Assembly: GCA_035438705.1 (NCBI GenBank)
Contig: DAORIV010000001.1
Coordinates: forward strand, 43,593 to 107,592
Origin: Parcubacteria group bacterium
Lineage (GTDB): Bacteria > Patescibacteriota > Minisyncoccia > Phycocordibacterales > DATDWN01
Direction: 5' to 3'
Length of the DNA stretch: 64,000 nt
In this document: piece after piece, positions 1-64,000 of the stretch
Position numbering within the stretch: the first letter of the stretch is position 1
Layout of the letters: the number at the start of each line of letters is the position of its first letter
Translations under genes and position numbers: made by a program
Notes under the pieces: generated by a model
What the model was told of the DNA's origin: nothing
Databases searched by the model: none
What the model saw: the letters and a program-made list of their open reading frames with translations, nothing else

Positions 1-860
1 TCACAAATTCTATACAAAAAGTTTTACCAGAACCAGAGTCCAGTTTACTTGGGGGACTACTTTTAGGAAGTAAACAAAGTTTGGGGAAAGAGTTACTTAC
101 AGAGTTTCAACGAACTGGTGTTTCACATATAGTGGTTCTCTCTGGTTACAATATTGCCATTGTTAGTGAAAGTATAATTAATTTTCTAAAATTTTTACCC
201 AAAAATGTTTCTTTTGGTTTTGGTGTATTAGGAATTATTTTATTTACAATGCTTGCAGGTAGTGGTGCCTCTGGAGTCCGAGCTTCTATTATGGTTTTGG
301 TTGCACTATTGGCAAAACATTTTAATCGTGAATACAAAGCAAGTAGAGTTTTGGGTTTTACAATTATTTTAATGCTTGCGCCCAATCCACTTCTATTAGT
401 TTTTGATCCTTCTTTTCAATTATCTATTCTGGCTACGATTGGTATTGTGTATGTTTCACCAATTGTTGAAACTTATTTTGAAGGTGTTACAAATAAATGG
501 GGGATAAGAGAAACTCTATCAACTACTGTGGCCACACAAATAACAGTTCTTCCATTTCTAGTATTCAATACAGGTTTGCTTTCACTTGTTTCACTTCCTG
601 TAAATGTTTTGATTCTTGGAACAATACCCATAACTATGTTTCTCGGATTTACAACAGGACTACTTGGATTAATTAATTTTTATCTTTCAGTCATTCCAGG
701 ATTTTTTACCTACTGGCTTTTATGGTATCAATTAAAAGTAGTTCATTTAGGTTCATCAATTTCATTTGGAGCAATAAATCTTCCATTATTCAATCCAGTA
801 ATAGTAATTTTTATCTACGCATTTATTTTTACTGTTTTATATAAACTAAGGAAAGTTTAA
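1..860 (+). CDS. comEC: ComEC/Rec2 competence-domain protein, 5-prime truncated by the window edge; reading frame is open back to nt 3
   Basis: Polytopic membrane protein with a GVSHIVVLSGYNIAIV motif typical of the ComEC competence domain; no stop upstream in frame; stop at 858-860. Confidence 0.65.
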   Translation, partial: TNSIQKVLPEPESSLLGGLLLGSKQSLGKELLTEFQRTGVSHIVVLSGYNIAIVSESIINFLKFLPKNVSFGFGVLGIILFTMLAGSGASGVRASIMVLVALLAKHFNREYKASRVLGFTIILMLAPNPLLLVFDPSFQLSILATIGIVYVSPIVETYFEGVTNKWGIRETLSTTVATQITVLPFLVFNTGLLSLVSLPVNVLILGTIPITMFLGFTTGLLGLINFYLSVIPGFFTYWLLWYQLKVVHLGSSISFGAINLPLFNPVIVIFIYAFIFTVLYKLRKV

Positions 861-1454
861 CTATTTTACTTCCAAGAAATTTTTTTCTATTACACTCCAG
901 TTTAGGTTTGCGAAGAAATCTTCTACATATTGTTTCTTGCCACTTGGTTGGTAGTCTGCGACATATGAATGTTCCCACATATCAAGAGCAAGTATTGGAG
1001 CGCATCCTTGTAGTTGTCCCAAGTGTTGTTCGTCCACCCATGATGTAAGTAGTTTATTTTCTTTTTTATCAAACCAAAGCATTGCCCAGCCAATACCTCT
1101 AATCATCGCGATTGTTTTAAAGTACTTTAGAAAAGTTTCTACTGTTCCATAATTTTCTTCAATAGCTTTTTTCAGTTGTCCATCGGAAAGGGGGGTAGCT
1201 CCACCTGACAAAGACTCAAAATAGATTTCATGATTTCTCATCCCATTGTACTCAAAACTGAATCGTCTAATTAATTCATTCATTACATAAGTATTTTTCT
1301 CAGCATCCTCCGTCCACAATTCAAATAATTTTTGGTTTACTAAATTAGCATTTTTAACATATCCAGAATACAGCTTTAGATGCTCTTCAATATTTTTTGC
1401 CGAAATACCTTTTAACTCCCCAAGATTAAATTTTTTCTCTTCAAATTGTGCCAT
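861..1454 (-). CDS. sodA: Fe/Mn superoxide dismutase
   Basis: DMWEHSYV metal-binding motif and overall SodA/SodB-like sequence; likely true start at MAQFEEKKF (ATG 1452-1454). Confidence 0.85.
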   Translation of the reverse strand: MAQFEEKKFNLGELKGISAKNIEEHLKLYSGYVKNANLVNQKLFELWTEDAEKNTYVMNELIRRFSFEYNGMRNHEIYFESLSGGATPLSDGQLKKAIEENYGTVETFLKYFKTIAMIRGIGWAMLWFDKKENKLLTSWVDEQHLGQLQGCAPILALDMWEHSYVADYQPSGKKQYVEDFFANLNWSVIEKNFLEVK

Positions 1455-1492
1455 GTTTAGTTTTATATTTATTAATATGTATACTATATCAC

Positions 1493-2395
1493 ATGGAGGA
1501 AGTCTCATTTTATAGGAAGTATTTAAAGTGGTATTTTATTTTAGGTCTACTGGTTATAGTAATCCTTCTTTTATATGCAGTATTTTTTAAAAACACTGAG
1601 GGGGTTTTGAAATTCACCATTATGGATGTGGGGCAAGGGGATAGTATATATATCGAGTCTCCAACAGGAGTCCAGATAATTGTAGATGGTGGTCCTGGTA
1701 ATAATCTTTTAAAAGAAATACCAAAAGTTTTGCCATGGTATGACAGAAGTGTGGATATGATTTTTGTGACCAATCCTGATAGTGATCATTATGAAGGGTT
1801 TATTAAGTTTTTAGACAAGTATTCAGTTGGGGGCCTCGTGGAATCCGGAACAACAAATAGTTATAGTGCTTTTGTGGTTTTTCAGGAAAAGATAAAAGAA
1901 AAAGGTATTACAAAAACTCTAGCTCGTAGAGGGCTGACAATAGATATAGGTGGAGGAGCATATATTCAGATACTTTTTCCAGATAGAAATGTTTCTGAGG
2001 TCAGTCCAAACACAGGCTCAATTGTAATGAAGCTTGTATATGGAGACACTTCAGTTTTGCTACAAGGTGATTCTGTTGCAAGTATTGAGCAATACCTATT
2101 AGAAATTGATGGCGATTATTTAAATAGTGATATTTTAAAAGTGGGGCATCATGGTTCCAAGACTAGCAGTGTAAAAGAGTATGTTGAAAAAGTGTCACCA
2201 GACTATGCTGTTATTTCTGCGGGTTCGGATAATAGTTACGGGCATCCACATAAAGAAGTTATCGAGACGTTAAGAGATTTGAACATTAAAATAATAACAA
2301 CATGCAATAATGGTGCTATATATTTTGAATCAGATGGTAAAGATTTTGTTTTAAAAAATAGAAATACAGAAGAGGTTGAAGTGGGTTGCAAATAA
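1493..2395 (+). CDS. ComEC-type metallo-beta-lactamase domain protein with N-terminal TM helix (the ComEC C-terminal module as a separate ORF)
   Basis: FTIMDVGQGDSIYIE ... VGHHGS motifs typical of the ComEC MBL domain; ATG at 1493 within the GTG-initiated ORF 1448. Confidence 0.7.
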   Translation: MEEVSFYRKYLKWYFILGLLVIVILLLYAVFFKNTEGVLKFTIMDVGQGDSIYIESPTGVQIIVDGGPGNNLLKEIPKVLPWYDRSVDMIFVTNPDSDHYEGFIKFLDKYSVGGLVESGTTNSYSAFVVFQEKIKEKGITKTLARRGLTIDIGGGAYIQILFPDRNVSEVSPNTGSIVMKLVYGDTSVLLQGDSVASIEQYLLEIDGDYLNSDILKVGHHGSKTSSVKEYVEKVSPDYAVISAGSDNSYGHPHKEVIETLRDLNIKIITTCNNGAIYFESDGKDFVLKNRNTEEVEVGCK

Positions 2396-2403
2396 TTGAC
2401 TAA

Positions 2404-2655
2404 ATGACAAAAAATGTTATTGTGTGTTTGGAGGGTATTCATTTGGCGTACGAACTCAGGTACAGGGTAGCGGGTGAGAGTGTGATGAGTGGTATCGAGA
2501 AGTTGTCTGGGAGTCACGACTCAGCACTCGCACAAGCAAAACATCTGGCACAGAATCTTGCCTTTTCACCGAACAATCTCTCGGATTTCACTTTCTGTGG
2601 TCCAAACGGAGAAAGGATCCCGATCCAAGTGACCAGAGAAAGAGTTCCAGGGTAA
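2404..2655 (+). CDS. hypothetical 83-aa protein in a conspicuously GC-rich (~50%) segment; could instead be a structured RNA
   Basis: ORF fills the whole GC-rich island, starts 9 nt after the ComEC-MBL stop, ends just before the terminator hairpin. Confidence 0.3.
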   Translation: MTKNVIVCLEGIHLAYELRYRVAGESVMSGIEKLSGSHDSALAQAKHLAQNLAFSPNNLSDFTFCGPNGERIPIQVTRERVPG

Positions 2656-2657
2656 TA

Positions 2658-2697
2658 CAAAACGACCGGTTCCATTAGGACCCGGTCGTTTTTAGTT
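2658..2697. terminator. bidirectional rho-independent terminator (ACGACCGG-loop-CCGGTCGT, A-run before, T-run after)
   Basis: perfect 8-bp stem with flanking A/T runs between convergent genes. Confidence 0.6.
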
Positions 2698-2706
2698 TTG
2701 TATAAA

Positions 2707-2949
2707 CTATACTATTCCTGCTTTATGGAGAGTTGCGTAAGCCCCGTTCTTTTGAATGGTTTTTATTCCTTTTGCAGATAGTGTTAAAGTCACTGACTTT
2801 TTAAGTTCAGGTATGTATATTCTCTTTTTTTGAAGGTTAGGATATCTTCTTCTGATACCAGTTGGGTTAAACTGGGTTGCACGAGTTCTGTTAGAGTATC
2901 CTCCTCCTAATTTAGACGTCTTTCCTGTAATGTCGCATACTTTTGCCAT
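2707..2949 (-). CDS. rpmB: 50S ribosomal protein L28
   Basis: MAKVCDITGK... 80 aa, L28-like. Confidence 0.8.
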   Translation of the reverse strand: MAKVCDITGKTSKLGGGYSNRTRATQFNPTGIRRRYPNLQKKRIYIPELKKSVTLTLSAKGIKTIQKNGAYATLHKAGIV

Positions 2950-2981
2950 AGTGTGGAATATGTTAGCATATTATCTACATA

Positions 2982-3596
2982 ATGCAAATAGATTTCATAT
3001 TCTCAATAGTAATATTAATATTTTCCGTAGTTGTTCATGAGGTGGCTCATGGCTATATGGCGTATATGCTAGGGGACAACACAGCTAAATATGAAGGTAG
3101 ATTAAATCTCAATCCACTGAACCATTTAGAACTTTTTGGTTCATTTTTATTGCCAGTTGCCTCATATTTTCTAGGAGGTTTCATTATCGGTTGGGCAAAA
3201 CCAGTGCCATTTAACCCATATAATCTAAGGGACCAAAAATGGGGTGAAGCTAAGGTTGCAATGGCAGGACCTCTTTCAAATATACTAATAGCTCTATTTT
3301 TCGGATTACTAATACGCTTCGGTATCCTCACTTCACTAGGAGAATCCTTTTTATATATAGGGACAATGATTGTGTTTATTAATCTTGTACTTGCTACATT
3401 TAATTTAATCCCGATACCTCCACTAGATGGCTCGAAAATACTGTTTTCATTTTTACCGTATAGTAAAAACAACATAAGAGACTGGATGGAACAGAATGGT
3501 ATTTTCCTCATGTTGTTTTTTGTATTTTTCTTGTGGAAGTTTATTGTGCCTATTGTTTACTGGGAATTCATACTCATTACCGGTTTGAGTATATAA
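2982..3596 (+). CDS. M50 family (site-2 protease-like) zinc metalloprotease
   Basis: HEVAHG (HExxH) in a TM helix, polytopic membrane protein of 204 aa. Confidence 0.7.
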   Translation: MQIDFIFSIVILIFSVVVHEVAHGYMAYMLGDNTAKYEGRLNLNPLNHLELFGSFLLPVASYFLGGFIIGWAKPVPFNPYNLRDQKWGEAKVAMAGPLSNILIALFFGLLIRFGILTSLGESFLYIGTMIVFINLVLATFNLIPIPPLDGSKILFSFLPYSKNNIRDWMEQNGIFLMLFFVFFLWKFIVPIVYWEFILITGLSI

Positions 3597-3616
3597 ATTG
3601 ATATATAGAAGAACAG

Positions 3617-3645
3617 TTGCATTTTTCTCAAGGATATATTAGAGT
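3617..3645 (+). promoter_or_regulatory. candidate promoter TTGCAT-17-TAGAGT ending 9 nt before the rpsL ATG
   Basis: -35/-10 hexamers with 17-bp spacer. Confidence 0.3.
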
Positions 3646-3654
3646 AACCCGTAC

Positions 3655-4068
3655 ATGTCAACGATAAATCAATTGGTTAGAAGAAGAAGAAAGAATGTTA
3701 AAACAAAGCCGAAGGCCGTGGCTCTTACTCGTGGTTTCAATAACCTTACAAACAGACCTGTATTTTATCCTGCACCTTTTAAAAGAGGTGTGTGTACAAA
3801 GGTGACTACAAAAACTCCAAAGAAACCTAACTCAGCTATTCGAAAGATTGCGAGAGTCAGACTTACAAATGGTATGGAAGTAACAGCATATATTCCTGGA
3901 ATGGGACACAACCTGCAAGAACACTCAGTTGTTCTACTTAGAGGTGGAAAGGTTAAAGACGTTGGCGTTAGATACACTATAGTTAGAGGTATGCTAGATG
4001 CTACAGGAGTAGAGAAGAGAATGAAGGGTCGTTCAAGATACGGTGCAAAGAGACCAAAAGCTAAATAA
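3655..4068 (+). CDS. rpsL: 30S ribosomal protein S12
   Basis: [10 protein letters not shown]..., [29 protein letters not shown] hallmark. Confidence 0.95.
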
Positions 4069-4079
4069 TTTAAAAACAA

Positions 4080-4550
4080 ATGCGAAGAAAAGTTACAAAT
4101 AGAAATATAGTTGGACCAGATAGTAAATACAACTCAGAAAAGGTTGGTAAATTTGTTAATTACATAATGTGGAGAGGTCAAAAAGAAACAGCAAGAGGTA
4201 TTGTTTATGAGGCAATGGATATAGTAAAGGATACTGCCAAAGTAGAGGATCCGATGGAAGTTTTTGATACAGCCTTGAAAAACTCCGGACCACTTACAGA
4301 AGTAAGAAGTAGAAGAGTTGGAGGTGCTAACTACCAAATTCCGAGAGAAGTAAGACCAGAAAGAAGAACTTTCCTTGCTATGAAATGGATTATAGAAGCA
4401 GCAAGAGATGGAAAGGGAGCTCCTATGGCAAAAAGACTAGCTGATGAAATACTACTAGCAGCTAAAAACGAAGGTAAGGCGGTGAAGAAGAGAGAAGATA
4501 CACATAAGATGGCAGAAGCTAACAAAGCTTTCGCACACCTTGCATGGTAA
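4080..4550 (+). CDS. rpsG: 30S ribosomal protein S7
   Basis: S7 family sequence, 156 aa, directly downstream of rpsL. Confidence 0.95.
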   Translation: MRRKVTNRNIVGPDSKYNSEKVGKFVNYIMWRGQKETARGIVYEAMDIVKDTAKVEDPMEVFDTALKNSGPLTEVRSRRVGGANYQIPREVRPERRTFLAMKWIIEAARDGKGAPMAKRLADEILLAAKNEGKAVKKREDTHKMAEANKAFAHLAW

Positions 4551-4552
4551 AA

Positions 4553-4578
4553 GAAAATCCCCTGAAGGGGATTTTTTA
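4553..4578 (+). terminator. rho-independent terminator (AAATCCCC-GAA-GGGGATTTTTT)
   Basis: hairpin plus T-run after rpsG. Confidence 0.6.
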
Positions 4579-4597
4579 TAATGAAACTTTGCAATAA

Positions 4598-4628
4598 AAA
4601 CAAAGGCCTCATGACGAGGCCTTTTGTA
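4598..4628. terminator. bidirectional terminator (AGGCCTC-ATGAC-GAGGCCT flanked by A-run and T-run)
   Basis: hairpin located between rpsG (+) and the 3-prime end of minus-strand ORF 4630..4860. Confidence 0.55.
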
Positions 4629-4629
4629 A

Positions 4630-4860
4630 CTATTGTTCTGGTGGAAATTCGATCTGTTCGACCGGTTTCCATTCAGCGAGTTCACGAGTCAGAACATGAC
4701 CTTTCCTTTCTCCTTCTTTTGCGACAACAGTTATGGTAACTGTCATGCCTCTCGGCGTAAATGTTGCCGAAACAGGGTTGAATAGGATGAGGTTTCTGGT
4801 GACACCACTGTTACGAGCCCCACCAGCACGTCGTACAATTTCGGGGATAGTTGCTTTCAA
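4630..4860 (-). CDS. hypothetical 76-aa protein, antisense insertion in str operon, GC-richer than surroundings
   Basis: only ORF in a 450-bp gap between rpsG and fusA; ends at bidirectional terminator. Confidence 0.4.
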   Translation of the reverse strand: MKATIPEIVRRAGGARNSGVTRNLILFNPVSATFTPRGMTVTITVVAKEGERKGHVLTRELAEWKPVEQIEFPPEQ

Positions 4861-4903
4861 GTTTCCTCCGTCTTTTATGGATTTTTACATATGATAAATT
4901 CAA

Positions 4904-4932
4904 TTGCAATATGGGTGTTTTTAGTATATAGT
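4904..4932 (+). promoter_or_regulatory. candidate promoter TTGCAA-17-TATAGT upstream of fusA
   Basis: hexamers with 17-bp spacer. Confidence 0.4.
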
Positions 4933-4944
4933 TTTCGTTGAATT

Positions 4945-4963
4945 ACCCAATTGGGTTTTTTCT
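4945..4963 (+). promoter_or_regulatory. palindrome ACCCAATTGGGT followed by T-run in fusA leader (attenuator-like)
   Basis: perfect 12-nt palindrome plus TTTTTTCTTT about 40 nt before the fusA ATG. Confidence 0.35.
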
Positions 4964-4998
4964 TTACTTTAGTAAAATTAATAATTATAAATTTATTT

Positions 4999-7140
4999 AT
5001 GAATCGCGATTATACATTAGATAAGGTTAGAAATTTTGGGATCATTGCTCACATTGATGCAGGTAAAACTACTACATCAGAACGTGTACTTTTCTACACA
5101 GGAATGACGCACAAAATTGGTGAAGTGCATGAGGGAGAAACAGTTACTGACTGGATGGAGCAGGAGCGTGAAAGAGGAATTACGATCACGGCCGCTGCTA
5201 TTACTTGTTTCTGGAATCCAACATACATGCCTAAGGGCCAAAGACCTGAGTACCGTTTCAACATTATTGATACTCCAGGTCACATTGATTTTACAGCAGA
5301 AGTAAAGAGATCTCTTCGAGTGCTAGACGGTGCAGTGGTTGTGTTTGACGGAGTTGCTGGGGTAGAACCGCAGTCAGAAACTAACTGGAGATATGCTGAT
5401 GATGGAAATGTTCCAAGAATTTGTTTTATCAATAAACTAGATAGAACAGGAGCATCTTTTGAAAGAAGTTACGCATCTATTTTAGACAGACTTACAAAAA
5501 ATGCTGTAAGAGTTCAAATACCAATTGGACTAGAAGAAAACTTCCAGGGAGTTATTGATCTTTTGAAAATGAAAGCATTCTACTTTGAGGGTAATATGGG
5601 TATGAACATTCGTGAGGAAGAAATTCCAGCAGAATTTCTGGAGGAGGCTAAAAAATATAGAGCTGAACTTGTTGAAAAAATTGTAGAACAAGATGATGCT
5701 TTGATGTCAGCATATCTAGATGGAAAGGAGCCTTCATTTGAGGATATGAAGAAAACTTTAAGAGCAGCTACTCTTAAGGTAAAACTTATTCCTGTTTTCG
5801 CTGGCTCAGCATTGAAAAACAAAGGTGTACAACTTGTACTGGATGGTGTTGTTGATTATCTACCAAGTCCTATTGATGTTCCGCCAGTTCACGGTATTGA
5901 TCCAAAAACAAATGCAGAAATATTTAGAAACTCATCTGATACAGAACCTTTTGCTGCTCTTGCTTTCAAACTTCAAAACGATCCATTCGTAGGACAACTT
6001 ACTTTCTTCAGAGTTTATTCAGGAAGTATAGAAGCTGGTACATACATATATAATGCAACTACAGGAGAGAAAGAAAGACTAGGTCGTATTGTGCGATTGC
6101 AAGCTGACAAACGTGAAGAAGTTAAAAAAGTTTTCGCAGGAGAAATCGCTGCAGCTGTAGGACTAAAGTCTGCGAAAACTTCTCATACACTTTGTGATGA
6201 AAACAATCCTATAATTCTAGATCCAATCAAGTTCGTAGCTCCTGTGGTGTCTCTACGTATTGAACCAAAAACTAAAGCAGACCAAGAAAAAATGGGTATG
6301 GCTTTGAAGAAACTTTCTGATGAAGATCCAACTTTCGTGATCTCTTCAAACACAGATACTGGTGAATCAATTATTTCAGGAATGGGTGAGCTACACCTTG
6401 AAATCATGGTTGATCGTATGAAAAGAGAGTTTGGTGTAGAAGTAAATGTTGGTAAGCCACAAGTTGCATATAGAGAAACTATTCTTGGAGAGGCAGAGGC
6501 TGAACACAAATACATCAAGCAAACTGGAGGTAAGGGTCAATACGGTCACGTTAAACTTACAATTAAGCCAATGCAAGCTATTGAAGAGGGAGAAAAGATT
6601 CCTAAAAATGTTAAAAGATATGAAGATTTTGAATTCATCGATAACATTAAAGGAGGAGTTATCCCACAAGAATTTATTCCAGCTGTTGAAAAGGGAGTGT
6701 ATGAAGCTATGGAAAGAGGAATTGTTGCTGGTTATAAAATGGTAAATATTTCATGTGATCTGACTTTCGGTTCATACCACGATGTGGATTCATCTGAAAT
6801 CGCATACAAAATTGCAGCTTCACAAGCTTTCCAAGAAGCAGCTAAAAAGGCAAGACCAGTTATTCTCGAGCCTATCATGAAAGTTGAAGCTATAATGCCA
6901 GAGCAATTCATGGGAGACGTAACAGGTTCACTTTCAGGTAAAAGAGGACAAATAGAAGGAATGGCAGAGAGAGGAATGCTAAGAGTTATTCATGCAAAAG
7001 TTCCTCTATCTGAAATGTTTGGTTATACAACTGATATTAGATCAATGACACAAGGAAGAGGAAGTGTGCAAATGGAATTTGATCACTATGAAGTGGTACC
7101 ACCTAACGTAGAGAAGCAAATTGTTGAATCAAGAAAATAA
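4999..7140 (+). CDS. fusA: elongation factor G
   Basis: [10 protein letters not shown]-domain, full EF-G architecture; ATG at 4999 ([15 protein letters not shown]) inside the longer predicted ORF. Confidence 0.95.
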
Positions 7141-7146
7141 TTAAAA

Positions 7147-7185
7147 TAAAAATCTCACAAAAAGTGAGATTTTTATTTTTTTTAT
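7147..7185 (+). terminator. rho-independent terminator (ATCTCAC-AAAAA-GTGAGAT + T-run)
   Basis: hairpin plus T-run after fusA. Confidence 0.65.
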
Positions 7186-7218
7186 TAACATCTTATCCAG
7201 ATATTTATATCATTTTGT

Positions 7219-7247
7219 TTGATACTAAAATTCTTAAGATATATAAT
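7219..7247 (+). promoter_or_regulatory. promoter TTGATA-17-TATAAT ending 7 nt before the ATG at 7255 (leaderless arrangement)
   Basis: consensus-like hexamers, 17-bp spacer. Confidence 0.5.
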
Positions 7248-7254
7248 ATGTGTT

Positions 7255-10200
7255 ATGAGTCTCTCTACTTCTGAAGATTATACTCCACATAGTGGTAATG
7301 AAAGAGTGATTGATCTAGATCATCTAGATGATTTGCCATTAAATGTAAAACAAGATGATAAAGATGTTTTGGGTGATTTTGATATCTTACATAAACAACT
7401 AGACCCTGAAGAAAGAAAATCCGCAGTCGTACATGATTTTTCTGCATATAAAAAACCAACAGAAATAATTGAAGGACCAGTTTCAGAATCTATTGACGGT
7501 TTAGATATCGAAGATTTGAGAACTAAAATTAATTCTAATTTAGAAGATAATAATTTTGATGCTGCATACAATATAATTCAAAAAATTGACAGTGAAAGTG
7601 TTTTACATGCTGTTTTAAGTGAAGCTATCACTTTTCTCATAAGAAAAAAAGAATTTTCAGTTGCAAAGAAATTTGTGCGACTTATTCATAACATGGACGT
7701 GTACACGACTGAACTTAATTACATATTGGAGAAAGAGAGGAATACTGACCCACTTTCAGATTTTAAATCTCAAAATGACGAGGTGGTGGTAAATAAAATT
7801 GAAATTAAAAAACCAAAAAAAGAAGTTGAACCGGTTTTTGCAAATACTGAGAAGGGAAGCATTTCGGATATTAATGAACGCACAATTGACGAGACTAACG
7901 AGGAACTTATCTCTGATGAAGATTATGATAATTTTGTTAAAAAAGGTGATGTCTCAGGCGATATACTGGTAAACATAGCTGACAGAATGGCAAGAGGAGA
8001 AAAAACAACTGAAAGAGAGCTGGCTATTTACCAAACCTTTGGCCCAAAAATTGAATTACTTTTGAGGAATAGAAAAGGTGATAAAGAAGCTGTGGTTGAA
8101 GGGGAAACTGTGGAAACAGAAGACTCACATGAGGTTGTTCCTTCAGTACCAGAAGTAAGTAGTAGTATTGAAAACACCGAAAAACTAGAAAAAGATCTTG
8201 AGGATTCTAGAAAAGAATTTGTTGCACAAGAAGCTGTTTGGAGGGCAAAAAACCAACAAAGTAAAAGTTGGTTTAGAAAAAATGTTCTAGGGAATTTAGG
8301 TATGGACAAACAAACTCCTTTAATCCCAGAACAATCAGAGCTTGAAGAAGCCAGAATTGTGTATAATCTCGCAAAGAAAAATAAACTTAGAGAAACTATA
8401 GGTATGGGGGACATCACTGTCTTATTAGAAGAAACAGAAAGAGAAAGAAAGACTCTCGAATCTTTAAAGTCTAGTTATTCACCAAAAGTTATTAAAGAGT
8501 CCCAACTTAATAGAGATATAAGAACTGGTTTTTTGGGACTTAATTCAAAAGAAGAAGATGGGGTTGTGTACGAAGTGGAAAAGGGAGTGTTTGCAGAAAA
8601 GTTTGAATCTATGTCCCAAAAAGCCATGGATAAATGGTCTAAACTTCCTAAGCCAGTTCAGATAGCTACAAGTACAGCACTTGTTACTGGAACAAGCTTT
8701 ACATTTGGTTTAGCTGCAGCAGCAGGCCCTTTGGGTTATGCAGGATATAGAGTTGCAAAAAGTGCACTATTTGGAGGAGTAGTAGCTCAACCACTTGGAA
8801 AATTTGTTGACAATATACACAATAGAAAAAATAAAGCTTCAGAAGAAGAAAGTCTGGAAGAATTTTCAGAGGGGATAAATATAGATAATTTTGAAGAAAA
8901 AGAAGCAGAAAGAATGGCTCGAGATGAAAAGATGGTGGATGAAAAGAAAAAGCAGAGATTTGTAAAGGCAATGACAAAAGTTGCTGCGGGAGGAATAGTA
9001 TCTGCTGGAATGGAAATGAGCGGTGCATCTAGTTTACTTTTTGATAAGGGAGACATAGACCTTCCTGGAAAAGGCACACTAAATGTTCCAAATGATTTCG
9101 GAGATGTAGATAAAAATTTAGATAAATTAGAAAAATTCAGACTAAATGCAAAAGAAGTTTTACCTACAGATGATAAATTAGATAACCTTCAGGAGTTTAA
9201 GCCTGCAGTTTCAAGTAATTTGGATACAACACAAGTAGTAAATGAAGCACCTTCAGACCTAATTATCCAGGATATTCATAATCTAAAGGCACAGATAATG
9301 TCACAGTATGGGGGAGAGGTACCAGATAGTCTAAAGCCAATCATGGAAAAAACTCCAAAAGAATTAATAAAAATATTTGATTTCAATAATCCAGGTAATA
9401 CTGATTTTAAACCTGGTGTAGATACTGAGGATTTAACTATAGATAGTAATGGAAATGTTTATTATGTACACCAAGATGGAAGCAGGCAAACTCTTTTTGA
9501 TTCACAAAAAGGAAAATTTTACCGATTTGATGGCACTGAAGCTGAAAAAACTATTTCTAGTATAGGAACTGATGGTTCAGAGATTTATCCAAATGGTCAG
9601 ATAGGAGATAAAGTTTATTCCAAACTAGATTTTGGAGGAAATAAGATTTTGACACCAGATCCTGTTGTTCAGACTGTTGGAACAGAAGTGCTGGAGGGTG
9701 ATCCAATTTTCAAAACTGAAGCTGTCTCTGTTTTGGATGTGAAAGATACCACCGAAGAAGAAGTAGCAAATAACACAGTTTCTCACACAGAACTTTCACA
9801 GGGTAAATCTGTAGATGTATTCAGAATGGGAGAAGATAAAATTGTTTCATATGATGGGGCAAGAATTGGTCAGGAGGTATTACAAAATGGTAAAAAAACT
9901 CTAGTTCTTGATGATACTTACCAAGACGGTGAACAGTATAGAAGTACAAGAGAAGCTTTTTCAAAAGCATTTGAGGCAAATGCAACAGTGGAAAACGTTG
10001 GTACGAATCCAATAGCAGAATCTTTTGAAGGTGGTAAAATATATATTACATACAACATTCCAAACGATCCTAATTCAGTTAGAGTTTATTTAAATGGTAA
10101 AGAGATAGCAGTTGGAGATACTACAGTCGTTGATAGTAAGGGAATTCCAAAGATAAAAATGCATGGCAATTTAAAAGGGGGTTGGTTTCTTGTCGACAAT

Positions 10201-10269
10201 GCGTACGAGAGGGCTTTCAAGCACATCGATAAGTTGATAAAAGCTGGCACTTTTAATTTTAAGAATTAA
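7255..10269 (+). CDS. large (~1004 aa) highly acidic hypothetical protein with central hydrophobic segment, inserted between fusA and tuf
   Basis: long uninterrupted ORF, D/E-rich, putative TM pair near residues 470-520; no recognisable family. Confidence 0.6.
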   Translation: MSLSTSEDYTPHSGNERVIDLDHLDDLPLNVKQDDKDVLGDFDILHKQLDPEERKSAVVHDFSAYKKPTEIIEGPVSESIDGLDIEDLRTKINSNLEDNNFDAAYNIIQKIDSESVLHAVLSEAITFLIRKKEFSVAKKFVRLIHNMDVYTTELNYILEKERNTDPLSDFKSQNDEVVVNKIEIKKPKKEVEPVFANTEKGSISDINERTIDETNEELISDEDYDNFVKKGDVSGDILVNIADRMARGEKTTERELAIYQTFGPKIELLLRNRKGDKEAVVEGETVETEDSHEVVPSVPEVSSSIENTEKLEKDLEDSRKEFVAQEAVWRAKNQQSKSWFRKNVLGNLGMDKQTPLIPEQSELEEARIVYNLAKKNKLRETIGMGDITVLLEETERERKTLESLKSSYSPKVIKESQLNRDIRTGFLGLNSKEEDGVVYEVEKGVFAEKFESMSQKAMDKWSKLPKPVQIATSTALVTGTSFTFGLAAAAGPLGYAGYRVAKSALFGGVVAQPLGKFVDNIHNRKNKASEEESLEEFSEGINIDNFEEKEAERMARDEKMVDEKKKQRFVKAMTKVAAGGIVSAGMEMSGASSLLFDKGDIDLPGKGTLNVPNDFGDVDKNLDKLEKFRLNAKEVLPTDDKLDNLQEFKPAVSSNLDTTQVVNEAPSDLIIQDIHNLKAQIMSQYGGEVPDSLKPIMEKTPKELIKIFDFNNPGNTDFKPGVDTEDLTIDSNGNVYYVHQDGSRQTLFDSQKGKFYRFDGTEAEKTISSIGTDGSEIYPNGQIGDKVYSKLDFGGNKILTPDPVVQTVGTEVLEGDPIFKTEAVSVLDVKDTTEEEVANNTVSHTELSQGKSVDVFRMGEDKIVSYDGARIGQEVLQNGKKTLVLDDTYQDGEQYRSTREAFSKAFEANATVENVGTNPIAESFEGGKIYITYNIPNDPNSVRVYLNGKEIAVGDTTVVDSKGIPKIKMHGNLKGGWFLVDNAYERAFKHIDKLIKAGTFNFKN

Positions 10270-10272
10270 TAC

Positions 10273-10569
10273 ATGAAAAACATTTTACCAAACGACATAA
10301 TCAAAGAGTGGGGATTGCAATCTTTGCCACAAGAAAAACAACTTGAAATGGTTGAAAGAATAGGGAAGATAATATATCAAGCTCTTATGGTCAGATCATT
10401 AGACATACTTTCTTTAGACGAGCAGGAAGAATTTGACGAGCTGTTAGATCAAGATTCGACTACTCCAGATGATGTTTTGGGTTTTTTACAAAAGAAAATC
10501 AAGAATTTCGACAAGATAGTTTTGGAGGAAAGAAGGAGTCTAAAAAATGATTTATTGATTGAGGTTTGA
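10273..10569 (+). CDS. hypothetical 98-aa acidic protein
   Basis: ORF starting 4 nt after the large protein's stop; likely co-transcribed. Confidence 0.45.
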   Translation: MKNILPNDIIKEWGLQSLPQEKQLEMVERIGKIIYQALMVRSLDILSLDEQEEFDELLDQDSTTPDDVLGFLQKKIKNFDKIVLEERRSLKNDLLIEV

Positions 10570-10572
10570 GGT

Positions 10573-10601
10573 TTGACTATTTCATTATTTTTGTCTAGTA
10601 T
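10573..10601 (+). promoter_or_regulatory. promoter TTGACT-17-TAGTAT for tuf
   Basis: matches the TTGACA-17-TAGTAT element recurring at 15437 and 19316. Confidence 0.5.
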
Positions 10602-10721
10602 AGTAATGCCGTCGGTGTTTTTTTGCATACGGTCCATTTTTAAGTTCCCAAAATTCAGGTTTTCTCGAACACTGAGTTTTTGGAATTTCTCTCTGGTATT
10701 TATATACAGGAGGAAGACAAA

Positions 10722-10742
10722 ATGGCAATTATTAATTATTAA
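10722..10742 (+). other. mini-ORF MAIINY preceded by GGAGG (8-nt spacer) in the tuf leader
   Basis: the only clear SD-like motif seen in the window; 6-codon ORF ending 16 nt before the tuf ATG. Confidence 0.2.
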
Positions 10743-10758
10743 TTAATTTATAAATATT

Positions 10759-11955
10759 ATGGCAGATTTTGATAGATCAAAACCTCACATAAACGTGGGA
10801 ACAATTGGTCACGTTGACCATGGAAAGACAACATTAACAGCAGCTATCCTAAACACATTGGGTAGACAAGGAGCAGGCTACAGCGCAAAAGTTGTAGGTA
10901 TCGATGGTATCGATAAAGCTCCTGAAGAAAAAGCAAGAGGAATCACTATTGCTCTTTCTCACAACGAGTATGAGACACCTACAAGACACTATGCTCACGT
11001 AGATGCTCCAGGACACGCCGACTACATCAAGAACATGATTACTGGTGCCGCTCAAATGGATGGTGCCATCCTAGTGGTTGCTGCAACTGATGGAGTTATG
11101 CCACAAACAAGAGAACACGTTCTTTTGGCAAAACAAGTTGGAGTACCAAAACTTATCGTATTCCTAAACAAATGCGACATGGTACCTGATAAGGAGCTTA
11201 TTGATCTAGTTGAAGAGGAAGTTCGAGAGTTGCTTACAAAACAAGGTTTCGACGGAGCAGGAGCTCCAGTTATCAGAGGTTCAGGACTAAAAGCTCTTGA
11301 GTCAGCTAATAATGATGATGAATGGGCAAAGAAGGTTCTAGAGCTTGCAAACGCACTAGATACATACTTCCCAGTTCCAGAAAGAGATCTTGATAAACCA
11401 TTCCTAATGCCAGTTGAAGACATCTTCTCAATTGAAGGAAGAGGAACAGTGGTAACAGGAAGAATTGAAAGAGGAATTGTTAAGGTTGGAGAGGAAATTG
11501 AATGTGTTGGTCTACACGAGACACAAAAATACACAGTTACTGGTATTGAAATGTTCAATAAATCTCTACAACAAGGACAAGCTGGAGATAACGCAGGTAT
11601 CCTACTTAGAGGTGCTTCAAAGGATGGTGTTCACAGAGGACAAGTTCTTGCTAAGCCAAAATCTGTAACTCCTCACACAGAATTTACAGCTGAGGTGTAC
11701 ATCCTAAAGAAAGAGGAAGGAGGAAGACACACTCCATTCTTCTCTGGATACAAACCACAATTCTACATCAGAACAACAGACGTTACAGGAGATGTGACTC
11801 TAAATGAAGGAGTAGAAATGGTTATGCCAGGAGACCAAGTAACTTTCAAAGTTAAACTTGTTGCCCCAGTAGCTCTAGAAGACAACACTAAGTTTGCTAT
11901 TAGAGAGGGAGGTAAGACTGTGGGAGCGGGAGTTGTAACTAAAATTATAGCCTAA
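10759..11955 (+). CDS. tuf: elongation factor Tu
   Basis: [22 protein letters not shown] motifs; 398 aa. Confidence 0.97.
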
Positions 11956-11997
11956 GCCACAGCGTTTCCAAATTTGGTCAATCTCATTGGCTAATAT

Positions 11998-12025
11998 CAA
12001 AAAACCACCATGAGGTGGTTTTTTG
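11998..12025 (+). terminator. rho-independent terminator AAAACCACC-ATGA-GGTGGTTTTTT
   Basis: hairpin plus T-run after tuf. Confidence 0.65.
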
Positions 12026-12044
12026 ATATTTATAATAAAAACAC

Positions 12045-12073
12045 TTGAAATAAAAACACATATCTGTTAGTAT
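12045..12073 (+). promoter_or_regulatory. promoter TTGAAA-17-TAGTAT upstream of rpsJ
   Basis: hexamers with 17-bp spacer. Confidence 0.4.
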
Positions 12074-12095
12074 TCTGAAATCAACAAATTGACAT

Positions 12096-12473
12096 ATGGC
12101 AACTAAAGAAACAACAAAAAAAGCACCTGCAAAGAAAGCTGTAAAAGCTAAATCTAACCCAGATGTTATTTCAAAACTTAGAATACGTGTAAGAGCTTAT
12201 GAATATAAGATTCTAGATGTTTCTGTAAGACAAATCATAGATACAGCTCTTAGATATGATGCTAAAGTAGAGGGTCCTATACCACTTCCTACTGAAGTTA
12301 AGAAATACACTGTAAACCGATCATCATTCGTTTACAAAAACGCTAGAGAGCAGTTTGAGATGCGAGTTCACAAGAGAGTTATCGACATACTAAACCCAAC
12401 TCCAAAGATTATGGAGGCACTGACAAACTTGTCGCTACCTTCAGGAGTAAACATCGACGTAAAGATAATCTAA
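12096..12473 (+). CDS. rpsJ: 30S ribosomal protein S10 with N-terminal K/A-rich extension
   Basis: S10/NusE core (RIRVRAYEYKILD...). Confidence 0.9.
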   Translation: MATKETTKKAPAKKAVKAKSNPDVISKLRIRVRAYEYKILDVSVRQIIDTALRYDAKVEGPIPLPTEVKKYTVNRSSFVYKNAREQFEMRVHKRVIDILNPTPKIMEALTNLSLPSGVNIDVKII

Positions 12474-12476
12474 ACT

Positions 12477-12500
12477 AAAAACCACCGGTAGGTGGTTTTT
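12477..12500 (+). terminator. terminator AAAACCACC-GGTA-GGTGGTTTTT
   Basis: hairpin plus T-run after rpsJ. Confidence 0.6.
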
Positions 12501-12523
12501 AGTTTTGTTTATGATAATGTGAT

Positions 12524-12763
12524 TTGGGGTTATTAATAGTGCACAAACTTATAATTGGGAGTTTTACCAAGCGAGAAATTGGCGAGGTATATACATCTCT
12601 AACTGATCACAGAAGAATTCTTCACAAAGGTCAGAGGTTTAAAGTTGTAGGTATAAGTAATCTAGAAGATTGGATTGCTTGCATGAAAGCTTTGGGCAGT
12701 GAGCCTTACTGGGAAGAGATTGCTATACCTTGTGATTTTTACTACGAAATTGAAACGGACTGA
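12524..12763 (+). CDS. hypothetical ~75-aa protein between rpsJ and rplC (start uncertain, TTG/GTG)
   Basis: ORF with its own downstream hairpin AACGGAC...GTCCGTT + T-run (12754-12790). Confidence 0.3.
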   Translation: MGLLIVHKLIIGSFTKREIGEVYTSLTDHRRILHKGQRFKVVGISNLEDWIACMKALGSEPYWEEIAIPCDFYYEIETD

Positions 12764-12794
12764 CAGGTGTTGTCGGTCCGTTTTCTTTTAGGAC

Positions 12795-12823
12795 TTGATA
12801 TTAAATTCACTTTCTGCTAATGT
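12795..12823 (+). promoter_or_regulatory. promoter TTGATA-17-TAATGT upstream of rplC (followed by ~105-nt leader)
   Basis: hexamers with 17-bp spacer. Confidence 0.4.
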
Positions 12824-12933
12824 ATGCAAATCGCCTTTTGGGGCTAGTTTTGAAGGAGACTATCGATGGGCAATGTTGAGGAAAATCTTTCCTCGTTACT
12901 GTCCGAAAAATGTCTCCAAATTAAATAAATAAT

Positions 12934-13542
12934 ATGAAATTTTTATTGGGTACAAAAGTAAATATGACACAAATCTTCGATGAGAAGGGTATTGTGCATC
13001 CTGCAACTGTTATAAAAACAGGTCCTATGACTGTTACTCAAGTAAAGACAGTTGAAACTGATGGATACAATGCTGTCCAAGTAGGTTTTGGTGTAAGAAA
13101 TGCAAAGAATATAAACAAAGCTCTTAAGGGTCATATGAAGGAAGGAAATTTTGCAAACTTAGTAGAATTCAGATTGGATGATGTTTCTGGATTTAAAGTT
13201 GGAGATGTTTTACCACTGTCATTTGTTGCAGGAGATGTAGTTACAACTTCAAGTATTTCAAAAGGAAAAGGATTCCAAGGAGGTGTTAAGAGACACGGTT
13301 TCAAAGGAGGTCCAAGATCTCACGGTCAAAAGCACTCAGAGAGAGAACCAGGTTCACTTGGAGGAGGAGGAAGAGATGGAGGAAGAGTTGCTAAGGGAAA
13401 GAGAATGGCAGGAAGAATGGGTGGGGATGTTATTACCTCAAAAGGTCTTACAATAGTTTCTGTGAATGCAGATACAAATGAAGTATTTGTTAGAGGTGCA
13501 GTGGCTGGTAGAAAAGGAACTCTTGTAGAGATTCTAGGTTAG
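12934..13542 (+). CDS. rplC: 50S ribosomal protein L3
   Basis: L3 family, 202 aa. Confidence 0.93.
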   Translation: MKFLLGTKVNMTQIFDEKGIVHPATVIKTGPMTVTQVKTVETDGYNAVQVGFGVRNAKNINKALKGHMKEGNFANLVEFRLDDVSGFKVGDVLPLSFVAGDVVTTSSISKGKGFQGGVKRHGFKGGPRSHGQKHSEREPGSLGGGGRDGGRVAKGKRMAGRMGGDVITSKGLTIVSVNADTNEVFVRGAVAGRKGTLVEILG

Positions 13543-13562
13543 GATAAATAGAAAATAAAAAT

Positions 13563-14234
13563 ATGGAAACAATAGTTTACAACTTAAAAGGAAAAGAAGC
13601 GGGAAAGGTAAAACTACCTGAATCTGTTTTTGGTCTAAAATGGAATGCAGACTTGGTTCACCAGGTTGTAACTTCTATGCAGTCTAGTGCTAGAGTTAAT
13701 GTTGCTCATACTAAAACTAGAGGAGAAGTTTCTGGAGGAGGAAAGAAGCCATGGCAACAAAAGGGAACAGGAAGAGCTAGACATGGTTCTACACGTTCAC
13801 CTATCTGGAGACATGGAGGTATTACTCATGGTCCTAGAAATGACAAAGACTATACAAGAAAGATAAACAAGAAAATGAAAGCTAAAGCTTTGTATACTAT
13901 TCTTTCTGCAAAATTCTCAAAAGGCCAGATTTTCTTTGTTGATGACCTATCTTTAAAATCAATTAAGACTAAAGATGCCAGAGAGACACTTGCTTCTTTT
14001 GCGAAAGTGGAAGGGTTCAAGGATATTCTTTCAAAGAAGAAAAATTCAGCTTATATTGCTTTATCTAATAAAGACGTAAATACAGAAAAAAGTTTCAGAA
14101 ATCTAAACAACTTACTTGTTGATGAAATTAGAAATATGAGCCCTCTAGATTTGATGAAATATAAATATGTTGTTATCTCTAATCCAGAAAAAGGTCTACC
14201 TCAAATAACAGAGAAACTTACTGCTAAAAAATAA
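13563..14234 (+). CDS. rplD: 50S ribosomal protein L4
   Basis: L4 family, conserved gene order. Confidence 0.9.
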   Translation: METIVYNLKGKEAGKVKLPESVFGLKWNADLVHQVVTSMQSSARVNVAHTKTRGEVSGGGKKPWQQKGTGRARHGSTRSPIWRHGGITHGPRNDKDYTRKINKKMKAKALYTILSAKFSKGQIFFVDDLSLKSIKTKDARETLASFAKVEGFKDILSKKKNSAYIALSNKDVNTEKSFRNLNNLLVDEIRNMSPLDLMKYKYVVISNPEKGLPQITEKLTAKK

Positions 14235-14239
14235 AAATT

Positions 14240-14521
14240 ATGAAGAAAGACTTAAACAAAGTAATAATTCGCCCACACATTACAGAGAAAGCAACAATTT
14301 CTTCTGAGAAATCTGTTTATGTTTTTGAAGTAGATTCAAAATCAACTAAAGCTTCTATAACTAGATCTTTTGAAGAGAAATATAAAATATCTCCAGTAAA
14401 AGTTTCAACAGTTACAATCCCAGCTAAATCTGTTTTTGTAAGAGGTAAAAAGGGGAGTAAGTCTGGATACAAAAAAGCTTATGTTTATCTAAAACCAGGA
14501 ACTAAGATAGAGAATCTATAA
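14240..14521 (+). CDS. rplW: 50S ribosomal protein L23
   Basis: L23 family, 93 aa. Confidence 0.85.
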   Translation: MKKDLNKVIIRPHITEKATISSEKSVYVFEVDSKSTKASITRSFEEKYKISPVKVSTVTIPAKSVFVRGKKGSKSGYKKAYVYLKPGTKIENL

Positions 14522-14537
14522 TATTTAATACAAGATT

Positions 14538-15380
14538 ATGAAACGATATAAACCAACATCAAAATCACGAAGAGCAATGACCACTATTTCTTTTGGTGAT
14601 TTTGTAACTGTAAATGAGCCAGTTAAGTCTCTAACTCACGGTTTTAGAAGACAAATGGGAAGAAACCATCATGGTAAAGTTACAACTCGACATAAGGGCG
14701 GAGGACACAAGAGGCTATTTAGAGAGATTGATTTTAGATATAACAAAATAGATGTTCCTTACACTATAAAAACAGTAGAGTATGATCCAAATAGATCAGG
14801 ATTCATCGGTCTAGCTCAATATCATGATGGTGAGAAAAGATATGTTCTACTTCCACAATCTGTAAAAGTTGGTGATGTTAGAATTACATCTAGTAATGCT
14901 GAGCAAATACCTGGAAACAGACTACAACTTAAAAATATAAACGCTGGTACATTTATATATAACGTAGAAGTTAAGCCAGAAGGTGGGGCTAAACTAGGAA
15001 GATCAGCAGGGAACTATGTAGAACTTGTGGCTAAAGATGCTGGAATGGTAGACATAAAGCTTCCTTCTACTGAAGTTAGAAAAATAAAGGATACTGCTTG
15101 GGCATCTATCGGAGAAGTTTCAAATAATGAAAACAGATTAGTAAATCTTGGAAAAGCTGGAAGAAGTAGATGGCTTGGTATACGACCTACGGTTAAAGGT
15201 ACAGCTCAAAACCCTGTTGACCACCCACACGGAGGAGGAGAAGGAAGACAAGGTAGAGGTAGAAAGAGAGCAATCTCAGTTTATGGTAAACCAACAGGTA
15301 AAGGACAAAAATCTAGAACACCTAAGAAATACTCAAACAAATTCATCGTGTCTCGCCGAAAGGTTGGAAAGAGAAAGTAA
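14538..15380 (+). CDS. rplB: 50S ribosomal protein L2
   Basis: L2 family (GRNHHGK..TTRHKGGGHKR, DHPHGGGEG). Confidence 0.95.
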   Translation: MKRYKPTSKSRRAMTTISFGDFVTVNEPVKSLTHGFRRQMGRNHHGKVTTRHKGGGHKRLFREIDFRYNKIDVPYTIKTVEYDPNRSGFIGLAQYHDGEKRYVLLPQSVKVGDVRITSSNAEQIPGNRLQLKNINAGTFIYNVEVKPEGGAKLGRSAGNYVELVAKDAGMVDIKLPSTEVRKIKDTAWASIGEVSNNENRLVNLGKAGRSRWLGIRPTVKGTAQNPVDHPHGGGEGRQGRGRKRAISVYGKPTGKGQKSRTPKKYSNKFIVSRRKVGKRK

Positions 15381-15393
15381 GAGTTTTCAAAAC

Positions 15394-15419
15394 AAAAGCG
15401 CCGAAAGGCGTTTTTGTTT
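15394..15419 (+). terminator. terminator AAGCGCC-GAAA-GGCGTTTTT inside the S10 cluster
   Basis: GNRA-looped hairpin plus T-run directly after rplB. Confidence 0.6.
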
Positions 15420-15436
15420 GAAATAGTGAATAAGTG

Positions 15437-15465
15437 TTGACATTTAACCTGCTTTTGTATAGTAT
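15437..15465 (+). promoter_or_regulatory. promoter TTGACA-17-TAGTAT (internal, before rpsS)
   Basis: perfect -35, 17-bp spacer, TAGTAT -10. Confidence 0.55.
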
Positions 15466-15686
15466 GACTGGCACTGAAGTGAAATTGGGTAGGGACCCAA
15501 TTGTAAAACCTTGAGTGTTCTGCTATTTAATTAATAGCAGAAAGCGAAAGGTGTACAGAACCTGTAAGGTTTTGCTTCGATCCATTAGGGATTTGAAGTA
15601 AGTCAGTACCACACGATTTAAATTTACTGAGTGGTTTTCTTTTTGCCAGTAGGCTTATACGGGCAGGGAATTAAAATAGACAAAAT
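15466..15686 (+). ncRNA. ~220-nt structured leader / candidate regulatory RNA upstream of rpsS
   Basis: perfect hairpins ATTGGGT-AGGG-ACCCAAT and CTGCTATT-..-AATAGCAG plus further stems between promoter and rpsS ATG. Confidence 0.3.
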
Positions 15687-16031
15687 ATGACAAGATCATC
15701 AAAAAAAGGTCCATATGTAGACGAAAGACTCCTTAAGAAAATTGAGGGTAAAAAGCCTATAGAAACAGGTGTTATTAAAACATGGTCAAGAGCATGTGTT
15801 ATTTCTCCTGAAATGGTAGGTTTTATTTTTGGTGTACATAACGGTAAGTCTCACATAGAGGTTTTGGTTTCTGAAGATATGGTGGGTCACAGACTAGGCG
15901 AGTTTTCTCCTACTAAGAAATTCATAAAACACGGAGGTAAGATGCAAAAAGAGCTAGAAATCAAGAAGAAGGAAAGTGAAATCGCTTCTGCTCAGGCAGC
16001 AAAGGCGGCTACTTCTGATGCAAAGAAATAA
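15687..16031 (+). CDS. rpsS: 30S ribosomal protein S19 with K/A-rich C-terminal extension
   Basis: S19 core, 114 aa. Confidence 0.9.
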
Positions 16032-16044
16032 TTAATAAACGAAT

Positions 16045-16479
16045 ATGAAGACAGCACAAGCAACATTAAGAAACTTTAGACAATCACCTCGAAAAATGAG
16101 AATGGTTGTTAATGCTGTGAGAGGTAAAAAAGTCTCAGACGTTTTAGTTAACCTTGATTTCGTCGCAAAAAGAGCTTCACTTCCAGTAAAGAATCTTATT
16201 CTTTCTGCTTTAGCAAATGCTAAGAACCTAGATATTCCTACAGAGAATTTGGTAATAAAAACAATAAAAGTTGATGGTGGAAGTATAATGTATAGAAGAA
16301 GACCAGCTTCTAGAGGAAGTGCTCACCCTATTAGAAAAAGAACAAGTTCTATCTTTGTTGAATTAGGAGAAGTAGAATCAAAAAAGAAAACAAAGGTAGT
16401 TAAGGAAGAAGTTTCAGAAGAGTCTAAGGAGGTTAAGGTAAAAGCAAAAAAGCCAAGAGCTAAAAAAGCAACAAAATAA
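16045..16479 (+). CDS. rplV: 50S ribosomal protein L22 (with basic C-terminal extension)
   Basis: L22 family, conserved order. Confidence 0.9.
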   Translation: MKTAQATLRNFRQSPRKMRMVVNAVRGKKVSDVLVNLDFVAKRASLPVKNLILSALANAKNLDIPTENLVIKTIKVDGGSIMYRRRPASRGSAHPIRKRTSSIFVELGEVESKKKTKVVKEEVSEESKEVKVKAKKPRAKKATK

Positions 16480-16483
16480 TAAT

Positions 16484-17143
16484 ATGACACATACAGTTCA
16501 CCCATATTCACATAGACTTGGAATCATAAGAGATTGGAAATCTCGATGGTTTGGAGTAAAAAGTAAATACAAAGACTTTCTAAAGAGTGACGTTTTGCTT
16601 AGAGAATATCTTGAAAAGAAGTTTAGAGGATTTTACGTAAGTAATGTTGAAATGGAAAGAGGAGAAAAATTCCTAAGAATCATAATTGAAACTTCAAGAC
16701 CTGGAATGATTATCGGCAGAAGTGGAGATGGTGCTGTAAAACTAAAAAATGATATTTTGAAATTTATCAATAGAAATAAACTTGTTTCAGGTGGAGAGGT
16801 GAAGGTTGATATAAAGGAAATAAAATCTCCAGAATCTAACGCTTCTATCGTTGCTCAAATGGTAGCTGATGGTCTAGAAAAGAGATTACCTTTCAGAAGA
16901 GTTACAAAACAAATGGTAGAGAAAGTAATGGCAAATAGAGATGTAAAGGGTGTAAGAATCATCCTTTCTGGAATTCTAGGTGGTAACTCAATGGCAAGAA
17001 CAGAAATGATTAAGAAGGGAAGAGTGCCTCTACAGACTTTTAGAGCAGATATTGATTATGCACAATCTACTGCAAGACTTACTCTCGGAGCTGTTGGAGT
17101 AAAAGTTTGGATATATAAGGGAGATATTTTTGCAAAGAAATAA
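16484..17143 (+). CDS. rpsC: 30S ribosomal protein S3
   Basis: S3 family (KH domain), 219 aa. Confidence 0.93.
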   Translation: MTHTVHPYSHRLGIIRDWKSRWFGVKSKYKDFLKSDVLLREYLEKKFRGFYVSNVEMERGEKFLRIIIETSRPGMIIGRSGDGAVKLKNDILKFINRNKLVSGGEVKVDIKEIKSPESNASIVAQMVADGLEKRLPFRRVTKQMVEKVMANRDVKGVRIILSGILGGNSMARTEMIKKGRVPLQTFRADIDYAQSTARLTLGAVGVKVWIYKGDIFAKK

Positions 17144-17166
17144 TTTAAGTATTAATAATAAATACC

Positions 17167-17589
17167 ATGTTGTTACCAAAAAAAGTAAAATATAGAAAAT
17201 GGCACACTATGAGAAAAAACCCTAATAAGGTTGGGGTTGCTTCTCGTGGAGCTACTATCTCATTTGGTTCACATGCTATTAAAGCAGTTCAAGGTGCAAG
17301 AATAATGTCTAATCAAATTGAGGCCGCAAGAAAGGCATTGTCTAGAGCTTTAGGTAAAACTGGAAAAATCTGGATCAGAGTTTTCCCAGATATGCCACTT
17401 ACAAAAAAGCCTGCTGAAGTAAAACTTGGAAAAGGAAAGGGAGATTTGTTTGGATATTGTGCTCCAGTAAAACCTGGAAGAATAATATTTGAAGTGGATG
17501 GTGTTACAGATGCTGTTGCTAGAGAAGCTTTGAGAAAGGCGGGAACAAAGCTTCCTTTGAATACAAAAATCATAGCAAAAGCGCACTAG
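17167..17589 (+). CDS. rplP: 50S ribosomal protein L16
   Basis: L16 family, 140 aa. Confidence 0.93.
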   Translation: MLLPKKVKYRKWHTMRKNPNKVGVASRGATISFGSHAIKAVQGARIMSNQIEAARKALSRALGKTGKIWIRVFPDMPLTKKPAEVKLGKGKGDLFGYCAPVKPGRIIFEVDGVTDAVAREALRKAGTKLPLNTKIIAKAH

Positions 17590-17604
17590 AATAATATAAA
17601 TACT

Positions 17605-17790
17605 ATGAAGATAAAAGAATTAGTAAAAAAGAATAATGCGGAACTAGTTAAGACTCTTTCAGAAAAGAGAACAGCTTTGAGGGACTTTAGATTTTCTGTA
17701 AGCGGAAGTAATGTTAGAAATGTTAAAGAGGGTAAAGTTCTTAAGAAAGATATTGCTAGAATTCTTACTTTGTTAAACAAGAAAGCATAA
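17605..17790 (+). CDS. rpmC: 50S ribosomal protein L29
   Basis: 61 aa, L29-like, conserved position. Confidence 0.85.
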   Translation: MKIKELVKKNNAELVKTLSEKRTALRDFRFSVSGSNVRNVKEGKVLKKDIARILTLLNKKA

Positions 17791-17804
17791 TCTAAAAAAA
17801 GTAT

Positions 17805-18053
17805 ATGAAAAAAACTGAAAATAAAACAAAATATGCAGGTAAGATGGATGGTGTGGTAGTTTCTGACAAAATGAAAGACACTGTGGTGGTTAAGGTAAAA
17901 AGATTTGTAAAACACCCGAAATATGATAAATATACATCTATCGATAAGAGATATAAGGCTCATGATGCTGGAAATACGAAGAAAGTAGGGGACAAAGTAA
18001 CAATTGTAGAAACAGCACCAGTTTCAAAAGATAAGAGACACAAGGTAATTTAA
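17805..18053 (+). CDS. rpsQ: 30S ribosomal protein S17
   Basis: S17 family, 82 aa. Confidence 0.9.
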
Positions 18054-18070
18054 AACATAAACTTAATTAT

Positions 18071-18442
18071 ATGATACAACCAAGATCAATCGTAAAAATT
18101 GCTGATAACTCCGGAGGTAAAATCGGAAGAGTTTTCAAGGTGCTTGGTTCATCTAAAAAAAGATATGCAAGAATAGGTGAGGTCGTAGTTATTTCAGTTC
18201 AGAAAGCTGAGCCTAGAAAAACTACAAAGAAAAAAGATGTTCTATACGCTTTAGTTGTTAGACAAAAAGCTCCATTTAGAAGAAAAGATGGGTCATATAT
18301 TAGATTTGATGAAAATGCGGTTGTAATCGTAATGAAAGACAAGCCGGAACCAGTTGCAGGAAGAATCTTTGGACCTATTCCAAGAGAGATTGGAGAGGTT
18401 GGATATCAAAAAATTATCTCTCTAGCTCCAGAAGTTGTATAA
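18071..18442 (+). CDS. rplN: 50S ribosomal protein L14
   Basis: L14 family, 123 aa. Confidence 0.93.
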   Translation: MIQPRSIVKIADNSGGKIGRVFKVLGSSKKRYARIGEVVVISVQKAEPRKTTKKKDVLYALVVRQKAPFRRKDGSYIRFDENAVVIVMKDKPEPVAGRIFGPIPREIGEVGYQKIISLAPEVV

Positions 18443-18460
18443 GGTATAACTTTAAATATT

Positions 18461-18679
18461 ATGCATATAAAAAAAGACGACAAAGTAATAGTGTTAACAG
18501 GAAAAGATAAGGGTAAAACTGGTTCTGTTATTAAATCTATGCCTAAAGAGGGTAAGGTTATTGTTTCAGGAATAAATATTTCAAAGAAGCACCAAAGAGC
18601 AAGAAAGTCTGGAGAAACTGGACAAGTTTTGGATAAAGCGATGCCAATAAGTAGTTCAAATGTTAAAAAGGTAAAATAA
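18461..18679 (+). CDS. rplX: 50S ribosomal protein L24 (short, KOW domain only)
   Basis: KKDDKVIVLTGKDKGKTG KOW motif, 72 aa. Confidence 0.85.
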   Translation: MHIKKDDKVIVLTGKDKGKTGSVIKSMPKEGKVIVSGINISKKHQRARKSGETGQVLDKAMPISSSNVKKVK

Positions 18680-18690
18680 TATATAAAAAG

Positions 18691-19284
18691 ATGGAAACTA
18701 TTAAACAAAAAACAGAAAAGGCCTTTGATGTTCTAAAGAGTGAATTTGGCTATAAAAATGCAATGCAAGCTCCTCACATAATGAAGGTGGTTATATCTTC
18801 TGGTATAGGATCTGTTAAAGATAAAAAGAAAATTGAACTTATTGCTGATAGACTTTCAAAAATTACCGGTCAAAAGCCTGTTAGAAAGGGAGCAAAGATT
18901 TCTATTGCTGCATTTAAGGTTAGAGAGGGCGATCCAGTAGGTATGCAAGTAACATTAAGAGGAGCTAGAATGTATGATTTTCTAGATAAGTTGATAAATA
19001 TAGCTCTACCTAGAACAAAAGACTTTAGGGGCATTTCAAGTAATGGTATAGATGAAATGGGCAACTATACTCTAGGAATAAAGGAAAATACTATTTTCCC
19101 AGAATCTGGAGATGAAGATTTGAAAGACATCTTTGGACTTGCAGTTACAGTAGTAACAAACGTTAAGGATCCAAAGGAAACAAAAGCGTTCCTTACTCAT
19201 CTAGGATTCCCATTTAAAAAAGTGGAAACTAAAGAAGCAAGAGCAAAAGTAGAAGTAAAGAAGGGGGGATTTAGAAAGAAATAA
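18691..19284 (+). CDS. rplE: 50S ribosomal protein L5
   Basis: L5 family, 197 aa. Confidence 0.93.
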   Translation: METIKQKTEKAFDVLKSEFGYKNAMQAPHIMKVVISSGIGSVKDKKKIELIADRLSKITGQKPVRKGAKISIAAFKVREGDPVGMQVTLRGARMYDFLDKLINIALPRTKDFRGISSNGIDEMGNYTLGIKENTIFPESGDEDLKDIFGLAVTVVTNVKDPKETKAFLTHLGFPFKKVETKEARAKVEVKKGGFRKK

Positions 19285-19311
19285 AAAGAGGCTCGAAAGA
19301 GCCCTTTTTAT
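19284..19311 (+). terminator. terminator GAGGCTC-GAAA-GAGCCCTTTTT after rplE
   Basis: hairpin plus T-run. Confidence 0.55.
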
Positions 19312-19315
19312 ATTG

Positions 19316-19344
19316 TTGACATTCATAGGCAGAATTGCTAGTAT
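19316..19344 (+). promoter_or_regulatory. promoter TTGACA-17-TAGTAT (internal, before rpsN)
   Basis: identical architecture to the 15437 promoter. Confidence 0.55.
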
Positions 19345-19377
19345 GAACCCCGAGCTTAAAGGCTCTATTTTAATTCA

Positions 19378-19563
19378 ATGGCAAAAACATCAGTATTAGC
19401 AAGAGCAGCAAAGAAGCCAAAGTTTTCTACTCGGGCTACAAACCGATGTTTTAAATGTGGTCGTGGAAGAGCATTTATGAGAGATTTCGGTCTCTGCAGA
19501 ATATGCTTCCGTGAACTTGCTAATGAAGGTAAGATACCAGGAGTGAAGAAATCGTCTTGGTAA
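19378..19563 (+). CDS. rpsN: 30S ribosomal protein S14, type Z (zinc-binding)
   Basis: 61 aa with CxxC...CxxC. Confidence 0.93.
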
Positions 19564-19632
19564 AATATTAAGTCAGTTTAGGTAAGTCCAAATCGCTAGA
19601 AGAGGAAACTACCTAAATATAATAAAAACAAA

Positions 19633-20019
19633 ATGGATCCAATTTCAAACATGATAGTAATGATAAAGAATGCATCTGATTCAAAGAAAGAGTCAGTAGT
19701 TTTTTCTTATTCTAAAATAAAATTAGCAATATTAGATCTTTTGCAAAAAGAAGGTTTTATTAAATCTTTTGGGAAAAAGGGCAAAAAGGTGGTTAAGTTT
19801 ATTGAAGTAGAATTAATGTATTCTGGTAAAGAGCCAAGGATTAATGGTGTAAAAAGAGTTTCAAAAACTTCTAAAAGAGTTTATTTTGGAACAAAGGAAA
19901 TAAAGAAGGTTAAAAATGGTTTGGGTAGCTTGATAATGTCAACTCCGAAAGGAATTATGACAGATAAAATGGCTCGTGAAGCAAAGGTCGGAGGAGAGGC
20001 ATTGTTTGAAATATGGTAA
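19633..20019 (+). CDS. rpsH: 30S ribosomal protein S8
   Basis: S8 family, 128 aa. Confidence 0.93.
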   Translation: MDPISNMIVMIKNASDSKKESVVFSYSKIKLAILDLLQKEGFIKSFGKKGKKVVKFIEVELMYSGKEPRINGVKRVSKTSKRVYFGTKEIKKVKNGLGSLIMSTPKGIMTDKMAREAKVGGEALFEIW

Positions 20020-20030
20020 TTTAAAAAAAT

Positions 20031-20564
20031 ATGTCAAGAATAGGTAAAAAAGTAATAAGTATCCCAGCTGGAGTTGAAGTGAGTTACAATCACCCAGTTT
20101 TTACTGTAAAAGGCAAAGAAGGGACTCTAATTAAGAATTTCAATAATAGTATAGATATAAAAATAGAAGGCAATGAAATAACTCTTGCTCCAAAAGTAGT
20201 TACACTACAAAACAAGGCTCTTTGGGGAACATATTCTTCTCACATACAAAATATGGTAAAAGGTGTCGTCGCTCCTTTCGTTAAGAAACTTATCCTTGAA
20301 GGTATCGGTTATAAATCTGAAGTAAAAGGTACAAATCTTGTACTTGCTTTAGGATTTTCTCACCAAGTAAATGTGCCTATTCCTGAAGGATTAAAAGTTA
20401 CAGCTGAGAAGAACCTAATTACTATGTCAGGGGCTGATAAGGAAGTAGTAGGTAGTTTTGCAGCAAAAGTAAGATCTCTTAAGAAACCAGAGCCATATAA
20501 AGGTAAGGGTATGAGATATGAAGGGGAGGTAATAAAGAGAAAACAAGGTAAGAAAACTGCTTAG
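20031..20564 (+). CDS. rplF: 50S ribosomal protein L6
   Basis: L6 family, 177 aa. Confidence 0.93.
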   Translation: MSRIGKKVISIPAGVEVSYNHPVFTVKGKEGTLIKNFNNSIDIKIEGNEITLAPKVVTLQNKALWGTYSSHIQNMVKGVVAPFVKKLILEGIGYKSEVKGTNLVLALGFSHQVNVPIPEGLKVTAEKNLITMSGADKEVVGSFAAKVRSLKKPEPYKGKGMRYEGEVIKRKQGKKTA

Positions 20565-20589
20565 TCTAGAGTAATGAATAAAGAATAAA

Positions 20590-20940
20590 ATGAAAACATT
20601 AAATTCAAAAATAACAAATAGAATCAGAAGAAGAAACAGAATTAGATCTAAAATTTCTGGAACTACTTCGGTGCCTAGACTTTCAGTATTTAAATCAAAT
20701 ACAAGTATTTCAGCTCAACTTATCGATGATACAAAGGGTGCTACTATAGCTTCAGCACACAGTAGAGAAGTAAAGGGCAAGGGTCTCCTAGCTAAGGCAA
20801 CTGAAGTCGGTAAACTTATTGCTGAAAGAGCTTCAAAGAATAAAGTTACTAAGGTAGTTTTTGATAGAGGAGGTTTTATTTATACAGGAAACGTGAAAGC
20901 TTTGGCTGAAGCAGCTAGATCAGGAGGTTTGAAGTTTTAA
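20590..20940 (+). CDS. rplR: 50S ribosomal protein L18
   Basis: L18 family, 116 aa. Confidence 0.9.
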   Translation: MKTLNSKITNRIRRRNRIRSKISGTTSVPRLSVFKSNTSISAQLIDDTKGATIASAHSREVKGKGLLAKATEVGKLIAERASKNKVTKVVFDRGGFIYTGNVKALAEAARSGGLKF

Positions 20941-20954
20941 TTTATAATAAAAAT

Positions 20955-21521
20955 ATGGAAACAGAAGTAAAAAATGAAGAAATAATATCTGAGGCTCTAC
21001 CACAAGAAACTACGAGCGATCGTGCTCCTAGAGAGTTTAAGAGAAACAGTAGAAAACCTGCTCCAAAAAGAGAAGCTAGAGTTAAACCTGAATTCGATCA
21101 AAAAATAATCGATATTAGGAGAGTAACACGTGTTGTAACCGGAGGAAGAAGATTTAGTTTTTCTGTAGCAGTTGTTATTGGTGACAGAAAGGGGAGAGTT
21201 GGGGTTGGTATGGGTAAGGCAGGAGATACTCCAGTAGCTATAGATAAGGCCGTTAGAGACGCTAAGAAGAATATGATAAAAGTTAATCTAACTAAACATT
21301 CTTCACCTTTGCATGAAGTAAGTGCAAAATACTCTAGCTCTAGGGTTCTAATAATGAAGGCACCAGGAAAAGGAGTTTTGGCAGGTTCATCAGTTCGTGT
21401 AGTATTAGAATTGGCTGGTATTAAAGAGGTTAGTTCAAAGATTTTCTCTAGAAGTAAAAACAAGATTAATAACGCTAAAGCTGCTGTGAAAGCTCTTTCA
21501 TTAATGAAAGCACCTAAGTAA
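20955..21521 (+). CDS. rpsE: 30S ribosomal protein S5 (with N-terminal extension)
   Basis: S5 family, 188 aa. Confidence 0.93.
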   Translation: METEVKNEEIISEALPQETTSDRAPREFKRNSRKPAPKREARVKPEFDQKIIDIRRVTRVVTGGRRFSFSVAVVIGDRKGRVGVGMGKAGDTPVAIDKAVRDAKKNMIKVNLTKHSSPLHEVSAKYSSSRVLIMKAPGKGVLAGSSVRVVLELAGIKEVSSKIFSRSKNKINNAKAAVKALSLMKAPK

Positions 21522-21528
21522 TAAAAAT

Positions 21529-21969
21529 ATGCAAAATAATAATTTAAAAAGAAAGACACCTAACAAGAAATCCAAACAAGTTGGAAGAGGTGGTAAACAT
21601 GCAAAAACTTCTGGTAGAGGTACAAAAGGCCAAAATGCAAGAGCTGGACACAAAAAGAGACCAGAAATCAGAGATTTTATTAAGAGAATACCTAAGCTTA
21701 GAGGAAGAGGTAAAAATATAAATACTTCTATACAATCAAAGCCTGCTGTAATAAAACTATCTGTATTAAACAAGTTATGTAAAAATGGAGACACAGTCTC
21801 TCCAGTAACTTTGGTTAAACACAACCTGGTAAAAACTTTTGGTAATGTTACTCCTAAAATTAAAATCCTAGGGGGAGGGGATTTTGATAAGAAATTGATA
21901 TTTGAAGGTTGCCAAGTGTCTACTTCTGCAAAAGAGGCTATAATAAAGGCTGGTGGTAGTATTAATTAA
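21529..21969 (+). CDS. rplO: 50S ribosomal protein L15 (follows rpsE directly; no L30 gene)
   Basis: L15 family (KRKTPNKKSKQVGRGGKHAKTSGRGTKGQ). Confidence 0.9.
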   Translation: MQNNNLKRKTPNKKSKQVGRGGKHAKTSGRGTKGQNARAGHKKRPEIRDFIKRIPKLRGRGKNINTSIQSKPAVIKLSVLNKLCKNGDTVSPVTLVKHNLVKTFGNVTPKIKILGGGDFDKKLIFEGCQVSTSAKEAIIKAGGSIN

Positions 21970-21988
21970 TTTCTAAGCCTAAAACAAA

Positions 21989-23260
21989 ATGAAAGATTTT
22001 TTCGGTAAAATAAGCCTAGTTTTTCAAGATAGTATTTTAAGAAAAAAGATACTATTTACATTAGGAGCTCTAGTTTTGTTTAGAGTTCTTTCTGCTGTAC
22101 CTATTTCTGGTGTGGATGCGGGCAGACTAGCTCAGTTTTTTTCAAATAATCAATTTCTAGGTTTGCTAAACGTCTTTTCTGGAGGTGGCCTTTCACAACT
22201 TTCTATAGTTATGCTTGGTGTAGGTCCTTATATTACTGGATCTATAATAATGCAACTTCTTACAATAATGTCTCCTAAACTAAAGGCGATGTATCAAGAG
22301 GATGGAGAAGCAGGCAGAAGAAAATTTGCTCAATATGGAAGAATAATTACTATTCCACTTGCAATACTTCAATCATTTTCATTCCTAAAAATACTTGAAA
22401 ATCAGCAAATTATAACCAATCTTTCAGGTATGACATTATTCGTAAACTTGGCTGTTATCACAGCAGGTTCACTTCTACTTATGTGGATTGGAGAACTTGT
22501 TTCTGAATATGGTATCGGAAATGGTATTAGTTTGATCATATTTGCAGGTATAGTAGCCTCTCTTCCAAGTGCTATAGGTCAACTCATATTTGCTTTTGAC
22601 CCATCACAGATTGTGGTTTATCTAACTCTTCTTTTCGCTTCTATACTAGTTATTATAGGGGTGGTTGTGGTTACAGAAGCAGAAAGACCAATACCAGTTA
22701 CATATGCAAAGCAGGTTAGGGGTAATAGGGTTTTTGGGGGAACATCAACATATCTTCCTCTAAGAATAAACCAAGCTGGAGTTATTCCAATAATCTTTGC
22801 TTCATCTATACTACTATTTCCTCAAATGATTTTAAGTTTTCTTCAAAACTTAAATAATGAAGTAGTTAAAAATGTATCTACAACTATCTTATCCTTACTA
22901 AACAATAGCTGGTTTTATGGGGTAGCTTATTTCTTGCTTGTATTCATATTCACTTACTTCTACACAGCTGTAACTTTTGACCCAGATCAAATTTCTACAA
23001 ATTTACAAAAGAATGGAGCATTTATTCCTGGTGTAAGACCTGGAAAATCTACTTCTGATCATATTTCTAGAATACTAACTAGACTTACTCTTGTCGGAGC
23101 TTCATTTTTGGCAGTTATAGCTTTATTGCCTATAGTTGTTGCACAAACAACTGGTATTACAGCAATATCTATTGGAGGTACTTCACTTCTTATTATAGTG
23201 TCAGTTGTAATTGATTTGGTTAAGAAAGTTGACGCTCAAGTATCTATAAGAGAATATTAA
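21989..23260 (+). CDS. secY: preprotein translocase subunit SecY
   Basis: 10-TM SecY family, 423 aa. Confidence 0.95.
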   Translation: MKDFFGKISLVFQDSILRKKILFTLGALVLFRVLSAVPISGVDAGRLAQFFSNNQFLGLLNVFSGGGLSQLSIVMLGVGPYITGSIIMQLLTIMSPKLKAMYQEDGEAGRRKFAQYGRIITIPLAILQSFSFLKILENQQIITNLSGMTLFVNLAVITAGSLLLMWIGELVSEYGIGNGISLIIFAGIVASLPSAIGQLIFAFDPSQIVVYLTLLFASILVIIGVVVVTEAERPIPVTYAKQVRGNRVFGGTSTYLPLRINQAGVIPIIFASSILLFPQMILSFLQNLNNEVVKNVSTTILSLLNNSWFYGVAYFLLVFIFTYFYTAVTFDPDQISTNLQKNGAFIPGVRPGKSTSDHISRILTRLTLVGASFLAVIALLPIVVAQTTGITAISIGGTSLLIIVSVVIDLVKKVDAQVSIREY

Positions 23261-23288
23261 AAAAAGACCTCCCTCGGGAGGTCTTTTT
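23259..23288 (+). terminator. terminator AGACCTCCC-TCG-GGAGGTCTTTTT after secY
   Basis: hairpin plus T-run. Confidence 0.6.
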
Positions 23289-23296
23289 GTTTACAT

Positions 23297-23306
23297 CTGG
23301 TATAAT
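23297..23306 (+). promoter_or_regulatory. extended -10 (TGgTATAAT) ending 7 nt before the adk ATG at 23314
   Basis: TGnTATAAT element; leaderless arrangement. Confidence 0.4.
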
Positions 23307-23313
23307 ATTCTTT

Positions 23314-23901
23314 ATGACACCACAAACCTTTATATTTATTGGACGTTCAGGATGCGGAAAGGGAACTCAAGCAGAATTATTAATGCAGAAACTAAAGGAA
23401 AAAGATGACAGTAATGAAATATTCTATTTAGAAACAGGTCAAAAATTTAGGGATTTTACAAGTAGTGGGGGTTACACAAGTGGTCTTTCAAAAGAAATAC
23501 AAAGTAAGGGTGGATTACAACCTTCATTTCTTGCAGTATGGATATGGTCAAGTATATTTGTTGAAAAAATAAATAAAGATCAGCATTTGTTCATTGATGG
23601 AACTCCGAGGAAATTTAATGAAGCTCTTATTTTAGCAGAGGCAATGAAATTTTATGGTAGAAAACCATATGTGGTATACATAGATGTAGGGAGAACATGG
23701 GCTGAAGAAAGACTGTCTTCAAGACACAGAGAAGATGATTTAACTTTGATGGTTAAAAGTAGACTAGATTGGTTCGATACTGATGTAGTTCCAGTTGTTG
23801 AATACTTTAAAAGTAATACCGATGTGGATTTTATAAGTGTTAACGGGGAGCAGTCTATAGAAGAAGTTCACAACGAGTTATTATCTAAGCTAGGTTGGTA
23901 A
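23314..23901 (+). CDS. adk: adenylate kinase
   Basis: GRSGCGKGTQA P-loop; ATG at 23314 inside the predicted ORF 23287. Confidence 0.85.
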   Translation: MTPQTFIFIGRSGCGKGTQAELLMQKLKEKDDSNEIFYLETGQKFRDFTSSGGYTSGLSKEIQSKGGLQPSFLAVWIWSSIFVEKINKDQHLFIDGTPRKFNEALILAEAMKFYGRKPYVVYIDVGRTWAEERLSSRHREDDLTLMVKSRLDWFDTDVVPVVEYFKSNTDVDFISVNGEQSIEEVHNELLSKLGW

Positions 23902-23938
23902 GTTTTACAAGTTCTGATTTTGATGTATTGTTAGGGTA

Positions 23939-24709
23939 TTGATGATAAATATAAAGAAAAAAGAGGAAATTGAAATAATGAAAGAAGGTGGAAAACGCCA
24001 TTCATTTATACTGTCCGAACTATCTAAACTGGTGGTGCCTGGAGTTTCTACTCAAGAACTTGAGGATGCCGCTCGAAAGTATATAGAAGAGGGTGGAGAT
24101 AAGGCAGCTTTTCTAAACTACACTCCAAGGGGTGCAAAAAGACCATATCCAGCTGGTTTGTGTGTGTCAGTTAATGATGAAATAGTTCATGGAATACCGA
24201 ATGAGAATCCTAAAGTTCTAAAAGAGGGTGACGTTGTAACTCTGGATCTCGGTTTAGTTCATAAGGGTCTAATAACCGATAGTGCAGTGACTTTACCAGT
24301 TGGAGAAGTTTCAAATGAAAATCAAAAAATGATTGAGCATTGTAAAGAGGCATTATATTTGGGTATAAATGCAGCCCGTGGAGGAAATACTGTGGGTGAT
24401 ATCGGTCATGCCATTGAGTCATTTATTAAACCCTTAGGTTACGGCTTATCAGAGGGATTGGCTGGTCATGGGGTTGGTTATAAGGTTCATGAAGATCCGT
24501 TCGTTCCAAATGAGGGAAATAGGGGGCAAGGAGAGAAACTCGTTCCTGGTATGGTGATAGCTATTGAGCCAATGATTACACTAGGTAGTAGTAAAATCAC
24601 GTTAGCAAAAGATGGTTATACATACAAGACCAGAGATGGTTCAAATGCTGCACATTTTGAACACACGGTGGCAATTACTGACGGAAATCCTATAATACTT
24701 ACAAAATAA
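23939..24709 (+). CDS. map: methionine aminopeptidase type I
   Basis: MetAP family (pita-bread fold motifs), 256 aa. Confidence 0.9.
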   Translation: MMINIKKKEEIEIMKEGGKRHSFILSELSKLVVPGVSTQELEDAARKYIEEGGDKAAFLNYTPRGAKRPYPAGLCVSVNDEIVHGIPNENPKVLKEGDVVTLDLGLVHKGLITDSAVTLPVGEVSNENQKMIEHCKEALYLGINAARGGNTVGDIGHAIESFIKPLGYGLSEGLAGHGVGYKVHEDPFVPNEGNRGQGEKLVPGMVIAIEPMITLGSSKITLAKDGYTYKTRDGSNAAHFEHTVAITDGNPIILTK

Positions 24710-24718
24710 TATAAATTT

Positions 24719-25318
24719 ATGCATCCAAAAAAAGAAAGAACATTTGTGATAATTAAACCAGATGGTATTCAGAGATCATTGATTGGAGAAATTATAACTA
24801 GGTTAGAAAAAGTCGGATTAAAATTTATTGCAGTGAAGTTCTTTGTTCCTACCATAGAACAATGTATGGAGCATTATAAAAAAGACGATGTCTGGCTTAG
24901 AGAAAAAGGTCAAAGAATACTAGATAATAGAAAAGAAAAAGGACTTGCTGTGGAAAAAGATGCAATGGGTTATGGTAATGAAATTATAGAGAGGTTGGTT
25001 AAATTTATGACATCAGGACCTGTTTTAGCCATGGTGCTCGAGGGTAATAAGGCAGTGGGTGTTGTCAGAAAGCTTGTTGGTGGTACTGAACCATTAACAT
25101 CAGATGTGGGAACAATAAGGGGAGATCTGACACTTGATTCATATGATATATCTGGTACAGACGGTAGAGCGGTGAGAAATTTAATCCATTGTTCAGATAA
25201 AGTAGAAGAGGCAGAAAGAGAGATAAAAATATGGTTTAAGGAAAATGAAATAGTAAATTATAGATTCGCACACGAAGAAATATTATATGATATCGATTTA
25301 AATGGTATTTTGGAATAA
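24719..25318 (+). CDS. ndk: nucleoside diphosphate kinase, unusually long (199 aa)
   Basis: FVIIKPDGIQR ... NLIHCSD (N-x-x-H-x-S-D active-site region) with insertions. Confidence 0.75.
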   Translation: MHPKKERTFVIIKPDGIQRSLIGEIITRLEKVGLKFIAVKFFVPTIEQCMEHYKKDDVWLREKGQRILDNRKEKGLAVEKDAMGYGNEIIERLVKFMTSGPVLAMVLEGNKAVGVVRKLVGGTEPLTSDVGTIRGDLTLDSYDISGTDGRAVRNLIHCSDKVEEAEREIKIWFKENEIVNYRFAHEEILYDIDLNGILE

Positions 25319-25574
25319 GTTCTGACACATTTTAAGATTTTCTCAAGTTACATAATTAAAAAGTAGGGATATAATAATAAATAGGGTAGTGAATGATATT
25401 TTCTACCTAAAATTTATTTTTGGGAGTCTTAAATTTCTAGAGTTCTTGGACCCTAGGTGCGGACACCCACCTACTATCACAGTAGGCAAATATCTTTACT
25501 ACCCCACTAGTAAACCCACGAAAGTGGGATTTCTAGTTTAAGAAAAATAAAGTACAATTATAAATAGTAATTTT

Positions 25575-25970
25575 ATGAACAAAAGACTTTTTCGAAATAC
25601 TGCTATTTTGTTTTTTATAATTGGAGGTTCTAACTATTTAGGTAATAAACTGTATTTATATTGGACTACTTGGTGGCACGATATGATAATGCATTTTATT
25701 GCGGGTGTAGTGGTAGCAATGACATCTATTTTGTTCTATCAATTATTCTTTAAAAAATCAGAATGGTCTAAAAGTAAACTAGTCATGTTTTCTGTGGCAG
25801 TTACTATGATCGTCGGTTTGCTTTGGGAGTATTTTGAACTTTATTTTGAGATAACATCATTTGCTGACGGCTTGTCTTTCTGGACTGATACTTTGTCAGA
25901 TTTATTTCTGGATACTGTAGGAGGTTATCTGGGTGCTTTATATTCTATTAAAATATCAAAAAATGAGTAA
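25575..25970 (+). CDS. hypothetical small polytopic membrane protein
   Basis: 131 aa, 3-4 predicted TM helices. Confidence 0.5.
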   Translation: MNKRLFRNTAILFFIIGGSNYLGNKLYLYWTTWWHDMIMHFIAGVVVAMTSILFYQLFFKKSEWSKSKLVMFSVAVTMIVGLLWEYFELYFEITSFADGLSFWTDTLSDLFLDTVGGYLGALYSIKISKNE

Positions 25971-27336
25971 ATTACAAATTACATTCTATTCTGGTGTTGG
26001 AACAGTAACTGGCGCGAATTTTTTACTGGAAAGCTTGAGAACAAGAATATTAGTTGATTGTGGCTTAATACAGGGAACTCCGGATTCATACATTTTAAAT
26101 AAAAAATCTTTTGAATATGATCCAAAATCTGTAGATTATTTATTTATAACCCATGCACATATGGATCACATCGGTAGGGTGTGTAAGCTAGTTAGAGAGG
26201 GGTTTAGTGGAACTATTTATTCTACAGAAGAAACAAAAAGTTTGGCGAATGTAATGATAGCTGATGCCCTGAAGGTTATGAGTATGAAAGAAAAAGATCT
26301 AAATGCTGAAGTAAAAGAGGAGCCACTATATACATTGAATGATTTTAATAAAACCATGGCATTATGGAGAACTTTGCCATATTACAAAAAAACTAAAATC
26401 AACAATGAGTTTGAAGTTTTTCTAAAGGATGCTGGACATATACTTGGATCAAGTATGTATGAGTTCTTTTTTGAGGGCAAGAAAATTGTTTTTACTGGAG
26501 ATTCAGGCAATTCTCCGGCCCCACTTTTGAAAAATACAGATAGTATTACCGATGCCGATTTTCTTATAGTTGATAGTGTTTATGGAGATAGAAATCATGA
26601 AGATAAGGAAGTTAGAGATGAGAGGTTTAAAGAAGTTCTTTTAGATACAGTAAAAAGGGGAGGGGCATTGGTTATTCCAGCTTTTTCTATTGAAAGAACT
26701 CAAGTGGTTTTGTATATTCTTAATAATTTAATTGAAGAAAAACAAATACCATCAATTCCAGTTTTTCTAGATTCTCCATTGGCACTAAAGGTGACTGATA
26801 TTTATAAGCATTTTACAAAAGATTTTAATAAAAATGTTAAAGAAGAAATATCTTCTGGAGACAATATATTTAATTTCCCAAAGTTAAATATAATCCACAG
26901 TAAAGAGGAGTCGAATGAGATATTTAAAACTCCTAATCCCAAAATTATTATTGCTGGAAGTGGAATGTCTTCTGGTGGAAGAGTGGTTGGTCACGAAATG
27001 CAGTTTTTGCCAGATCCAAATTCAACCATTTTATTAATGGGTTACCAGGCTGTAGGTACTTTAGGCAGAAGAATTCAAGAAAAGCCTTCGTATGTTGAAA
27101 TAAATGGTCAAAATATACCTGTAAAAGCAAGAATAGAGAATATTACAGGTTACTCATCTCATAAAGATTCAGATGGTATTGTGGATATGGTTTCAAATAC
27201 AGCAAATACAGTTAAGAAAGTGTTCGTGGTAATGGGGGAGCCAAAATCTGCTTTGTTTCTAGCACAAAGATTGAGAGATGAGTTGGGGGTTAGTGTAACA
27301 TACCCAGAGCAAGGCATAAACTACAAACTATTTTAA
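25963..27336 (+). CDS. MBL-fold beta-CASP family RNA-metabolising hydrolase (RNase J / CPSF73-like)
   Basis: FITHAHMDHIG metal-binding motif, beta-CASP-like length; start at MSKLQITFYSG overlaps the upstream gene by 8 nt. Confidence 0.75.
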   Translation: MSKLQITFYSGVGTVTGANFLLESLRTRILVDCGLIQGTPDSYILNKKSFEYDPKSVDYLFITHAHMDHIGRVCKLVREGFSGTIYSTEETKSLANVMIADALKVMSMKEKDLNAEVKEEPLYTLNDFNKTMALWRTLPYYKKTKINNEFEVFLKDAGHILGSSMYEFFFEGKKIVFTGDSGNSPAPLLKNTDSITDADFLIVDSVYGDRNHEDKEVRDERFKEVLLDTVKRGGALVIPAFSIERTQVVLYILNNLIEEKQIPSIPVFLDSPLALKVTDIYKHFTKDFNKNVKEEISSGDNIFNFPKLNIIHSKEESNEIFKTPNPKIIIAGSGMSSGGRVVGHEMQFLPDPNSTILLMGYQAVGTLGRRIQEKPSYVEINGQNIPVKARIENITGYSSHKDSDGIVDMVSNTANTVKKVFVVMGEPKSALFLAQRLRDELGVSVTYPEQGINYKLF

Positions 27337-27366
27337 AAAAACCGGCATATGCTGGTTTTTTTAAAA
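27335..27366. terminator. bidirectional terminator (ACCGGCATATGCTGGT hairpin with A-run / T-run)
   Basis: between convergent beta-CASP gene and rplT. Confidence 0.55.
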
Positions 27367-27367
27367 G

Positions 27368-27712
27368 TTATTTAACTTGAGCGACTATTTTCTTGAATAC
27401 TTCTGGATTTTCTGTTGCTAGAGTAGCGAGTATTTTTCTATCTAGTAGGATGCCTTTCTTCTTAAGCCCTCCCATTAGTTTAGAGTATGAAGTTCCAAGT
27501 TCCTTTGCACCGTATGAAATCTTCACATTCCACATATTTCTAGCATCGCCTTTTTTGTCTCTTCTGTGAGCAAATGCGTAAGCTCCAGCGTGGTATAGAG
27601 CATCCCAAGCTTGTCTTTCTTTAGACTTTCTACCATGTCTAAAACCTTTTGTTCTTTTTAGAACATTTTTTCTTCCTTTCAGTGCATTTACTCCTTTTTT
27701 AACTCTTGTCAT
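27368..27712 (-). CDS. rplT: 50S ribosomal protein L20
   Basis: L20 family, 114 aa. Confidence 0.93.
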   Translation of the reverse strand: MTRVKKGVNALKGRKNVLKRTKGFRHGRKSKERQAWDALYHAGAYAFAHRRDKKGDARNMWNVKISYGAKELGTSYSKLMGGLKKKGILLDRKILATLATENPEVFKKIVAQVK

Positions 27713-27767
27713 GGTATTTCTTTAAAATTTAATTACTTAATATGCTATTTAAATTATTTTATATCAA

Positions 27768-27953
27768 TTATTTGATATAAAATGCCTTGTCTTTGTTACT
27801 CATAGGGAAGTTAACTCCTCTTTTCTTTGAAAGTTGTGATCTTCGAGACTCCTTAGCATTGAAATGGTTTTGGCCAGTTTTTCTAGCTTTTATTTTTCCA
27901 TTCTTACTAACTTTCAATCTTTTAGTGAATGATTTGTTTGTTTTTGTGCTCAT
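27768..27953 (-). CDS. rpmI: 50S ribosomal protein L35
   Basis: 61-aa basic protein between infC and rplT. Confidence 0.8.
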   Translation of the reverse strand: MSTKTNKSFTKRLKVSKNGKIKARKTGQNHFNAKESRRSQLSKKRGVNFPMSNKDKAFYIK

Positions 27954-27976
27954 AATTTTGTATTCAAATTTATATT

Positions 27977-28513
27977 TTATGCTCGTTCTATCACAATACT
28001 TAGTCCCTTAGGAGACTTTTTGGCAGGGTCAGCCACTTTGTATTCCTCAGTTATTAACTTTAGAACTCTCGCCATTCTTTCCTCTAGGAACTTAATATCC
28101 ATGTATTTAGTCCTTCCTGGCAAAAATAGGTCTATTTTTATACGATTTCCTTCCTTTAGCCAGCTACTTGCTTTTTTAGCCTTTAGCTCTAGGTCGTGGT
28201 CCCCAGTACCTACTTTTACCTGTATATTCTTGACTTCTACAGTATGAGCCTTGGTTTTAGCCACCTTTAGCTTCTTGTTTTCGGCATACTGAAATTTACC
28301 ATAATCCATGATTTTTGCAACTGGTGGAATGGCTTTTGGCGATATTTCAATAAGATCCATTGCTAGCTCTCTTGCTTTGTCTAAAGCTTCTTTGAAGGAG
28401 ATAACTCCAAGGTTTGAACCGTCCTCGAGTATTACACGTAGTTCTGGTGCTTGGATTTGGTTATTTATTCTTATGTGTGTGGACAATTTATTGTTATTTA
28501 ATATTAAAATCAA
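27977..28513 (-). CDS. infC: translation initiation factor IF-3 (non-ATG start likely)
   Basis: IF-3 N and C domains (INNQIQAPELRVIL...), classic infC-rpmI-rplT operon. Confidence 0.9.
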   Translation of the reverse strand: MILILNNNKLSTHIRINNQIQAPELRVILEDGSNLGVISFKEALDKARELAMDLIEISPKAIPPVAKIMDYGKFQYAENKKLKVAKTKAHTVEVKNIQVKVGTGDHDLELKAKKASSWLKEGNRIKIDLFLPGRTKYMDIKFLEERMARVLKLITEEYKVADPAKKSPKGLSIVIERA

Positions 28514-28633
28514 TTATGAATATAACACATTTATTTGGTGTTTACAATGAACTTTAACTTTAGTCTATTGCCTACCTTTTAAAAAAGTATATGATTATAG
28601 TTATTATAAGAATTTAATATTTCATCAAACAAT

Positions 28634-29203
28634 ATGAAGAATTCACTAATTTGGGCAGGGGTTATCGTAGTTATACTAGGTCTATTTATTTGGAGGATGG
28701 GTCAGGATACAAATACAAGCTTAGACTCTACCTTGGAAACACAAGAAGTCAGCACAACAACTGAAAAAGTTACTAAAACTCAACCTGTTGCAACAAAACC
28801 TGCGCCAGTAACTGGGATGAAAGTATCTCTAGGAGGAATTTTTGCTGAAAAGGGTAACTATCAATGTGATTATGAGCAAGCTACTCAACAAAATAGAAGT
28901 AAACATGTCATTTATATTTCAAATGGAAAAATGCGAGCAGAGTTTAGGACTTCTGAGGGTCTAAATAGTGATAATACATTAATGGTTTATGATGGTAGAT
29001 ACTTGTATGTTTGGACAGAAGGTAAGTCAACTGGAACTATTTCAGAACCAAAAACTATAAAAGATCTTCCTTCTCTAATACCAGAGGATATAAGTAGTGG
29101 AAGAATACTTGGCTCAGGTATAAATAATGTAAGTTGGAACTGTCACGCTTGGTCACTTGATAAGAGTAAGCTTGTACCGCCATCTTACGTGAGGTTTAAC
29201 TAA
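28634..29203 (+). CDS. hypothetical membrane-anchored/secreted protein (189 aa)
   Basis: N-terminal TM/signal anchor, Thr-rich linker. Confidence 0.5.
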   Translation: MKNSLIWAGVIVVILGLFIWRMGQDTNTSLDSTLETQEVSTTTEKVTKTQPVATKPAPVTGMKVSLGGIFAEKGNYQCDYEQATQQNRSKHVIYISNGKMRAEFRTSEGLNSDNTLMVYDGRYLYVWTEGKSTGTISEPKTIKDLPSLIPEDISSGRILGSGINNVSWNCHAWSLDKSKLVPPSYVRFN

Positions 29204-29245
29204 TAATACCATAAAACCACCTCTACGGTGGTTTTATGGTATTAT
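29203..29245 (+). terminator. terminator with long stem (ATACCATAAAACCACC-TCTA-CGGTGGTTTTATGGTAT)
   Basis: core AAAACCACCTCTACGGTGGTTTTA repeats at 31587. Confidence 0.6.
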
Positions 29246-29274
29246 TAGAATATTAAAATTTAATTAATCAAAAT

Positions 29275-31581
29275 ATGAATTTTAGGATTCTCTTTTTATT
29301 TGCGTTCATACTTTTAACAACACCATTTCATGTTCAAGCTAAAGATTTGTACGTAGACCCAAATGGAAATGATGCTGTTTCTTATGCAAACAACTCAGCA
29401 TCGACTCCTTGGAGAACTATCGGTCGTGCGGCATGGGGAAGTACGAATAGAGAGGCAAGAAATGGTTCTGAGGCCGCTAGAGCAGGAGATATTGTTATAG
29501 TTAATGCTGGCACATATACAGGAGTCGGAACGAACTCTAGAAATGAAATTTTGTATTACCAAGAAAACAATGGTACAGCTGGGAATCCTATTACGTTCAG
29601 AGCAAATGGTACTGTAAATCTAACTCAGACAGGGGCGGGTGCAATGATAGGTTCATACAGAAGAAATTATATTGTATGGGATGGTTTCACAATAAATGAA
29701 GCAACTGCAGCATCTGTGGCTGATACTGGCCCTGTTACAGTGTATGAGTGTACTGGATGTGTATTGCAAAACTTAAATATAAATGGGAACGGAGATGGAA
29801 ACGGCAGAATGGACAACCACAATGGAATTAGAATTGAAGCATCAAATAATATAACTATAAAAAATAATAGAATTCAAAATGTTTACACAGATCACAATGT
29901 TTATAACGGTGCTTGTGTTATGACATACTCCAGTCAGGGTCTGACTATTGAAAACAACCATTTTTCTGAATGTGGTTCAGGTGTGTTTATAAAAGGAGGT
30001 CCGTTCGGATCTCAAATCACAAACACTTCATATATAAGATACAACCTTTTTGAAAATGTGTATGAAAATAGAGGAGGGGATCTTTCTGGCGGTTGTATAG
30101 CACTTCATGCTGGGGCACCATATTCTGCATCAGCACCAATTCTTATATATCAAAACATCATGAAAAATTGTGGTTGGGCAGGTGTGAGAATATGGGCTTT
30201 TGATAGCACTAATCCGCTAAACAATCCGACTAACGCAAAAATATTTAACAATGTAATAGATAATGCTACAAACGGTATTTGGGTTACAGGAGGCCTTTTA
30301 ACAAATGCTGGTCATCAGTTTTGGAATAACATTATTACAAATACTACTGGAGATGCTATAGCATTTGGAACAACCCCATCAGAAAATGTAAAGAGTCGTT
30401 TTGATTCTGAACACAACCTATTCTATAGCAATTCTAGTATTGCTCAAGATGCTCCAGGAACTAGATATACTTTGGCAACATGGAAAGCAACCGGCCAAGA
30501 TTCTGCTTCGCCTGAGTCTGTAAACGCAAATCCACTATTTATAGGTCCATCATCAAATAATTATAGACTTCAGTCTGGTTCACCAGCATCATCTCTGGGT
30601 AGAGCTATATATGGAATTGGTGGTGTAACTGGTGCTGTAATACCTGTTGGAGCATATATAACAGGCAGTGAGCTGATTGGAATATCTAATGGAGGCAATA
30701 TACAAAACTCTAATCCAATTACACCAGTAACACCAGCCCCGACAGCAGATATTAGGATAAATAATTCCTCAACGGGTGTAAGTGTTAATGTGGGAACTTC
30801 AGTCGTTATTTCTTGGACATCAACTAATGCTACTTCTTGTACTGTTTCACCTAGCTCATGGAGTGGAACAGCTGGGACACAAACTGTCACCCCTATTTCA
30901 AGTGCCACTTATACCATTTCTTGTTCTGGTGCGGGTGGTTCGGTAACTGATTCTGTTTCAGTGACCGTAAATCCTGTTGTTGTAGATCCGGTACCAGTTA
31001 CTCCAGTTGCAACATCTACAGAAGAGTGGGTATTTTGTTCGAATGAAAATGGAACATGTACTTTTTCTGGAACTAAGGATGTTAGATATGGAGCACAAAA
31101 TTCATATAATATAAGAACAGTAACTGGTTCAATAGGATGTAACAATGATGTTTTTGGAGACCCTATTTTAAATGTCGTAAAGCAATGTCAATATAAAAAT
31201 ATTGTCACAAATACTACACCCACAACTACAACTCCAACAACTCCGACTGCCACAACAACTACTAGTAATGATAATTTAATTAAGGTTGGAGATAGAATAA
31301 AAACAACAGCTACAATAAATGTAAGATCATCTGCTGGGGGAAGAATTGTGGGTACTCAAAGAACTGGTAGGGTAGGAAGTGTTACCACAGGACCTTCTAC
31401 AGTTAGTAGGAGGGATTGGTTTAGAGTTAATTTTGAATCAGGAGTAGATGGTTGGGTTGCGGTGGATTATATAACTAAAATTTCTACAACCACACTTTCT
31501 CAAGAAGAAATATTAAATCAAATTGCAAATCTGTTCATACTTATTAAACAACTTCAACAACAACTTAATAATCTAAGATAA
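29275..31581 (+). CDS. secreted multidomain protein: signal peptide, right-handed parallel beta-helix (pectate-lyase-like), PKD/Ig-like domain, T/P linker, SH3b-like domain, C-terminal amphipathic helix
   Basis: beta-helix repeats (NNRIQN, NNHFSE, IMKN...), WTSTNATSCTVS..YTISCSGAGGS Ig-like, WFRVNFESGVDGWV SH3b-like. Confidence 0.65.
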   Translation: MNFRILFLFAFILLTTPFHVQAKDLYVDPNGNDAVSYANNSASTPWRTIGRAAWGSTNREARNGSEAARAGDIVIVNAGTYTGVGTNSRNEILYYQENNGTAGNPITFRANGTVNLTQTGAGAMIGSYRRNYIVWDGFTINEATAASVADTGPVTVYECTGCVLQNLNINGNGDGNGRMDNHNGIRIEASNNITIKNNRIQNVYTDHNVYNGACVMTYSSQGLTIENNHFSECGSGVFIKGGPFGSQITNTSYIRYNLFENVYENRGGDLSGGCIALHAGAPYSASAPILIYQNIMKNCGWAGVRIWAFDSTNPLNNPTNAKIFNNVIDNATNGIWVTGGLLTNAGHQFWNNIITNTTGDAIAFGTTPSENVKSRFDSEHNLFYSNSSIAQDAPGTRYTLATWKATGQDSASPESVNANPLFIGPSSNNYRLQSGSPASSLGRAIYGIGGVTGAVIPVGAYITGSELIGISNGGNIQNSNPITPVTPAPTADIRINNSSTGVSVNVGTSVVISWTSTNATSCTVSPSSWSGTAGTQTVTPISSATYTISCSGAGGSVTDSVSVTVNPVVVDPVPVTPVATSTEEWVFCSNENGTCTFSGTKDVRYGAQNSYNIRTVTGSIGCNNDVFGDPILNVVKQCQYKNIVTNTTPTTTTPTTPTATTTTSNDNLIKVGDRIKTTATINVRSSAGGRIVGTQRTGRVGSVTTGPSTVSRRDWFRVNFESGVDGWVAVDYITKISTTTLSQEEILNQIANLFILIKQLQQQLNNLR

Positions 31582-31616
31582 AAAATAAAACCACCTCTAC
31601 GGTGGTTTTATTTTTG
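31581..31616. terminator. bidirectional terminator AAAACCACC-TCTA-CGGTGGTTTTATTTTT
   Basis: identical core to the 29215 terminator; flanked by convergent genes. Confidence 0.6.
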
Positions 31617-32654
31617 GATGTGTTGAGTGATGCTGTAAATTGGTGAGATTATTGATATGGAGACGAACCCGATTATAATACCTACAATTATCATCATGAT
31701 TGGCTCAATTAGACTCGAGATATTTTTGGTGAATTCATCTATTTCCTGTTCATAATTTTTTGAGACGTAAATCAAAGATTCCGAAAGATTCCCGCTTTTT
31801 TCACCAGATGAAATTAATGCTGTCATTTCGTGAGGGAATAAAAAATTATTTTTTTGAGTATAAGAAGATAGTTGTTCGCCTTTTTCTGATATAGAAAGTA
31901 ATTTCTTTAGTTCTTTTTTGTATATGATATTTTGAGTGGTCCTTTCGGTTACAAGTATGCCTTCACTAAGAGACATACCACTCTGGAGTAGAACCCCGAG
32001 AGTCCTTGTTATGTTGCTTAATATGTATTTTTTTATAACATCACCTATAACAGGTGTAGATAGTGTTTTGTAGAAAGTAAAATATCTCACTCTTTTGTTG
32101 TTTTTAAGTATATATAATAATCCCAAGATAATTAATATTGTTAAGAGTAACAATATTAACCAATTATTTAGCACAAAACTACTAGTGTAGATTAGTATTT
32201 TTGTTGATGTCGGTATCTCAATGTTCATAGTTTTAAAAACCGGGGTAATTTTGGGAAATAAGTATACTATTAGAAAAATAGTAATACACAGTGTAGATAA
32301 ACCGATAACTATTGGATAAATAAGAGAGTTTATTAATTTTTTTCTGATCAAGTTTTTCTTTGTGATTTCCTCTGTGAGATATTCAAGATTTTCACTTAAG
32401 GTTCCACTTGATTCTCCATAATCAATAATATTTATACTAAACTCATTAAATACTTTTGGAAACCTAGCAAGACTTTTTGATAATTTTTTACCATTAGATA
32501 TGTCGGTGATTAGATGATTAATAATGGTTGAATGTTTTTTAGTAGACTGTTTTTGTATAGTACTTAAACTATCTATCAAACCCAAACCAGCTTTTGTAAG
32601 AAAAGTGAGTCTTTTGAAAAAAAATATCTGGTCACTATTTTTCATATTATTCAT
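31608..32654 (-). CDS. GspF/PilC-family platform protein, short (ComGB-like)
   Basis: T2SSF-like domains, 3 TM segments, 348 aa. Confidence 0.7.
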   Translation of the reverse strand: MNNMKNSDQIFFFKRLTFLTKAGLGLIDSLSTIQKQSTKKHSTIINHLITDISNGKKLSKSLARFPKVFNEFSINIIDYGESSGTLSENLEYLTEEITKKNLIRKKLINSLIYPIVIGLSTLCITIFLIVYLFPKITPVFKTMNIEIPTSTKILIYTSSFVLNNWLILLLLTILIILGLLYILKNNKRVRYFTFYKTLSTPVIGDVIKKYILSNITRTLGVLLQSGMSLSEGILVTERTTQNIIYKKELKKLLSISEKGEQLSSYTQKNNFLFPHEMTALISSGEKSGNLSESLIYVSKNYEQEIDEFTKNISSLIEPIMMIIVGIIIGFVSISIISPIYSITQHIQK

Positions 32655-33867
32655 TTGTTACTCTGAGTATTTCATCTATGGTTGTGACTCCATTCATAAC
32701 TTTTTCCAGCCCATCCATTAGTAGTGTTTTTGTATTGTTTCCTAAAGCAATTTTTTTCAATTCATTTAAACTTTTTTTATCATGAATTGCTTCTCTAATT
32801 TTATCGTCAATTATTAGTATTTCGTTAATTGAAATTCTTCCAGAGTATCCGCTCATACCACATCTTTTGCAACCCTCACCACGATATAAATTTATTACAT
32901 CTTCTGTCCTGTGGGATTTAATGAATTTTTTGTCTATATCGTTAGGTTTATATGTTGATTTACAGTATGTACATATTTTCCTAACCAATCTTTGTCCAAT
33001 TACAAGACTTAGTGTGGATGAAATTAAATACTCTTCAACACCCATATCAATTAGTCTGGGTATTGTGCCTATGGCATCATTTGTATGAATGGTCGATAAG
33101 AGTAGATGTCCTGTGAGAGCCGTATTTACTGCAATTCCAGCTGTTTCTTTGTCTCTTATTTCTCCAACCATTATAATATTGGGGTCTTGGCGCAAAATAC
33201 TCCTAAGTCCGTTTGCAAAACCAAGTCCATTTTTAGTATTAACTTGTATTTGTTCTACATCATCTATTGCATATTCAATAGGGTCTTCTATGGTCACAAT
33301 TGAAACATCAGGGGAATTAAGTAAATTTATTAAAGAATATAAGGTTGTAGTTTTTCCGGAACCTGTTGGTCCAGTAGCTAGTACCATGCCGTGAGGTTTT
33401 TTAAGGCATCTTATAATTTTTTCTTGATCACTATCACTAAAACCTAATTGTTTTAGCGTCACTTTTTGATTGTCCGTTGATAAAAGTCTCATTACTACAT
33501 TTTCTCCATAGTATGTTGGTACCATAGAAACTCTAATATCAACAAAATTATCTGGCTCAACAATAGAATATCTAAAACGTCCATCTTGTGCAGTTTGATG
33601 TTCATCAGTGCGTAGTTTACAGAGAACTTTAATTCTGGAAATTATTTCTTCATGAGTTTTCTTTGGGAGAAAAAATGGTTTTTGTAAAACCCCATCAATT
33701 CTAAATCTTACTTTTACAGTATCTGAGTTTGGGTCAATGTGGATATCTGAGACCTTATTTTTAATTGCTTTTTCAATTAGGTATTCAATTAGGTTTATGA
33801 TAGAAATATCTAGGTTTTCTTCAATTTCCTTTTCTAGTTGAGCCTGTTTTTCCTCAATGTTGGGCAT
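32647..33867 (-). CDS. GspE/PilB-family secretion ATPase, short form lacking N-terminal domain (ComGA-like)
   Basis: Walker A ATGPTGSGKTTTLYS, Asp box, Walker B, C-terminal CxxC pairs; 406 aa. Confidence 0.8.
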   Translation of the reverse strand: MPNIEEKQAQLEKEIEENLDISIINLIEYLIEKAIKNKVSDIHIDPNSDTVKVRFRIDGVLQKPFFLPKKTHEEIISRIKVLCKLRTDEHQTAQDGRFRYSIVEPDNFVDIRVSMVPTYYGENVVMRLLSTDNQKVTLKQLGFSDSDQEKIIRCLKKPHGMVLATGPTGSGKTTTLYSLINLLNSPDVSIVTIEDPIEYAIDDVEQIQVNTKNGLGFANGLRSILRQDPNIIMVGEIRDKETAGIAVNTALTGHLLLSTIHTNDAIGTIPRLIDMGVEEYLISSTLSLVIGQRLVRKICTYCKSTYKPNDIDKKFIKSHRTEDVINLYRGEGCKRCGMSGYSGRISINEILIIDDKIREAIHDKKSLNELKKIALGNNTKTLLMDGLEKVMNGVTTIDEILRVTNE

Positions 33868-33942
33868 GTTGGGTAGGGTTATTCACCGAACTCTACTCCC
33901 ATTCAAAGGTAAACACAAGTATTTGATGATACAATTGTCTTT

Positions 33943-36900
33943 ATGAAAAAAGTATATTTTATTGTATTTATATTGGGAGCATTATTGTTTAATAATTCAG
34001 TTTATTCTGCAACTGCGACATTTCAACACGGGGTCAATGGTTATACGGGTGGAGAGGACTTAGAAATAAGTAGTGATAACCCAAATACCAATTATATTTC
34101 AGGAGGAAGTAATTATTCTGATAGAAGTGGACTGCGTTTCTGTGGTTCGAAGTGTAATAAAATACTCTTACGTTTTAATTCTCTTGGAATAACGGGCAAC
34201 ATAACAAATGTTAGGCTCGAACTAAAAGAAAGTGGAAGACAAGGTGGGGCAAGTAATATATATGCATATAAAATATCTAAAAATGACTGGGTAAATAGTC
34301 AAACTACTTGGAATACATATAAGACTGGAAGCAATTGGGCATCTGCAGGAGGTGATATAGGTTCAGTATTATCTACAATATCTGCACCTGGGACAAACAA
34401 TTGGGCTAGTTTTGATCTCGGTGCAAACTGGACTATTACAGAATTACAACAAAATGGTATATTAATTGATACTGATATACCCGGATGGAATTATGTCTGG
34501 TTTTATACGAATGAGGCAAGTAATGTAACTGATAGACCAAAACTTATTGTTACCTATGATGGAACAACTCCCACAACCCCAACAACTCCAGCTCCAACTG
34601 TTACAATTTCTGCTTCACCTACATCTATAACTTCAGGTGGAAGTTCAACACTAACTTGGTCTTCAACAAATGCGACATCTTGTACTGCAAGTGGTTCATG
34701 GACTGGAAGTAGAGGAACTTCAGGAACACAATCAACTGGAACACTTACAACAAACTCAACTTTTACACTTTCATGTAGTGGAGCTGGGGGCACAACGAAT
34801 CAGTCTGTCACAGTAATTATCAATTCAACAACACCAGTAACACCAACATCTGGAGGATTAGAAATAGATCTTTCTTATGTAAATCAAAGTTCTCCAGAGT
34901 TTATAAGATTTAAGTCTGTAGTAGATGCTGCGTTAGCTGGAAATCCTGATTATGGTTTTTCAGGCGAACATGCTGCTCTTATGTATAAAATTACTGGTGA
35001 TGTAAGGTATGCTGATTATGCCATCGGTTTTATTGAGAATTGCCAAAATTCAAGATACGCAGGTGCTAATTGTGGAGTACAAGGTGCTGAAGCTTTAATT
35101 TCTAATGGAAACAGACCTCCAGTTGCTGGGGATTCGTATCTTGAAGTTGGTGATATTATAGGTTCTCTTGCACTTGTATATGATTGGGCTGGGTCTAGAA
35201 TGACACAATCTCAGAAAACAAGATGGGCTAATTATGCAAACCAGACAATTTATAATGTTTGGAATCCGAATCAAGCTTCATGGGGAGGAGTATCTCATCC
35301 CTGGACAGGATGGTCTATAAATAATCCTGGAAATAACTATTATTACAGTTTCGTTCAAGCGACAATGTACTGGGCTCTTGCAACAAATGATACAACACTA
35401 CTTTCTTTTGTTAGAAATCAAAAATTACAACCTTTGGTAAATTATTTCAATCAAATCCCAGGTGGAGGAAGTCTTGAAGGAACTGGTTACGGAACTGCTC
35501 ATATGAGAATGTTTCATCTGTATCAGGTCTGGAAAGATTCAACAGGAGAGGATCTTGCAAATGCGAATAGCCACTTAACAGATAGTATAAGACTTTGGTT
35601 ACATCAAACAACACCAAATAGAGCTTATTATGCACCAATAGGAGATTTATCTAGAAGTTCTTTCCCAGATCTATTTGATTATCATAGAAGACTTGTGCTT
35701 GAAGCTCGTAATCTAACAAATAATAACTCTGCAAAAGATACTGCTTCATGGTGGTTAAATAATATTTCTGTGACACAAATGTCTAGACGTATTGATTCTC
35801 AATATGATTTATTACCGAAAGGAATAAATACTAGTGTTGCGCCAAATGAACCTCTGTCATATAGAGCAAGCGGGATAGGTAGAGTATTTGCTAGAACAGG
35901 TTGGGATACAAATGCATTATGGATGTCATTTGCTGCAGGAAAATATAATGAAAGTCACGCACATCAAGATCAAGGATCGTTTACTTTAGCAAACAATGCA
36001 TGGCTTGCTGTTACAAATAATATTTATACGAATAGTGGAATTGAGCAGTCAACCGATTACCACAATATTATCAGATTTGTTCAAAATGGATCAGTAGTCC
36101 CACAAAGAGAGGGTACTGAATCTGTGATGACAGTAAATCAACTTGGAACAAATGGTGAAGTAGATGTAACTGGAAATATCACTCCAGCTTATGGAGGAAG
36201 TTCAGCTGTCCAAAGTTGGGTTAGAAATATTAGATTTTCTGGAAGGAAACTCACAGTTAATGATGGCTTTTCTGTGGCAGCAGGGACTCAAGCAATATTT
36301 CAAATTCATGTACCTGTTCAACCTGTCGTGAGTGGAAACACAATAACAGCAGGTAATTTAAGAGTAAGAGTCCTTGTTCCAGCATCTCCTACGATAACAG
36401 TAGTAAATCAAGGTAGGTATAGAATTGATATAAGTGGTGGAACAAATCAATATGTTGTCGAACTTTCGGATCAAGCAATTACTGGTACGACGATAATACC
36501 AGCACCCCCAGTTTCAGGTAGTCCAACAACTCCCACAACCCCAACAACTCCAGCTCCAACTGTTACAATTTCTGCTTCACCTACATCTATAACTTCAGGT
36601 GGAAGTTCAACACTAACTTGGTCTTCAACAAATGCGACATCTTGTACTGCAAGTGGTTCATGGACTGGAAGTAGAGGAACTTCAGGAACATTGTCTGTAA
36701 CCCCCACAACAACATCAACATATACATTGTCTTGTACAGGCATAGGCGGAAGTATAAATCAATCTACTACAGTTACAGTGAATACTGTGATTCCGACAAC
36801 ACCAGCATCAACACTATTTACATCAGGTCAAAGAGTTCAAACAACAGCCAACCTAAATGTTAGAGCAACTGCTTCATCAAACGGAACACTACTAGGCACG

Positions 36901-38799
36901 CAAAGCACTAGTGCATTAGGAACAATCACAGGAACATCAGTATATGCAAACAGTATAAACTGGTGGAATGTTAACTATGATACTGGAGTAGATGGGTGGT
37001 CATCAGAGCAATTCTTGCAAAATTATGTTGCGCCTACTACTCCAACAACACCTACTGCTCCGACACAACCGACAACACCAAGTGGCACAGGTAGTACTTT
37101 CTACCCTCCAATAAATACTAGTGACACATCAGATGCTCCTCTAATTAACTTTGCTGAAACATGGGCAAGAAACTGGAACTTTGGTGGACACAGTGTAACT
37201 ACTACAAACTGGAGTGGTTGGTGGGATTACAGTGATACTTCTTACGAGCCTTGGTTGTTCGATAGAGCATCAGTTGGTTACTATTTATACAAGAGAACAA
37301 ATGATTCTAAATGGTTAGATAAGTTTATGTCTGACTTTGCTTGGTACAGAGCAAGAATAGATGCAAATGGATTCTTTACACCTACATCCTATGACGATAA
37401 CAAATATGCTTACGTTAGACCATTTCTTTTATATGAAAGACAAACAGGTGACAATCAATATAGAAGTCAAGCACTAAATATTTATAATATGTGGCTTAGA
37501 GAATTTTCTAACACATATAGTACTTCTATTGGACTTTGGACTGAAAGAGAAATTGGTTTAGCTCTTGAAGTTGCTGTAGATTATTACGATCTTACAGGAA
37601 GTCAGGCAGCGCTTACTCGTGCGAATGCACTTGTTACTCAGTGGTCAGTTATGTCGGCAAATAATGGAGGTGCACCACTTCACACTGTAACTCAACATGA
37701 AGGTGGTGGGGGATCTCAAATGATTACTAGTCCGTGGATGAGTGCACTTTATTTTCAAGCTGCATATAAACTTTATGCATTAACCGGTAATACAGAAGTG
37801 TTACAACAAATAAGTAGATATGCTGATTGGATGGAGCAATATGGTTACTTCTCTGGAAATACAGTGGGGGTTTCAAGTGTTCCTACTGCAGCATATTATT
37901 TAGCTGGCCCAAACGGTCCTTACACTGCCGAGACACCTAGTACAGGAGATTTTTCTCACTGTTTAGATATCTCAAATATGATTAAGTTCGCAGTGGTTGC
38001 AAAACAAGCTCTTGGAGAGTCAACTACAGCAGTTGCAAACAGACAAGCACAATTAAAAACATGCGCAGCATATTATTTTGCTGACGCAACAAGAACTACA
38101 ACAAGTCTTCCAAGATACAGAGTAAATCCGGCCAGATCATTTAACTGGTGGGTGCGTTCAACAGTTGAGTACAGAACATCTGGAACAAACTCAACTCCAA
38201 TACCTACTCCAACAGTAACACCAACAATACCACCCACCACAACAACTCCAACTACACCTACATCAGGAGGAGCAGGTGGTGGAAGTTCAGCACCAAGTAC
38301 ACCATCTACACCAGTAACACCTACAACACCGAGTGCAGGGTCAGGAGCTGGGGTAGGTGGAGGAGGCGGAGTGCAAACTCCTAGCTTACCAAGTACAGGT
38401 GGCGGAGGAACATCTTCCACACCTAAACCAGTTATCACTCGCAATTTGTCACCAGGAACAAAGGGAACTGATGTAACACAATTACAAAACTTCCTAATCT
38501 CTACAGGATATCTAGCATCAGGACTAAACACAGGATACTATGGTAATGCTACCAAAGAAGCTGTACAGAAGTATCAATGTGCCACACTTAAACTATGTTC
38601 AGGAACACAAACAACTAATGGTTACGGAGTAGTAGGAACAAAGACAAGAACAGCACTAACTACAACAAACACTCCTGTGCAAACCATAACCTCTACACTT
38701 ACTGCAGAACAAAGAGTTGCAATACAGAAACAGATTAGTGATTTACTTGTAGTTGTCGCACAACTTATGGAGCAACTAAAAGCAATGCAGGGGAACTAG
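33943..38799 (+). CDS. giant (1618 aa) secreted multidomain protein: signal peptide, two near-identical PKD/Ig-like modules, heparinase II/III-like polysaccharide-lyase region, SH3b-like domain, second alpha/alpha-toroid-like region, T/P/G-rich linkers, C-terminal peptidoglycan-binding domain and amphipathic helix
   Basis: ESHAHQDQGSFTL (heparinase II/III-like H-x-H-x-D-x-GSF), PG_binding_1-like LSPGTKGTDVTQLQNFLISTGYL...TKEAVQKYQ, repeated Ig-like WSSTNATSCTASGSW modules. Confidence 0.7.
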   Translation: MKKVYFIVFILGALLFNNSVYSATATFQHGVNGYTGGEDLEISSDNPNTNYISGGSNYSDRSGLRFCGSKCNKILLRFNSLGITGNITNVRLELKESGRQGGASNIYAYKISKNDWVNSQTTWNTYKTGSNWASAGGDIGSVLSTISAPGTNNWASFDLGANWTITELQQNGILIDTDIPGWNYVWFYTNEASNVTDRPKLIVTYDGTTPTTPTTPAPTVTISASPTSITSGGSSTLTWSSTNATSCTASGSWTGSRGTSGTQSTGTLTTNSTFTLSCSGAGGTTNQSVTVIINSTTPVTPTSGGLEIDLSYVNQSSPEFIRFKSVVDAALAGNPDYGFSGEHAALMYKITGDVRYADYAIGFIENCQNSRYAGANCGVQGAEALISNGNRPPVAGDSYLEVGDIIGSLALVYDWAGSRMTQSQKTRWANYANQTIYNVWNPNQASWGGVSHPWTGWSINNPGNNYYYSFVQATMYWALATNDTTLLSFVRNQKLQPLVNYFNQIPGGGSLEGTGYGTAHMRMFHLYQVWKDSTGEDLANANSHLTDSIRLWLHQTTPNRAYYAPIGDLSRSSFPDLFDYHRRLVLEARNLTNNNSAKDTASWWLNNISVTQMSRRIDSQYDLLPKGINTSVAPNEPLSYRASGIGRVFARTGWDTNALWMSFAAGKYNESHAHQDQGSFTLANNAWLAVTNNIYTNSGIEQSTDYHNIIRFVQNGSVVPQREGTESVMTVNQLGTNGEVDVTGNITPAYGGSSAVQSWVRNIRFSGRKLTVNDGFSVAAGTQAIFQIHVPVQPVVSGNTITAGNLRVRVLVPASPTITVVNQGRYRIDISGGTNQYVVELSDQAITGTTIIPAPPVSGSPTTPTTPTTPAPTVTISASPTSITSGGSSTLTWSSTNATSCTASGSWTGSRGTSGTLSVTPTTTSTYTLSCTGIGGSINQSTTVTVNTVIPTTPASTLFTSGQRVQTTANLNVRATASSNGTLLGTQSTSALGTITGTSVYANSINWWNVNYDTGVDGWSSEQFLQNYVAPTTPTTPTAPTQPTTPSGTGSTFYPPINTSDTSDAPLINFAETWARNWNFGGHSVTTTNWSGWWDYSDTSYEPWLFDRASVGYYLYKRTNDSKWLDKFMSDFAWYRARIDANGFFTPTSYDDNKYAYVRPFLLYERQTGDNQYRSQALNIYNMWLREFSNTYSTSIGLWTEREIGLALEVAVDYYDLTGSQAALTRANALVTQWSVMSANNGGAPLHTVTQHEGGGGSQMITSPWMSALYFQAAYKLYALTGNTEVLQQISRYADWMEQYGYFSGNTVGVSSVPTAAYYLAGPNGPYTAETPSTGDFSHCLDISNMIKFAVVAKQALGESTTAVANRQAQLKTCAAYYFADATRTTTSLPRYRVNPARSFNWWVRSTVEYRTSGTNSTPIPTPTVTPTIPPTTTTPTTPTSGGAGGGSSAPSTPSTPVTPTTPSAGSGAGVGGGGGVQTPSLPSTGGGGTSSTPKPVITRNLSPGTKGTDVTQLQNFLISTGYLASGLNTGYYGNATKEAVQKYQCATLKLCSGTQTTNGYGVVGTKTRTALTTTNTPVQTITSTLTAEQRVAIQKQISDLLVVVAQLMEQLKAMQGN
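34565..34730 (+). repeat. intragenic direct repeat copy 1 (~166 bp, PKD/Ig-like module)
   Basis: apparently identical to 36526..36691 (by reading, and by identical antisense ORF translations). Confidence 0.85.
36526..36691 (+). repeat. intragenic direct repeat copy 2 (~166 bp)
   Basis: apparently identical to 34565..34730. Confidence 0.85.
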
Positions 38800-38805
38800 A
38801 GAAAT

Positions 38806-38834
38806 AAAAAAACCGCCACATAGCGGTTTTTTTA
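38806..38834. terminator. bidirectional terminator AAACCGCCACATAGCGGTTT with A/T runs
   Basis: between the giant gene (+) and the malic enzyme gene (-). Confidence 0.55.
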
Positions 38835-39989
38835 TTTGCTAACCTTTTTTACTGCATTTGCTACAGCTTTAGCAACTCTTTTATCAAATGGACTTGGAAT
38901 AATGTAACTAGGGGATAGCTCCTTGTAAGTGACTAGTTTAGCTATAGCTAAAGCTGATGCTAACTTCATTTCGGTGGTTATTTGTTTTGCACCACTATCT
39001 AATGCGCCCCGGAAAATCCCAGGAAATACTAAAACATTATTTATTTGGTTTGGGTAATCACTTCTGCCTGTTCCAAAAACTTTTATTTTGGTTTTCTTTG
39101 CATTCTCCATACTTATCTCTGGATTAGGATTTGCCAAAGCAAGAACTATTGGGTCTTTGGCCATTTTTTCTATCCATTCAGGTTTTAAAATATCTGCAAC
39201 TGAAACACCAATAAAAACATCAGCATCTTCCAGCACTTGTTCCAGGTTTCCTTCCATTGTCTTACTATTTGTTTTATCAGCAATAGCTTTTTTGTATTTG
39301 TTTAAGTCAGTTCTTTTTCTATGTAAGGCACTTTTACTATCTAACATGATAATATTCTTTGCATTCACGCCATAATCAATAAGTAGATTACATATTGCTA
39401 TTGCTGCAGAACCAGCACCGTTAATTATAGTTTTAATACTGTTCTTATCTTTTTTAACGACTTTTAATGCGTTTATTAATGAAGCAAGAACCACAATTGC
39501 TGTGCCATGCTGATCGTCGTGCATTACAGGTATGTTCAATTCTTTTTTTAGTCGTTCTTCTATCTCAAAACATTTTGGCGCTGAAATATCCTCTAAATTT
39601 ATTCCACCAAATCCAACTGAGATTATTTTGATTGTTCTAATAATTTCTTCTGTATCTTGTGTGTCTAAACAAATAGGGTAGGCATCTATTCCAGCAAACT
39701 CTTTAAATAATATTGCCTTACCTTCCATAACAGGCAGAGCACCGTAAGGTCCAATATTTCCAAGTCCCAGAACTGATGACCCATCGGATATTACAGCCAC
39801 AGAGTTTGATTTAACTGTGAGTTTATTAGCTAAATCTTTATTTTTTTTTAAAACTCTTGATACTTCTGCTATCCCTGGTGTGTATGCAACAGATAGCTCG
39901 TATTTATTAGTTACTTTTAATTTAGAATAAGTACCAATTTTACCTTTAATTTTTTTATGCAATTCAAGTGATTTTTTAAAATAATTCAT
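38832..39989 (-). CDS. NAD(P)-dependent malic enzyme (short bacterial form)
   Basis: YTPGIAEV, ISDGSSVLGLGNIGPYGALPVMEGK malic-enzyme motifs; start at MNYFKK (ATG 39987-39989); upstream in-frame extension to 40055 runs into repeat/hairpin sequence. Confidence 0.8.
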   Translation of the reverse strand: MNYFKKSLELHKKIKGKIGTYSKLKVTNKYELSVAYTPGIAEVSRVLKKNKDLANKLTVKSNSVAVISDGSSVLGLGNIGPYGALPVMEGKAILFKEFAGIDAYPICLDTQDTEEIIRTIKIISVGFGGINLEDISAPKCFEIEERLKKELNIPVMHDDQHGTAIVVLASLINALKVVKKDKNSIKTIINGAGSAAIAICNLLIDYGVNAKNIIMLDSKSALHRKRTDLNKYKKAIADKTNSKTMEGNLEQVLEDADVFIGVSVADILKPEWIEKMAKDPIVLALANPNPEISMENAKKTKIKVFGTGRSDYPNQINNVLVFPGIFRGALDSGAKQITTEMKLASALAIAKLVTYKELSPSYIIPSPFDKRVAKAVANAVKKVSK

Positions 39990-39992
39990 ACT

Positions 39993-40003
39993 GTGTTGGC
40001 GGG
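39993..40003. repeat. 11-bp direct repeat TGTGTTGGCGG (copy of the tRNA-Ser 3-prime end/flank; second copy 43133..43143)
   Basis: region reads GGCCCGCCAACACA on the minus strand, versus GGCTCCGCCAACACA at the intact tRNA-Ser 3-prime end. Confidence 0.6.
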
Positions 40004-40074
40004 CCACTCGGGTTAAGTACCGTCCGAGTGAGACGTTGTAAGGATATTTTAACACATTTATTGACGGTCAATTG

Positions 40075-40088
40075 AAGCACTCGGGTCA
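40075..40088. repeat. 14-bp direct repeat AAGCACTCGGGTCA (second copy 43105..43118)
   Basis: exact 14-mer at both ends of the GC-rich islet. Confidence 0.6.
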
Positions 40089-40234
40089 GGGTCTCAGTAG
40101 ACACGATAGACACTATAAAAAGAAAATCTAAAACTTATTTTTCTGTATAAAATATGATAGTATTATTAAAACACTTACCATTTACAAAACCAATTTTTTA
40201 TGATTATATAACCTCGGAGGTTATTTGAAAAACT

Positions 40235-40960
40235 ATGGAAAAACCCAAGATCTTACTTATCCACGGCTGGAACTATACGAACTACACATCCTCAGGATGT
40301 AAGAGTGCGTGGTCAAACCGATTAAAATTTGTGGAAGCATTGTCTCAACATTTCAATGTTGTGACTATCAACCTGCCTGGGTTTTGTGGTCAGGCCGATC
40401 CAGAAAAACCTTGGACTATTGATGATTATGTTGACCATGTCAACACGGTTGTCAGAGCAGAGAACCCGAACTTTGTCCTCGGATATTCTTTTGGAGGAGC
40501 GATTGTCCTTCGTTGGAAAAGCAGAACAAAAGATACAGTGACTGGAGTGATTCTTGTTTCTCCTGCAATTATTCGCAGGTACGAGAATAAGGATCTAAGT
40601 CTTGTTCAGGAGATTCTCAAGAAGGTTCTCCCAAACAGACTGATTTCTACTCTCAGGGATCTGTATCTAACACAGTTCGTGAAGAATCCGTATTACTCAA
40701 AAGCAACGAAGGTGATGCGCGAAACGTATCGCAATATCGTTGCTGTTGATTTGCGGAAAGACCTACAAGAACTTACCCAGCCAATCACGCTTATCTATGG
40801 TGAATTCGACAGTGCAACACCTGTCGAATTGGTCAAAGAGGTTCTTTCAAGCTCAAAAACGAAACACAAACTGAATGTGATTCCTGCTGGTGGGCATGAC
40901 ATTGCAAATTCTCACACAGCGGAGCTCATTTCCCTGATCACAAGAGAAATTGGAGGATAG
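40235..40960 (+). CDS. alpha/beta-hydrolase fold protein (esterase/lipase-like); GC-rich (~46%) relative to the genome
   Basis: LLIHGW ... GYSFGG nucleophile elbow, His near C-terminus. Confidence 0.65.
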   Translation: MEKPKILLIHGWNYTNYTSSGCKSAWSNRLKFVEALSQHFNVVTINLPGFCGQADPEKPWTIDDYVDHVNTVVRAENPNFVLGYSFGGAIVLRWKSRTKDTVTGVILVSPAIIRRYENKDLSLVQEILKKVLPNRLISTLRDLYLTQFVKNPYYSKATKVMRETYRNIVAVDLRKDLQELTQPITLIYGEFDSATPVELVKEVLSSSKTKHKLNVIPAGGHDIANSHTAELISLITREIGG

Positions 40961-40962
40961 AA

Positions 40963-42336
40963 ATGGTATTTGACCTTGAGACCTTAAGAAGAATCCTTCC
41001 GGATTCAAGATTTGTAAATTTGAGTGGTAATGAGATCTTCACAGTTCTCAATATCGCTCATCTAAAGCAGTTTGAAGCTACATCTTCAGAAGACAGAATT
41101 CTGTATTTCTGTGTGTATGAAGATGATCCTAATCTTATGGGTTGGTACAACAATCCATTTGACCGATCTCTCAACATTCAGAAAATCAGGACTGACGAGA
41201 GAGTTACTTTCGTTGTTGACCAGAGAGTCCCTGAAGACCGAGTTCATCGTATACGACACATTCGCGTCGGTAATATCTACGATGCGATTGATTGTATTCG
41301 CCGACACGTCCTATCCCAAATCAATCCTCAGGTGATTGGTGTGACAGGAAGTGTTGGAAAAACCACAGGAGTGGCTCTTATCCAAAGCATTTTGGAGAAG
41401 GGGTTGAGTTGCGGAAGGATATATTCAAAACGCCTCACTCCATTGACCTTGTCTTCGTGGCTGGTCAACTTTCTAGATTCATCACACCGTGTGTTGGCTC
41501 TAGAATATTCAATGTACCGAAAGGATCACATTGATAGACTGACTGACATCCTAACTCCTGATATTGGTGTATTCCTGAATGTGAAAAGGATGCATCTGGG
41601 AGTACAAGGGATAAACAGCTTGCAAGATATCGTTGAAGGCAAAGAGGCTCTGGTGCGTAAATCAAAGTTGGGAGTACTCAATATTGATGAGCCACTAGTG
41701 TCTCAACTCAAGAGGCATGGAGATCTGACTTTCTCACTTAGAGACAAGCAAGCAGATGCCTTCATATTCACTGATGGTGATGAAGCAGTGCTTATCTTGA
41801 ATAGCACGGGTCATGAAATCAGATTTGTGCCATACATCAAGACAAGTCTGTTTTACTACCAAGCGTCTGTTGCTGGTCTCATTGGAGTACAGTTCGGAAT
41901 TTCTCCTGAACTTATCACTAATGCTCTTGAGGATTTCAGACCAGCAGAAAACAGGATCAATTGGATTGATGTTAAGGGCCACCAAGTGCTGTTTGATGGT
42001 GATGTAACTGTAAGTGGCAGAATGGCCTCTCTATCAGAACATCACTACACAACCAGTATTTTGATGATCCATAGTTTTGACTTTGGTGAGGAAAATATCG
42101 ACTTGCAAGTCGATGATTTTTCTCAGGTTTTCTCAACATTTTCTGAAGTTAGAGTTCTAGACACTGAAGAAAATAGGACAATTATTTCAAAGTATTCATT
42201 GAGAAATATTATCTTTGTAACAAAAGATGACTTCCTCTCTGGACTTTCGAAATTTGAGTTCAAAGTTCTTCACTTCGGGACATACTTCAGGAAGTATAAG
42301 GACCTGAGTTTCCTCATGCAATTCATAGCCGTCTGA
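40963..42336 (+). CDS. Mur ligase family protein (MurF/MurE-like ATP-dependent amide ligase) with N-terminal extension; GC-rich
   Basis: GVTGSVGKTT Mur-ligase P-loop, central and C-terminal Mur-ligase-like regions. Confidence 0.6.
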   Translation: MVFDLETLRRILPDSRFVNLSGNEIFTVLNIAHLKQFEATSSEDRILYFCVYEDDPNLMGWYNNPFDRSLNIQKIRTDERVTFVVDQRVPEDRVHRIRHIRVGNIYDAIDCIRRHVLSQINPQVIGVTGSVGKTTGVALIQSILEKGLSCGRIYSKRLTPLTLSSWLVNFLDSSHRVLALEYSMYRKDHIDRLTDILTPDIGVFLNVKRMHLGVQGINSLQDIVEGKEALVRKSKLGVLNIDEPLVSQLKRHGDLTFSLRDKQADAFIFTDGDEAVLILNSTGHEIRFVPYIKTSLFYYQASVAGLIGVQFGISPELITNALEDFRPAENRINWIDVKGHQVLFDGDVTVSGRMASLSEHHYTTSILMIHSFDFGEENIDLQVDDFSQVFSTFSEVRVLDTEENRTIISKYSLRNIIFVTKDDFLSGLSKFEFKVLHFGTYFRKYKDLSFLMQFIAV

Positions 42337-42353
42337 GTAAAATCAGACGGCTA
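42328..42353 (+). terminator. hairpin AGCCGTCTGA-GTAAAA-TCAGACGGCT overlapping the stop of the Mur-ligase-like gene
   Basis: 10-bp perfect stem; weak T-run. Confidence 0.4.
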
Positions 42354-42490
42354 TTCGTTTAAATTATTATATTAATTTTTTATACAAATCAGCTTTCAAA
42401 AACTTATGTTTCTTAAAAGATTTACATCTTTTACAAACCAGAATCACATTACTCATATTAGAGAGTACAAGGATAAAACACTCGCACTAA

Positions 42491-43090
42491 TTAACAAATG
42501 ATATAATTTATAAAAGTAGAAAATATTATATATAAAGTGCCTAATGTAAAAAGAGATATGATCCATTTGTGATATTTAATAAATGAAGCTCTGTTTTTTA
42601 TTATATTAATATCCAAATGGTTTGTGCCCAGAGTATTATCCATTTTAAATGTTTCTTGAACATACTCCGACATGCTTGTAACCCGATCGTTAGATGGTTT
42701 ATTTTTATCTAAAATTATGGACTTGGCACCGTTTGATATTATCCAGGATATTTCAGCACTAGATATTTTTTTATTTTCTGATTCAAGATGATAGTTTAGA
42801 AAAACATACGACAATACAATATTTACTAAAAGGACAACAAATCCTATAAGTAAAACTACAACATTTATGTTGAGTTTATCTACATCAAGCAACATTAAAG
42901 AAAATGGTGCTATAACCCCAGAAACTACTGCAATATCTTTAATTTGTTCTCTATAAGAATCAATCAATATTTTGATATTTGAATTAAGTAATATCCTTCT
43001 TGAAATATCATCTTCTTCTAGATTTGCGGAAAAATTAGAGATCAAATCCTGTATTTCAGCTTCTAGTTTTTTTATATTTTCATCTTGCAT
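42491..43090 (-). CDS. hypothetical membrane protein with N-terminal coiled-coil segment
   Basis: 199 aa, 3-4 TM helices, AT-rich like host. Confidence 0.45.
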   Translation of the reverse strand: MQDENIKKLEAEIQDLISNFSANLEEDDISRRILLNSNIKILIDSYREQIKDIAVVSGVIAPFSLMLLDVDKLNINVVVLLIGFVVLLVNIVLSYVFLNYHLESENKKISSAEISWIISNGAKSIILDKNKPSNDRVTSMSEYVQETFKMDNTLGTNHLDINIIKNRASFIKYHKWIISLFTLGTLYIIFSTFINYIIC

Positions 43091-43137
43091 GTTAGTTAAA
43101 ACTAAAGCACTCGGGTCACACCGATACTAAATTGTGT

Positions 43138-43230
43138 TGGCGGAGCCGGATGGATTCGAACCATCGGTACCTTATTAAAGGGTACACCTCTTTAGCAAAG
43201 AGGCACGTTAGACCACTCTGACACGGCTCC
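43138..43230 (-). tRNA. tRNA-Ser (anticodon GCU), class II with long variable arm, CCA encoded
   Basis: GGAGCCG acceptor, anticodon loop TTGCTAA, T-arm GATGGTTCGAATCCATC, 3-prime CGGCTCCGCCA. Confidence 0.85.
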
Positions 43231-43257
43231 AATAAAATAACATTCAACATGCTTTCT

Positions 43258-43386
43258 TTTTAGCAAAGAGGCACGTTAGGTCAGGAATAGTTTTTTTTAA
43301 AAACTTTCCCGACCCGGACTCGCGTCTAGACGCTCCGTCTCTAAATTACTATCCCATAGTAATTTAGCACTCTGACACGGCTCCAA
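43258..43386 (-). repeat. partial duplicate of the tRNA-Ser 5-prime half (positions ~1-38) interrupted in the D-loop by an ~80-bp insert made of two perfect palindromes
   Basis: GGAGCCGTGTCAGAGTG...[CTAAATTACTAT-GGG-ATAGTAATTTAG ; GCGTCTAGACGC]...CTAACGTGCCTCTTTGCTAAA matches the intact tRNA, then diverges. Confidence 0.7.
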
Positions 43387-43444
43387 TTAATTTCAAGGTT
43401 AGCATATTTTATGTATTAGGTATATTATAGCGCACGGAGGACTT

Positions 43445-43894
43445 ATGCCAGATAGACACGGTTACACCGTTGAAGAATTTGCTCTTTTACTTTCTGTTGG
43501 TGAGTGTACTGTCTACAGATGGATTTACGAGGACACTATCCTGTACTTTAATTCTCGCATACCAAAGAAATATGCAAATAAAATAATAAAGCTTTGGTCA
43601 AAAACATGTACACCTTCTGAATTTTCAAGGCACCTTGGAGTCAGTCCTTCCAAGGTAGACATACTGATTAAAAAAGGAAAACTTCGAACTATTCGAGTGG
43701 TCAGAAAACCTCGGGTTTTTCTAAGAGATCTGGAGAAAATCAAAAATGATAAAAATCTGGTACAAAAGACAGATGTAATTAACAAAAATAAAATAGGTTT
43801 TGCTAGATATTCAAAAAAAAGAAAAACAGCAATTGCTCTATTGGGCTGTTATTCTCCAAATAGAAAAAAGCGGGGTAAAAGAGATATATTTTAA
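43445..43894 (+). CDS. small DNA-binding protein with two HTH (excisionase/MerR-like HTH_17) motifs
   Basis: YTVEEFALLLSVGECTVYRWI and SEFSRHLGVSPSKVDILIKKGKL helix-turn-helix signatures. Confidence 0.5.
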   Translation: MPDRHGYTVEEFALLLSVGECTVYRWIYEDTILYFNSRIPKKYANKIIKLWSKTCTPSEFSRHLGVSPSKVDILIKKGKLRTIRVVRKPRVFLRDLEKIKNDKNLVQKTDVINKNKIGFARYSKKRKTAIALLGCYSPNRKKRGKRDIF

Positions 43895-43896
43895 TT

Positions 43897-43929
43897 AAGG
43901 CGCCCGTCATTACTACGGGCGCCTGTTCT
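43897..43929 (+). terminator. terminator GGCGCCCGT-CATTACT-ACGGGCGCC + T-rich tail
   Basis: 9-bp GC-rich stem after the HTH gene. Confidence 0.55.
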
Positions 43930-43968
43930 ATTACATTTTTTAAAAAAATTCTGTATACTGGAAAAATT

Positions 43969-44055
43969 GGATAGGTGGATGAGTGGTTTAAATCAACGGT
44001 TTACTAAACCGTCGTAGGGTAAAACCTACCGAGAGTTCGAATCTCTCCCTATCCG
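43969..44055 (+). tRNA. class II tRNA (Ser-like, long variable arm) with anticodon loop UUACUAA, apparent anticodon ACU
   Basis: acceptor GGATAGG/CCTATCC, D-stem GAT/ATC, anticodon stem ACGGT/ACCGT, variable arm GTAGG..CCTAC, T-arm GAGAGTTCGAATCTCTC, discriminator G. Confidence 0.6.
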
Positions 44056-44058
44056 CAT

Positions 44059-44703
44059 TTAATGTGCAATTGTAAAGCCAATTACATCTTTTGCCCCCTT
44101 ACCAATCAGTATTTTTCTAGCTTCAGTTAGTGTGGTGCCAGTTGTAACAACATCATCAATCAGGAATATATATTTACCAAAAACCCTCTCATCAGCATCA
44201 AAACAATCAGATAAGTTTTTTACTCGTTCTTCTTTTGAGTTGCTATGACTTTGTTTTGGAGTCTCTTTCACTTTGCCAAGCCATTGTGGTGCATAAATAA
44301 GTAGTCTCTGGGTATCACAATCTATTATTGATTTGGCAATTAATTCACTTTGGTTATATCCACGTTGGACTCTTGATTCTGTGGTTATGGGAATCGGTAT
44401 TAACAAAAATTCAGCATTATTGTTGAATAATGATATATCAGAAATTACAGAAATAATTTCTTCGAATATAATTTTTCCAATAGTTTCTAATGGTGAGACA
44501 TTTTCTTTGTATTTCAATTCCCAAATTATTGCTTTTACTCTAGTGTCTTTATATTGAAATAAGGGGGTTATCCATTCTATATCGGTTACTTTTTGAGATT
44601 TGGGTAATGAATATATAGTTTTTTCGTCGAGCTTCTTCACTATTTCATAATTAGATCTTGGTGGAATGATAAAATCCAAGATACTTTTTCCGATCTCAAT
44701 CAT
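44059..44703 (-). CDS. comFC: ComF-family phosphoribosyltransferase-domain protein
   Basis: C-terminal PRTase motif FLIDDVVTTGTT; likely start at MIEIGKS. Confidence 0.7.
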   Translation of the reverse strand: MIEIGKSILDFIIPPRSNYEIVKKLDEKTIYSLPKSQKVTDIEWITPLFQYKDTRVKAIIWELKYKENVSPLETIGKIIFEEIISVISDISLFNNNAEFLLIPIPITTESRVQRGYNQSELIAKSIIDCDTQRLLIYAPQWLGKVKETPKQSHSNSKEERVKNLSDCFDADERVFGKYIFLIDDVVTTGTTLTEARKILIGKGAKDVIGFTIAH

Positions 44704-44779
44704 TCTATTTACAACAGTATTTACCATTATGGTATTTATTATACACCTAATATTGTGATACAATATTTTAAATATATTT

Positions 44780-45907
44780 ATGGCAAATTTCCTATCTCAA
44801 ATAACAGATTTATTTGCAAAGAAAAGTGGAAGTGTCTTAGGCATCGACATAGGTTCATCTTCTATAAAAGTAGTGCAAATAAGTAGAAAAAATGGTCATG
44901 CTATTTTAGAAACATACGGGGAACTTGCTCTCGGACCTTACACTGGGAAGGGGGTTGGGGAGTCTGTAGCTCTACCTCAAGAAAAAGTAATTGAAGCAGT
45001 TAAGGATATGCTTAAAGAAAAAGAGGTAAATATTACGACTATGTCTTGTGGAGTTGCCATACCTTTTGCATCAAGTTTGATGGCGGTAATTGAAATGCCA
45101 GATGTATCGAGGAAAGAATTGGAGCAAATGATTCCTATTGAAGCTAGAAAGTATGTTCCGGTGCCAATATCTGAGGTTACATTAGATTGGTATGTGATAC
45201 CAAAAGATAAAAATGCTGAACCTCTTGTTCCTGCGGACCCAAATGCTCCTAAACCAAAATCAACCATTGAAGTATTAATTGTTGCATTGCACAACGACAC
45301 TATAAATAAATACAAAAATATTGTAACAAATACTGGTTTAGATGTTGGATTTTTTGAGATTGAAATATTCAGTACTATGCGTTCTGTTTTGGATGATGAA
45401 ACTAAACCGGTTTTAGTTGTTGATATGGGAGCATCTAGCACAAAGTTATATATGGTTGAAAGGGGGATACTTAGAGCATCACATATGGTTGAAAGAGGTT
45501 CATATGACATAACAGATGAGTTGTCAAAATCACTTGGTATTTCTCTTACTGATGCAGAATATTTGAAAAGAGAAAAGGGTTTGATAGGAGAAACAAATGG
45601 AATTGCTTTAAAAAATGTTGCTTCCTTTACATTAAACTATATTTTTACAGAAGCAGATCGCTTTATACTTACTTATCAAAAAAAATACAATAAGGATGTC
45701 AGTAAGGTGATTCTTGTGGGGGGTGGTAGTGCATTAAAAGGTGTGGTTCCGTTTGCAAAAGAAATACTTGAAACAGAAGTTTTGGCAGGAGATCCTTTTT
45801 CAAAAGTGGTAGCACCTGCATTTCTAGAACAAGTTCTTAAAGAGACAGGTCCTGAGTTCGCTGTGGCAGTTGGAGTGGCTCTTCGAAAGTTGCAAGAAGT
45901 ACGTTAG
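44780..45907 (+). CDS. pilM: type IV pilus assembly protein PilM (actin-like ATPase fold)
   Basis: GIDIGSSSIKVVQ N-terminus, 375 aa, first gene of pilMNO set. Confidence 0.8.
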   Translation: MANFLSQITDLFAKKSGSVLGIDIGSSSIKVVQISRKNGHAILETYGELALGPYTGKGVGESVALPQEKVIEAVKDMLKEKEVNITTMSCGVAIPFASSLMAVIEMPDVSRKELEQMIPIEARKYVPVPISEVTLDWYVIPKDKNAEPLVPADPNAPKPKSTIEVLIVALHNDTINKYKNIVTNTGLDVGFFEIEIFSTMRSVLDDETKPVLVVDMGASSTKLYMVERGILRASHMVERGSYDITDELSKSLGISLTDAEYLKREKGLIGETNGIALKNVASFTLNYIFTEADRFILTYQKKYNKDVSKVILVGGGSALKGVVPFAKEILETEVLAGDPFSKVVAPAFLEQVLKETGPEFAVAVGVALRKLQEVR

Positions 45908-45962
45908 TTTGACTATTGCAAAATCAAGTATAAAATTTAATAAGATTTTTGGGAGGACTATT

Positions 45963-46145
45963 ATGCCTGAAGTCCAGTCATGTGATTGTAGGCAGGTAGG
46001 AAACGACGAAATGTTTGACCTCGGTCAGTCCTCAAGGGAACTGAGGAGTGTAAAATCCACAAGAAGGGGAATTCTGGTTTGTTTTTTTGTAGTATTTCTT
46101 ATTGCTTTTGGGATTATAACAAAAAGAATTCCCGTTCCTTTCTAA
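45963..46145 (+). CDS. hypothetical ~60-aa tail-anchored protein in GC-richer insert between pilM and pilN (could instead be an sRNA)
   Basis: ATG at 45963 within ORF 45870; C-terminal TM; followed by a strong terminator. Confidence 0.25.
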   Translation: MPEVQSCDCRQVGNDEMFDLGQSSRELRSVKSTRRGILVCFFVVFLIAFGIITKRIPVPF

Positions 46146-46148
46146 GTT

Positions 46149-46199
46149 AGCTCTGCACAAAATATTCGTAAGTATTTTGTGCAGAGCTTTCTGTTTTTA
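46149..46199 (+). terminator. strong terminator (17-bp stem AGCTCTGCACAAAATAT/ATATTTTGTGCAGAGCT + T-run)
   Basis: long perfect inverted repeat then TTTCTGTTTTT. Confidence 0.65.
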
Positions 46200-46253
46200 T
46201 ACACAGTTAATATAGTTTTTTGGGATAGCATATACTATAATTACGTATATATT

Positions 46254-46862
46254 ATGGAACCAAAGTTTCAAACTTCTTTTATTCCGAAAAAAATTGCAGA
46301 AGATGATTCTAGAAATAGAGTTAGCATCTCTGCTGAAACAAATATTTTTACACTTGCCGCCACAGTTGTATTTGTGGTCATTTCACTTCTCTATGGGGGA
46401 TTATTCTTTTATAAAGGGGTAATCATAAAACAAGTAGAAAAAGCTAGACAAGATTTGATAAGTGCTAGTGATGCCATACAGCCGGATAAAATTCAAGAAA
46501 TAATTGATAACAATACTAGAATAAATAATTCCTTGGAAATTTTAGATAAACACTTAGCAACATCTAGATTGATGATGTTTTTAAGTGATTCCACGATAAA
46601 AAAATTAAAATTTAATGAGTTTCTATATCAAAACAAAGATGGTGTTGCGTCTGTAATTATAGACAGTGAGGTTCAGACATACAATGCTTTTGCATATCAA
46701 CAAGAAGTTTTGGCTAAAAGTGAATATGTTAAAAATCCTACATTTACTGACATATCACTCTCTGATGATGGAAATGTTAAGTTTAAGTTTTCTGGAAGAA
46801 TAGAGCAAAGTCTTGTTTCTTACAAAAAAGCTCTTGAGTCAACAATAACAATAAACCAATAA
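46254..46862 (+). CDS. pilN: PilN-like pilus assembly protein
   Basis: N-terminal TM then coiled/periplasmic domain; ATG at 46254. Confidence 0.6.
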   Translation: MEPKFQTSFIPKKIAEDDSRNRVSISAETNIFTLAATVVFVVISLLYGGLFFYKGVIIKQVEKARQDLISASDAIQPDKIQEIIDNNTRINNSLEILDKHLATSRLMMFLSDSTIKKLKFNEFLYQNKDGVASVIIDSEVQTYNAFAYQQEVLAKSEYVKNPTFTDISLSDDGNVKFKFSGRIEQSLVSYKKALESTITINQ

Positions 46863-46863
46863 A

Positions 46864-47418
46864 ATGAAATCTTTATTATCGATACTAGTTATAGCAGTTT
46901 CAGTTGGAGTATATTTTGTATATATCAAACCACTTACTTTGGATATTAGAGTACAGATGGCAAAGAAACAGGAAATTGAAAAAGTGTTGAATAGAGTTAA
47001 AGAGATTAAAGAGAAAAGAGATTCTATATTGGATGAGTACAATGCAATTAGCGTTGAAGATATAGAAAAACTTAATAAAATCATTCCTGAAACCATTAAT
47101 TCAGTTGAAATATTTAATGATCTGGCTTCTGCAGGTGCCGGATACGGTTTAACTGTGCAGGAGTATAAGGCCGATGAAGATAATTCAAACCAAAACTCTG
47201 TTTCAGAAACAGTATCTGATCTTCCGTATAAAAAAACTAAACTCACGATTAAATTTACAGGACCATATTCTCAGTTTGTTGGATTTTTAGAAAAAATTGA
47301 GTCAAGTTTAAGAATAATAGATATAAATTCATTGAGTATAAAACAGGGGTCATCTTCTGATAGGGGTCCTGTTACCCTTGATTATGTGTTGGAAGCAAAC
47401 GTTTATTCTTTAAGATAA
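46864..47418 (+). CDS. pilO: PilO-like pilus assembly protein
   Basis: N-terminal TM, coiled-coil, 184 aa, position after pilN. Confidence 0.6.
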   Translation: MKSLLSILVIAVSVGVYFVYIKPLTLDIRVQMAKKQEIEKVLNRVKEIKEKRDSILDEYNAISVEDIEKLNKIIPETINSVEIFNDLASAGAGYGLTVQEYKADEDNSNQNSVSETVSDLPYKKTKLTIKFTGPYSQFVGFLEKIESSLRIIDINSLSIKQGSSSDRGPVTLDYVLEANVYSLR

Positions 47419-47422
47419 AAAT

Positions 47423-47746
47423 ATGAATGTAACACCCGCAATACAAAAATTAATTGTTACCATAGTGATATTAGTAGGTTTGGGTTATTTACTTTTCAAT
47501 ACTTTGACAAGTGATATTCCAGTGGATGACACTATGGTTGCAACTAAAGCTGAAGGGGAGGAGATACTTATATTGGCAGATAAACTCGATGCAGTTAACA
47601 TTAATGACTCTATTTTTTCATCACCACTTTTTACAAGCTTGGTTGATATTTCTGTTCCAGTTGTAGAAGAACCAAAAGGTAGACCAAATCCATTTTCACA
47701 AATAGGTAATGATACTGTTTCTACAGGACCAGGTGGAGTACGTTAA
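47423..47746 (+). CDS. hypothetical pilus assembly protein (PilP-position)
   Basis: N-terminal TM, 107 aa, within pil operon. Confidence 0.4.
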   Translation: MNVTPAIQKLIVTIVILVGLGYLLFNTLTSDIPVDDTMVATKAEGEEILILADKLDAVNINDSIFSSPLFTSLVDISVPVVEEPKGRPNPFSQIGNDTVSTGPGGVR

Positions 47747-47760
47747 TAACACAGCAAAAT

Positions 47761-49485
47761 ATGGATATTATTCAAATACTAGTACAAAAAGGACTACTGG
47801 ATAAAAAGGATGTTGATTCTATAAAAGATGAAGCCGTTTCATCCGGCTCAACTATTGAACAAGCGCTAATAAAAAGAGGTATCTCTCCTCACGATATTCT
47901 TCTCGCAAAAGGGGAATATTTTGATGTTCCTACTAAAAATCTTGGCGATATTGTAATTACAGAAAAAATTCTAAAATACATTCCAGAAGACTCTGCTTCA
48001 CACTATCATTTTATTCCAATAGCAGTGACTAAGGGTGTTTTGGAGGTTGGAATGGTTAATCCAGACGATATTGAAGCTAGGGACGCATTAAACTTTATTT
48101 CCTCAAAAACAGGTTTGCCATTTAAGATTTACTTAATAACAGAAACTGATTTTGAAAAAGTATTTTCACAGTACAAAGGTTTTTCAGCGGAAGTTTCTAA
48201 ATCTCTTTCTGAACTTGAGAATGAGTTAAAAATGGAAACTACATTAGCCGAAGAAAGAGTAAAAGCTGAAAATGCAGATACTACAGCTCAAGATACACAA
48301 CTTGCTGAAGACGCTCCGGTTACTAAAATAGTGGCTACAGTCCTTCGATATGCTACAGACGGCAATGCTTCCGATGTTCATATAGAGCCATGGAGAGAAA
48401 ATGTAAAAGTTAGATTTCGTGTAGATGGAACCATGAATACAAGTTTACTTCTTCCAATTAAAGTACATCCTGCTGTGGTTGCTCGTATTAAAATACTAAG
48501 TGAAATGAGACTTGATGAAAAAAGAAAGCCTCAAGACGGAAGATTTACAACTAGAATTGATGATAGAAAAATAGATTTTCGTGTTTCAACATTTCCAACA
48601 TATTTTGGAGAAAAAGTGGTGATGAGACTTCTTGATCAAGAGAAGGGTGTAAAAGGTTTAGATAAGTTGGGACTTAGTGAGAGAAACATTAGTATGATTA
48701 GAGCAGCAATTAAAAAACCTTTCGGATTAATACTTATTTCTGGTCCTACCGGATCTGGAAAAACAACCACATTGTATTCCATGTTGAATGAGTTGGATAG
48801 GGAACACCAAAATGTTCTTTCACTAGAAGATCCTATAGAGTATAACATTGAAGGTATTTCCCAATCTCAGGTACAAGCAGATATAGGTTACACTTTTGCT
48901 TCTGGACTTAGAACAACTCTTCGTCAGGACCCAGATGTAATCATGGTGGGAGAGATTCGTGATAAAGAAACTGCTCAGCTTGCTATACAGGCAGCATTGA
49001 CCGGTCACTTGGTGCTTTCTACTATTCACACCAATACAGCTACTGGAGTAATTCCTAGACTCATAGATATGGGTGTTGATCCTTACCTTATTGCGCCTAC
49101 ACTAATACTGGCAATGGCACAAAGACTTACCCAAGCCCTTTGTCCGGATGCTGGCAAGCCTGAAAAAATCGAGGGAAGTTTGAAGGCAATGATTGATAAA
49201 CAGTTCAGTGACCTACCTCAGAAATATGTAGATGAGTTAAATTTAAAAGATGTTGTGTATCATGTCGGCTCAAGTGATGAGTGTCCAAATGGTACAAGGG
49301 GCAGAATGGCGGTAATGGAAGTGTTTGAAATGGATAAGGATTTGGAAAATGCAATACTTAAGGGGGCAAACGAGTTGGATATTGCAAAAATAGTAAGACA
49401 AAAAGGAATGATAACAATGAAGGAGGATGCGATTGTTAAATCCATGAACAAACTAGTTCCTTTTGAAGAAGTTAACATGCTATAA
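47761..49485 (+). CDS. pilB: type IV pilus assembly ATPase PilB (full length with N-terminal GspE_N domain)
   Basis: Walker A ISGPTGSGKTTTLYS, Asp/His boxes, tetracysteine motif; 574 aa. Confidence 0.9.
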   Translation: MDIIQILVQKGLLDKKDVDSIKDEAVSSGSTIEQALIKRGISPHDILLAKGEYFDVPTKNLGDIVITEKILKYIPEDSASHYHFIPIAVTKGVLEVGMVNPDDIEARDALNFISSKTGLPFKIYLITETDFEKVFSQYKGFSAEVSKSLSELENELKMETTLAEERVKAENADTTAQDTQLAEDAPVTKIVATVLRYATDGNASDVHIEPWRENVKVRFRVDGTMNTSLLLPIKVHPAVVARIKILSEMRLDEKRKPQDGRFTTRIDDRKIDFRVSTFPTYFGEKVVMRLLDQEKGVKGLDKLGLSERNISMIRAAIKKPFGLILISGPTGSGKTTTLYSMLNELDREHQNVLSLEDPIEYNIEGISQSQVQADIGYTFASGLRTTLRQDPDVIMVGEIRDKETAQLAIQAALTGHLVLSTIHTNTATGVIPRLIDMGVDPYLIAPTLILAMAQRLTQALCPDAGKPEKIEGSLKAMIDKQFSDLPQKYVDELNLKDVVYHVGSSDECPNGTRGRMAVMEVFEMDKDLENAILKGANELDIAKIVRQKGMITMKEDAIVKSMNKLVPFEEVNML

Positions 49486-49508
49486 TTAAATTACTTTATA
49501 CTCAAGTT

Positions 49509-49901
49509 ATGGAAGCTGATAAAAAAAATTTAAAAATACTACTTGTTGATGATGATCGTTTTCTGTTGGATATGTATATTTTGAAATTTAAGAAATCAGG
49601 TCTAGATATTGATACTGCATCAAATGGTGCTGCAGCATTAGAAAAAATAAAATCTGGGGTAGAGTATGACATAGTGCTTTCTGACATAATTATGCCAAGC
49701 ATGGATGGACTAGAGCTTTTAAAGACCATGAGAACGGAAAAAATACTTCCAAATGCAACTGTCATAATGCTAACAAATCAAGCAGATGATTATGATAAAG
49801 CAAAGGCTTTGGGAGTTGATGGTTATATTATAAAAGCCACAACAATCCCATCTGAAGTTGTAGAAAAAGTATTAACCATTTATAAAAATAAGAAAAAATA
49901 A
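49509..49901 (+). CDS. stand-alone response-regulator receiver (CheY-like) protein
   Basis: LLVDDD...D(S)D..MP..DG REC motifs, 130 aa. Confidence 0.8.
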   Translation: MEADKKNLKILLVDDDRFLLDMYILKFKKSGLDIDTASNGAAALEKIKSGVEYDIVLSDIIMPSMDGLELLKTMRTEKILPNATVIMLTNQADDYDKAKALGVDGYIIKATTIPSEVVEKVLTIYKNKKK

Positions 49902-49903
49902 AA

Positions 49904-50971
49904 ATGTCAGCTGATTATAAAAAAGATTTTGAAAACTTAGTTTCAATAATGGTGCAAGAAGAGGCATCAGATTTACACTTGTCTGAAGGAAGAAAACCTA
50001 CAGTAAGAGCATCGGGGATATTGATACAACTTGAGAATTATCCAGTTATGGCTCATGCAGATATGAAAGGTATACTTGACGCGTTGCTTGATGAAGTTAA
50101 GAAAGAAGTTTTTGAACAAAAAAAAGAAGTTGATTTTTCTTACTTAACAACTGAAGGTTCACGTTTGAGAGGAAACGCTTTTCACAGAATGGATAAAATA
50201 AGTATTGCATTTAGACTTATCCCAAAACAAATAAAAACTTTAGCTGAATTAAAAATTCCTACTATTCTAGAGACATTTACAAGAAAAAAACAAGGTTTCT
50301 TTTTGGTGGTAGGTCCAACAGGTCAGGGTAAAAGTACAACTCTTGCTGCTCTAATTGAAATGATTAACCAAGAAAGACTTGCTCATATTGTTACCATTGA
50401 AGATCCTGTAGAGTATGTTTTTGAATCAAAAAAATCAATTATTGACCAAAGAGAAGTTCTAGAAGACACACCAGATTTTCATACGGCTTTACAAGGCGCC
50501 TTTAGACAGGATATAGATGTGCTTATGATTGGAGAAATGCGAACACCAGAAGATATAGCTACTGCTGTTACTGCTGCAGAAACAGGACATTTGGTTTTTT
50601 CTACGCTTCACACTAACAATGCTGCTCAAACTATAGATCGTATTATTGATTCATTTGACACCATGGCTCAGAAACAAATACGTACACAATTAGCTTCCTC
50701 TTTGCTTGCAGTATTTTCTCAAAGACTCATACCTACAGTTTCAAAAGGATTAGTTCCATCTGTAGAATTACTTATAAACAACAGTGCAGTCGCAAATCTT
50801 ATTCGTGAGGGTAGGACTCATGAAATCAATTCTGTTATTGAGACAAGTTCAGAGCAGGGAATGATAGATTCAAATAGGTATTTAAGTGATTTGGTTCGGG
50901 CGGGAGAGATATCTATCGAAAATGCTTTCTTGTATTCTCAAAATTCAAAAGGTCTAGAAAGAATGTTGTAG
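49904..50971 (+). CDS. pilT: twitching motility / pilus retraction ATPase PilT
   Basis: Walker A VVGPTGQGKSTTL, 355 aa PilT-size. Confidence 0.85.
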   Translation: MSADYKKDFENLVSIMVQEEASDLHLSEGRKPTVRASGILIQLENYPVMAHADMKGILDALLDEVKKEVFEQKKEVDFSYLTTEGSRLRGNAFHRMDKISIAFRLIPKQIKTLAELKIPTILETFTRKKQGFFLVVGPTGQGKSTTLAALIEMINQERLAHIVTIEDPVEYVFESKKSIIDQREVLEDTPDFHTALQGAFRQDIDVLMIGEMRTPEDIATAVTAAETGHLVFSTLHTNNAAQTIDRIIDSFDTMAQKQIRTQLASSLLAVFSQRLIPTVSKGLVPSVELLINNSAVANLIREGRTHEINSVIETSSEQGMIDSNRYLSDLVRAGEISIENAFLYSQNSKGLERML

Positions 50972-50988
50972 AATAAGAATACTTAAAT

Positions 50989-52197
50989 ATGATTTTTAAA
51001 TACAAAGCCATAACAAATACTGGAGAACAGAGAACAGGTACTATTGAGGCTTTTAATGTTGATATAGCAATTAATCAACTACAGAAATCTGGTTTAATTA
51101 TTTCTCAGATTTCTTCCAATGAAGAAGAAAAGGGTTTTAAGATTCCACTCATGTCTTTTTTTAATAAAATATCCAATAAAGACATTGTTATTTTATCAAG
51201 ACAAATAGCCACACTCTTTCAAGCCCAGGTTTCAGCTTTAAGAATTTTTAGATTACTTAGCGAGCAAGCCGAGAATCCTACTTTAAAAAAATATTTAGTT
51301 ACTATTTCTGAAGATATACAAGGTGGAAGTTCTATCTCAAAAGCAATTGAAAAATACCCAACAGCTTTTTCTAGTTTTTATGTAAACATGGTTCGTTCAG
51401 GAGAGGAATCGGGAAAGTTGGATGAGATTTTTAACTATCTGGCAGATTATATGGATAGAACTTATGAAGTTACTTCAAAAGCAAAAAATGCACTTATTTA
51501 TCCAGCTTTCATTATACTGACTTTCATAGGTGTTATGGTGTTGATGTTTACAGTTATTATTCCAAAAATTGCTTTGATGATTGAAGATTCAGGTCAACCA
51601 ATACCTTTTTATACTAAAGTAGTTTTGTGGGTGAGTGACCTTTTGGTAAACAATATAATTCTAATTGGTATAGGAGTTATAGTTATTTCATATTTAACTT
51701 GGCGTTATGCAAGAACTGAAGAAGGTTCATTATATTTGGATAAGCTAAAACTAGATGTCCCATATATCGGTAGTTTATATAGAAAACTATATCTCTCCAG
51801 AATATCAGACAACCTAAACACAATGATTATTTCTGGTATACCAATTATTAAAGCACTTGAAATTACATCCGCTGTTGTAGATAACAAAATTTATCAGGGA
51901 ATACTAACTGATGCATTAAAGAAGGTTAAAGAAGGTACACCACTCTCTGAGGCGTTTTCTCAACATAAGGAGATTCCTGTTTTGTTAAGTCAGATGATAA
52001 AGGTCGGAGAGGAGACAGGAGAATTGGGAAGTATTTTAAAATCATTGGCCAAATTTTATCAAAGAGAGGTTACTGGGGCTGTGGATACATTAGTAGGTTT
52101 AATTGAGCCAGTAATGATAGTGGGTCTTGGATTAGGAGTAGGTTTCTTGCTTGCGGCTGTGCTGATGCCAATCTATAACATCGCCTCCGCAACATAA
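50989..52197 (+). CDS. pilC: type IV pilus platform protein PilC
   Basis: two T2SSF repeats, 402 aa. Confidence 0.85.
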   Translation: MIFKYKAITNTGEQRTGTIEAFNVDIAINQLQKSGLIISQISSNEEEKGFKIPLMSFFNKISNKDIVILSRQIATLFQAQVSALRIFRLLSEQAENPTLKKYLVTISEDIQGGSSISKAIEKYPTAFSSFYVNMVRSGEESGKLDEIFNYLADYMDRTYEVTSKAKNALIYPAFIILTFIGVMVLMFTVIIPKIALMIEDSGQPIPFYTKVVLWVSDLLVNNIILIGIGVIVISYLTWRYARTEEGSLYLDKLKLDVPYIGSLYRKLYLSRISDNLNTMIISGIPIIKALEITSAVVDNKIYQGILTDALKKVKEGTPLSEAFSQHKEIPVLLSQMIKVGEETGELGSILKSLAKFYQREVTGAVDTLVGLIEPVMIVGLGLGVGFLLAAVLMPIYNIASAT

Positions 52198-52398
52198 AAC
52201 TTCCAAATCTGGCGAACTTCTTGTTTCGAGTTTGTAAATTTTCGTCAACGTATATCTAATACGTTTTCTCAGATTTATAAACTCTCAACATCGAATTTCA
52301 TTCAGATTTGAAAGTTTTACTTAAAAATTGGAATTATGTGTTGGGAAGATAAATCAGATTATGAAAGTTTTATCAAATTAAGATATAATTATCTGAAT

Positions 52399-52839
52399 AT
52401 GAATCATAAAAAAGGTTTTACCATAATTGAGTTACTTATGGTTATCGCAATAATAGGTTTACTTTCTACAATCGTGCTTACTTCATTAAGTGGTGCTAGA
52501 AATAGAGGTAGTGATGCTGCTGTAAAAAGCAACTTAAACAGTATACGTTCTGCTGCAGATCTATTTTATGATAACAATGGCACTTCTTATGGAACATTTG
52601 CAATTGGTAATTGCGTTTCAGGTTCTGGAATGTTCGGCAATTCAACAATAATTTCTGCTATCAATGCAGCTATTTCTGCAGGTGACGGCACCTCGAGGTG
52701 TGTATCTTCTGGAACAGCATATGCTGTGGCTGTAGGCATGAAAACCATAGGTCAGTCATGGTGCATAGATAGTTTGGGTAGATCTAAGCTGTATCTTGGT
52801 AATCCAGTTTCAGCTATTTCTGGGTCTAGCTGTAATTAG
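52399..52839 (+). CDS. type IV pilin (major pilin paralog 1)
   Basis: class III signal KKGF|TIIELLMVIAIIG with Glu+5; C-terminal Cys pair (WCIDS...SSCN). Confidence 0.85.
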   Translation: MNHKKGFTIIELLMVIAIIGLLSTIVLTSLSGARNRGSDAAVKSNLNSIRSAADLFYDNNGTSYGTFAIGNCVSGSGMFGNSTIISAINAAISAGDGTSRCVSSGTAYAVAVGMKTIGQSWCIDSLGRSKLYLGNPVSAISGSSCN

Positions 52840-53008
52840 CTTGTGCCTTATCCACAGTGCCACTTTTAATGGGTTTGAAGCAGAAGTATAATATGTATAT
52901 TCGTTTAGTAAAAACGGTAAACTCTCAAAATGTAAATAGCGAGAGGAACGGTCGAGTGGTAAAATTAAATTTATTTATAAGAAAAAATAATAATTTTTAA
53001 AATTAATT

Positions 53009-53446
53009 ATGTCAAAAAGATTTTCACAAGGTTTTACACTTATTGAGTTGTTGGTTGTTATTGCAATTATCGGTATTCTATCATCAGTTGTTCTAGCTTC
53101 TCTTAACACAGCAAGAGGAAAGGGAGCAAACGTTGCTGTAAAAAGTAACCTAAACAACATGAGAGCAGCAGCAGAACTTTTCTACGATAACAACTCTAAT
53201 GTTTACACAGGTTTCTGTGCTACACAAACAGCAGCTATGGCTTCAGCGGCTTCAGCGGGAGGTGGAACAGCAGGAGCATCATCAAACGATTGTAATGATG
53301 CTGCCGGTGCGTGGGCTGCTTACTCTCTACTAAAGGTAGCAGAAGGAACAACAGTTCTATGGTGCGTAGACTCAACAGGAGCATCAAAGGGACAAACAGC
53401 AGCTAACCAAACATCACTTGGTACAACAGCTACAGCTTGTATATAA
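53009..53446 (+). CDS. type IV pilin (major pilin paralog 2, Ala-rich, GC-richer)
   Basis: SQGF|TLIELLVVIAIIG; WCVDS...TACI. Confidence 0.85.
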   Translation: MSKRFSQGFTLIELLVVIAIIGILSSVVLASLNTARGKGANVAVKSNLNNMRAAAELFYDNNSNVYTGFCATQTAAMASAASAGGGTAGASSNDCNDAAGAWAAYSLLKVAEGTTVLWCVDSTGASKGQTAANQTSLGTTATACI

Positions 53447-53468
53447 TATTTATCTTATATAAGTTATC

Positions 53469-53492
53469 AAAACCGGCTAATGGCCGGTTTTG
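53469..53492 (+). terminator. terminator AACCGGC-TAAT-GGCCGGTTTT
   Basis: hairpin plus T-run after pilin 2. Confidence 0.6.
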
Positions 53493-53576
53493 TGTTTATA
53501 AGTTTGTTGTTAATCAAATCAAATCTCTAGTATAATTATAAGTACATAAATTATTATTATTATTATTTTATACATT

Positions 53577-53987
53577 ATGATTGAAACAAAGAAAGGTTTT
53601 ACCCTTATTGAGCTTCTGGTTGTAATTGCAATCATTGGTGTACTTTCAAGTATTACTCTAACTCAACTTAACTCATCCAGAAACAAGGGTGCTGACGCAT
53701 CAGTTAAATCTAATCTGGTAAACATGCGAGGCGTTGCAGAAAACCTGTATGATGCAGCTACTGGAACTAATGGTTTTAACCAAGTCTGTGCCAACTCTTC
53801 TATTTCGGCTATGCAGGCAGCAGCGGTTGCGGCAGGTGGAAACGGTGGTACTTGTGCAAACGCAATAGGATACTGGGTTGCATGGGCAGGACTAAAAACA
53901 AACACAGCAAATGCTTGGTGCGTAGATAGTGTGGGGAATTCAAAACAAATAGTTAAACCAGTCGGAGGCATAACCGTGTGTCCTTAA
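53577..53987 (+). CDS. type IV pilin (major pilin paralog 3)
   Basis: KKGF|TLIELLVVIAIIG; WCVDS...TVCP. Confidence 0.85.
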   Translation: MIETKKGFTLIELLVVIAIIGVLSSITLTQLNSSRNKGADASVKSNLVNMRGVAENLYDAATGTNGFNQVCANSSISAMQAAAVAAGGNGGTCANAIGYWVAWAGLKTNTANAWCVDSVGNSKQIVKPVGGITVCP

Positions 53988-53991
53988 TTAA

Positions 53992-54837
53992 ATGGATCTA
54001 TTTTTTATAACATTAGTTTTTATACTAGGGGCTCTCGTAGGAAGTTTTGTTAATGTAGTTAGTTTGCGTCATGGTACAGGTCTTTCTTCTGCTGTTGGAA
54101 GATCAAGATGCTTTAGTTGTAATACTCAGCTTAAATGGTATGAGCTAGTTCCTATTTTCAGTTTCATATTTCTTAGGGGGGAGTGTAGAACATGTAGGAG
54201 TAGAATATCTATACAATATCCACTGATTGAGTTTTTAACTGGCTTAGTTTTTGTGGGGGTAATTGTGAGACAGATAAGTCTGTGGCCAATCTATAGTGGT
54301 TTTGAAAATGGTCTCATGTTTTCAACACTGCTTGCGGTGTATTATTTTCTAATTTTCAGTATTTTATTCGTGATTATGATTTATGATTTTAAGCATAAAA
54401 TAATTCCGAATTTCTTCGTTTATTCTTTTATACTTCTGAGTCTTTCAAAGCTACTGTTATTTATGTATCTGAAATATCCTGCACTAGAAAAAATAGATTT
54501 ATTTGATATGGCAGCACCTCTCATACTTTTCTTGTTTTTTGCAACTATGTGGATAGTTTCATCGGGAATGTGGATTGGTTTTGGGGATGCAAAGCTCGTT
54601 TTCGGTATCGGGGCATTACTTGGTTTTGCATACGGTATAGGAGCAGTGGTTTTAGGTTTTTGGATAGGGGCAGTATGGAGTATTTTGTTAATAATAAAAA
54701 ATAAAATATATAGAAGTAATAGTAGTATAGGCATGAAAACTGAAATACCGTTTGCACCATTCTTAATACTTGGAACAATAATAGTGTTTATTTTTAGAAT
54801 CGATGTTATGAATTTATCAGCTTTTTTTGGAGTTTAG
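53992..54837 (+). CDS. pilD: prepilin peptidase PilD (A24 family) with N-terminal zinc-finger
   Basis: CFSCNTQL...CRTCRSRI N-terminal Cys tetrad, polytopic membrane peptidase/methyltransferase-like. Confidence 0.8.
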
Positions 54838-54846
54838 ATAAGTAGT

Positions 54847-55419
54847 ATGTTTAAAACAAACAAAGCATTTTCACTAGTAGAGTTGATTGTTACTGTTTCA
54901 ATTATGACAGTAATACTTTCTGTAGTTTTATACAACTATGGTGGTTTTAATGACAAGTTGGCGCTTTCCGCTGGAGCACAGGAACTTGCAGTTTCTATAA
55001 GACAGGCACAAGCATTTGGTATTAATGTTAAGGAATCTGCTGTTAGTAGCGGACAGTTTAACTATGCCTATGGGATATCTTTTAGTAATCAAACACCTGG
55101 AAGTTACTACATATATGTAGATTCAAACTCAAACAATAAATATGATTCAGGTGGAGGAGAGTTGGTAGAAAGAGTAGATTTTAAAAATGGAATAACTATA
55201 AACAATATTTGTGATTCTACGACTTGTCCAGCATCTGGGGTTACTACTATGAGTGTGAGATTTCTAAGACCCAACCCTGATGCACGAATATATTTTTTAA
55301 ATAGTAGTGGGACTGTAGTATCTGGTCCGATCTCATATGGAAGAGTACAACTTCGCTCACCTAAAGGAACTTTTTCATATGTTATTATTGAAAGTACTGG
55401 TCAGATAGTTGTTCAATAA
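54847..55419 (+). CDS. minor pilin/pseudopilin (FimT/GspH-like)
   Basis: KAF|SLVELIVTVSIM prepilin leader. Confidence 0.7.
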   Translation: MFKTNKAFSLVELIVTVSIMTVILSVVLYNYGGFNDKLALSAGAQELAVSIRQAQAFGINVKESAVSSGQFNYAYGISFSNQTPGSYYIYVDSNSNNKYDSGGGELVERVDFKNGITINNICDSTTCPASGVTTMSVRFLRPNPDARIYFLNSSGTVVSGPISYGRVQLRSPKGTFSYVIIESTGQIVVQ

Positions 55420-55987
55420 AATGTGTACCAACAAAGAATTAAAAAAAGGATTTACATTGATTGAGATTATGGTTTCAATTTCAGTGTTTGCAATAGTGAT
55501 GCTTGTCTCAAGTGGATCAATTTTTAGTGTTTTTGATGCAAATAGAAAATCGCAAACTCTTAGAAGTGTTATGGATAACCTGAATCTGTCTTTGGAGTCT
55601 ATGACCAGGACTATTCGTTTTGGAAGTGTTTACCATTGCGACATTACTCAAGGTGGGGCATTGAGTACTACTAGAGATTGTGCGGGTGGGGCTACTTCTA
55701 TTGCTGTTCTGGATTCTGCAGGGCAACAAATTGTATATAGATTAGACGGCACAAGAATTTCTAGAAGTATAAATGGTGGGGCATATCAGTATGTTACCGG
55801 TACAGATGTATCTATTAACAGCCTTAACTTTTTCGTTCTAGGTTCTACACCTTATTCAAGCGGTAGCAATATAATACAACCAAAAGTAATTATTTCCGTA
55901 ACTGGTCATGCGGGTACAAAAACTTCAAGTCGTACGGATTTTAGATTGCAGACTATGGTATCCCAAAGACTTTTTGATTCACAATAA
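55409..55987 (+). CDS. minor pilin (PilW/GspJ-like)
   Basis: KKGF|TLIEIMVSISVFAI prepilin leader. Confidence 0.7.
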   Translation: MFNKMCTNKELKKGFTLIEIMVSISVFAIVMLVSSGSIFSVFDANRKSQTLRSVMDNLNLSLESMTRTIRFGSVYHCDITQGGALSTTRDCAGGATSIAVLDSAGQQIVYRLDGTRISRSINGGAYQYVTGTDVSINSLNFFVLGSTPYSSGSNIIQPKVIISVTGHAGTKTSSRTDFRLQTMVSQRLFDSQ

Positions 55988-55988
55988 A

Positions 55989-56519
55989 ATGAAAAAAATT
56001 ACTAAAAAAACAGGATTTACTTTAGTTGAGACACTTGTAGCAATAAGTATTTTGTCATTGTCTATATTGGCAGGCTTTACTGCAGTACAAAATGGTCTTA
56101 AATCCTCACTCACAGCCAAAAATCAAGTCATTGCTTTTTATTTGGTACAAGAGGCAATGGAATATATCAAGAATAAAAGAGATAACAATGCTTTGGATTT
56201 TATCAATGGGGGAAGCAGTACATGGTTAACAGGTTTATCTTCGTGTGCAAGTCCATCAGTGTGTTATATAGATGTACCAACAGATACAATTACCGCTTGC
56301 TCCGGGGTAAATACTACATGTCCTAATTTGGTTGTTAAAAACTCAAATGGTTTATATGGCTATAATGCAGCGGGTGTCACAACAAATTTTAAAAGGGCAA
56401 TTTCTTATCAAGTAGTTAGTGCTGATGAAGTAACTGTTACCATATGGATAAGTTGGACACAGGGGATTACAACAAAATCATTTCAGGTTACTCATTCTTT
56501 GTTTAACAGACTGCAATAA
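55989..56519 (+). CDS. minor pilin (PilV/GspI-like)
   Basis: KTGF|TLVETLVAISILS prepilin leader; ATG at 55989. Confidence 0.7.
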   Translation: MKKITKKTGFTLVETLVAISILSLSILAGFTAVQNGLKSSLTAKNQVIAFYLVQEAMEYIKNKRDNNALDFINGGSSTWLTGLSSCASPSVCYIDVPTDTITACSGVNTTCPNLVVKNSNGLYGYNAAGVTTNFKRAISYQVVSADEVTVTIWISWTQGITTKSFQVTHSLFNRLQ

Positions 56520-56521
56520 TT

Positions 56522-56983
56522 ATGAATAATAAAAATAAAAAAAAGGCTGGTTTTACTATACTTGTAGCTGTGATAGTTACCGGAATGCTTCTTATAGTAA
56601 GTTTTGCTGTTGTAAATATTGCAGTAAGACAATTGATACTCGCTAATTCAAATGAGGAATCACAACATGCATTTTATGCGGCAGATAGTGGAACAGAGTG
56701 TGCTGTATACTGGGATTTTAGAAATGGTGTGAGTGCTTTTGCAACCACAAGTTCAAGTCTTATTTCCTGTGGAACAATGATAAATCAGTCTGTTGGCGGA
56801 GGGGGGCTAGGGAATGCTACAAGTACATTTCAGCTAAATTTCACAAAAGGATGTGCTGTGGTGCAAGTAGGTAAACACTATATTTCTGGAAATTTGGTTA
56901 CAATAATAGACTCTCGAGGTTATAACACTTGTGCCGTGGGAGCAATAAGAAAACTAGAGAGAGCTGAAAAACTTACCTACTAG
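56522..56983 (+). CDS. minor pilin (PilX-like)
   Basis: KAGF|TILVAVIVTG leader, 153 aa. Confidence 0.6.
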   Translation: MNNKNKKKAGFTILVAVIVTGMLLIVSFAVVNIAVRQLILANSNEESQHAFYAADSGTECAVYWDFRNGVSAFATTSSSLISCGTMINQSVGGGGLGNATSTFQLNFTKGCAVVQVGKHYISGNLVTIIDSRGYNTCAVGAIRKLERAEKLTY

Positions 56984-57003
56984 AAATCATACTTTTTTGG
57001 TAG

Positions 57004-59010
<2,007 letters not shown>

Positions 59011-59046
59011 TTCTTTCATTATTGTGGTATTATCGATTTTAAGGAT

Positions 59047-59325
59047 ATGGTAAATAAAGATGAAGTAAAGAATTTAGCTGATCTGGCTAGAGTCAGGTTA
59101 AGTGATGAGGAGGCTGAGGCTCTATCAAAAGAGATAGATTCTATCTTGGCGTATGTCGGACAAATAAAGGATGCCTCTGTGGAGGATGAGGTTTTGGTTC
59201 CTGTGTTGAAAAATGTAATGAGAGAAGATGAACCTAAAAACAAAGATGATGAATATACAGAAGATATACTAAATAATGCGCCAAGTAGAGAGGGGAGATT
59301 TCTGAAAGTTAAAAAAATTTTATGA
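59047..59325 (+). CDS. gatC: Asp/Glu-tRNA(Asn/Gln) amidotransferase subunit C
   Basis: 92 aa GatC-like, immediately upstream of gatA with 4-nt overlap. Confidence 0.85.
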   Translation: MVNKDEVKNLADLARVRLSDEEAEALSKEIDSILAYVGQIKDASVEDEVLVPVLKNVMREDEPKNKDDEYTEDILNNAPSREGRFLKVKKIL

Positions 59326-60749
59326 TAGATCTACATAAATTAACCATAAAAGAAGCTCGGGAAAATCTTCAAAAAAAAGTATTTTCAGCAAAAGATTTAG
59401 CTCTGAGTTATTTATCTAGAATAAAGGAAGTTAATGGAGATATTAATGCTTATCTGGAAGTATATGATGATGTAATAAAACAGGCTGAAGAAGCTGATAA
59501 AAAAATAGCAAATGGAGAAGATTTGCCACTGCTCGGAATACCTTTGGCTATTAAAGATAACATATTGGTAAGGGGCAAAAGAGCTACTTCAGCATCTAAA
59601 ATTTTGGAAGGTTTTATTTCTCCTTATGATGCGACAGTTATTACCAAGCTAAAAGAAGCTGGGGCAATTTTTCTGGGTAGGGTAAATATGGATGAATTTG
59701 CAATGGGTGGTTCTACAGAGAATTCAGCATTTGGAGTTACAAAAAATCCTCTTGATTTTACCCGTGTTCCAGGGGGTTCTTCTGGGGGCTCTATAGCTGC
59801 CGTGGCAATGGATGGGGCATTAGCTTCGCTTGGTTCTGATACTGGTGGTTCAGTTCGTGAACCAGCTTCATTTTGTGGTGTTGTGGGTTTAAAACCTACA
59901 TATGGAGGTGTTTCAAGACATGGTTTAATGGCACTTGGCTCTTCACTAGATGTTATAGGTCCTATTACAAAGACTGCAACAGATTCAGAAACACTTTTTA
60001 ATTGTATTAAAGGTATTGATCCTATGGATAGTACAACTTACAGTGAAGATACTTATCCAAAAGCAGTTGTAAAAGATAAAATGGTGATCGGTGTTCCATA
60101 TCATATTTTAAATAAAGGGGGTATTTCAAAAGAGGCGAGAGAAGTTTTCGATAATTCAGTAGATAAATTAAAAAAATTAGGTTTTGAAATAAAAGAAATA
60201 GAGTTGCCTAATATAGAATACTCGCTTGCTGTTTACTATATTATTATGCCTGCGGAAGCGTCTTCAAATTTGGCTCGTTTTGACGGAGTAAGGTTTGGTT
60301 TGCATAAAGACGGAGATAATCTGTTAGAAGATTACTTGAAAACAAAGGGGGAAGGATTTGGAAAAGAAGTAAGAAGAAGAATATTAATTGGAACTTATGT
60401 TCTTTCAGCTGGTTATCATGATGCATATTACAACAAAGCACTGAAGCTTAGATCCAAAATTTCAAAAGATTTTGAGAAAGCTTTTAAAGACGTAGATGCG
60501 ATAATTACACCGACAACTACTGGAGTAGCGTTTAAGATTGGTGAAAAAGCAAATGACCCACTATCACTTTACTTAGAAGATATTTTCACAGTTCCTGCCA
60601 ATATTGTGGGTATTCCAGCGATATCTATACCATCAGGAACAATTTCTGTTTCTGAAAAAGAGCTTCCACTTGGTTTGCAAATAATGTCAAAACATAACGC
60701 TGAGAATATTCTGTTTCATATTTCTAAAAAGTTTTTGGGGGAAAACTAG
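59322..60749 (+). CDS. gatA: Asp/Glu-tRNA(Asn/Gln) amidotransferase subunit A
   Basis: amidase signature GGSSGGS..., 475 aa. Confidence 0.93.
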   Translation: MIDLHKLTIKEARENLQKKVFSAKDLALSYLSRIKEVNGDINAYLEVYDDVIKQAEEADKKIANGEDLPLLGIPLAIKDNILVRGKRATSASKILEGFISPYDATVITKLKEAGAIFLGRVNMDEFAMGGSTENSAFGVTKNPLDFTRVPGGSSGGSIAAVAMDGALASLGSDTGGSVREPASFCGVVGLKPTYGGVSRHGLMALGSSLDVIGPITKTATDSETLFNCIKGIDPMDSTTYSEDTYPKAVVKDKMVIGVPYHILNKGGISKEAREVFDNSVDKLKKLGFEIKEIELPNIEYSLAVYYIIMPAEASSNLARFDGVRFGLHKDGDNLLEDYLKTKGEGFGKEVRRRILIGTYVLSAGYHDAYYNKALKLRSKISKDFEKAFKDVDAIITPTTTGVAFKIGEKANDPLSLYLEDIFTVPANIVGIPAISIPSGTISVSEKELPLGLQIMSKHNAENILFHISKKFLGEN

Positions 60750-60783
60750 ATACTCTATAATTACTGCTGTATAATATAAAAAT

Positions 60784-62208
60784 ATGGCGGATGATAAAGC
60801 TAAAAGCGACAAACCTGCAGCGGGTGGAAGTGATCCATTTGTTGAAATTGTATGGACAATCCTAGCTATTTTGCTTTTGGTCACAGCAATAAACAGTATA
60901 TCTGCTTTTCTAAGTCAAAGTAAGTTTTTTTCTAAAGGTTGGAAGTCTTTAACACCACAAGGTTTGCTTGCATCTACAACTAAACCAATTTCTTCACTTA
61001 TAAACCCAATCGGTGCAAAGTTTATAGTTACCTCAAGTAATGCAGATATTTATAACACCCCAGGTGGAGAAAAAATTTCAACAAAAAAACTTGGAGATAA
61101 GGGGGTGATTGTGGGCGGTCCAGTTAATTACAATGGTCAAAAATATTGGCAAGTAAAGTTTGATGATGGTACAACGGGTTGGGTAAATGAAAAGGATATT
61201 GGTGCTATAGTGCAAAAAATTACTCCAATGAGTGAGATGGAAACTCTTATTGGCACACAAGTAGAGACAAATAAAGAGGCTAAAGTATATAGCAGACCTG
61301 GTGAGGATGAAATTGCAACTGTTCCAAAAGGAAGTAAGGCTATTATAATTGAAGGCCCTCTAATTGTAGACGGTGTGAAATACTGGCACGTCCGTTTTGA
61401 TGATGGTACAGAAGGATGGGTAGATGAAGATGCTTTGGATAGTTTGAGTGGAGAAAGGGAACCTCTATCTAAAAAACCAAGCCTAATTGGCGGGAATGTG
61501 GAGACTAGTAAAGATGGCACTAAAATTTATGATAGTCCTGGTGGGAATGTTGTGGGAACAAAAGAAAAAGGTGTGTCGGGTAAAATTATTGAAGGTCCTC
61601 TGGTTGTAGACGGTGTGAAATACTGGCACGTCCGTTTTGATGATGGTACAGAAGGATGGGTTTCTGAAAATGATTTAGTTTACGTGGAACAGGATAACAG
61701 TGGGATAATTTTAAGTATAGTTAAGTTTTTAAGTAACCTATTTTCATTTACTAAATTTTTGTTGGTTGTCGTTTCATTAGGATTAATATTTTGGATAGTT
61801 TATTTATTGAATGGAATAAATAGATTGGCTTCCGAACAAAATAAATTATTGTATCCAAATGGTAGTGTTTCAGAATTACCAAACACTGAGGTTGGTAATC
61901 CAAGATGGGAAAGGGTTCTAAGTCACACTATTTCTCAGAATGAAAATGATTGGAGACTTGCGATCATGGAGGCAGATATAATGTTAGGGGATTTGCTGGA
62001 AACAATGTCACTTCCAGGCAATACTATTGGTGATAAACTTAAAGCCATTGAGAAGTCTGATTTCCTTACACTAGATAATGCTTGGGAGGCCCATAAGGTT
62101 AGAAATCTTATTGCTCATGAAGGCATGAACCATAAAATTACTCAAAAAGAAGTAAATAGAGTTATTGATTTATATAAATCTGTATTTGATGAATTTAAAA
62201 TAATATAA
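60784..62208 (+). CDS. membrane protein with three tandem SH3b-like repeats, a second TM and a C-terminal domain containing an R-x4-H (HEPN-like) motif
   Basis: repeats ...GPLVVDGVKYWHVRFDDGTEGWV...; TM at ~20-45 and ~310-340; KVRNLIAHEG near C-terminus. Confidence 0.6.
   Translation: MADDKAKSDKPAAGGSDPFVEIVWTILAILLLVTAINSISAFLSQSKFFSKGWKSLTPQGLLASTTKPISSLINPIGAKFIVTSSNADIYNTPGGEKISTKKLGDKGVIVGGPVNYNGQKYWQVKFDDGTTGWVNEKDIGAIVQKITPMSEMETLIGTQVETNKEAKVYSRPGEDEIATVPKGSKAIIIEGPLIVDGVKYWHVRFDDGTEGWVDEDALDSLSGEREPLSKKPSLIGGNVETSKDGTKIYDSPGGNVVGTKEKGVSGKIIEGPLVVDGVKYWHVRFDDGTEGWVSENDLVYVEQDNSGIILSIVKFLSNLFSFTKFLLVVVSLGLIFWIVYLLNGINRLASEQNKLLYPNGSVSELPNTEVGNPRWERVLSHTISQNENDWRLAIMEADIMLGDLLETMSLPGNTIGDKLKAIEKSDFLTLDNAWEAHKVRNLIAHEGMNHKITQKEVNRVIDLYKSVFDEFKII
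61348..61421 (+). repeat. SH3b-repeat DNA copy A (~74 bp)
   Basis: near-identical to 61588..61661 (53-nt perfect core). Confidence 0.8.
61588..61661 (+). repeat. SH3b-repeat DNA copy B (~74 bp)
   Basis: near-identical to 61348..61421. Confidence 0.8.
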
Positions 62209-62360
62209 TATTCTATCTCTTCTAGAGCTTTCTCTGTGGAATGTAAAATTCTCTCACGAGGATTTTAAATTATGCCCAACCTCCTCTCGAACCTTACAGG
62301 TTCAGTACACCTTTTGGATTTTTTGTTTCTATTCGAACAAAAAAGTCTCAAAAGGTCTTC

Positions 62361-62410
62361 GAGTCCGGACAAAAGCTGTCCCACAGCTTTTTCCGAGGCA
62401 CGCAAAAATC
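62361..62410. repeat. repeated hairpin element (CAAAAGCTGTCCCACAGCTTTTTCCG...) 3-prime of tRNA-Asp on the minus strand
   Basis: ~80% identical to 62670..62723. Confidence 0.5.
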
Positions 62411-62428
62411 CGCCTTTCAGCGGATTTG
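62400..62428 (-). terminator. terminator AAATCCGC-TGAAAG-GCGGATTTTT following tRNA-Asp
   Basis: hairpin plus T-run on minus strand. Confidence 0.6.
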
Positions 62429-62429
62429 T

Positions 62430-62506
62430 TGGCGCGCCCGGCCGGACTCGAACCGGTAACCTCTCCCGTGACAGGGGAGTGCTCTAACCAGTTGAGCTAC
62501 GAGCGC
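62430..62506 (-). tRNA. tRNA-Asp (anticodon GUC), CCA encoded
   Basis: GCGCTCG acceptor, D-arm TAGCTCAACTGGTTAGAGCA, anticodon loop CTGTCAC, T-arm CCGGTTCGAGTCCGG. Confidence 0.85.
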
Positions 62507-62560
62507 ATTTTCTGGTTAACAGGTAAAATCTACCAGATTTTTAGAAATATATCAATTTGT

Positions 62561-62582
62561 TTGTGTCGGCGGGAGGACTCGA
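62561..62582. repeat. 22-bp duplicate of the tRNA-Met 3-prime end (TTGTGTCGGCGGGAGGACTCGA); remainder not tRNA-like
   Basis: identical to 62727..62748. Confidence 0.6.
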
Positions 62583-62669
62583 CAACAACTCAAAATTCGT
62601 CGTCACTCATTTTGGTTTCTTTCCCAGCTCGCGACCTAGTTTGCTAACTAAGGTGCCCGCTCCGTTTTT

Positions 62670-62723
62670 CTAGTCCTCACAAAAGCTCTCCTAGAGCTTT
62701 TTCCGCGATACAAAAACAAATGC
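62670..62723. repeat. repeated hairpin element (CAAAAGCTCTCCTAGAGCTTTTTCCG...) 3-prime of tRNA-Met on the minus strand
   Basis: paralogous to 62361..62410. Confidence 0.5.
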
Positions 62724-62728
62724 TTTTG

Positions 62729-62802
62729 TGTCGGCGGGAGGACTCGAACCTCCGACCTTGGGCTTATGAGTCCCACGCTCTAACCACCTGAGCTACGCCG
62801 AC
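62729..62802 (-). tRNA. tRNA-Met (anticodon CAU; elongator-like, could be tRNA-Ile2/lysidine)
   Basis: GTCGGCG acceptor, D-arm TAGCTCAGGTGGTTAGAGC, anticodon loop CTCATAA, T-arm GGAGGTTCGAGTCCTCC, discriminator A, no CCA. Confidence 0.8.
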
Positions 62803-63036
62803 AATATAGGAAATATAACAGAAAATAAGGAAAAACGGAATATAAAACATACCAGGGACTTTTTCTAGATTCTTATTCGTCGACACTCATAAGAATCTAG
62901 AACGCAGATTTGCGACAATCCGTACTCGGATTGTAAACCGCAAATCTGTGCAAGTTCTGACGTAAACTACCCCAGGTAGTTTACTGTCCTCGAACAAGTA
63001 AGCAAAAACTCCTAAAAAGGAGTTTTTGCTTACTTG

Positions 63037-63107
63037 TTGCGGGACCAGGACTTGCACCTGGGTCTGCAGGTTATGAGCCTACCGAGATACTGCTTCTCTA
63101 TCCCGCT
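63037..63107 (-). tRNA. second CAU-anticodon tRNA (initiator-like 1:72 mismatch, atypical T-loop TGCAAGT); Met/fMet/Ile2 undetermined
   Basis: AGCGGGA/TCCCGCA acceptor with A1-A72, D-arm GAGA-AGCAGTA-TCTC, anticodon stem-loop GTAGG-CTCATAA-CCTGC. Confidence 0.55.
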
Positions 63108-63184
63108 ATTAAACTGACGGATGTATTCTACCATAAGTAGTTATGTATATCAATAATGGGATATTGCTGTGATATAATTCAATC

Positions 63185-63835
63185 ATGAATAAAATTGGTT
63201 CCGGTGTTCAGTACAATGCTTATGATATTGGAAACAATAGAATCAAAAAGATTCCAACCACTTTTTTTGAAAAAATTATAAGATTTCACAAGATTGCTAG
63301 AAAGTATAAACTCTATCTACACCCATTACATAATATAAAAACCTGTGTGCTTGCTAGTAAACAAACTAAAGAATCTGCTGAAAATTTATTGAAGCATATG
63401 GCAAGTATCGATCAAAGATTATTGGGTAATCCCAAAATCAATTCTGATTATAGTTATGAGCAAGATAAGGTGTATATATTTGGAGAGAAGCTTGATTCTT
63501 ATGACATTTCAAAACAAAAAGCATTAATCGATGCTTATATTGAAAATATATTGTCATGTTTTGATTATGGTTTTAGTGATACTAATTTTAATTTTATGAT
63601 AAACAGTGGTGTAACTGAAGACGGTAAGGTCATACTAATTGATTTAGGGGAGCTTAGTTGGAATAAGGAGGAAATAAGAAAATTGGTTATAAGTAAGCAT
63701 TGGGAAAAAAGGGGATCATTTAACAAATTAGAAGACGGCGAATTGAAAGATTATTTACGCAAGGAGCTAGAACAGAGAGTGAATATAGATAGCTTTGAAA
63801 ATAGATGGGGGTCAAAAATAAATAAGTATGAATAA
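63185..63835 (+). CDS. hypothetical protein (possible atypical kinase-like fold)
   Basis: 216-aa ORF; FSDTNFNF ... ILIDLGE loosely resembles catalytic-loop/DFG spacing of protein-kinase-like folds. Confidence 0.4.
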   Translation: MNKIGSGVQYNAYDIGNNRIKKIPTTFFEKIIRFHKIARKYKLYLHPLHNIKTCVLASKQTKESAENLLKHMASIDQRLLGNPKINSDYSYEQDKVYIFGEKLDSYDISKQKALIDAYIENILSCFDYGFSDTNFNFMINSGVTEDGKVILIDLGELSWNKEEIRKLVISKHWEKRGSFNKLEDGELKDYLRKELEQRVNIDSFENRWGSKINKYE

Positions 63836-64000
63836 GTTTAACTACTCCAAAGAGGAAGTATCTTTATTTAAGAAACTTTCTGCTCCTGCAAAAATTCAAG
63901 ATTATTTAAATTCAATATCTTTTAATTTTGAAAAGAATGGTCAGACTTGTTACTCACCTAGAGAAGTAATAAAAAATAAAACTGCACATTGTACAGAGGG
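63828..64000 (+). CDS. hypothetical protein, 3-prime truncated by window end
   Basis: ATG at 63828 overlapping upstream stop; MNKFNYSKEEVSLFKKL...AHCTEG. Confidence 0.35.
   Translation, partial: MNKFNYSKEEVSLFKKLSAPAKIQDYLNSISFNFEKNGQTCYSPREVIKNKTAHCTE

Follow-up and report, generated by a model that had tools for sequence, protein, structure and literature searches.

The window, i.e., the whole stretch of 64,000 nucleotides that was analysed, comes from a candidate-phyla-radiation bacterium, a streamlined Patescibacterium. Between its malic enzyme gene and an intact tRNA-Ser(GCU) gene lies a 3.1-kb island with the following features, where L187 denotes the genome of a distant Patescibacterium that carries a homologous element:

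38832..39989, minus strand: malic enzyme gene, host flank (Pfam malic and Malic_M domains)
39992..40002: distal att-like repeat TGTGTTGGCGG (minus strand CCGCCAACACA, within GGCCCGCCAACACA)
39997..40125, minus strand: distal end of the element, with hairpin, -10-like motif and left subterminal repeat (86% identity to L187)
40005-40011 and 40024-40030: 7-bp arms of the left-end hairpin, 12-nt loop, beside GGCCCGCCAACACA
40046-40056, minus strand: extended -10-like motif TGTGTTAAAAT, directed toward the malic enzyme gene
40075-40088: left subterminal repeat AAGCACTCGGGTCA, exact 14-mer
40235..40960, plus strand: alpha/beta-hydrolase, 241 aa, cytoplasmic (Pfam Abhydrolase_1, Hydrolase_4)
40963..42336, plus strand: MurF-like three-domain ATP-dependent ligase, 457 aa (Mur_ligase_M), beginning 2 nt after the hydrolase stop
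42328..42351, plus strand: hairpin GCCGTCTGA-N6-TCAGACGGC across the ligase stop codon, end of the cassette
42370..42462, minus strand: HNH endonuclease pseudogene fragment, last 31 codons (tblastn)
42462..42500, plus strand: 3' stub of a large serine recombinase gene, from DNA homology to the L187 gene (blastn)
42491..43090, minus strand: 199-aa predicted membrane protein, encoded by the backbone gene next to the tRNA in this element family (GC 26.5%)
43105-43118: right subterminal repeat AAGCACTCGGGTCA, exact 14-mer, tRNA-proximal arm
43133..43143: proximal att-like repeat TGTGTTGGCGG, i.e., the tRNA 3' end CCGCCA plus ACACA
43138-43230, minus strand: intact tRNA-Ser(GCU), proposed integration target (ARAGORN; Rfam tRNA 46.3 bits)

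The tRNA gene is 100% identical to its copies in the relatives L177 and L179, and the element begins at its CCA end, immediately 3' of the intact gene. At the other boundary, homology to all relatives stops at ATG 39989, which is the true start of the malic enzyme gene, not GTG 40055. An excisionase-family HTH gene is located on the opposite side of tRNA-Ser from the island.

Pfam matches bear out the predicted cargo, an alpha/beta-hydrolase and a Mur-ligase-family gene. The hydrolase scores 62.7 bits with Abhydrolase_1 (cut-off 25.8) and 58.7 bits with Hydrolase_4, and its triad Ser85-Asp192-His221 (GYS85FGG, D192, H221) is invariant in an alignment with 5 homologues; no specific subfamily was reached (e.g., BioH, 62 against a cut-off of 207). 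The ligase has the three-domain Mur ligase fold, with an intact GxxGKT P-loop and a NxxxxHL-type motif. By structure it is closest to MurF, and it falls below the MurF equivalog level (TIGR01143, 92.7 bits against a cut-off of 288.6); its profile matches PDB MurF over residues 65-345 only, the C-terminal domain having no MurF sequence match. Neither protein has a signal peptide. The two genes are translationally coupled, and the hairpin across the ligase stop codon is a likely terminator as predicted from its sequence, at a site that the terminator scan did not return. The conserved limits of this cassette, from blastn to L014, are 40195-42350.

The ligase family is a rare one, with 52 cluster representatives (E≤1e-30) among 1.84 billion. 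The pair is also present in further Patescibacteria. Hydrolase and ligase are adjacent in every case, in neighbourhoods that are unrelated to each other. In L014 and L016 the pair occupies an island of 3.24 kb, on whose flanks 15 nt of a tRNA-Asn 3' end are repeated exactly; the L014 island and the island in the window have nothing in common except the cassette. In L182 the pair adjoins a tyrosine integrase (Phage_integrase) gene. We infer, with low confidence, that the pair acts in the cytoplasm to edit a precursor of the UDP-MurNAc-peptide type, where the proposed part of the hydrolase is to trim or release a group and that of the ligase to attach an amino acid or dipeptide. The MurF-like fold would be compatible with the role in cell-wall or polymer modification that had been guessed for the pair.

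The original prediction described a GC-rich 3.1-kb islet, with ∼45-48% GC over 40235-42336 and ∼33% in the genome. The GC content is indeed raised, but by less: 41.6% over 40235-42336 (hydrolase 43.1%, ligase 40.8%) against 35.3% for the whole window. The highest 400-nt window reaches 44.5%, and the real contrast is about 6 points, not 12-15. Moreover, the GC-rich part makes up only ∼2.1 kb of the 3.1 kb, the remainder including the AT-rich gene for the 199-aa protein. The island is thus a mosaic: that gene and both ends are element backbone, and foreign GC is confined to the hydrolase-ligase cassette. Third-codon GC brings out the contrast far more clearly and singles out the same two genes, with GC3 of 0.43 for the hydrolase and 0.40 for the ligase against a mean of 0.235 (sd 0.047, 46 window ORFs). 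The 199-aa gene, with GC3 of 0.20, is not atypical in the window, whereas its ∼27% GC is atypical in the 40% GC backbone of L187. Across hosts ranging in GC3 from 0.25 to 0.62 the pair stays at 0.35-0.48, and the window host is at 0.23. The pair is horizontally acquired, with a foreign composition, as had been proposed.

Raised GC could also arise in native genes from amino-acid composition or expression level, in which case the repeats at the ends would be due to chance. The neighbouring 1618-aa gene is GC-raised too (39%), for compositional reasons only (GC2 0.54, GC3 0.19). However, the excess in the cassette is in GC3, and EF-Tu and the ORFs of the ribosomal-protein region have GC3 of just 0.19-0.27. 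As for the repeats, the 11-bp repeat, the 14-bp repeat and the hairpin are all present where they had been predicted, or within 1 nt. The 11-mer alone is unremarkable, being no longer than several further exact repeats of 11-13 nt that chance has left within the region. A repeat of at least 14 nt occurs somewhere in 4.6% of dinucleotide shuffles, and one repeat of at least 11 nt joining the two 250-nt ends in 2.5%, but two such end-joining repeats were found in 0/2000. The 14-mer AAGCACTCGGGTCA has its two copies here and none elsewhere in the 64 kb, and the 9-mer ACCCGAGTG has 3 copies, all at the island ends, where 0.14 are expected. The left-end region as a whole folds no better than shuffles (z +0.5 to +0.75). 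Given also that the two genes are absent from this place in the same-species strain L177 and that both ends are homologous to the element in L187, native genes with chance repeats are an extremely improbable explanation.

The L187 element is ∼10 kb long and sits at that genome's own tRNA-Ser(GCU), in a backbone ∼67% identical to the window. At both ends, this element and the island in the window are 85-86% identical. Specifically, window 39997-40125 corresponds to L187 19876-20003 (86% identity, E 1.6e-36), and window 42462-43199 to L187 10629-9896 (blastn, 85.5%), a block that extends into the L187 recombinase ORF at 10590-11909; window 42370-42458 matches the element at 78.7% identity, and all blocks are collinear. 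The 199-aa protein, which has no Pfam family, is 90% identical at the amino acid level in L187, where its gene directly follows tRNA-Ser, and a 35% homologue lies 27 nt after tRNA-Glu in L188. Beyond this gene the L187 element carries a large serine recombinase (Resolvase 71.7, Recombinase 43.5 and Zn_ribbon_recom 37.3 bits, all above Pfam cut-offs), restriction-modification genes (three for DNA methyltransferases and one for a PvuII-like endonuclease) and an HNH gene.

Of the HNH gene the window retains no more than the last 31 codons, and of the recombinase gene no more than the 3' stub, so ∼6.7 kb was deleted between a point within the recombinase gene and one close to where the HNH gene ends. 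The HNH fragment is 58% identical to residues 114-144 of the L187 protein (tblastn, E 1e-8); the stub shows DNA homology to the last ∼13 codons of the recombinase gene, weak at the protein level (33 aa, 42%, E 0.17). The distal cargo of L187 is replaced in the window by the 2.15-kb two-gene cassette with its foreign codon composition. No recombinase or integrase gene is called in window 36.6-52.3 kb (from the gene table of L001, an identical contig), in keeping with the earlier observation that no integrase remains. With no more than the stub left here and the recombinase present in the L187 homologue, the window copy is a decayed non-autonomous derivative. The homologous element and the 3' stubs of deleted genes thus uphold the view of a decayed tRNA-targeted island, and we consider it highly probable that window ∼39997-43137 is what remains, 3.1 kb without a recombinase, of a site-specific integrative element whose point of entry was the CCA end of tRNA-Ser(GCU).

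CCGCCA is the last sequence common to the distal end in the window and the L187 element, the alignment stopping after ...GGCCCGCCA. This stop, together with the 85-86% identity of the ends, excludes tRNA paralogy as the source of the repeats. In relatives without the element tRNA-Ser terminates in ...CTCCGCA, and CCA is not encoded. The left end had been read as a degenerate copy of the tRNA 3' end, which holds for CCGCCA(ACACA): the duplicated piece of tRNA is CCGCCA only, plus ACACA in the window genome, and the ACACA of the distal repeat is host flank that matches by coincidence. Both repeats had been called att-like. The 11-mer with its CCGCCA deserves the name, whereas the 14-bp repeat is not an att core but a subterminal repeat internal to elements of this family, its right copy being kept at the equivalent place in L187 as GTGACCCGAGTAC. 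The putative attP as reconstituted would read ...CCCGAGTGGCCCGCCA|ACACAATTTAGTATCGG... The att identity is short, 6 nt with L187 and 11 nt in the window, which counts against an integrative reading. Such shortness agrees with the minimal att sites, centred on a dinucleotide, of large serine recombinases; however, these enzymes usually bind inverted half-sites, and the conserved ACCCGAGTG motifs that flank the junction are direct, not inverted.

The locus had been described as the classic footprint of a tRNA-targeted element. The targeting of a tRNA stands, but, from the L187 homologue, the enzyme that was lost most likely belonged to the large serine recombinases and was not a classic tyrosine integrase. 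In L187, the adjacency of the serine recombinase to these ends suggests that it would be the enzyme acting on them. A remnant of a classic tyrosine-integrase island, which duplicates the 3' part of its tRNA gene, would agree with the 15-nt tRNA-Asn repeat around the homologous pair in L014 and L016, with the Phage_integrase gene beside the pair in L182 and with the excisionase-family HTH gene across tRNA-Ser. It would also agree with the mini-insertions that relatives carry at the tRNA-Ser locus, which have tRNA duplications of 17-19 nt. However, the duplication here is only 6-11 nt, the L014 island shares the cassette alone with the window, and the sole intact homologue of the backbone, that in L187, encodes a large serine recombinase immediately beyond the 199-aa gene, with no tyrosine integrase seen in the 10-kb stretch. 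A tyrosine-integrase origin is therefore improbable.

We also compared the locus in close relatives, none of which (L177, L180, L017, L179) has the same genes there. The same-species genome L177 has flanks 99.3-99.6% identical in nucleotide sequence and a 100% identical adenylate kinase, and it lacks the island; its slot between tRNA-Ser and the malic enzyme gene holds two Big_7 surface-protein genes. The slot holds other giant genes in L180 and L017, and only 155 nt in L179. Homology with all four breaks at 39990 and 43140, i.e., at the repeats. On each of the refuting conditions that had been named (the same genes with the same GC at this place in relatives, and repeats absent or due to tRNA paralogy only), the outcome favours the predicted island. 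An empty site with matching flanks was not seen, nor was an excised form or a circular junction.

The segment might simply be local content of a hypervariable surface-protein locus, reaching from the tRNA-Ser pair to the malic enzyme gene and reshuffled by homologous recombination. On that account there was no site-specific integration in this lineage, and the decayed island came with its flanks from another Patescibacterial strain. The slot content differs in every relative and is mostly giant Big_7/fn3 proteins, and two more strain-specific giant genes lie close by, at 29275-31581 and 33943-38799. Furthermore, identity to L177 decays toward the slot, to 95.9% in the T2SS genes, 92.9% in the malic enzyme gene and 87.5% in the HTH gene; thus homologous recombination, and not an integration in situ, may have brought the strain its already decayed island together with the flanks. 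However, reshuffling would explain the route by which the strain acquired the segment but leaves its nature unexplained. Both ends, the gene for the 199-aa protein and the gene stubs have their counterparts in an element of L187 that encodes a recombinase and is located at the same tRNA, in a backbone only ∼67% identical. As an alternative to the integrative remnant it is unlikely, though a serious contender, and the two are mutually compatible.

For the integrative remnant, the history could have run as follows. A serine recombinase would have integrated the element by a crossover within or adjoining CCGCCA, and a later deletion would have placed its distal end 7 nt from the ATG of the malic enzyme gene. 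That gene is probably transcribed now from the outward-facing extended -10 promoter of the element; the promoter is read from the motif TGTGTTAAAAT itself, a site that the consensus scan did not return. Without a recombinase the island would now be fixed, or at best mobilisable in trans.

A broader reading, which is tentative and on balance doubtful, joins three proposals. Patescibacteria would harbour a family of large-serine-recombinase elements with a tRNA CCA end as attB, tRNA-Ser(GCU) twice and possibly tRNA-Glu, whose hallmarks would be a conserved gene for a membrane protein next to the tRNA, subterminal ACCCGAGTG motifs in direct orientation and a promoter that faces outward. The cassette would be a selected, freely exchangeable module for editing cell-wall precursors, crossing unrelated classes of tRNA-targeting elements phylum-wide with its base composition kept. 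Finally, the duplicated tRNA fragments at this locus would contain an undescribed structured mini-element of 62 nt.

The island is a further example of gene gain and loss at tRNA-linked hot spots in streamlined, host-dependent CPR bacteria. How an active element turned into fixed cargo can be read directly here because an intact relative, deletion scars and an island-free genome of the same species are all available. The CCA end of a tRNA gene is a possible new target for a large serine recombinase, which could be of interest for recombinase discovery. The rare, always-paired hydrolase and MurF-like module has found its way into at least two unrelated tRNA islands and once lies beside an integrase. 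This points to a selectable function related to the envelope, in organisms with a poorly understood cell-wall metabolism.

How does the locus compare with known systems? MurF is the UDP-MurNAc-tripeptide--D-Ala-D-Ala ligase; unlike it, the window ligase lies outside a dcw cluster and is invariably paired with an alpha/beta-hydrolase. The pair resembles the MurT/GatD lipid II amidotransferase in consisting of two genes, one for a Mur-ligase-family protein and the other for a small hydrolytic partner that has a nucleophile-His catalytic pair, but the partner here is a Ser-Asp-His alpha/beta-hydrolase, not a glutamine amidotransferase, and the gene order is reversed. MurT/GatD, which has a glutaminase (GatD) partner and a MurT-type C-terminal domain, was rejected as the identity of the pair (MurT model 12.7 bits, E 0.044; partner Abhydrolase_1/Hydrolase_4).

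The 3.1-kb remnant is of the ordinary genomic-island type, and its documentation is unusually clean. CIMEs (cis-mobilisable elements) are non-autonomous derivatives of tRNA-linked islands, e.g., in Streptococcus thermophilus. Like these, the window island lies directly downstream of a tRNA 3' end, is flanked by a short direct repeat containing the end of the tRNA, is variably present in close relatives and carries cargo of foreign composition without recombination genes. It differs in its very short repeat (6-11 nt), in its streamlined Patescibacterial host and in a nearest intact relative that has a large serine recombinase, not a tyrosine integrase.

The tycheposons of Prochlorococcus are tRNA-adjacent variable islands with modular cargo in a streamlined genome, where partial tRNA copies and degenerate element remnants accumulate, and a minority of them use a large serine recombinase (bioRxiv 10.1101/2020.12.28.424599). 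All these traits of genome, position, tRNA copies, remnants and cargo recur at our locus. However, the phylum is another one, neither the window nor the 10-kb L187 element shows a replication module (primase or helicase), and the likeness is ecological and architectural only.

SCCmec is an integrative element with large serine recombinases that inserts at the 3' end of rlmH. The window element differs from it in its target, the CCA end of a tRNA gene, and in conserved subterminal motifs that are direct rather than inverted. The likeness extends to the Resolvase, Recombinase and zinc-ribbon domains predicted from sequence for the L187 recombinase, to insertion at the very 3' end of a conserved gene, which stays intact, to a very short att identity, and to cargo and decay that differ from copy to copy.

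The genome behind the window is Patescibacterial (CPR), with 35.3% GC, and its nearest named relative, as reached through the malic enzyme gene, is L017, which carries the label Candidatus Saccharibacteria; for one island protein, the NCBI copy is filed under 'Parcubacteria group bacterium'. The island (~39997-43137, 3.1 kb) has the following setting.

Features of the locus, in window positions
38832-39989, minus strand: malic enzyme gene, adjoining a 1618-aa surface protein on one side and the island on the other
40235-40960: hydrolase gene of the cassette
40963-42336: MurF-like ligase gene of the cassette
42491-43090, minus strand: 199-aa ORF, a predicted membrane protein
43138-43230, minus strand: tRNA-Ser(GCU), intact, bordering the island
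Beyond tRNA-Ser(GCU), in order: a partial tRNA copy, an excisionase-family HTH gene, tRNA-Ser(ACU), a ComF-like gene and pilus genes

The two repeats that the original prediction had assigned to the island ends (a 14-bp repeat at 40075-40088 and 43105-43118, and an 11-mer at 39992-40002 and 43133-43143), the degenerate copy of the tRNA end, the 7-bp hairpin, the intact tRNA and the two cargo genes all lie where it had placed them. The GC contrast it claimed was too large: the two genes have 41.6% GC and the peak in a 400-nt window is 44.5%, against 35.3% for the window. The contrast of the cargo genes resides in the third codon position, with a GC3 of 0.43 for the hydrolase and 0.40 for the ligase compared with 0.235±0.047 for 46 ORFs. 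In the giant gene next door GC is raised at codon position 2 only, and the 199-aa ORF, within the islet, has a GC3 of 0.20.

The exact ligase protein occurs in 17 contigs, all of identical layout, and the genomes informative about the slot between tRNA-Ser and the malic enzyme gene were reached via malic enzyme homologues. Metagenome contigs searched with malic enzyme gave matches of at most 59% identity, the window's own contigs not being among them, and the same search of genome contigs gave one useful relative, L017. A second relative, L177, is of the same species, with flanks 99.3-99.6% identical and an adenylate kinase 100% identical, and lacks window positions 39991-43139 (as well as 29238-31583, 33921-38844 and 43232-43367). 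Its slot, from the tRNA pair to the malic enzyme gene, holds two Big_7 giant genes; the slots of L180 and L017 hold different giant genes, and that of L179 is only 155 nt long, including the apparent 3' end of a giant gene. For all four of these island-less relatives homology to the window stops on one side at the malic ATG and on the other at the tRNA 3' end, which reads ...CTCCGCA with CCA not encoded. Identity to L177 falls toward the slot (95.9, 92.9, 87.5%), and homologous recombination therefore acted here too. Two giant surface-protein genes of the window, 33943-38799 (1618 aa, with a PG_binding_1 domain) and 29275-31581 (768 aa), are strain-specific and absent from L177, which keeps its Big_7 giants in the tRNA-malic slot instead.

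The 199-aa ORF has very few homologues, and one that is 90% identical lies directly after the tRNA-Ser(GCU) of L187, contig SRR20069377_14973 of a distantly related Patescibacterium. The next gene in L187 encodes a large serine recombinase of 439 aa whose Resolvase, Recombinase and Zn_ribbon_recom domains all exceed the cut-off; downstream of it lie three methyltransferase genes, a PvuII-like endonuclease, an HNH gene and four small genes. The backbone of L187 (pilus genes) is ~67% identical to the window, whereas three collinear blocks are far closer:

Window blocks collinear with L187
42462-43199, 85.5% identity: tRNA end, proximal arm, 199-aa gene and 3' end of the recombinase gene
42370-42458, 78.7% identity
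39997-40125, 86% identity: stops exactly after ...CCCGAGTGGCCCGCCA

After ...CCCGAGTGGCCCGCCA comes ACACAGT-ATG (malic) in the window and unrelated DNA in L187; both share the proximal junction, ...CTCCGCCA|ACACAATTTAGTATCGG.... Of the HNH gene, the final 31 codons survive in the window (E 1e-8), joined to the recombinase-gene 3' end, and L187 10630-17305 (6.7 kb) therefore has no window counterpart, the element measuring ~10.05 kb in L187 and 3.14 kb in the window. A native origin of the 199-aa ORF, which its host-like GC3 would favor, was rejected because the protein is 90% identical to that of L187 against 67% for the backbone, and because the family lies directly after tRNAs in three genomes. 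A further homologue, 35% identical (L188 3759-4488), starts 27 nt after a tRNA-Glu(CTC) and is separated from a dcw cluster by ~3.5 kb of small unannotated ORFs; a clear att repeat was not found at that locus.

The 11-mer taken alone is within chance expectation, and a 14-mer plus an 11-mer, each joining both ends, appeared in 0 of 2000 dinucleotide shuffles. The sequence ACCCGAGTG has three copies in 64 kb, every one at the island ends. Since the L187 element has both copies of the 14-bp repeat, and the third ACCCGAGTG copy too, at matching positions, these are features of the element arms and not a target duplication. For this reason an alternative was dropped in which a 3.03-kb insertion sits within an older mini-element and has the 14-bp repeat as its att core or target duplication. 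The left-end hairpin is only partially conserved relative to L187; its region folds no better than shuffles, and a scan of viral contigs for it gave zero matches. Rfam finds tRNAs alone, both in 39900-44100 (at the gathering threshold and at E≤5) and in five related loci (at the gathering threshold). The stretch standing in place of the L187 cargo has a 16/18 direct repeat near its two edges, TCTAAAACTTATTTTTCT at 40127-40144 and TCAAAAACTTATGTTTCT at 42396-42413, which is AT-rich and may be due to chance.

The malic ATG lies 7 nt past the element end, and a Shine-Dalgarno motif is absent from 39990-40056. The sole promoter-like sequence upstream of it, TGTGTTAAAAT, is part of the element; in the relatives, a promoter of their own precedes the malic ATG by 10-25 nt. 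An ancestral host origin of TGTGTTAAAAT was rejected because it is kept in L187, whose adjoining host DNA differs.

Conservation with other genomes extends over 40195-42350, comprising the promoter region, the two genes 2 nt apart, and a hairpin. Hydrolase and ligase are adjacent in all contexts examined, in unrelated neighborhoods, and the GC3 of the pair stays at 0.35-0.48 while that of the hosts ranges from 0.25 to 0.62 (window mean 0.235). In L014 and L015 the pair and a GrpB gene lie just 3' of tRNA-Asn, and 15 nt of the 3' end of this tRNA are perfectly repeated 3243 nt away. The same tRNA-Asn island occurs in L016 at 97.7% identity in another left context, with the breakpoint at the repeat and with extra degenerate tRNA-end copies. 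Several such tRNA-Asn 3'-end copies are stacked upstream of the island at L016 6700-7000, each followed by a hairpin-rich unit of ~100-190 nt, which looks like repeated integrations at a single site. In L182 a tyrosine integrase comes next after the ligase gene. The context in L013, L183 and L184 is chromosomal-looking, with host-like composition in two of the three. The family is rare, with 52 representatives at E≤1e-30 among 1.84 billion, and ligase relatives are found in none of the viral contigs, phage records or plasmid records. Two comparisons were set aside: the 200-aa gene after the pair in L011 (the contig with the P0007 ligase) is not a homologue of the 199-aa ORF (E 0.95), and adenylate kinase, at 20% identity to L014 and probably not orthologous, was unused as a yardstick of host distance.

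Sequence profiles agree on the ligase, covering residues 65-345 only and scoring far below the MurF cut-off; its P-loop and other core residues are invariant, as is the Ser-Asp-His triad of the hydrolase. By sequence the hydrolase matches generic esterases and lipases in the PDB, and its single-sequence structure model (pLDDT 43.5) is unusable. A signal peptide is absent from both proteins. Purely by analogy, we infer that the pair would carry out a two-enzyme step in the cytoplasm, on a nucleotide-linked substrate of muropeptide type.

Next to the tRNA lies a 137-bp insertion (43231-43367, core 43276-43340), absent from L177. The insertion copies part of the 5' half of tRNA-Ser(GCU), its D-loop interrupted by a hairpin of 27 nt and by a 62-nt two-hairpin core laid out as GACGGAGCG-hairpin-CGCGAGTC-long hairpin. 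In L179 (9495-9585) and L180 (4690-4780), where a tRNA 3' fragment is duplicated beside tRNA-Ser(ACU), this core recurs within the T-loop of the duplicate; in L014 (6895-7005) it lies beside the tRNA-Asn att repeat. It folds strongly (z -4.8 and -4.1), with compensatory changes in the long hairpin, has no match in Rfam or viral contigs, and may be an att arm, a mini-element or an RNA.

Bacterial A34 tRNAs other than tRNA-Arg are unusual; here a tRNA-Ser with anticodon ACT (A34; 43969-44056, plus strand) adjoins tRNA-Ser(GCT) and is kept in L017, L177, L179 and L180. Between the two, 43445-43894 (plus strand) encodes a 149-aa protein with two HTH_17 stretches and an excisionase-family domain above cut-off, which L177 (86% aa identity) and L180 (76%) share and L179 and L017 lack. 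The block tRNA-Ser(ACT)-HTH gene-tRNA-Ser(GCT), window 43138-44056, is inverted in L177 (2876-3638). The breakpoints lie right at both tRNA 3' ends (...CCGCA), a position that suggests recombinase action on both.

The L187 element, the variation of the slot and GC3 together support the predicted reading of a decayed tRNA-targeted island that delivered a foreign hydrolase-ligase pair. That reading is amended chiefly in how large the GC contrast is, what the 14-bp repeat represents, which recombinase class is likely, and in the island being a mosaic. It is of moderate interest for its clean reconstruction, for a possible serine-recombinase/tRNA-CCA target and for a recurrent uncharacterised cassette; as an object, the island is of a known kind.

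Follow-up and report, generated by a model that had tools for sequence, protein, structure and literature searches.

Why does a functional tRNA-Ser gene carry, immediately upstream, a second copy of its own 5′ half, and what is the sequence that splits this copy in two? The locus lies in a 64,000-nucleotide stretch of DNA from a Parcubacteria group bacterium, which was analysed as a whole and is called the window here. The original prediction described the first ~38 nt of tRNA-Ser as duplicated upstream and interrupted in the D-loop by ~80 bp made of two perfect palindromes. Our analysis confirms the duplication, which consists of exact copies of nt 1–17 and nt 20–40 on the minus strand; since tRNA-Ser(GCU) is encoded on this strand, "upstream" means higher coordinates. 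The D-loop interruption is also real, and measures 88 nt rather than ~80 bp. Both palindromes are present in it, together with a third, imperfect hairpin at about 43280–43315 that had been overlooked. In the direction of the tRNA gene, the locus contains the following features:

43385 to 43451, minus strand: native upstream region, homologous to the upstream regions of the sister species L014 and the relative L011
43384 to 43368, minus strand: fragment A (GGAGCCGTGTCAGAGTG), 17/17 identical to nt 1–17 of tRNA-Ser(GCU)
43367 to 43280, minus strand: insert of 88 nt between fragments A and B
43341 to 43367, minus strand: perfect 12-3-12 hairpin CTAAATTACTAT-GGG-ATAGTAATTTAG (inverted repeat I9)
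43280 to 43340, minus strand: element core, with AGACGGAGCG, the collapsed H1, CGCGAGTCC and H2 ending in CCTGAC
43322 to 43333, minus strand: palindrome GCGTCTAGACGC, the collapsed H1
about 43280 to 43315, minus strand: imperfect hairpin H2 (GGGTCGGGAAAGTTTTT/AAAAACTATTCCTGACC), the third hairpin
43279 to 43259, minus strand: fragment B (CTAACGTGCCTCTTTGCTAAA), 21/21 identical to nt 20–40 of tRNA-Ser; repeat family D1
43258 to 43231, minus strand: spacer Y (AAGAAAGCATGTTGAATGTTATTTTATT), 28 nt, followed by the intact tRNA-Ser gene
43230 to 43138, minus strand: intact tRNA-Ser(GCU), the functional copy (ARAGORN; Rfam tRNA model, 46.3 bits)

The intact gene has just 'GT' between its A and B segments, and beyond nt 40 the partial copy and tRNA-Ser differ (AAGAAAGC versus GAGGTGTA). 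Fragment B, which a duplicate scan also recovered as a 21-nt exact match, begins in the D-loop and reaches as far as the 3′ edge of the anticodon loop. The two copies of B are spaced by 68 nt, which equals the A-to-A spacing minus the insert. ARAGORN and Rfam detect no second tRNA at the partial copy, and a tRNA intron or a split or permuted tRNA was rejected as an explanation, as fragments A and B supply only nt 1–17 and 20–40 and the interrupted copy lacks nt 41–93. The palindromes lie inside the 215-bp divergent region between tRNA-Ser and an HTH_17 gene. A sigma-70-like promoter candidate (CTGGCA-16-TATAAT, 43451 to 43424), taken from a consensus scan that does not prove function, faces fragment A and the tRNA. 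The fold of the 146-nt region has an energy of −51.6 kcal/mol (z = −6.0). The same region is found in ten other contigs, drawn from JGI, Logan and NCBI assemblies of different samples; it is complete and 100% identical in eight, differs by a single base in one and is short at its 5′ end in one. These ten independent contigs rule out an assembly artefact. The insert is present in 11/11 contigs. Neither an excised form nor a population-level empty site was seen at the locus.

Comparison with relatives bears directly on which 5′ end of the gene is the native one. Positions 43368–43452 of the window are colinear with the tRNA 5′ end and upstream region of L014, which has no insert (83.7% over 86 nt), and by this alignment fragment A is the displaced native 5′ end of the tRNA-Ser gene. 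As compared with L014, the window has 154 bp extra, bounded by 17-nt direct repeats and composed of the element, tRNA nt 20–40, the 28-nt spacer and a fresh copy of nt 1–17; these 154 bp hold no ORF. Because the fresh copy lies within the extra DNA, an intact tRNA follows, and the element is now located within the 5′ leader of tRNA-Ser. The D-loop point at which the core is inserted (GGT|CTAA) is similar to the site used in T-loops (GTT|CGAA), and the four bases CTAA that follow it also begin the 5′ arm of the 12-3-12 hairpin. The relative L057 has the same A-hairpin-B-Y layout without the core, and the motif TTGAATGTT is common to spacer Y and its equivalent in L057; such a layout could be ancient and common to both, and not the mark of a recent insertion. 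The idea that spacer Y is a clear duplicate of the native upstream sequence was dropped (ungapped identity 12/28, hand-counted, AT-rich). Either the 5′-half duplication or the element may have come first.

The exact palindromes occur once in the window (expected matches in shuffled sequence, 0.01 per palindrome and 0.00 for fragment A), and they are the most variable parts of the family described below. For the whole insert, by comparison, the window contains two clear relatives and a weak one, and other genomes contain many. BLAST aligned it with L014:5195-5260 at 86% identity over 66 nt, before any model of the family existed, and the matching element adjoins a different tRNA, on the 3′ side of Ser-ACU. 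A profile search with nhmmer gave E = 1.2e-12 for the insert, a partly circular value as the copy is among the profile's source sequences, and the covariance model (CM) R1 matched it over the full model length with 57.7 bits and E = 5e-15, again partly circular as it is one of 13 R1 source sequences. The BLAST match to L014 is therefore the independent evidence. On balance, the insert is probably a copy of a ~60–115-nt non-coding family that folds on the tRNA-sense strand and is common beside Paceibacteria tRNAs. The family is not previously described: a full-text literature search found no account of such elements, Rfam at gathering thresholds returned tRNAs only over the whole window, and relaxed Rfam searches of a canonical copy in L023 (E <= 10) and of the copy in L019 (E <= 1) gave nothing credible (tRNAs and noise).

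In the family, an arm pair related to the target (P1) is combined with a stem (Pa) that encloses a hairpin (H1), and with a long hairpin (H2) starting with GGGT(A/C)GGG. Conserved loop motifs are an ANYA tetraloop on H1 and GAGYGNCGRCGA or CGACGGYG. The terminal inverted repeats are not conserved; the arms vary from copy to copy and track the local tRNA or a local hairpin. In tRNA-linked copies of relatives, the arm is antisense to the duplicated tRNA segment, as in L214, where TGGGATGGGAGAGTCGAA is reverse-complementary to the tRNA at 17/18 positions. In L211 and L212 the T-loops are non-palindromic, which shows the arm to be antisense indeed, rather than copied in sense from the T-arm. The insert has the core order Pa, H1, H2 on the tRNA-sense strand, with an intact Pa, a deleted or collapsed H1 and an intact H2. 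The 12-3-12 hairpin is the arm hairpin of the family, its 3′ arm occupying the position of the 5′ arm a′ (alignment A2), and it resembles the L026 arm CTAATTTTAGAGAC; fragment B sits where the 3′ arm a_R is expected. P1 comprises only 4 bp with the 3′ flank (CTAA/TTAG), because the arm is paired instead with its own inverted copy next to it. Furthermore, CGACGGYG, seen in the other inspected copies, is replaced by TCTAGA. By its short P1 and missing motif, the locus copy is atypical or degenerate, and probably decayed. It is also the only modelled copy unambiguously 5′ of its tRNA and within a D-loop, so targeting of a 'T-loop look-alike' rests on this one case.

Base-pairing statistics across the family point to a folded strand. 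Paired cells amount to 83%, compared with 73% in shuffles (observed value reached in 0/500), 23 pairs are changed on both sides, and slid controls are 32–53% paired. G-U outnumbers A-C by 48 to 13 overall and by 24 to 2 in H2. This covariation and the excess of G-U over A-C in the aligned copies indicate that the sense strand folds. L026 and L030 carry copies at an apparently shared site, as judged by the upstream gene end and terminator that both have, and these copies differ at six P1 positions, all of them compensated. Hammerhead, HDV-like and group I ribozymes were considered for the three-way junction and rejected by eye, as the junction sequences and size do not fit. tRNA-primed reverse transcription from a PBS-like arm was likewise rejected: most arms do not extend to the 3′ terminus of the tRNA, and CCA is absent from the duplicates, which argues that the duplication was copied from DNA and not from mature tRNA.

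Three clear copies and a weak one of this small, non-coding, multi-copy element occur within the 64 kb of the window, beside 4/5 tRNAs. In addition to the insert, these are:

62570 to 62681, minus strand: copy w2 (CM, 77.9 bits), downstream of tRNA-Met (62802 to 62728)
62862 to 62948, minus strand: copy w3 of the long-Pa subfamily (CM, 32 bits, E = 1e-6), downstream of tRNA-Met (63107 to 63036)
62357 to 62453, minus strand: tentative copy w4 (CM, 14 bits, E = 0.06 with filters off), downstream of tRNA-Asp

Copy w2 ends with a 20-nt duplicate of the tRNA-Met 3′ end found by the duplicate scan (TCGAGTCCTCCCGCCGACAC), and w3 has a decayed 3′ duplicate (AAGTCCCTGGT), its arm GTCAGAACTTGCA being antisense to the T-loop and T-stem. 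In the tentative w4, terminator hairpins are followed by GTCCGGACTCGAA, which is antisense to TTCGAGTCCGG of tRNA-Asp. Over the window and 85 loci, the covariance model gave 25 matches at E < 1, with 21 below 1e-3, and all copies near a tRNA (17/17) lie on the strand of that tRNA. In relatives, the copies adjoin Ser, Met, Leu, Glu, Gly and Trp tRNAs, with unmodelled filler beside Ile, and an exact 23-mer scan of metagenomes recovered eight contigs, all true copies (8/8), at Trp, Glu, Gly, Leu and Ser tRNAs. These copies usually have the tRNA on one side and, on the other, a 15–21-nt repeat of the tRNA 3′ end beginning in the T-loop. Duplicates of 13–24 nt accompany tRNA-linked copies, whereas copies away from tRNAs have none; some of the latter lie inside long inverted repeats. 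A given tRNA site is empty in some close relatives and filled in others, and the subfamily that fills it varies (at Ser-ACU among L011, L014 and L023; at Leu between L215 and L216). In most 3′ copies, terminator-like hairpins with T-runs separate the tRNA from the element, which speaks against simple co-transcription. An IMG/VR scan with 15-mers gave 120 loci, all chance matches by the family HMM, and the specific 23-mer gave no match there; a viral origin is thus unsupported.

From these copies we derive a canonical arrangement, in which the order along the tRNA strand is the tRNA, a trailer with a terminator-like hairpin, a′, the conserved core and a_R. Here a′ is antisense to the T-loop, the 3′ strand of the T-stem and the acceptor 3′ strand, the core consists of Pa enclosing H1 and then the long H2, and a_R is a 15–21-nt duplicate of the tRNA 3′ end from T-loop position 56. 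Such a copy leaves the tRNA intact, with a′ able to pair with a_R. On this basis we tentatively propose, as one joint reading, that the element may be non-autonomous and mobilised in trans, may act as a folded single strand, and may choose tRNA hairpin loops through a′ pairing, the locus copy having landed in, or arrived with, a redundant 5′-half duplicate. A stronger proposition, that this is a new non-autonomous mobile element or mobile RNA gene of the candidate phyla radiation (CPR), to which the Paceibacteria belong, and that it programs its own target, we consider doubtful. In that reading, Pa/H1 and H2 would form a conserved folded scaffold with an exchangeable arm, which would match by complementarity the 3′ side of a hairpin loop in a tRNA. 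T-loops would be entered at G(T/G)T|C, as would, at this locus, a D-loop that resembles a T-loop. The cut gene end would be regenerated, so that essential tRNAs survive, and mobilisation in trans would fall to some enzyme or to the host recombination or replication machinery. Pfam profiles detected no recombinase, transposase or reverse transcriptase among 12 window ORFs (including both that flank the locus) and 6 ORFs of the L019 island, and ORFs around six metagenome copies appeared housekeeping-like when their translations were judged by eye, without a profile search. Downstream of the copies are a tRNA, a tRNA duplicate or housekeeping genes, with no reverse transcriptase. No HUH (TnpA) or DEDD gene was found among the tested ORFs of the 64-kb window or near copies, and no moving enzyme in the window, the copy neighbourhoods or the IMG/VR contigs examined.

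Much of what is seen at 3′-type copies would also suit integration of a tyrosine-integrase island or a phage with the tRNA as its attB, most of which was later deleted so that att-site duplicates, element ends and the excisionase-like HTH_17 gene adjoining the locus were left. These copies are bounded by 15–21-nt repeats of the tRNA 3′ end from the T-loop, a kind of repeat that P4-type integrases reportedly produce (the sublocations said to stem from Williams 2002). The distal repeat in L214 is decayed, as for a displaced host end, the tandem arrays in L011 and L045 have a more decayed distal unit, and the L019 copy borders an accessory island of at least 3.7 kb. Fragment B, moreover, ends at the anticodon loop, a classical crossover site. 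We nevertheless regard such a scar as unlikely. No integrase was found in any neighbourhood examined, and the fillers keep to a narrow range of 98–155 nt without the spread expected of random deletion remnants. Near-identical cores stand at tRNAs of different sequence, which an attP identity block cannot serve, and an antisense arm, compensatory changes and a G-U bias are unexpected for double-stranded att arms. At the locus itself, the integration or excision scar suggested by the original prediction is not supported by the repeats, which are nt 1–17 and 20–40 of the 5′ half with a D-loop junction and not a 3′ segment; we know of no integrase sublocation with such a 5′-part duplication and D-loop junction. 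The HTH gene, finally, is also present in L014, which is without the insert. The failure to find a mobilising enzyme would by comparison favour spread without a recombinase, in which naturally competent relatives exchange cassettes by homologous or homology-facilitated recombination with the tRNA and its end duplicate as arms, the locus having arisen through a tandem duplication (68 bp) of the 5′ half and a subsequent recombination of this kind or slippage. The window encodes a Competence-family (Pfam) protein and ComF-like, PilM and PilB/T-like ATPase proteins, a tRNA and a direct repeat of its end flank the tRNA-linked cassettes in double-crossover geometry, and the two B copies show the 68-nt spacing given above. 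Only a slim chance is given to this route, as it leaves unexplained the transfer between different tRNA species, the antisense arm, the strongly conserved structured core and the non-tRNA copies in long inverted repeats.

The uniform sense orientation of the 17 tRNA-linked copies, the large G-U excess, the conserved loop motifs and the compensated P1 changes between L026 and L030 at an apparently orthologous site are also what a host-useful structured RNA would display, that is, one transcribed in tRNA leaders or trailers, freed by tRNA-processing enzymes and endowed with its own role, for instance in regulation, protein binding or guiding, mobility being secondary. The candidate native promoter would read through the locus copy. 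We assign this explanation a small probability: T-run terminator-like hairpins stand ahead of most copies, patchy presence at a given tRNA in close relatives is unfit for an essential function, no Rfam family matches, and the locus copy lacks the conserved motif and has the 4-bp P1 with its 3′ flank. The position of the palindromes in the divergent tRNA/HTH_17 region invites a local role, as operators of the adjacent HTH protein or as part of a decoy 5′ half that tunes tRNA-Ser, and a regulatory hairpin cluster had indeed been suggested. This reading is scarcely credible and largely refuted. The palindromes are missing from L014, although it has the orthologous HTH gene and the promoter region, and an operator for the HTH protein was dropped on this ground; L011 and other relatives lack both the HTH gene and the insert, and the palindromes match variable parts of a dispersed family.

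The family shares features with several known systems. As with tRNA-targeting integrative elements (P4/T-loop tyrosine integrases; Prochlorococcus tycheposons), insertion is at a tRNA gene, a replacement 3′ end keeps the gene intact, the displaced end persists as a 15–21-nt repeat starting in the T-loop, and tandem arrays carry older units distally. The family differs in its size of 60–155 nt, in having no integrase or other ORF, in its folded core and target-antisense arm, in using one core for many tRNAs, and in some copies outside tRNAs, while the locus differs further by its duplicated 5′ part and D-loop junction. MITEs and the small palindromic repeats (Correia/NEMIS, ERIC and REP/REPIN) are likewise small, non-coding, multi-copy and intergenic, with long hairpins often just past terminators, and are presumed to be mobilised in trans. 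In this regard, the suggestion of a tiny MITE or insertion remnant came closest, in that the insert is a copy of a repeated, patchy non-coding element; by contrast, the inverted repeats of this family differ in each copy and are target-derived beside tRNAs, the duplicates at tRNA-linked copies span 13–24 nt, and no cognate transposase or RAYT was found among the ORFs examined.

IS200/IS605 with their guide tetranucleotides, IS110/IS1111 with bridge or seek RNAs, the folded attC of integrons and CTX-phage attP resemble the family in logic only: a single strand folds, target-complementary sequence adjoins a conserved scaffold, and the insertion point, G(T/G)T|C, falls within a hairpin loop. The 9–18-nt arm of the family complements its matching flank and not adjacent target halves, and no HUH, DEDD or Xer-type protein is linked to it. 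Retron ncRNAs (a1/a2, msr and msd) also have variable inverted repeats that close a short hairpin region and one long hairpin, whereas the family has no downstream reverse transcriptase, many copies per genome and tRNA-derived arms. Transposed archaeal tRNA introns at non-canonical positions are similar as related inserts at the D-loop or T-loop of different tRNA genes. The present family, however, is bacterial and the intact tRNA is uninterrupted; as the interrupted copy lacks the tRNA 3′ half, splicing could not yield a tRNA from it.

The genomes of the CPR are very small, and reports of mobile elements or structured RNAs from them are few. If the antisense arm selects the target, the family would represent a compact, protein-gene-free insertion directed by base pairing that repairs an essential gene on entry; should it turn out to be a processed RNA, the element would define a new widespread RNA family riding on tRNA transcription units. 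The family accounts for stray tRNA fragments otherwise annotated as pseudogenes or att sites, and its patchy presence at orthologous sites offers cheap markers of recent genome change. In the relatives, about a quarter of the scanned tRNAs carry tRNA-end duplicates with fillers of this kind; among 59 tRNAs scanned, a downstream duplicate of the 3′ end was found in 10 and an upstream duplicate of the 5′ end in 4.

The intact tRNA-Ser(GCU) gene is preceded on the minus strand by a partial copy of itself, which is split by an 88-nt insert, in the order fragment A, insert, fragment B, spacer Y and gene:

43384->43368, minus strand: fragment A, GGAGCCGTGTCAGAGTG, 17/17 identity with tRNA nt 1–17
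43367->43280, minus strand: insert, 88 nt, between A and B
43279->43259, minus strand: fragment B, CTAACGTGCCTCTTTGCTAAA, 21/21 identity with tRNA nt 20–40
43258->43231, minus strand: spacer Y, 28 nt, between B and the intact gene
43230->43138, minus strand: intact tRNA-Ser(GCU), found by ARAGORN and Rfam

Fragment B stops at the 3' edge of the anticodon loop. The original prediction of a partial tRNA-Ser copy split by a palindromic insert is thus confirmed, and both predicted palindromes, a perfect 12-3-12 hairpin and GCGTCTAGACGC, are present in the insert; a further hairpin there, the third, is imperfect and A/T-rich at its tip. Shuffling yields an expectation of 0.00–0.01 matches for fragment A and the two palindromes, and the split-copy region folds with z = –6. 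Independent assemblies (JGI, Logan and NCBI) contain the region in 10 more contigs, of which eight are complete and identical, one has a single-base difference within the trailer of the tRNA, and another is shortened at its 5' end; no insert-free allele was seen within the species among the window and these 10 contigs. The split tRNA copy with its insert is a genuine structure. A candidate sigma-70-like promoter lies upstream of fragment A (43451->43424).

For comparison, 80 loci (L-numbers denote loci from relatives or metagenomes) were obtained from related Paceibacteria/Parcubacteria MAGs via the neighbouring PilM gene (PilM identity 49–89%). Most of these relatives have tRNA-Ser(GCU) and tRNA-Ser(ACU) as a divergently transcribed pair spaced ~65 nt apart. 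Fragment A and its upstream sequence (window 43368–43452) are colinear with the 5' end and upstream region of the tRNA in the relative L014 (83.7% over 86 nt, BLAST), indicating that fragment A represents the original 5' end of the gene and that the promoter region before it is native too; the intact window gene aligns to that very L014 tRNA (BLAST). As compared with L014, the window has gained 154 bp between 17-nt direct repeats, namely the insert, B, Y and a new copy of nt 1–17. Three relatives as close as L014 (L011, L013 and L021) are also without this insertion.

The neighbourhood of the two tRNA-Ser genes holds further features. Window 43445–43894 (+) and L014:4432–4878 contain a 149-aa ORF that matches HTH_17 (excisionase/MerR-like) twice; in the window a strong terminator hairpin (43898–43924) follows. 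Among the sampled relatives this ORF separates the two genes only in the window and L014, most others having the ~65-nt spacer, and it looks like a separate cassette insertion. Beyond it, window 43969–44056 (+) encodes a type-II tRNA-Ser with anticodon ACT (A at position 34; Rfam 56.4 bits). To our knowledge, such A34 anticodons are unusual in bacteria apart from tRNA-Arg(ACG). This tRNA was found in 12/24 relatives scanned by ARAGORN, always adjoining tRNA-Ser(GCT) (12/12) and in 11 of the 12 as a divergent pair, mostly 60–80 nt apart; the exception, L033, has both on the same strand ~1.3 kb apart.

The 3' 66 nt of the insert match L014:5195–5260 with 86% identity (BLAST), a segment located 3' of Ser-ACU, the other tRNA of the pair; a 19-nt duplicate of the Ser-ACU 3' end comes after it. 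Pattern and HMM searches revealed related copies in L011, L018/L019, L023, L045 (two) and L080, as well as a second copy in the window. When metagenome contigs were scanned with one exact 23-mer, eight were retrieved, each with a true copy directly downstream of a tRNA (Trp-CCA, Glu-CUC, Gly-UCC, Leu-CAA or Ser-CGA). With a covariance model of a 13-copy alignment, 25 matches at E < 1 were obtained in 0.92 Mb. The model scores the insert at 57.7 bits (E = 5e-15), a value that is partly circular because the insert is one of the 13 sequences; the independent evidence for its family membership is the BLAST match to L014. The further window copies are as follows:

62570–62681, minus strand: w2, 77.9 bits by the covariance model, after a tRNA-Met
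62862–62948, minus strand: w3, 32 bits by the covariance model, after the other tRNA-Met and between two tRNA genes
after tRNA-Asp, minus strand: w4, weak, covariance model with filters off

With w4 counted, the insert, w2, w3 and w4 accompany four of the five window tRNAs. All 17 tRNA-near copies share the strand of their tRNA, and w2 terminates in a 20-nt duplicate of its tRNA-Met 3' end. Among 59 tRNAs scanned, exact 3'-end duplicates of 15–21 nt follow 10 tRNAs, 98–155 nt downstream and starting at T-loop positions 56–60, and 5'-end duplicates of 15–19 nt precede four, 52–137 nt upstream and ending in the D-loop. The duplicates are without CCA, indicating that they were copied from DNA rather than from mature tRNA.

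The tRNA-Met/tRNA-Met/tRNA-Asp cluster itself spans window 62357–63107 (–), with terminator hairpins after each tRNA and then w3, w2 and w4, respectively, as a member or weak relative. L018/L019:1–3890 holds a canonical copy and a tRNA-like 3' fragment (CGAATCTCGCTCTCTCCGC), and no tRNA was detectable in this locus; after its accessory region come 550 nt of non-coding, GC-rich sequence that matches nothing in Rfam. In L211 (480–720, after tRNA-Trp), hairpin H1 contains an extra ~230-nt insertion flanked by ~24-bp inverted repeats (CTAAGAGTCTGTTCATAATCTAAT / GTTAGATTATGAACAGGCTCTAAG), apparently another small element that has nested within the first.

In tRNA sense, the canonical copy runs from the tRNA and its trailer (a terminator-like hairpin and T-run) through the 5' arm a', GAAAGAC-GGAGCG, hairpin H1, GGTCGCGAGTCC and hairpin H2 (GGGTAGGGAAAATTTTT ... 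AAAAATTATTCCTGAC) to the 3' arm a_R. The latter duplicates the tRNA 3' end from C56, and a' is antisense to the T-loop and to the 3' strands of the T-stem and acceptor. The a' of L214, TGGGATGGGAGAGTCGAA, agrees with the reverse complement at 17/18 positions, and still fits the intact tRNA although the distal duplicate has decayed. Since the T-loops of L211 and L212 are non-palindromic, a' cannot be a T-arm copy in sense orientation and must be a reverse complement. H1 has 7–8 bp with an ANYA loop and is free in sequence; the motif CGACGGYG occupies the H1 position in short forms and the H2 loop in long forms. In the 13-copy alignment, the helices P1 (a':a_R), Pa+H1 and H2 are paired in 83% of cells versus 73% after shuffling (0/500 shuffles as high) and only 32–53% in slid controls, with both-sided changes in 23 pairs. 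G-U pairs exceed A-C pairs (48 versus 13 overall; 24 versus 2 in H2), and the fold is therefore that of the tRNA-sense strand, as RNA or sense single-stranded DNA.

A long-Pa subfamily (w3, the second L011 copy and L025) has covarying Pa stems, CGGATTGTCG/CGACAATCCG, CAGATTTGCG/CGCAAATCTG and ATTGGCG/CGCCAAT. A non-tRNA subfamily (L026, L030, L031, two copies in L034 and the second L023 copy) has a short-H1 core (GAGCGCGACGGYGCGAG) inside long inverted repeats of 14–30 bp, different in sequence for each copy, just after protein-gene terminators. Copies inside long perfect inverted repeats are:

L026:3208–3291
L030:7623–7707
L031:5891–5973
L034:4233–4317
L034:9219–9303

L026 and L030 apparently occupy the same site, as they have the upstream gene end and terminator in common, and all six differing positions of their P1 stems are compensated. 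Only three of 13 Ser-ACU genes scanned (L011, L014 and L023) carry a 3' element, from three different subfamilies, and L215 and L216 bear differing variants at the same tRNA-Leu site, and the L216 arm does not fit this tRNA. This patchiness points to gain, loss or replacement rather than old vertical inheritance. Together, the data establish a dispersed structured element that follows the tRNA strand and has target-derived arms, leaving intact tRNAs next to displaced gene ends and turning over among close relatives.

Read as a family copy, the insert carries its arm region in the 12-3-12 hairpin, the 3' arm of which (ATAGTAATTTAG) takes the place of a' and is similar to the arm of the non-tRNA copy in L026; GCGTCTAGACGC is a remnant of H1, and the third hairpin is H2. 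The hairpin's 5' arm begins with CTAA, the four bases after the D-loop insertion point (GAGTGGT/CTAACG), and GGT/CTAA is similar to the usual T-loop site GTT/CGAA. The insert is judged degenerate on four atypical traits: it is the only modelled copy unambiguously 5' of its tRNA (w3 has a tRNA gene on each side), it is located in the D-loop, its P1 with the 3' flank has just 4 bp, and CGACGGYG is not found in it. The predicted tiny MITE or insertion remnant is partly right: the local feature at tRNA-Ser(GCU) is probably an inert, decayed copy, but it led to a family of dispersed elements. The 154 bp may have begun with a duplication of 68 bp, covering the 5' half of the tRNA with its junction at the anticodon loop, the element then landing harmlessly in the redundant upstream copy; or a single recombination across the 17-nt repeat may have brought in the entire unit. 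The relative L057 has the same A-hairpin-B-Y layout and a common Y motif (TTGAATGTT) with no core; the layout is either old and easily lost via its direct repeats, or recurrently formed.

Duplicates of 15–19 nt from the 5' end also lie upstream of other tRNA-Ser genes (L014:4954–5070; L039:4645–4757; L057, minus strand, ~272–340), each with a perfect hairpin directly after, where the D-loop junction lies. The sequence common to the fillers of L014 and L039, CGAACACG ... ACGAAGT(GAA)TATATT, suggests that there is another filler family, on the 5' side and lacking the described core.

As to how the family spreads, we tentatively favour insertion elements mobilised in trans, whose single strands would fold and be directed to hairpin loops by the a' arm. 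Pfam found no integrase, transposase or reverse transcriptase among 12 window ORFs and six ORFs of L019, where the copy borders an accessory island (XRE HTH regulator, glyoxalase, SnoaL-like protein, Asp/Glu racemase and AbiEii toxin) at least 3.7 kb long. ORFs near six metagenome copies are housekeeping-like, as judged from translations alone, and k-mer scans of IMG/VR contigs yielded no family copies. Scars of a classical integrase seem unlikely. A co-transcribed functional RNA is distinctly unlikely, and spread via homologous recombination in naturally competent cells very unlikely; a local operator or decoy, contradicted by L014, is scarcely tenable. The family is abundant in Paceibacteria, matches no Rfam 15 family and is not described in the literature that we found; it unites traits of tRNA-targeting islands, of MITEs and of guide-bearing elements.

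Elsewhere in the window, a 1618-aa ORF (33943–38799, +) has a signal-peptide-like start, long Pro/Thr linkers and two near-identical ~60-aa repeats (…TVTISASPTSITSGGSSTLTWSSTNATSCTASGSWTGSRGTSGT…), and probably encodes a large surface protein.

Follow-up and report, generated by a model that had tools for sequence, protein, structure and literature searches.

The window analysed here, i.e. the whole stretch of 64,000 nucleotides from a Parcubacteria group bacterium, encodes a class II serine tRNA with the anticodon ACU. This is a genuine tRNA that has been under long-term purifying and structural selection. We consider it likely that tRNA-Ser(ACU) is a functional, vertically inherited serine isoacceptor, which works alongside tRNA-Ser(GCU) as a dedicated Watson−Crick reader of AGU codons.

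The tRNA-Ser(ACU) gene and its genomic context

The window has a G+C content of ~35% and includes a ribosomal-protein/EF-Tu gene cluster, a type IV pilus operon, the genes for ComF and malic enzyme, and small genes. The best matches of its PilM, ComF and malic enzyme proteins come from MAGs labelled Patescibacteria, Paceibacteria or Nomurabacteria. Beyond the right end of the window there are a release factor gene, FtsEX and similar genes, and no arginine tRNAs were found there. The features that surround the tRNA are listed below.

38832−40055, minus strand: malic enzyme (Pfam), used as a synteny anchor
43138−43230, minus strand: tRNA-Ser(GCU) (ARAGORN; Rfam, 46.3 bits), divergent to the ACU gene, CCA encoded, a conventional AGY reader
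43445−43894, plus strand: 149-aa protein with two excisionase-type HTH_17 domains (Pfam HTH_17, E-value = 3.6e−10, two stretches; PHROG excisionase families), located between both tRNAs
43898−43924, plus strand: intrinsic-terminator-like hairpin with a 10-bp stem (8 G-C pairs) and a T-rich tail
43930−43959, plus strand: promoter-like site, ATTACA-18 nt-TATACT, with 9 of 12 consensus matches, ending 9 nt before the 5′ end of the tRNA
43969−44055, plus strand: tRNA-Ser(ACU), class II, 7/3/5/5 cloverleaf, 5-bp variable-arm stem, discriminator G, CCA not encoded
44003−44005, plus strand: anticodon A34-C35-U36 within the loop UUACUAA (44001−44007), register according to ARAGORN and Rfam
44059−44727, minus strand: ComF-like phosphoribosyltransferase (Pfam Pribosyltran), used as a synteny anchor, stop codon 3 nt from the 3′ end of the tRNA
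44780−45907, plus strand: PilM, first gene of the type IV pilus operon (Pfam), used as a synteny anchor

The hairpin at 43898−43924 is predicted to close the upstream gene for the 149-aa protein and to insulate tRNA-Ser(ACU) as a putative transcription unit of its own, the promoter-like site at 43930−43959 being a consensus match only. The HTH_17 gene itself is local context and lies outside the function of the tRNA.

The tRNA gene (43969−44055, plus strand) reads GGATAGGTGGATGAGTGGTTTAAATCAACGGTTTACTAAACCGTCGTAGGGTAAAACCTACCGAGAGTTCGAATCTCTCCCTATCCG. ARAGORN calls it at 43969−44056 on the plus strand as tRNA-Ser with the anticodon ACT and does not assign a standard anticodon in another register, while the Rfam model RF00005 (gathering score = 29) matches 43969−44055 on the same strand over its full length (model positions 1−71) with 56.4 bits and an E-value of 1.7e−9. 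Both results bear out the preliminary description of the locus as a class II, serine-type tRNA with the anticodon ACU. The anatomy given there was also correct: the acceptor stem has 7 bp (GGAUAGG/CCUAUCC), the D-stem 3 bp (GAU/AUC) and the anticodon stem 5 bp (ACGGU/ACCGU, 43996−44000 paired with 44008−44012), the variable arm is long and the T-arm is canonical (GAGAG-UUCGAAU-CUCUC). The combination of a 7-bp acceptor stem and a 5-bp T-stem is the canonical one and not the 8/4 or 9/3 geometry of allo-tRNAs. A37 fits a reader of codons starting with A. The minimum free energy fold recovers the anticodon, variable and T arms with a z-score of −3.66, and none of 200 shuffled sequences folded as well.

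Distribution and synteny of tRNA-Ser(ACU)

We scanned the genomes of 185,579 species, each represented by a single genome, with a sequence pattern that combines a Ser-type D-loop, the anticodon loop YTACTAA, class II spacing and the T-loop GTTCRAATC, with ACT and several loop bases fixed. Within the window, tRNA-Ser(ACU) is the sole match of this pattern and none is expected by chance. A Ser-type ACU tRNA was found in at least 119 species-representative genomes, and ARAGORN reports tRNA-Ser(ACT) in 118 of the 119 listed loci, the remaining one being cut by the contig end. Thus, the comparison with tRNAs of relatives, which had been suggested in the preliminary description, finds the ACU gene conserved in all these species, and A34 is both gene-encoded and conserved within a clade. 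According to the record titles, ~100 of the matches listed are of the Patescibacteria type (Paceibacteria/Paceibacterota, Nomurabacteria, Magasanikbacteria, Parcubacteria, Minisyncoccia and unlabelled bacteria), a set that also includes many co-assembly MAGs labelled 'uncultured Candidatus Saccharibacteria'. About ten of the matches listed lie outside this set, namely in Planctomycetota, Verrucomicrobiota, Bacteroidota, one member of Actinomycetota and one record labelled archaeon.

A tRNA-Ser(GCU) gene is located within the 8-kb slice around the ACU gene in 69 of the 118 listed loci, at a median gap of ~100 nt. The two genes are divergent, as in the window, in 38 of these 69 listed loci, tandem with GCU preceding ACU in 25, tandem with ACU preceding GCU in 5 and convergent in one. 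The protein-coding neighbours are shared as well. ComF/PilM and/or malic enzyme are found near the ACU tRNA in at least 34 census loci. Among the census loci listed, PilM homologues with 25−73% identity are encoded within 8 kb of the tRNA, and ComF homologues are present near it in many. Malic enzyme homologues (52−84% identity) adjoin the tRNA pair in loci L032, L038, L044, L079, L116 and L209, the last of which has the gene order of the window (ComF, tRNA-GCU, tRNA-ACU, malic enzyme). This shared neighbourhood suggests that the ACU gene is chromosomal and vertically inherited. The comparison thus shows tRNA-Ser(ACU) to reside in what is, judging by these anchors, a conserved chromosomal neighbourhood across the ultra-small Patescibacteria.

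Relationship between the ACU and GCU tRNAs

The PilM protein of the window is present on at least 23 contigs from several samples, and every contig that spans the position carries both tRNAs in a form identical to the copies in the window. In L001 (GCA_964399045.1), both tRNAs are 100% identical to those of the window, whereas the intervening DNA is 87.9% identical, which points to purifying selection on the tRNAs, the anticodon included.

The GCU copy, which the preliminary description had placed 0.8 kb away, was found by ARAGORN at 43138−43230 on the minus strand, across a gap of 738 nt. It differs from tRNA-Ser(ACU) in every stem. Mean identities, computed for the census tRNAs with the anticodon masked, are as follows.

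ACU versus ACU: 77.5%
GCU versus GCU: 77.9%
ACU versus GCU, same locus: 61.6%
ACU versus GCU, different loci: 60.8%

In addition, the nearest neighbour of an ACU tRNA is another ACU tRNA in 119 of the 119 listed. The nearest-neighbour and identity patterns together suggest that the ACU tRNAs are an old isoacceptor lineage and not the product of recurrent G34A changes in the adjacent gene. By these measures, the ACU lineage is shown to be separate from the GCU lineage.

We give next to no credence to the view that the ACU gene is a recent or decaying GCU copy, i.e. a G34A pseudogene without a function of its own. Such an origin would need only a single transition, a GCU gene is located 0.74 kb away, and GCU variants do exist on a similar backbone. 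However, identity between the two tRNAs is ~61% irrespective of whether they share a locus, the ACU gene remains unchanged between strains whose flanks differ by 12%, it is conserved in at least 119 species, among which its stems show numerous compensatory changes (see below), and it has a promoter-like site of its own. The recently mutated GCU paralogue considered in the preliminary description must therefore be abandoned. Strain identity, the divergence to ~61% identity and covariation refute a pseudogene and a recent paralogue alike.

Structural covariation and serine identity

For the family alignment we used the 108 distinct ACU tRNA sequences from the census. When the cloverleaf is imposed on these sequences, 99.1% of the cells are paired and double-sided compensatory changes are observed in 20 of the 25 pairs. 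The covariation score is 0.556 versus a shuffle mean of 0.167, with none of 500 shuffles reaching the observed value, and sliding the partners by 1−3 columns yields scores of at most 0.106. Pairing in the variable-arm helix amounts to 96.6% across the family, with covariation at each of the five pairs. The preliminary description had allowed for a fold that is off by one, but ARAGORN, Rfam and the covariation in the 108 homologues agree on the loop register.

In E. coli, G73 and the acceptor start formed by G1-C72, G2-C71 and A3-U70 are serine identity elements. All of the 108 sequences have G1, A3 and the long variable arm, and conservation of G2 and G73 is at least 90%. tRNA-Ser(ACU) is thus shown to have what, by analogy with E. 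coli, are serine-type identity features.

Not every tRNA serves the ribosome, and non-proteinogenic tRNA isoacceptors are known in Staphylococcus. Accordingly, the main role of tRNA-Ser(ACU) might lie outside decoding, for example as a donor of serine for aminoacylation of cell wall or lipid, with the odd anticodon serving to avoid the ribosome. A Mur-ligase-like gene and a hydrolase gene located 1.6−3.7 kb away would fit such a role. We regard it as highly improbable, since the family shows no variation in the GG of the D-loop or in the T-loop UUCGAAU, both of which are canonical, and the anticodon is perfectly cognate to the abundant AGU codon. Moreover, no Fem/MprF-type transferase was seen among the neighbouring genes, and the Mur-ligase gene does not accompany the tRNA in the census loci listed.

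The family backbone in metagenomes and viral tRNA arrays

The census pattern fixes the anticodon. We therefore used a second pattern, which consists of only the D-arm and the anticodon stem and leaves the anticodon free (NNN). In the known set, this pattern matched 78 of the 108 ACU-family tRNAs and none of 82 other serine tRNAs. Among 120 listed loci on metagenome contigs, the anticodon was ACT in 107, GCT in 13 and any other in none; the 19 loci on viral contigs comprised 12 ACT, seven GCT and no others. The occurrence of both ACT and GCT on one backbone shows that G34 and A34 interchange there. The metagenomic ACT loci listed contain fewer than five tRNAs in 103 of 107 cases and a separate GCU-family tRNA in 63 of 107. 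As for the listed backbone matches with GCT, none has a second AGY tRNA nearby, and arrays of at least five tRNAs account for 6 of the 13 listed metagenomic and 6 of the 7 viral ones. Taken together, these counts show A34 to be strongly preferred, though not obligatory, on the family backbone; the preference holds for the chromosomal setting, which usually includes a GCU partner.

All 12 viral ACT loci belong to arrays of 13−27 tRNAs on IMG/VR contigs of up to 238 kb. These contigs have a G+C content of 32−42%, 10 of the 12 falling within 32−35%. Most of the arrays include Ser-UGA and Arg-UCU, and 10 of the 12 include Arg-ACG, whereas none of the 12 has Ser-GCU, which makes the ACU tRNA the sole AGY reader of the array. 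The presence of Ser(ACU) beside Arg(ACG), which needs TadA, implies that the host presumably has TadA; ACU thus appears to coexist with a TadA-dependent tRNA. The viral ACU tRNAs are 85−87% identical to the nearest family members, and among named phages only the Xanthomonas phage XaC1 was matched, at 79%. The tRNAs on these twelve IMG/VR contigs are therefore close relatives of the window's tRNA, but they have a distinct short variable arm and no GCU partner, whereas the gene in the window is chromosomal and paired with GCU.

These viral arrays raise the question of whether a mobile element or prophage brought the gene in recently by horizontal transfer, in which case it would not be a core gene. 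The double-HTH excisionase-like gene between the two tRNAs would be in line with such an origin, as would the variability of the locus between strains: L001 has the cassette in the opposite orientation, and in L002 a restriction-modification/SMODS island takes its place. We nevertheless consider it very unlikely. The ComF/PilM/malic-enzyme context is retained in at least 34 divergent species, with PilM identity down to ~25−50%, and the viral versions are set apart by their short variable arm. Furthermore, no homologue of the 149-aa HTH_17 protein was found by tblastn in the census loci listed, and no integrase was seen among the surrounding genes examined.

A phage or plasmid origin was also considered for the cassette as a whole. 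A blastn search with positions 43100−44060 against GenBank phages returned only generic tRNA-Ser similarity (72−80%), and this origin was rejected.

Genetic code and codon usage

Codons were counted in 58 long ORFs of the window (17,857 codons), with the following numbers for the AGN box and the remaining arginine codons.

AGU: 319
AGC: 55
AGA: 551
AGG: 81
CGN: 131

AGA accounts for 551 of the 763 arginine codons overall and for 202 of 240 (84%) in genes of the translation apparatus. When EF-Tu of the window (10759−11955) is aligned to a solved EF-Tu, AGA is found at 14 of the 15 columns with arginine in both proteins. This mapping indicates that AGA is read as arginine and that the AGN box is split as in the standard code. 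Reassignment of AGA to serine can thus be ruled out. The AGN box is accordingly not a four-fold box of the kind read by the Thr-AGU tRNA of Mycoplasma.

The preliminary description had expected the ACU anticodon to read AGU, and this expectation is supported, since AGU is complementary to ACU and encodes serine. The suggestion of a suppressor-like tRNA, on the other hand, does not hold. The anticodon matches a serine codon, the body is of the serine type (G73, long variable arm, G1-C72/G2-C71/A3-U70), AGA is arginine, and there is no sign of AGN reassignment or recoding.

In the AT-rich genome of the window, AGU makes up 86% of AGY codons, and none of the other six two-fold NNY boxes is as strongly skewed towards U (0.86 for AGY versus 0.56−0.83). 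The share of AGU is only ~0.35 in the GC-rich carriers from Planctomycetota and Verrucomicrobiota, which weakens codon bias as a full explanation for the retention of the ACU tRNA.

Decoding role and the state of A34

Based on the serine-type features of its sequence, tRNA-Ser(ACU) would be charged with serine by SerRS. A34 would stay adenosine, or at least would not be turned into inosine, and the tRNA would read AGU with high specificity through a Watson−Crick A:U pair. The GCU tRNA would then take AGC and provide back-up reading of AGU, while AGA and AGG would remain arginine. The benefit may be efficient decoding of AGU, the predominant AGY codon, without relying on G:U wobble.

Several observations bear on the state of A34, which most likely is not deaminated. 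Inosine would misread AGA, the most abundant arginine codon, and the GCU partner is retained; both favour an unmodified A34. So does the behaviour of tRNAs with the ACU anticodon in E. coli, together with the identity of position 32. An orthogonal ACU-anticodon tRNA in E. coli gave 9.4% for AGU and 0.36% for AGG, with AGC and AGA below detection, and contained no inosine (PMC11066159). In the same organism, TadA left an ACU-anticodon tRNA unmodified although its loop was otherwise that of tRNA-Arg2, and substitutions at positions 32, 37 or 38 prevented TadA from acting on tRNAs with Leu-AAG and His-AUG anticodons (PMC11066159). The loop of TadA substrates is C32-U33-A34-C35-G36-A37-A38, whereas the loop of the tRNA in the window is U32-U33-A34-C35-U36-A37-A38, i.e. 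position 32 is U and not C. Finally, over-expressed Ser-tRNA(ACU) is neutral to beneficial for growth parameters of E. coli (bioRxiv 10.64898/2026.05.15.725136).

The main alternative is that A34 is converted to inosine by TadA or a relative, in which case the tRNA would read AGU and AGC and, weakly, AGA, and would be the first split-box tRNA with I34. Its anticodon loop does share U33-A34-C35 and A37-A38 with the TadA substrate tRNA-Arg(ACG), differing at positions 32 and 36. In addition, A-to-I conversion has been observed in E. coli on an engineered split-box tRNA, Phe-AAA, which is the one split-box ANN tRNA sequenced in that study and was partly converted to I34 (bioRxiv 10.64898/2026.05.15.725136). 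We also searched for TadA itself. A tblastn search of 1.9 Mb of locus DNA with E. coli TadA gave a single match, a TadA-like deaminase ORF adjacent to the tRNA pair of L209. However, this ORF scores 73.5 bits versus the TadA equivalog cutoff of 150 and is equally similar to guanine deaminase, and neither a deaminase-motif scan nor tblastn with the ORF itself found copies beside other ACU tRNAs in the loci searched. The deaminase searches covered ~2 Mb from ~250 genomes, which is far too little to infer that TadA is absent. Other points also speak against inosine. Reading of A by I34 would place serine at arginine sites encoded by AGA, the dominant arginine codon; E. coli TadA does not act on ACU even in an Arg2-like loop (PMC11066159), and U32 replaces C here; and a GCU tRNA, which is kept beside the ACU tRNA in most listed loci, would be largely redundant if an ICU anticodon read AGC well. 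Conversion to inosine is therefore improbable. We likewise think it unlikely that A34 is enzymatically altered in the broader sense, be it through a TadA relative of broadened specificity that forms inosine or through some other, novel modification. If it were, the split AGN box would be governed by a wobble rule used by no other known organism, possibly with a tolerated or regulated Ser/Arg ambiguity at AGA.

Comparison with known tRNAs

A dedicated AGU reader with unmodified A34, which is the reading we favour, can be set against several known tRNAs. Bacterial tRNA-Ser(GCU) has the same class II body, G73, the acceptor start GGA, the UU-NCU-AA loop with A37 and the same codon box, but it differs in all stems and in position 34: G34 reads both AGC and AGU, whereas A34 is expected to read AGU only. 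Retention of A34 is known from AT-rich reduced genomes, namely for tRNA-Thr(AGU) of Mycoplasma, in which A34 is unmodified, and for Leu-AAG of Lactobacillales (PMC11066159; bioRxiv 10.64898/2026.05.15.725136). These tRNAs belong to four-fold boxes, in which misreading does no harm, and they tend to take the place of the GNN tRNA; moreover, Leu-AAG is modified to I34. In contrast, tRNA-Ser(ACU) serves a split box, the other half of which is arginine, and it occurs together with its GNN counterpart. tRNA-Arg(ACG), the TadA substrate and the one universal bacterial A34 tRNA, is similar in U33-A34-C35 and A37-A38 but has C32 and G36 where tRNA-Ser(ACU) has U32 and U36; inosine in the latter would misread AGA. 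A further parallel is provided by engineered Ser-tRNA(ACU) in E. coli, which has the same anticodon and is active, AGU-specific, not deaminated and non-toxic or beneficial (Schmitt et al. 2024, PMC11066159; bioRxiv 10.64898/2026.05.15.725136). Those tRNAs are laboratory constructs with an anticodon that was thought to be absent from nature, whereas the gene in the window is natural and conserved in a clade.

Seven split-box ANN anticodons have been described as 'universally absent' (bioRxiv 10.64898/2026.05.15.725136). Split-box ANN tRNAs have been regarded as sporadic, not retained where present, and absent from phages (bioRxiv 10.64898/2026.05.15.725136; PMC11066159; tRNADB-CE), and tRNADB-CE counts three A-starting serine tRNAs in all bacteria. 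The statement in the preliminary description that a serine tRNA with A34 is unusual for bacteria is thus supported. Surveys that call split-box ANN anticodons absent rest mostly on genomes of cultured bacteria. The tRNA described here provides a natural counter-example, i.e. a split-box A34 tRNA that a large uncultured radiation has retained with covariation in its stems and a conserved gene neighbourhood, and that is also found in large phage tRNA arrays. The avoidance of wobble adenosine by bacteria is a long-standing question, and these organisms offer a natural system in which to ask if A34 truly does harm when left unmodified, by what means AGU is distinguished from AGA and AGG, and if A34 tRNAs become tolerable where TadA is lost or narrow in its specificity.

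It should be noted that automatic pipelines have probably annotated tRNA-Ser(ACT) in these MAGs before, and as mere gene calls such tRNAs may be nothing new. The novelty appears to lie in recognising a putatively functional, clade-conserved split-box A34 isoacceptor; a literature search on Ser-ACU, ANN anticodons and the tRNA repertoires of CPR yielded no account of tRNA-Ser(ACU) as a natural and conserved tRNA of bacteria. For annotation, this means that tRNA-Ser(ACT) calls in Patescibacteria should not be dismissed as errors or pseudogenes. A recent tRNA survey of 95 complete Patescibacteria genomes (mSystems 2026; PMC13011429) does not mention tRNA-Ser(ACU); its Table S2 gives tRNAs by amino acid only, with 4−5 serine tRNA genes in Paceibacteria.

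Structural variation of the tRNA-Ser cassette among strains

Near-identical strains, represented by the window and by contigs L001 (GCA_964399045.1) and L002, differ structurally at a cassette composed of tRNA-Ser(GCU), an excisionase-like gene encoding a 149-aa double-HTH protein, and tRNA-Ser(ACU):

Window, 43138-44056: complete cassette
L001, 8514-9276: cassette
L002, about 6900-7400: site corresponding to the cassette

In L001 the orientation of the cassette is flipped with respect to the ComF gene, and the breakpoints of this inversion are the tRNA 3′ ends. At these ends tRNA-Ser(GCU) and tRNA-Ser(ACU) make up an inverted repeat of 30 nt that is 77% complementary. L002 lacks the cassette and instead carries a type I restriction-modification and SMODS island, whose junction with ComF coincides precisely with the tRNA 3′ end.

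Ser-type ACU tRNAs in GC-rich genomes and viral arrays

Ser-type ACU tRNAs are also present in MAGs of 51-60% G+C (L013, L014, L029, L106, L123 and L128), labelled as Verrucomicrobiota, Planctomycetota and Chitinophaga. In these carriers AGU accounts for a minority of AGY codons (share about 0.35-0.41), and the anticodon stem-loop of the ACU tRNA is identical to that of the Patescibacteria family. Its presence in these genomes may be due either to horizontal transfer or to a separate origin.

Large viral contigs from IMG/VR (L254-L272, e.g. L254, of 238 kb, L263, L265 and L269) bear arrays of 13-27 tRNAs. Within the viral arrays Ser(ACU) is the sole AGY reader, accompanied by Arg(ACG) in 10 of 12 viral arrays; metagenome loci L135, L214, L219 and L252 are further examples. 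According to recent literature, phages lack tRNAs having A-starting (ANN) anticodons. The only named GenBank phage matching the viral ACU tRNA was Xanthomonas phage XaC1 (79%). Two phage-like arrays (L178 and L256) contain tRNAs labelled ‘Pyl’ by ARAGORN, with a CUA anticodon, which are candidate amber suppressors.

Decoding of AUA and CGY in carrier loci

Genes for tRNA-Ile(UAU) are common in Patescibacteria loci, with at least seven in the census loci (one genome per species) and at least nine in the metagenome loci; tRNA-Arg(GCG), which is rare among bacteria, occurs in at least three chromosomal Patescibacteria census loci. Examples are:

L016, 7689-7764: tRNA-Ile(UAU)
L037, 1780-1854: tRNA-Ile(UAU)
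L050, 6449-6522: tRNA-Ile(UAU)
L054, 508-581: tRNA-Ile(UAU)
L043, 542-614: tRNA-Arg(GCG)
L072, 5649-5721: tRNA-Arg(GCG)

The frequency of tRNA-Ile(UAU) suggests that its Patescibacteria carriers read AUA without lysidine/TilS, similarly to Mycoplasma mobile, in which AUA is decoded in this way. Among the matches listed, the census loci contained no Arg(ACG), and in the metagenome loci each of the eight genes for this tRNA lies inside a phage-like array. Taken together with the presence of Arg(GCG), this confinement hints that some Ser(ACU) carriers decode CGY by G34 and may lack TadA.

In one metagenome locus, a CDA-fold deaminase ORF directly adjoins the tRNA-Ser(GCU)/(ACU) pair:

L209, 5929-6498 (-): CDA-fold deaminase ORF

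With the TadA equivalog model, whose cutoff is 150, this ORF reaches 73.5 bits, and guanine deaminases match it about as well as TadA does. No homologue of this ORF was found in any other locus examined.

Stop codons and tRNA-Met genes of the window

The 58 ORFs of the whole window terminate with TAA (45), TAG (12) and, in a single case, TGA, which is thus almost never employed as a stop. Since the ORFs are uninterrupted at TGA, it is no sense codon either. Loss of RF2 in this organism is possible; a single release factor gene lies just past the right end of the window. Two neighbouring tRNA-Met(CAU) genes lie within the window:

L130, 11459-12394: release factor gene, PCRF/RF-1 domain
Window, 62728-62802: tRNA-Met(CAU), canonical
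Window, 63036-63107 (-): tRNA-Met(CAU), A1 start, non-standard 1-72 pair

The latter tRNA, with its short body of 71 nt and a 1-72 pair flagged by Rfam, may be the initiator or an Ile2-type tRNA.
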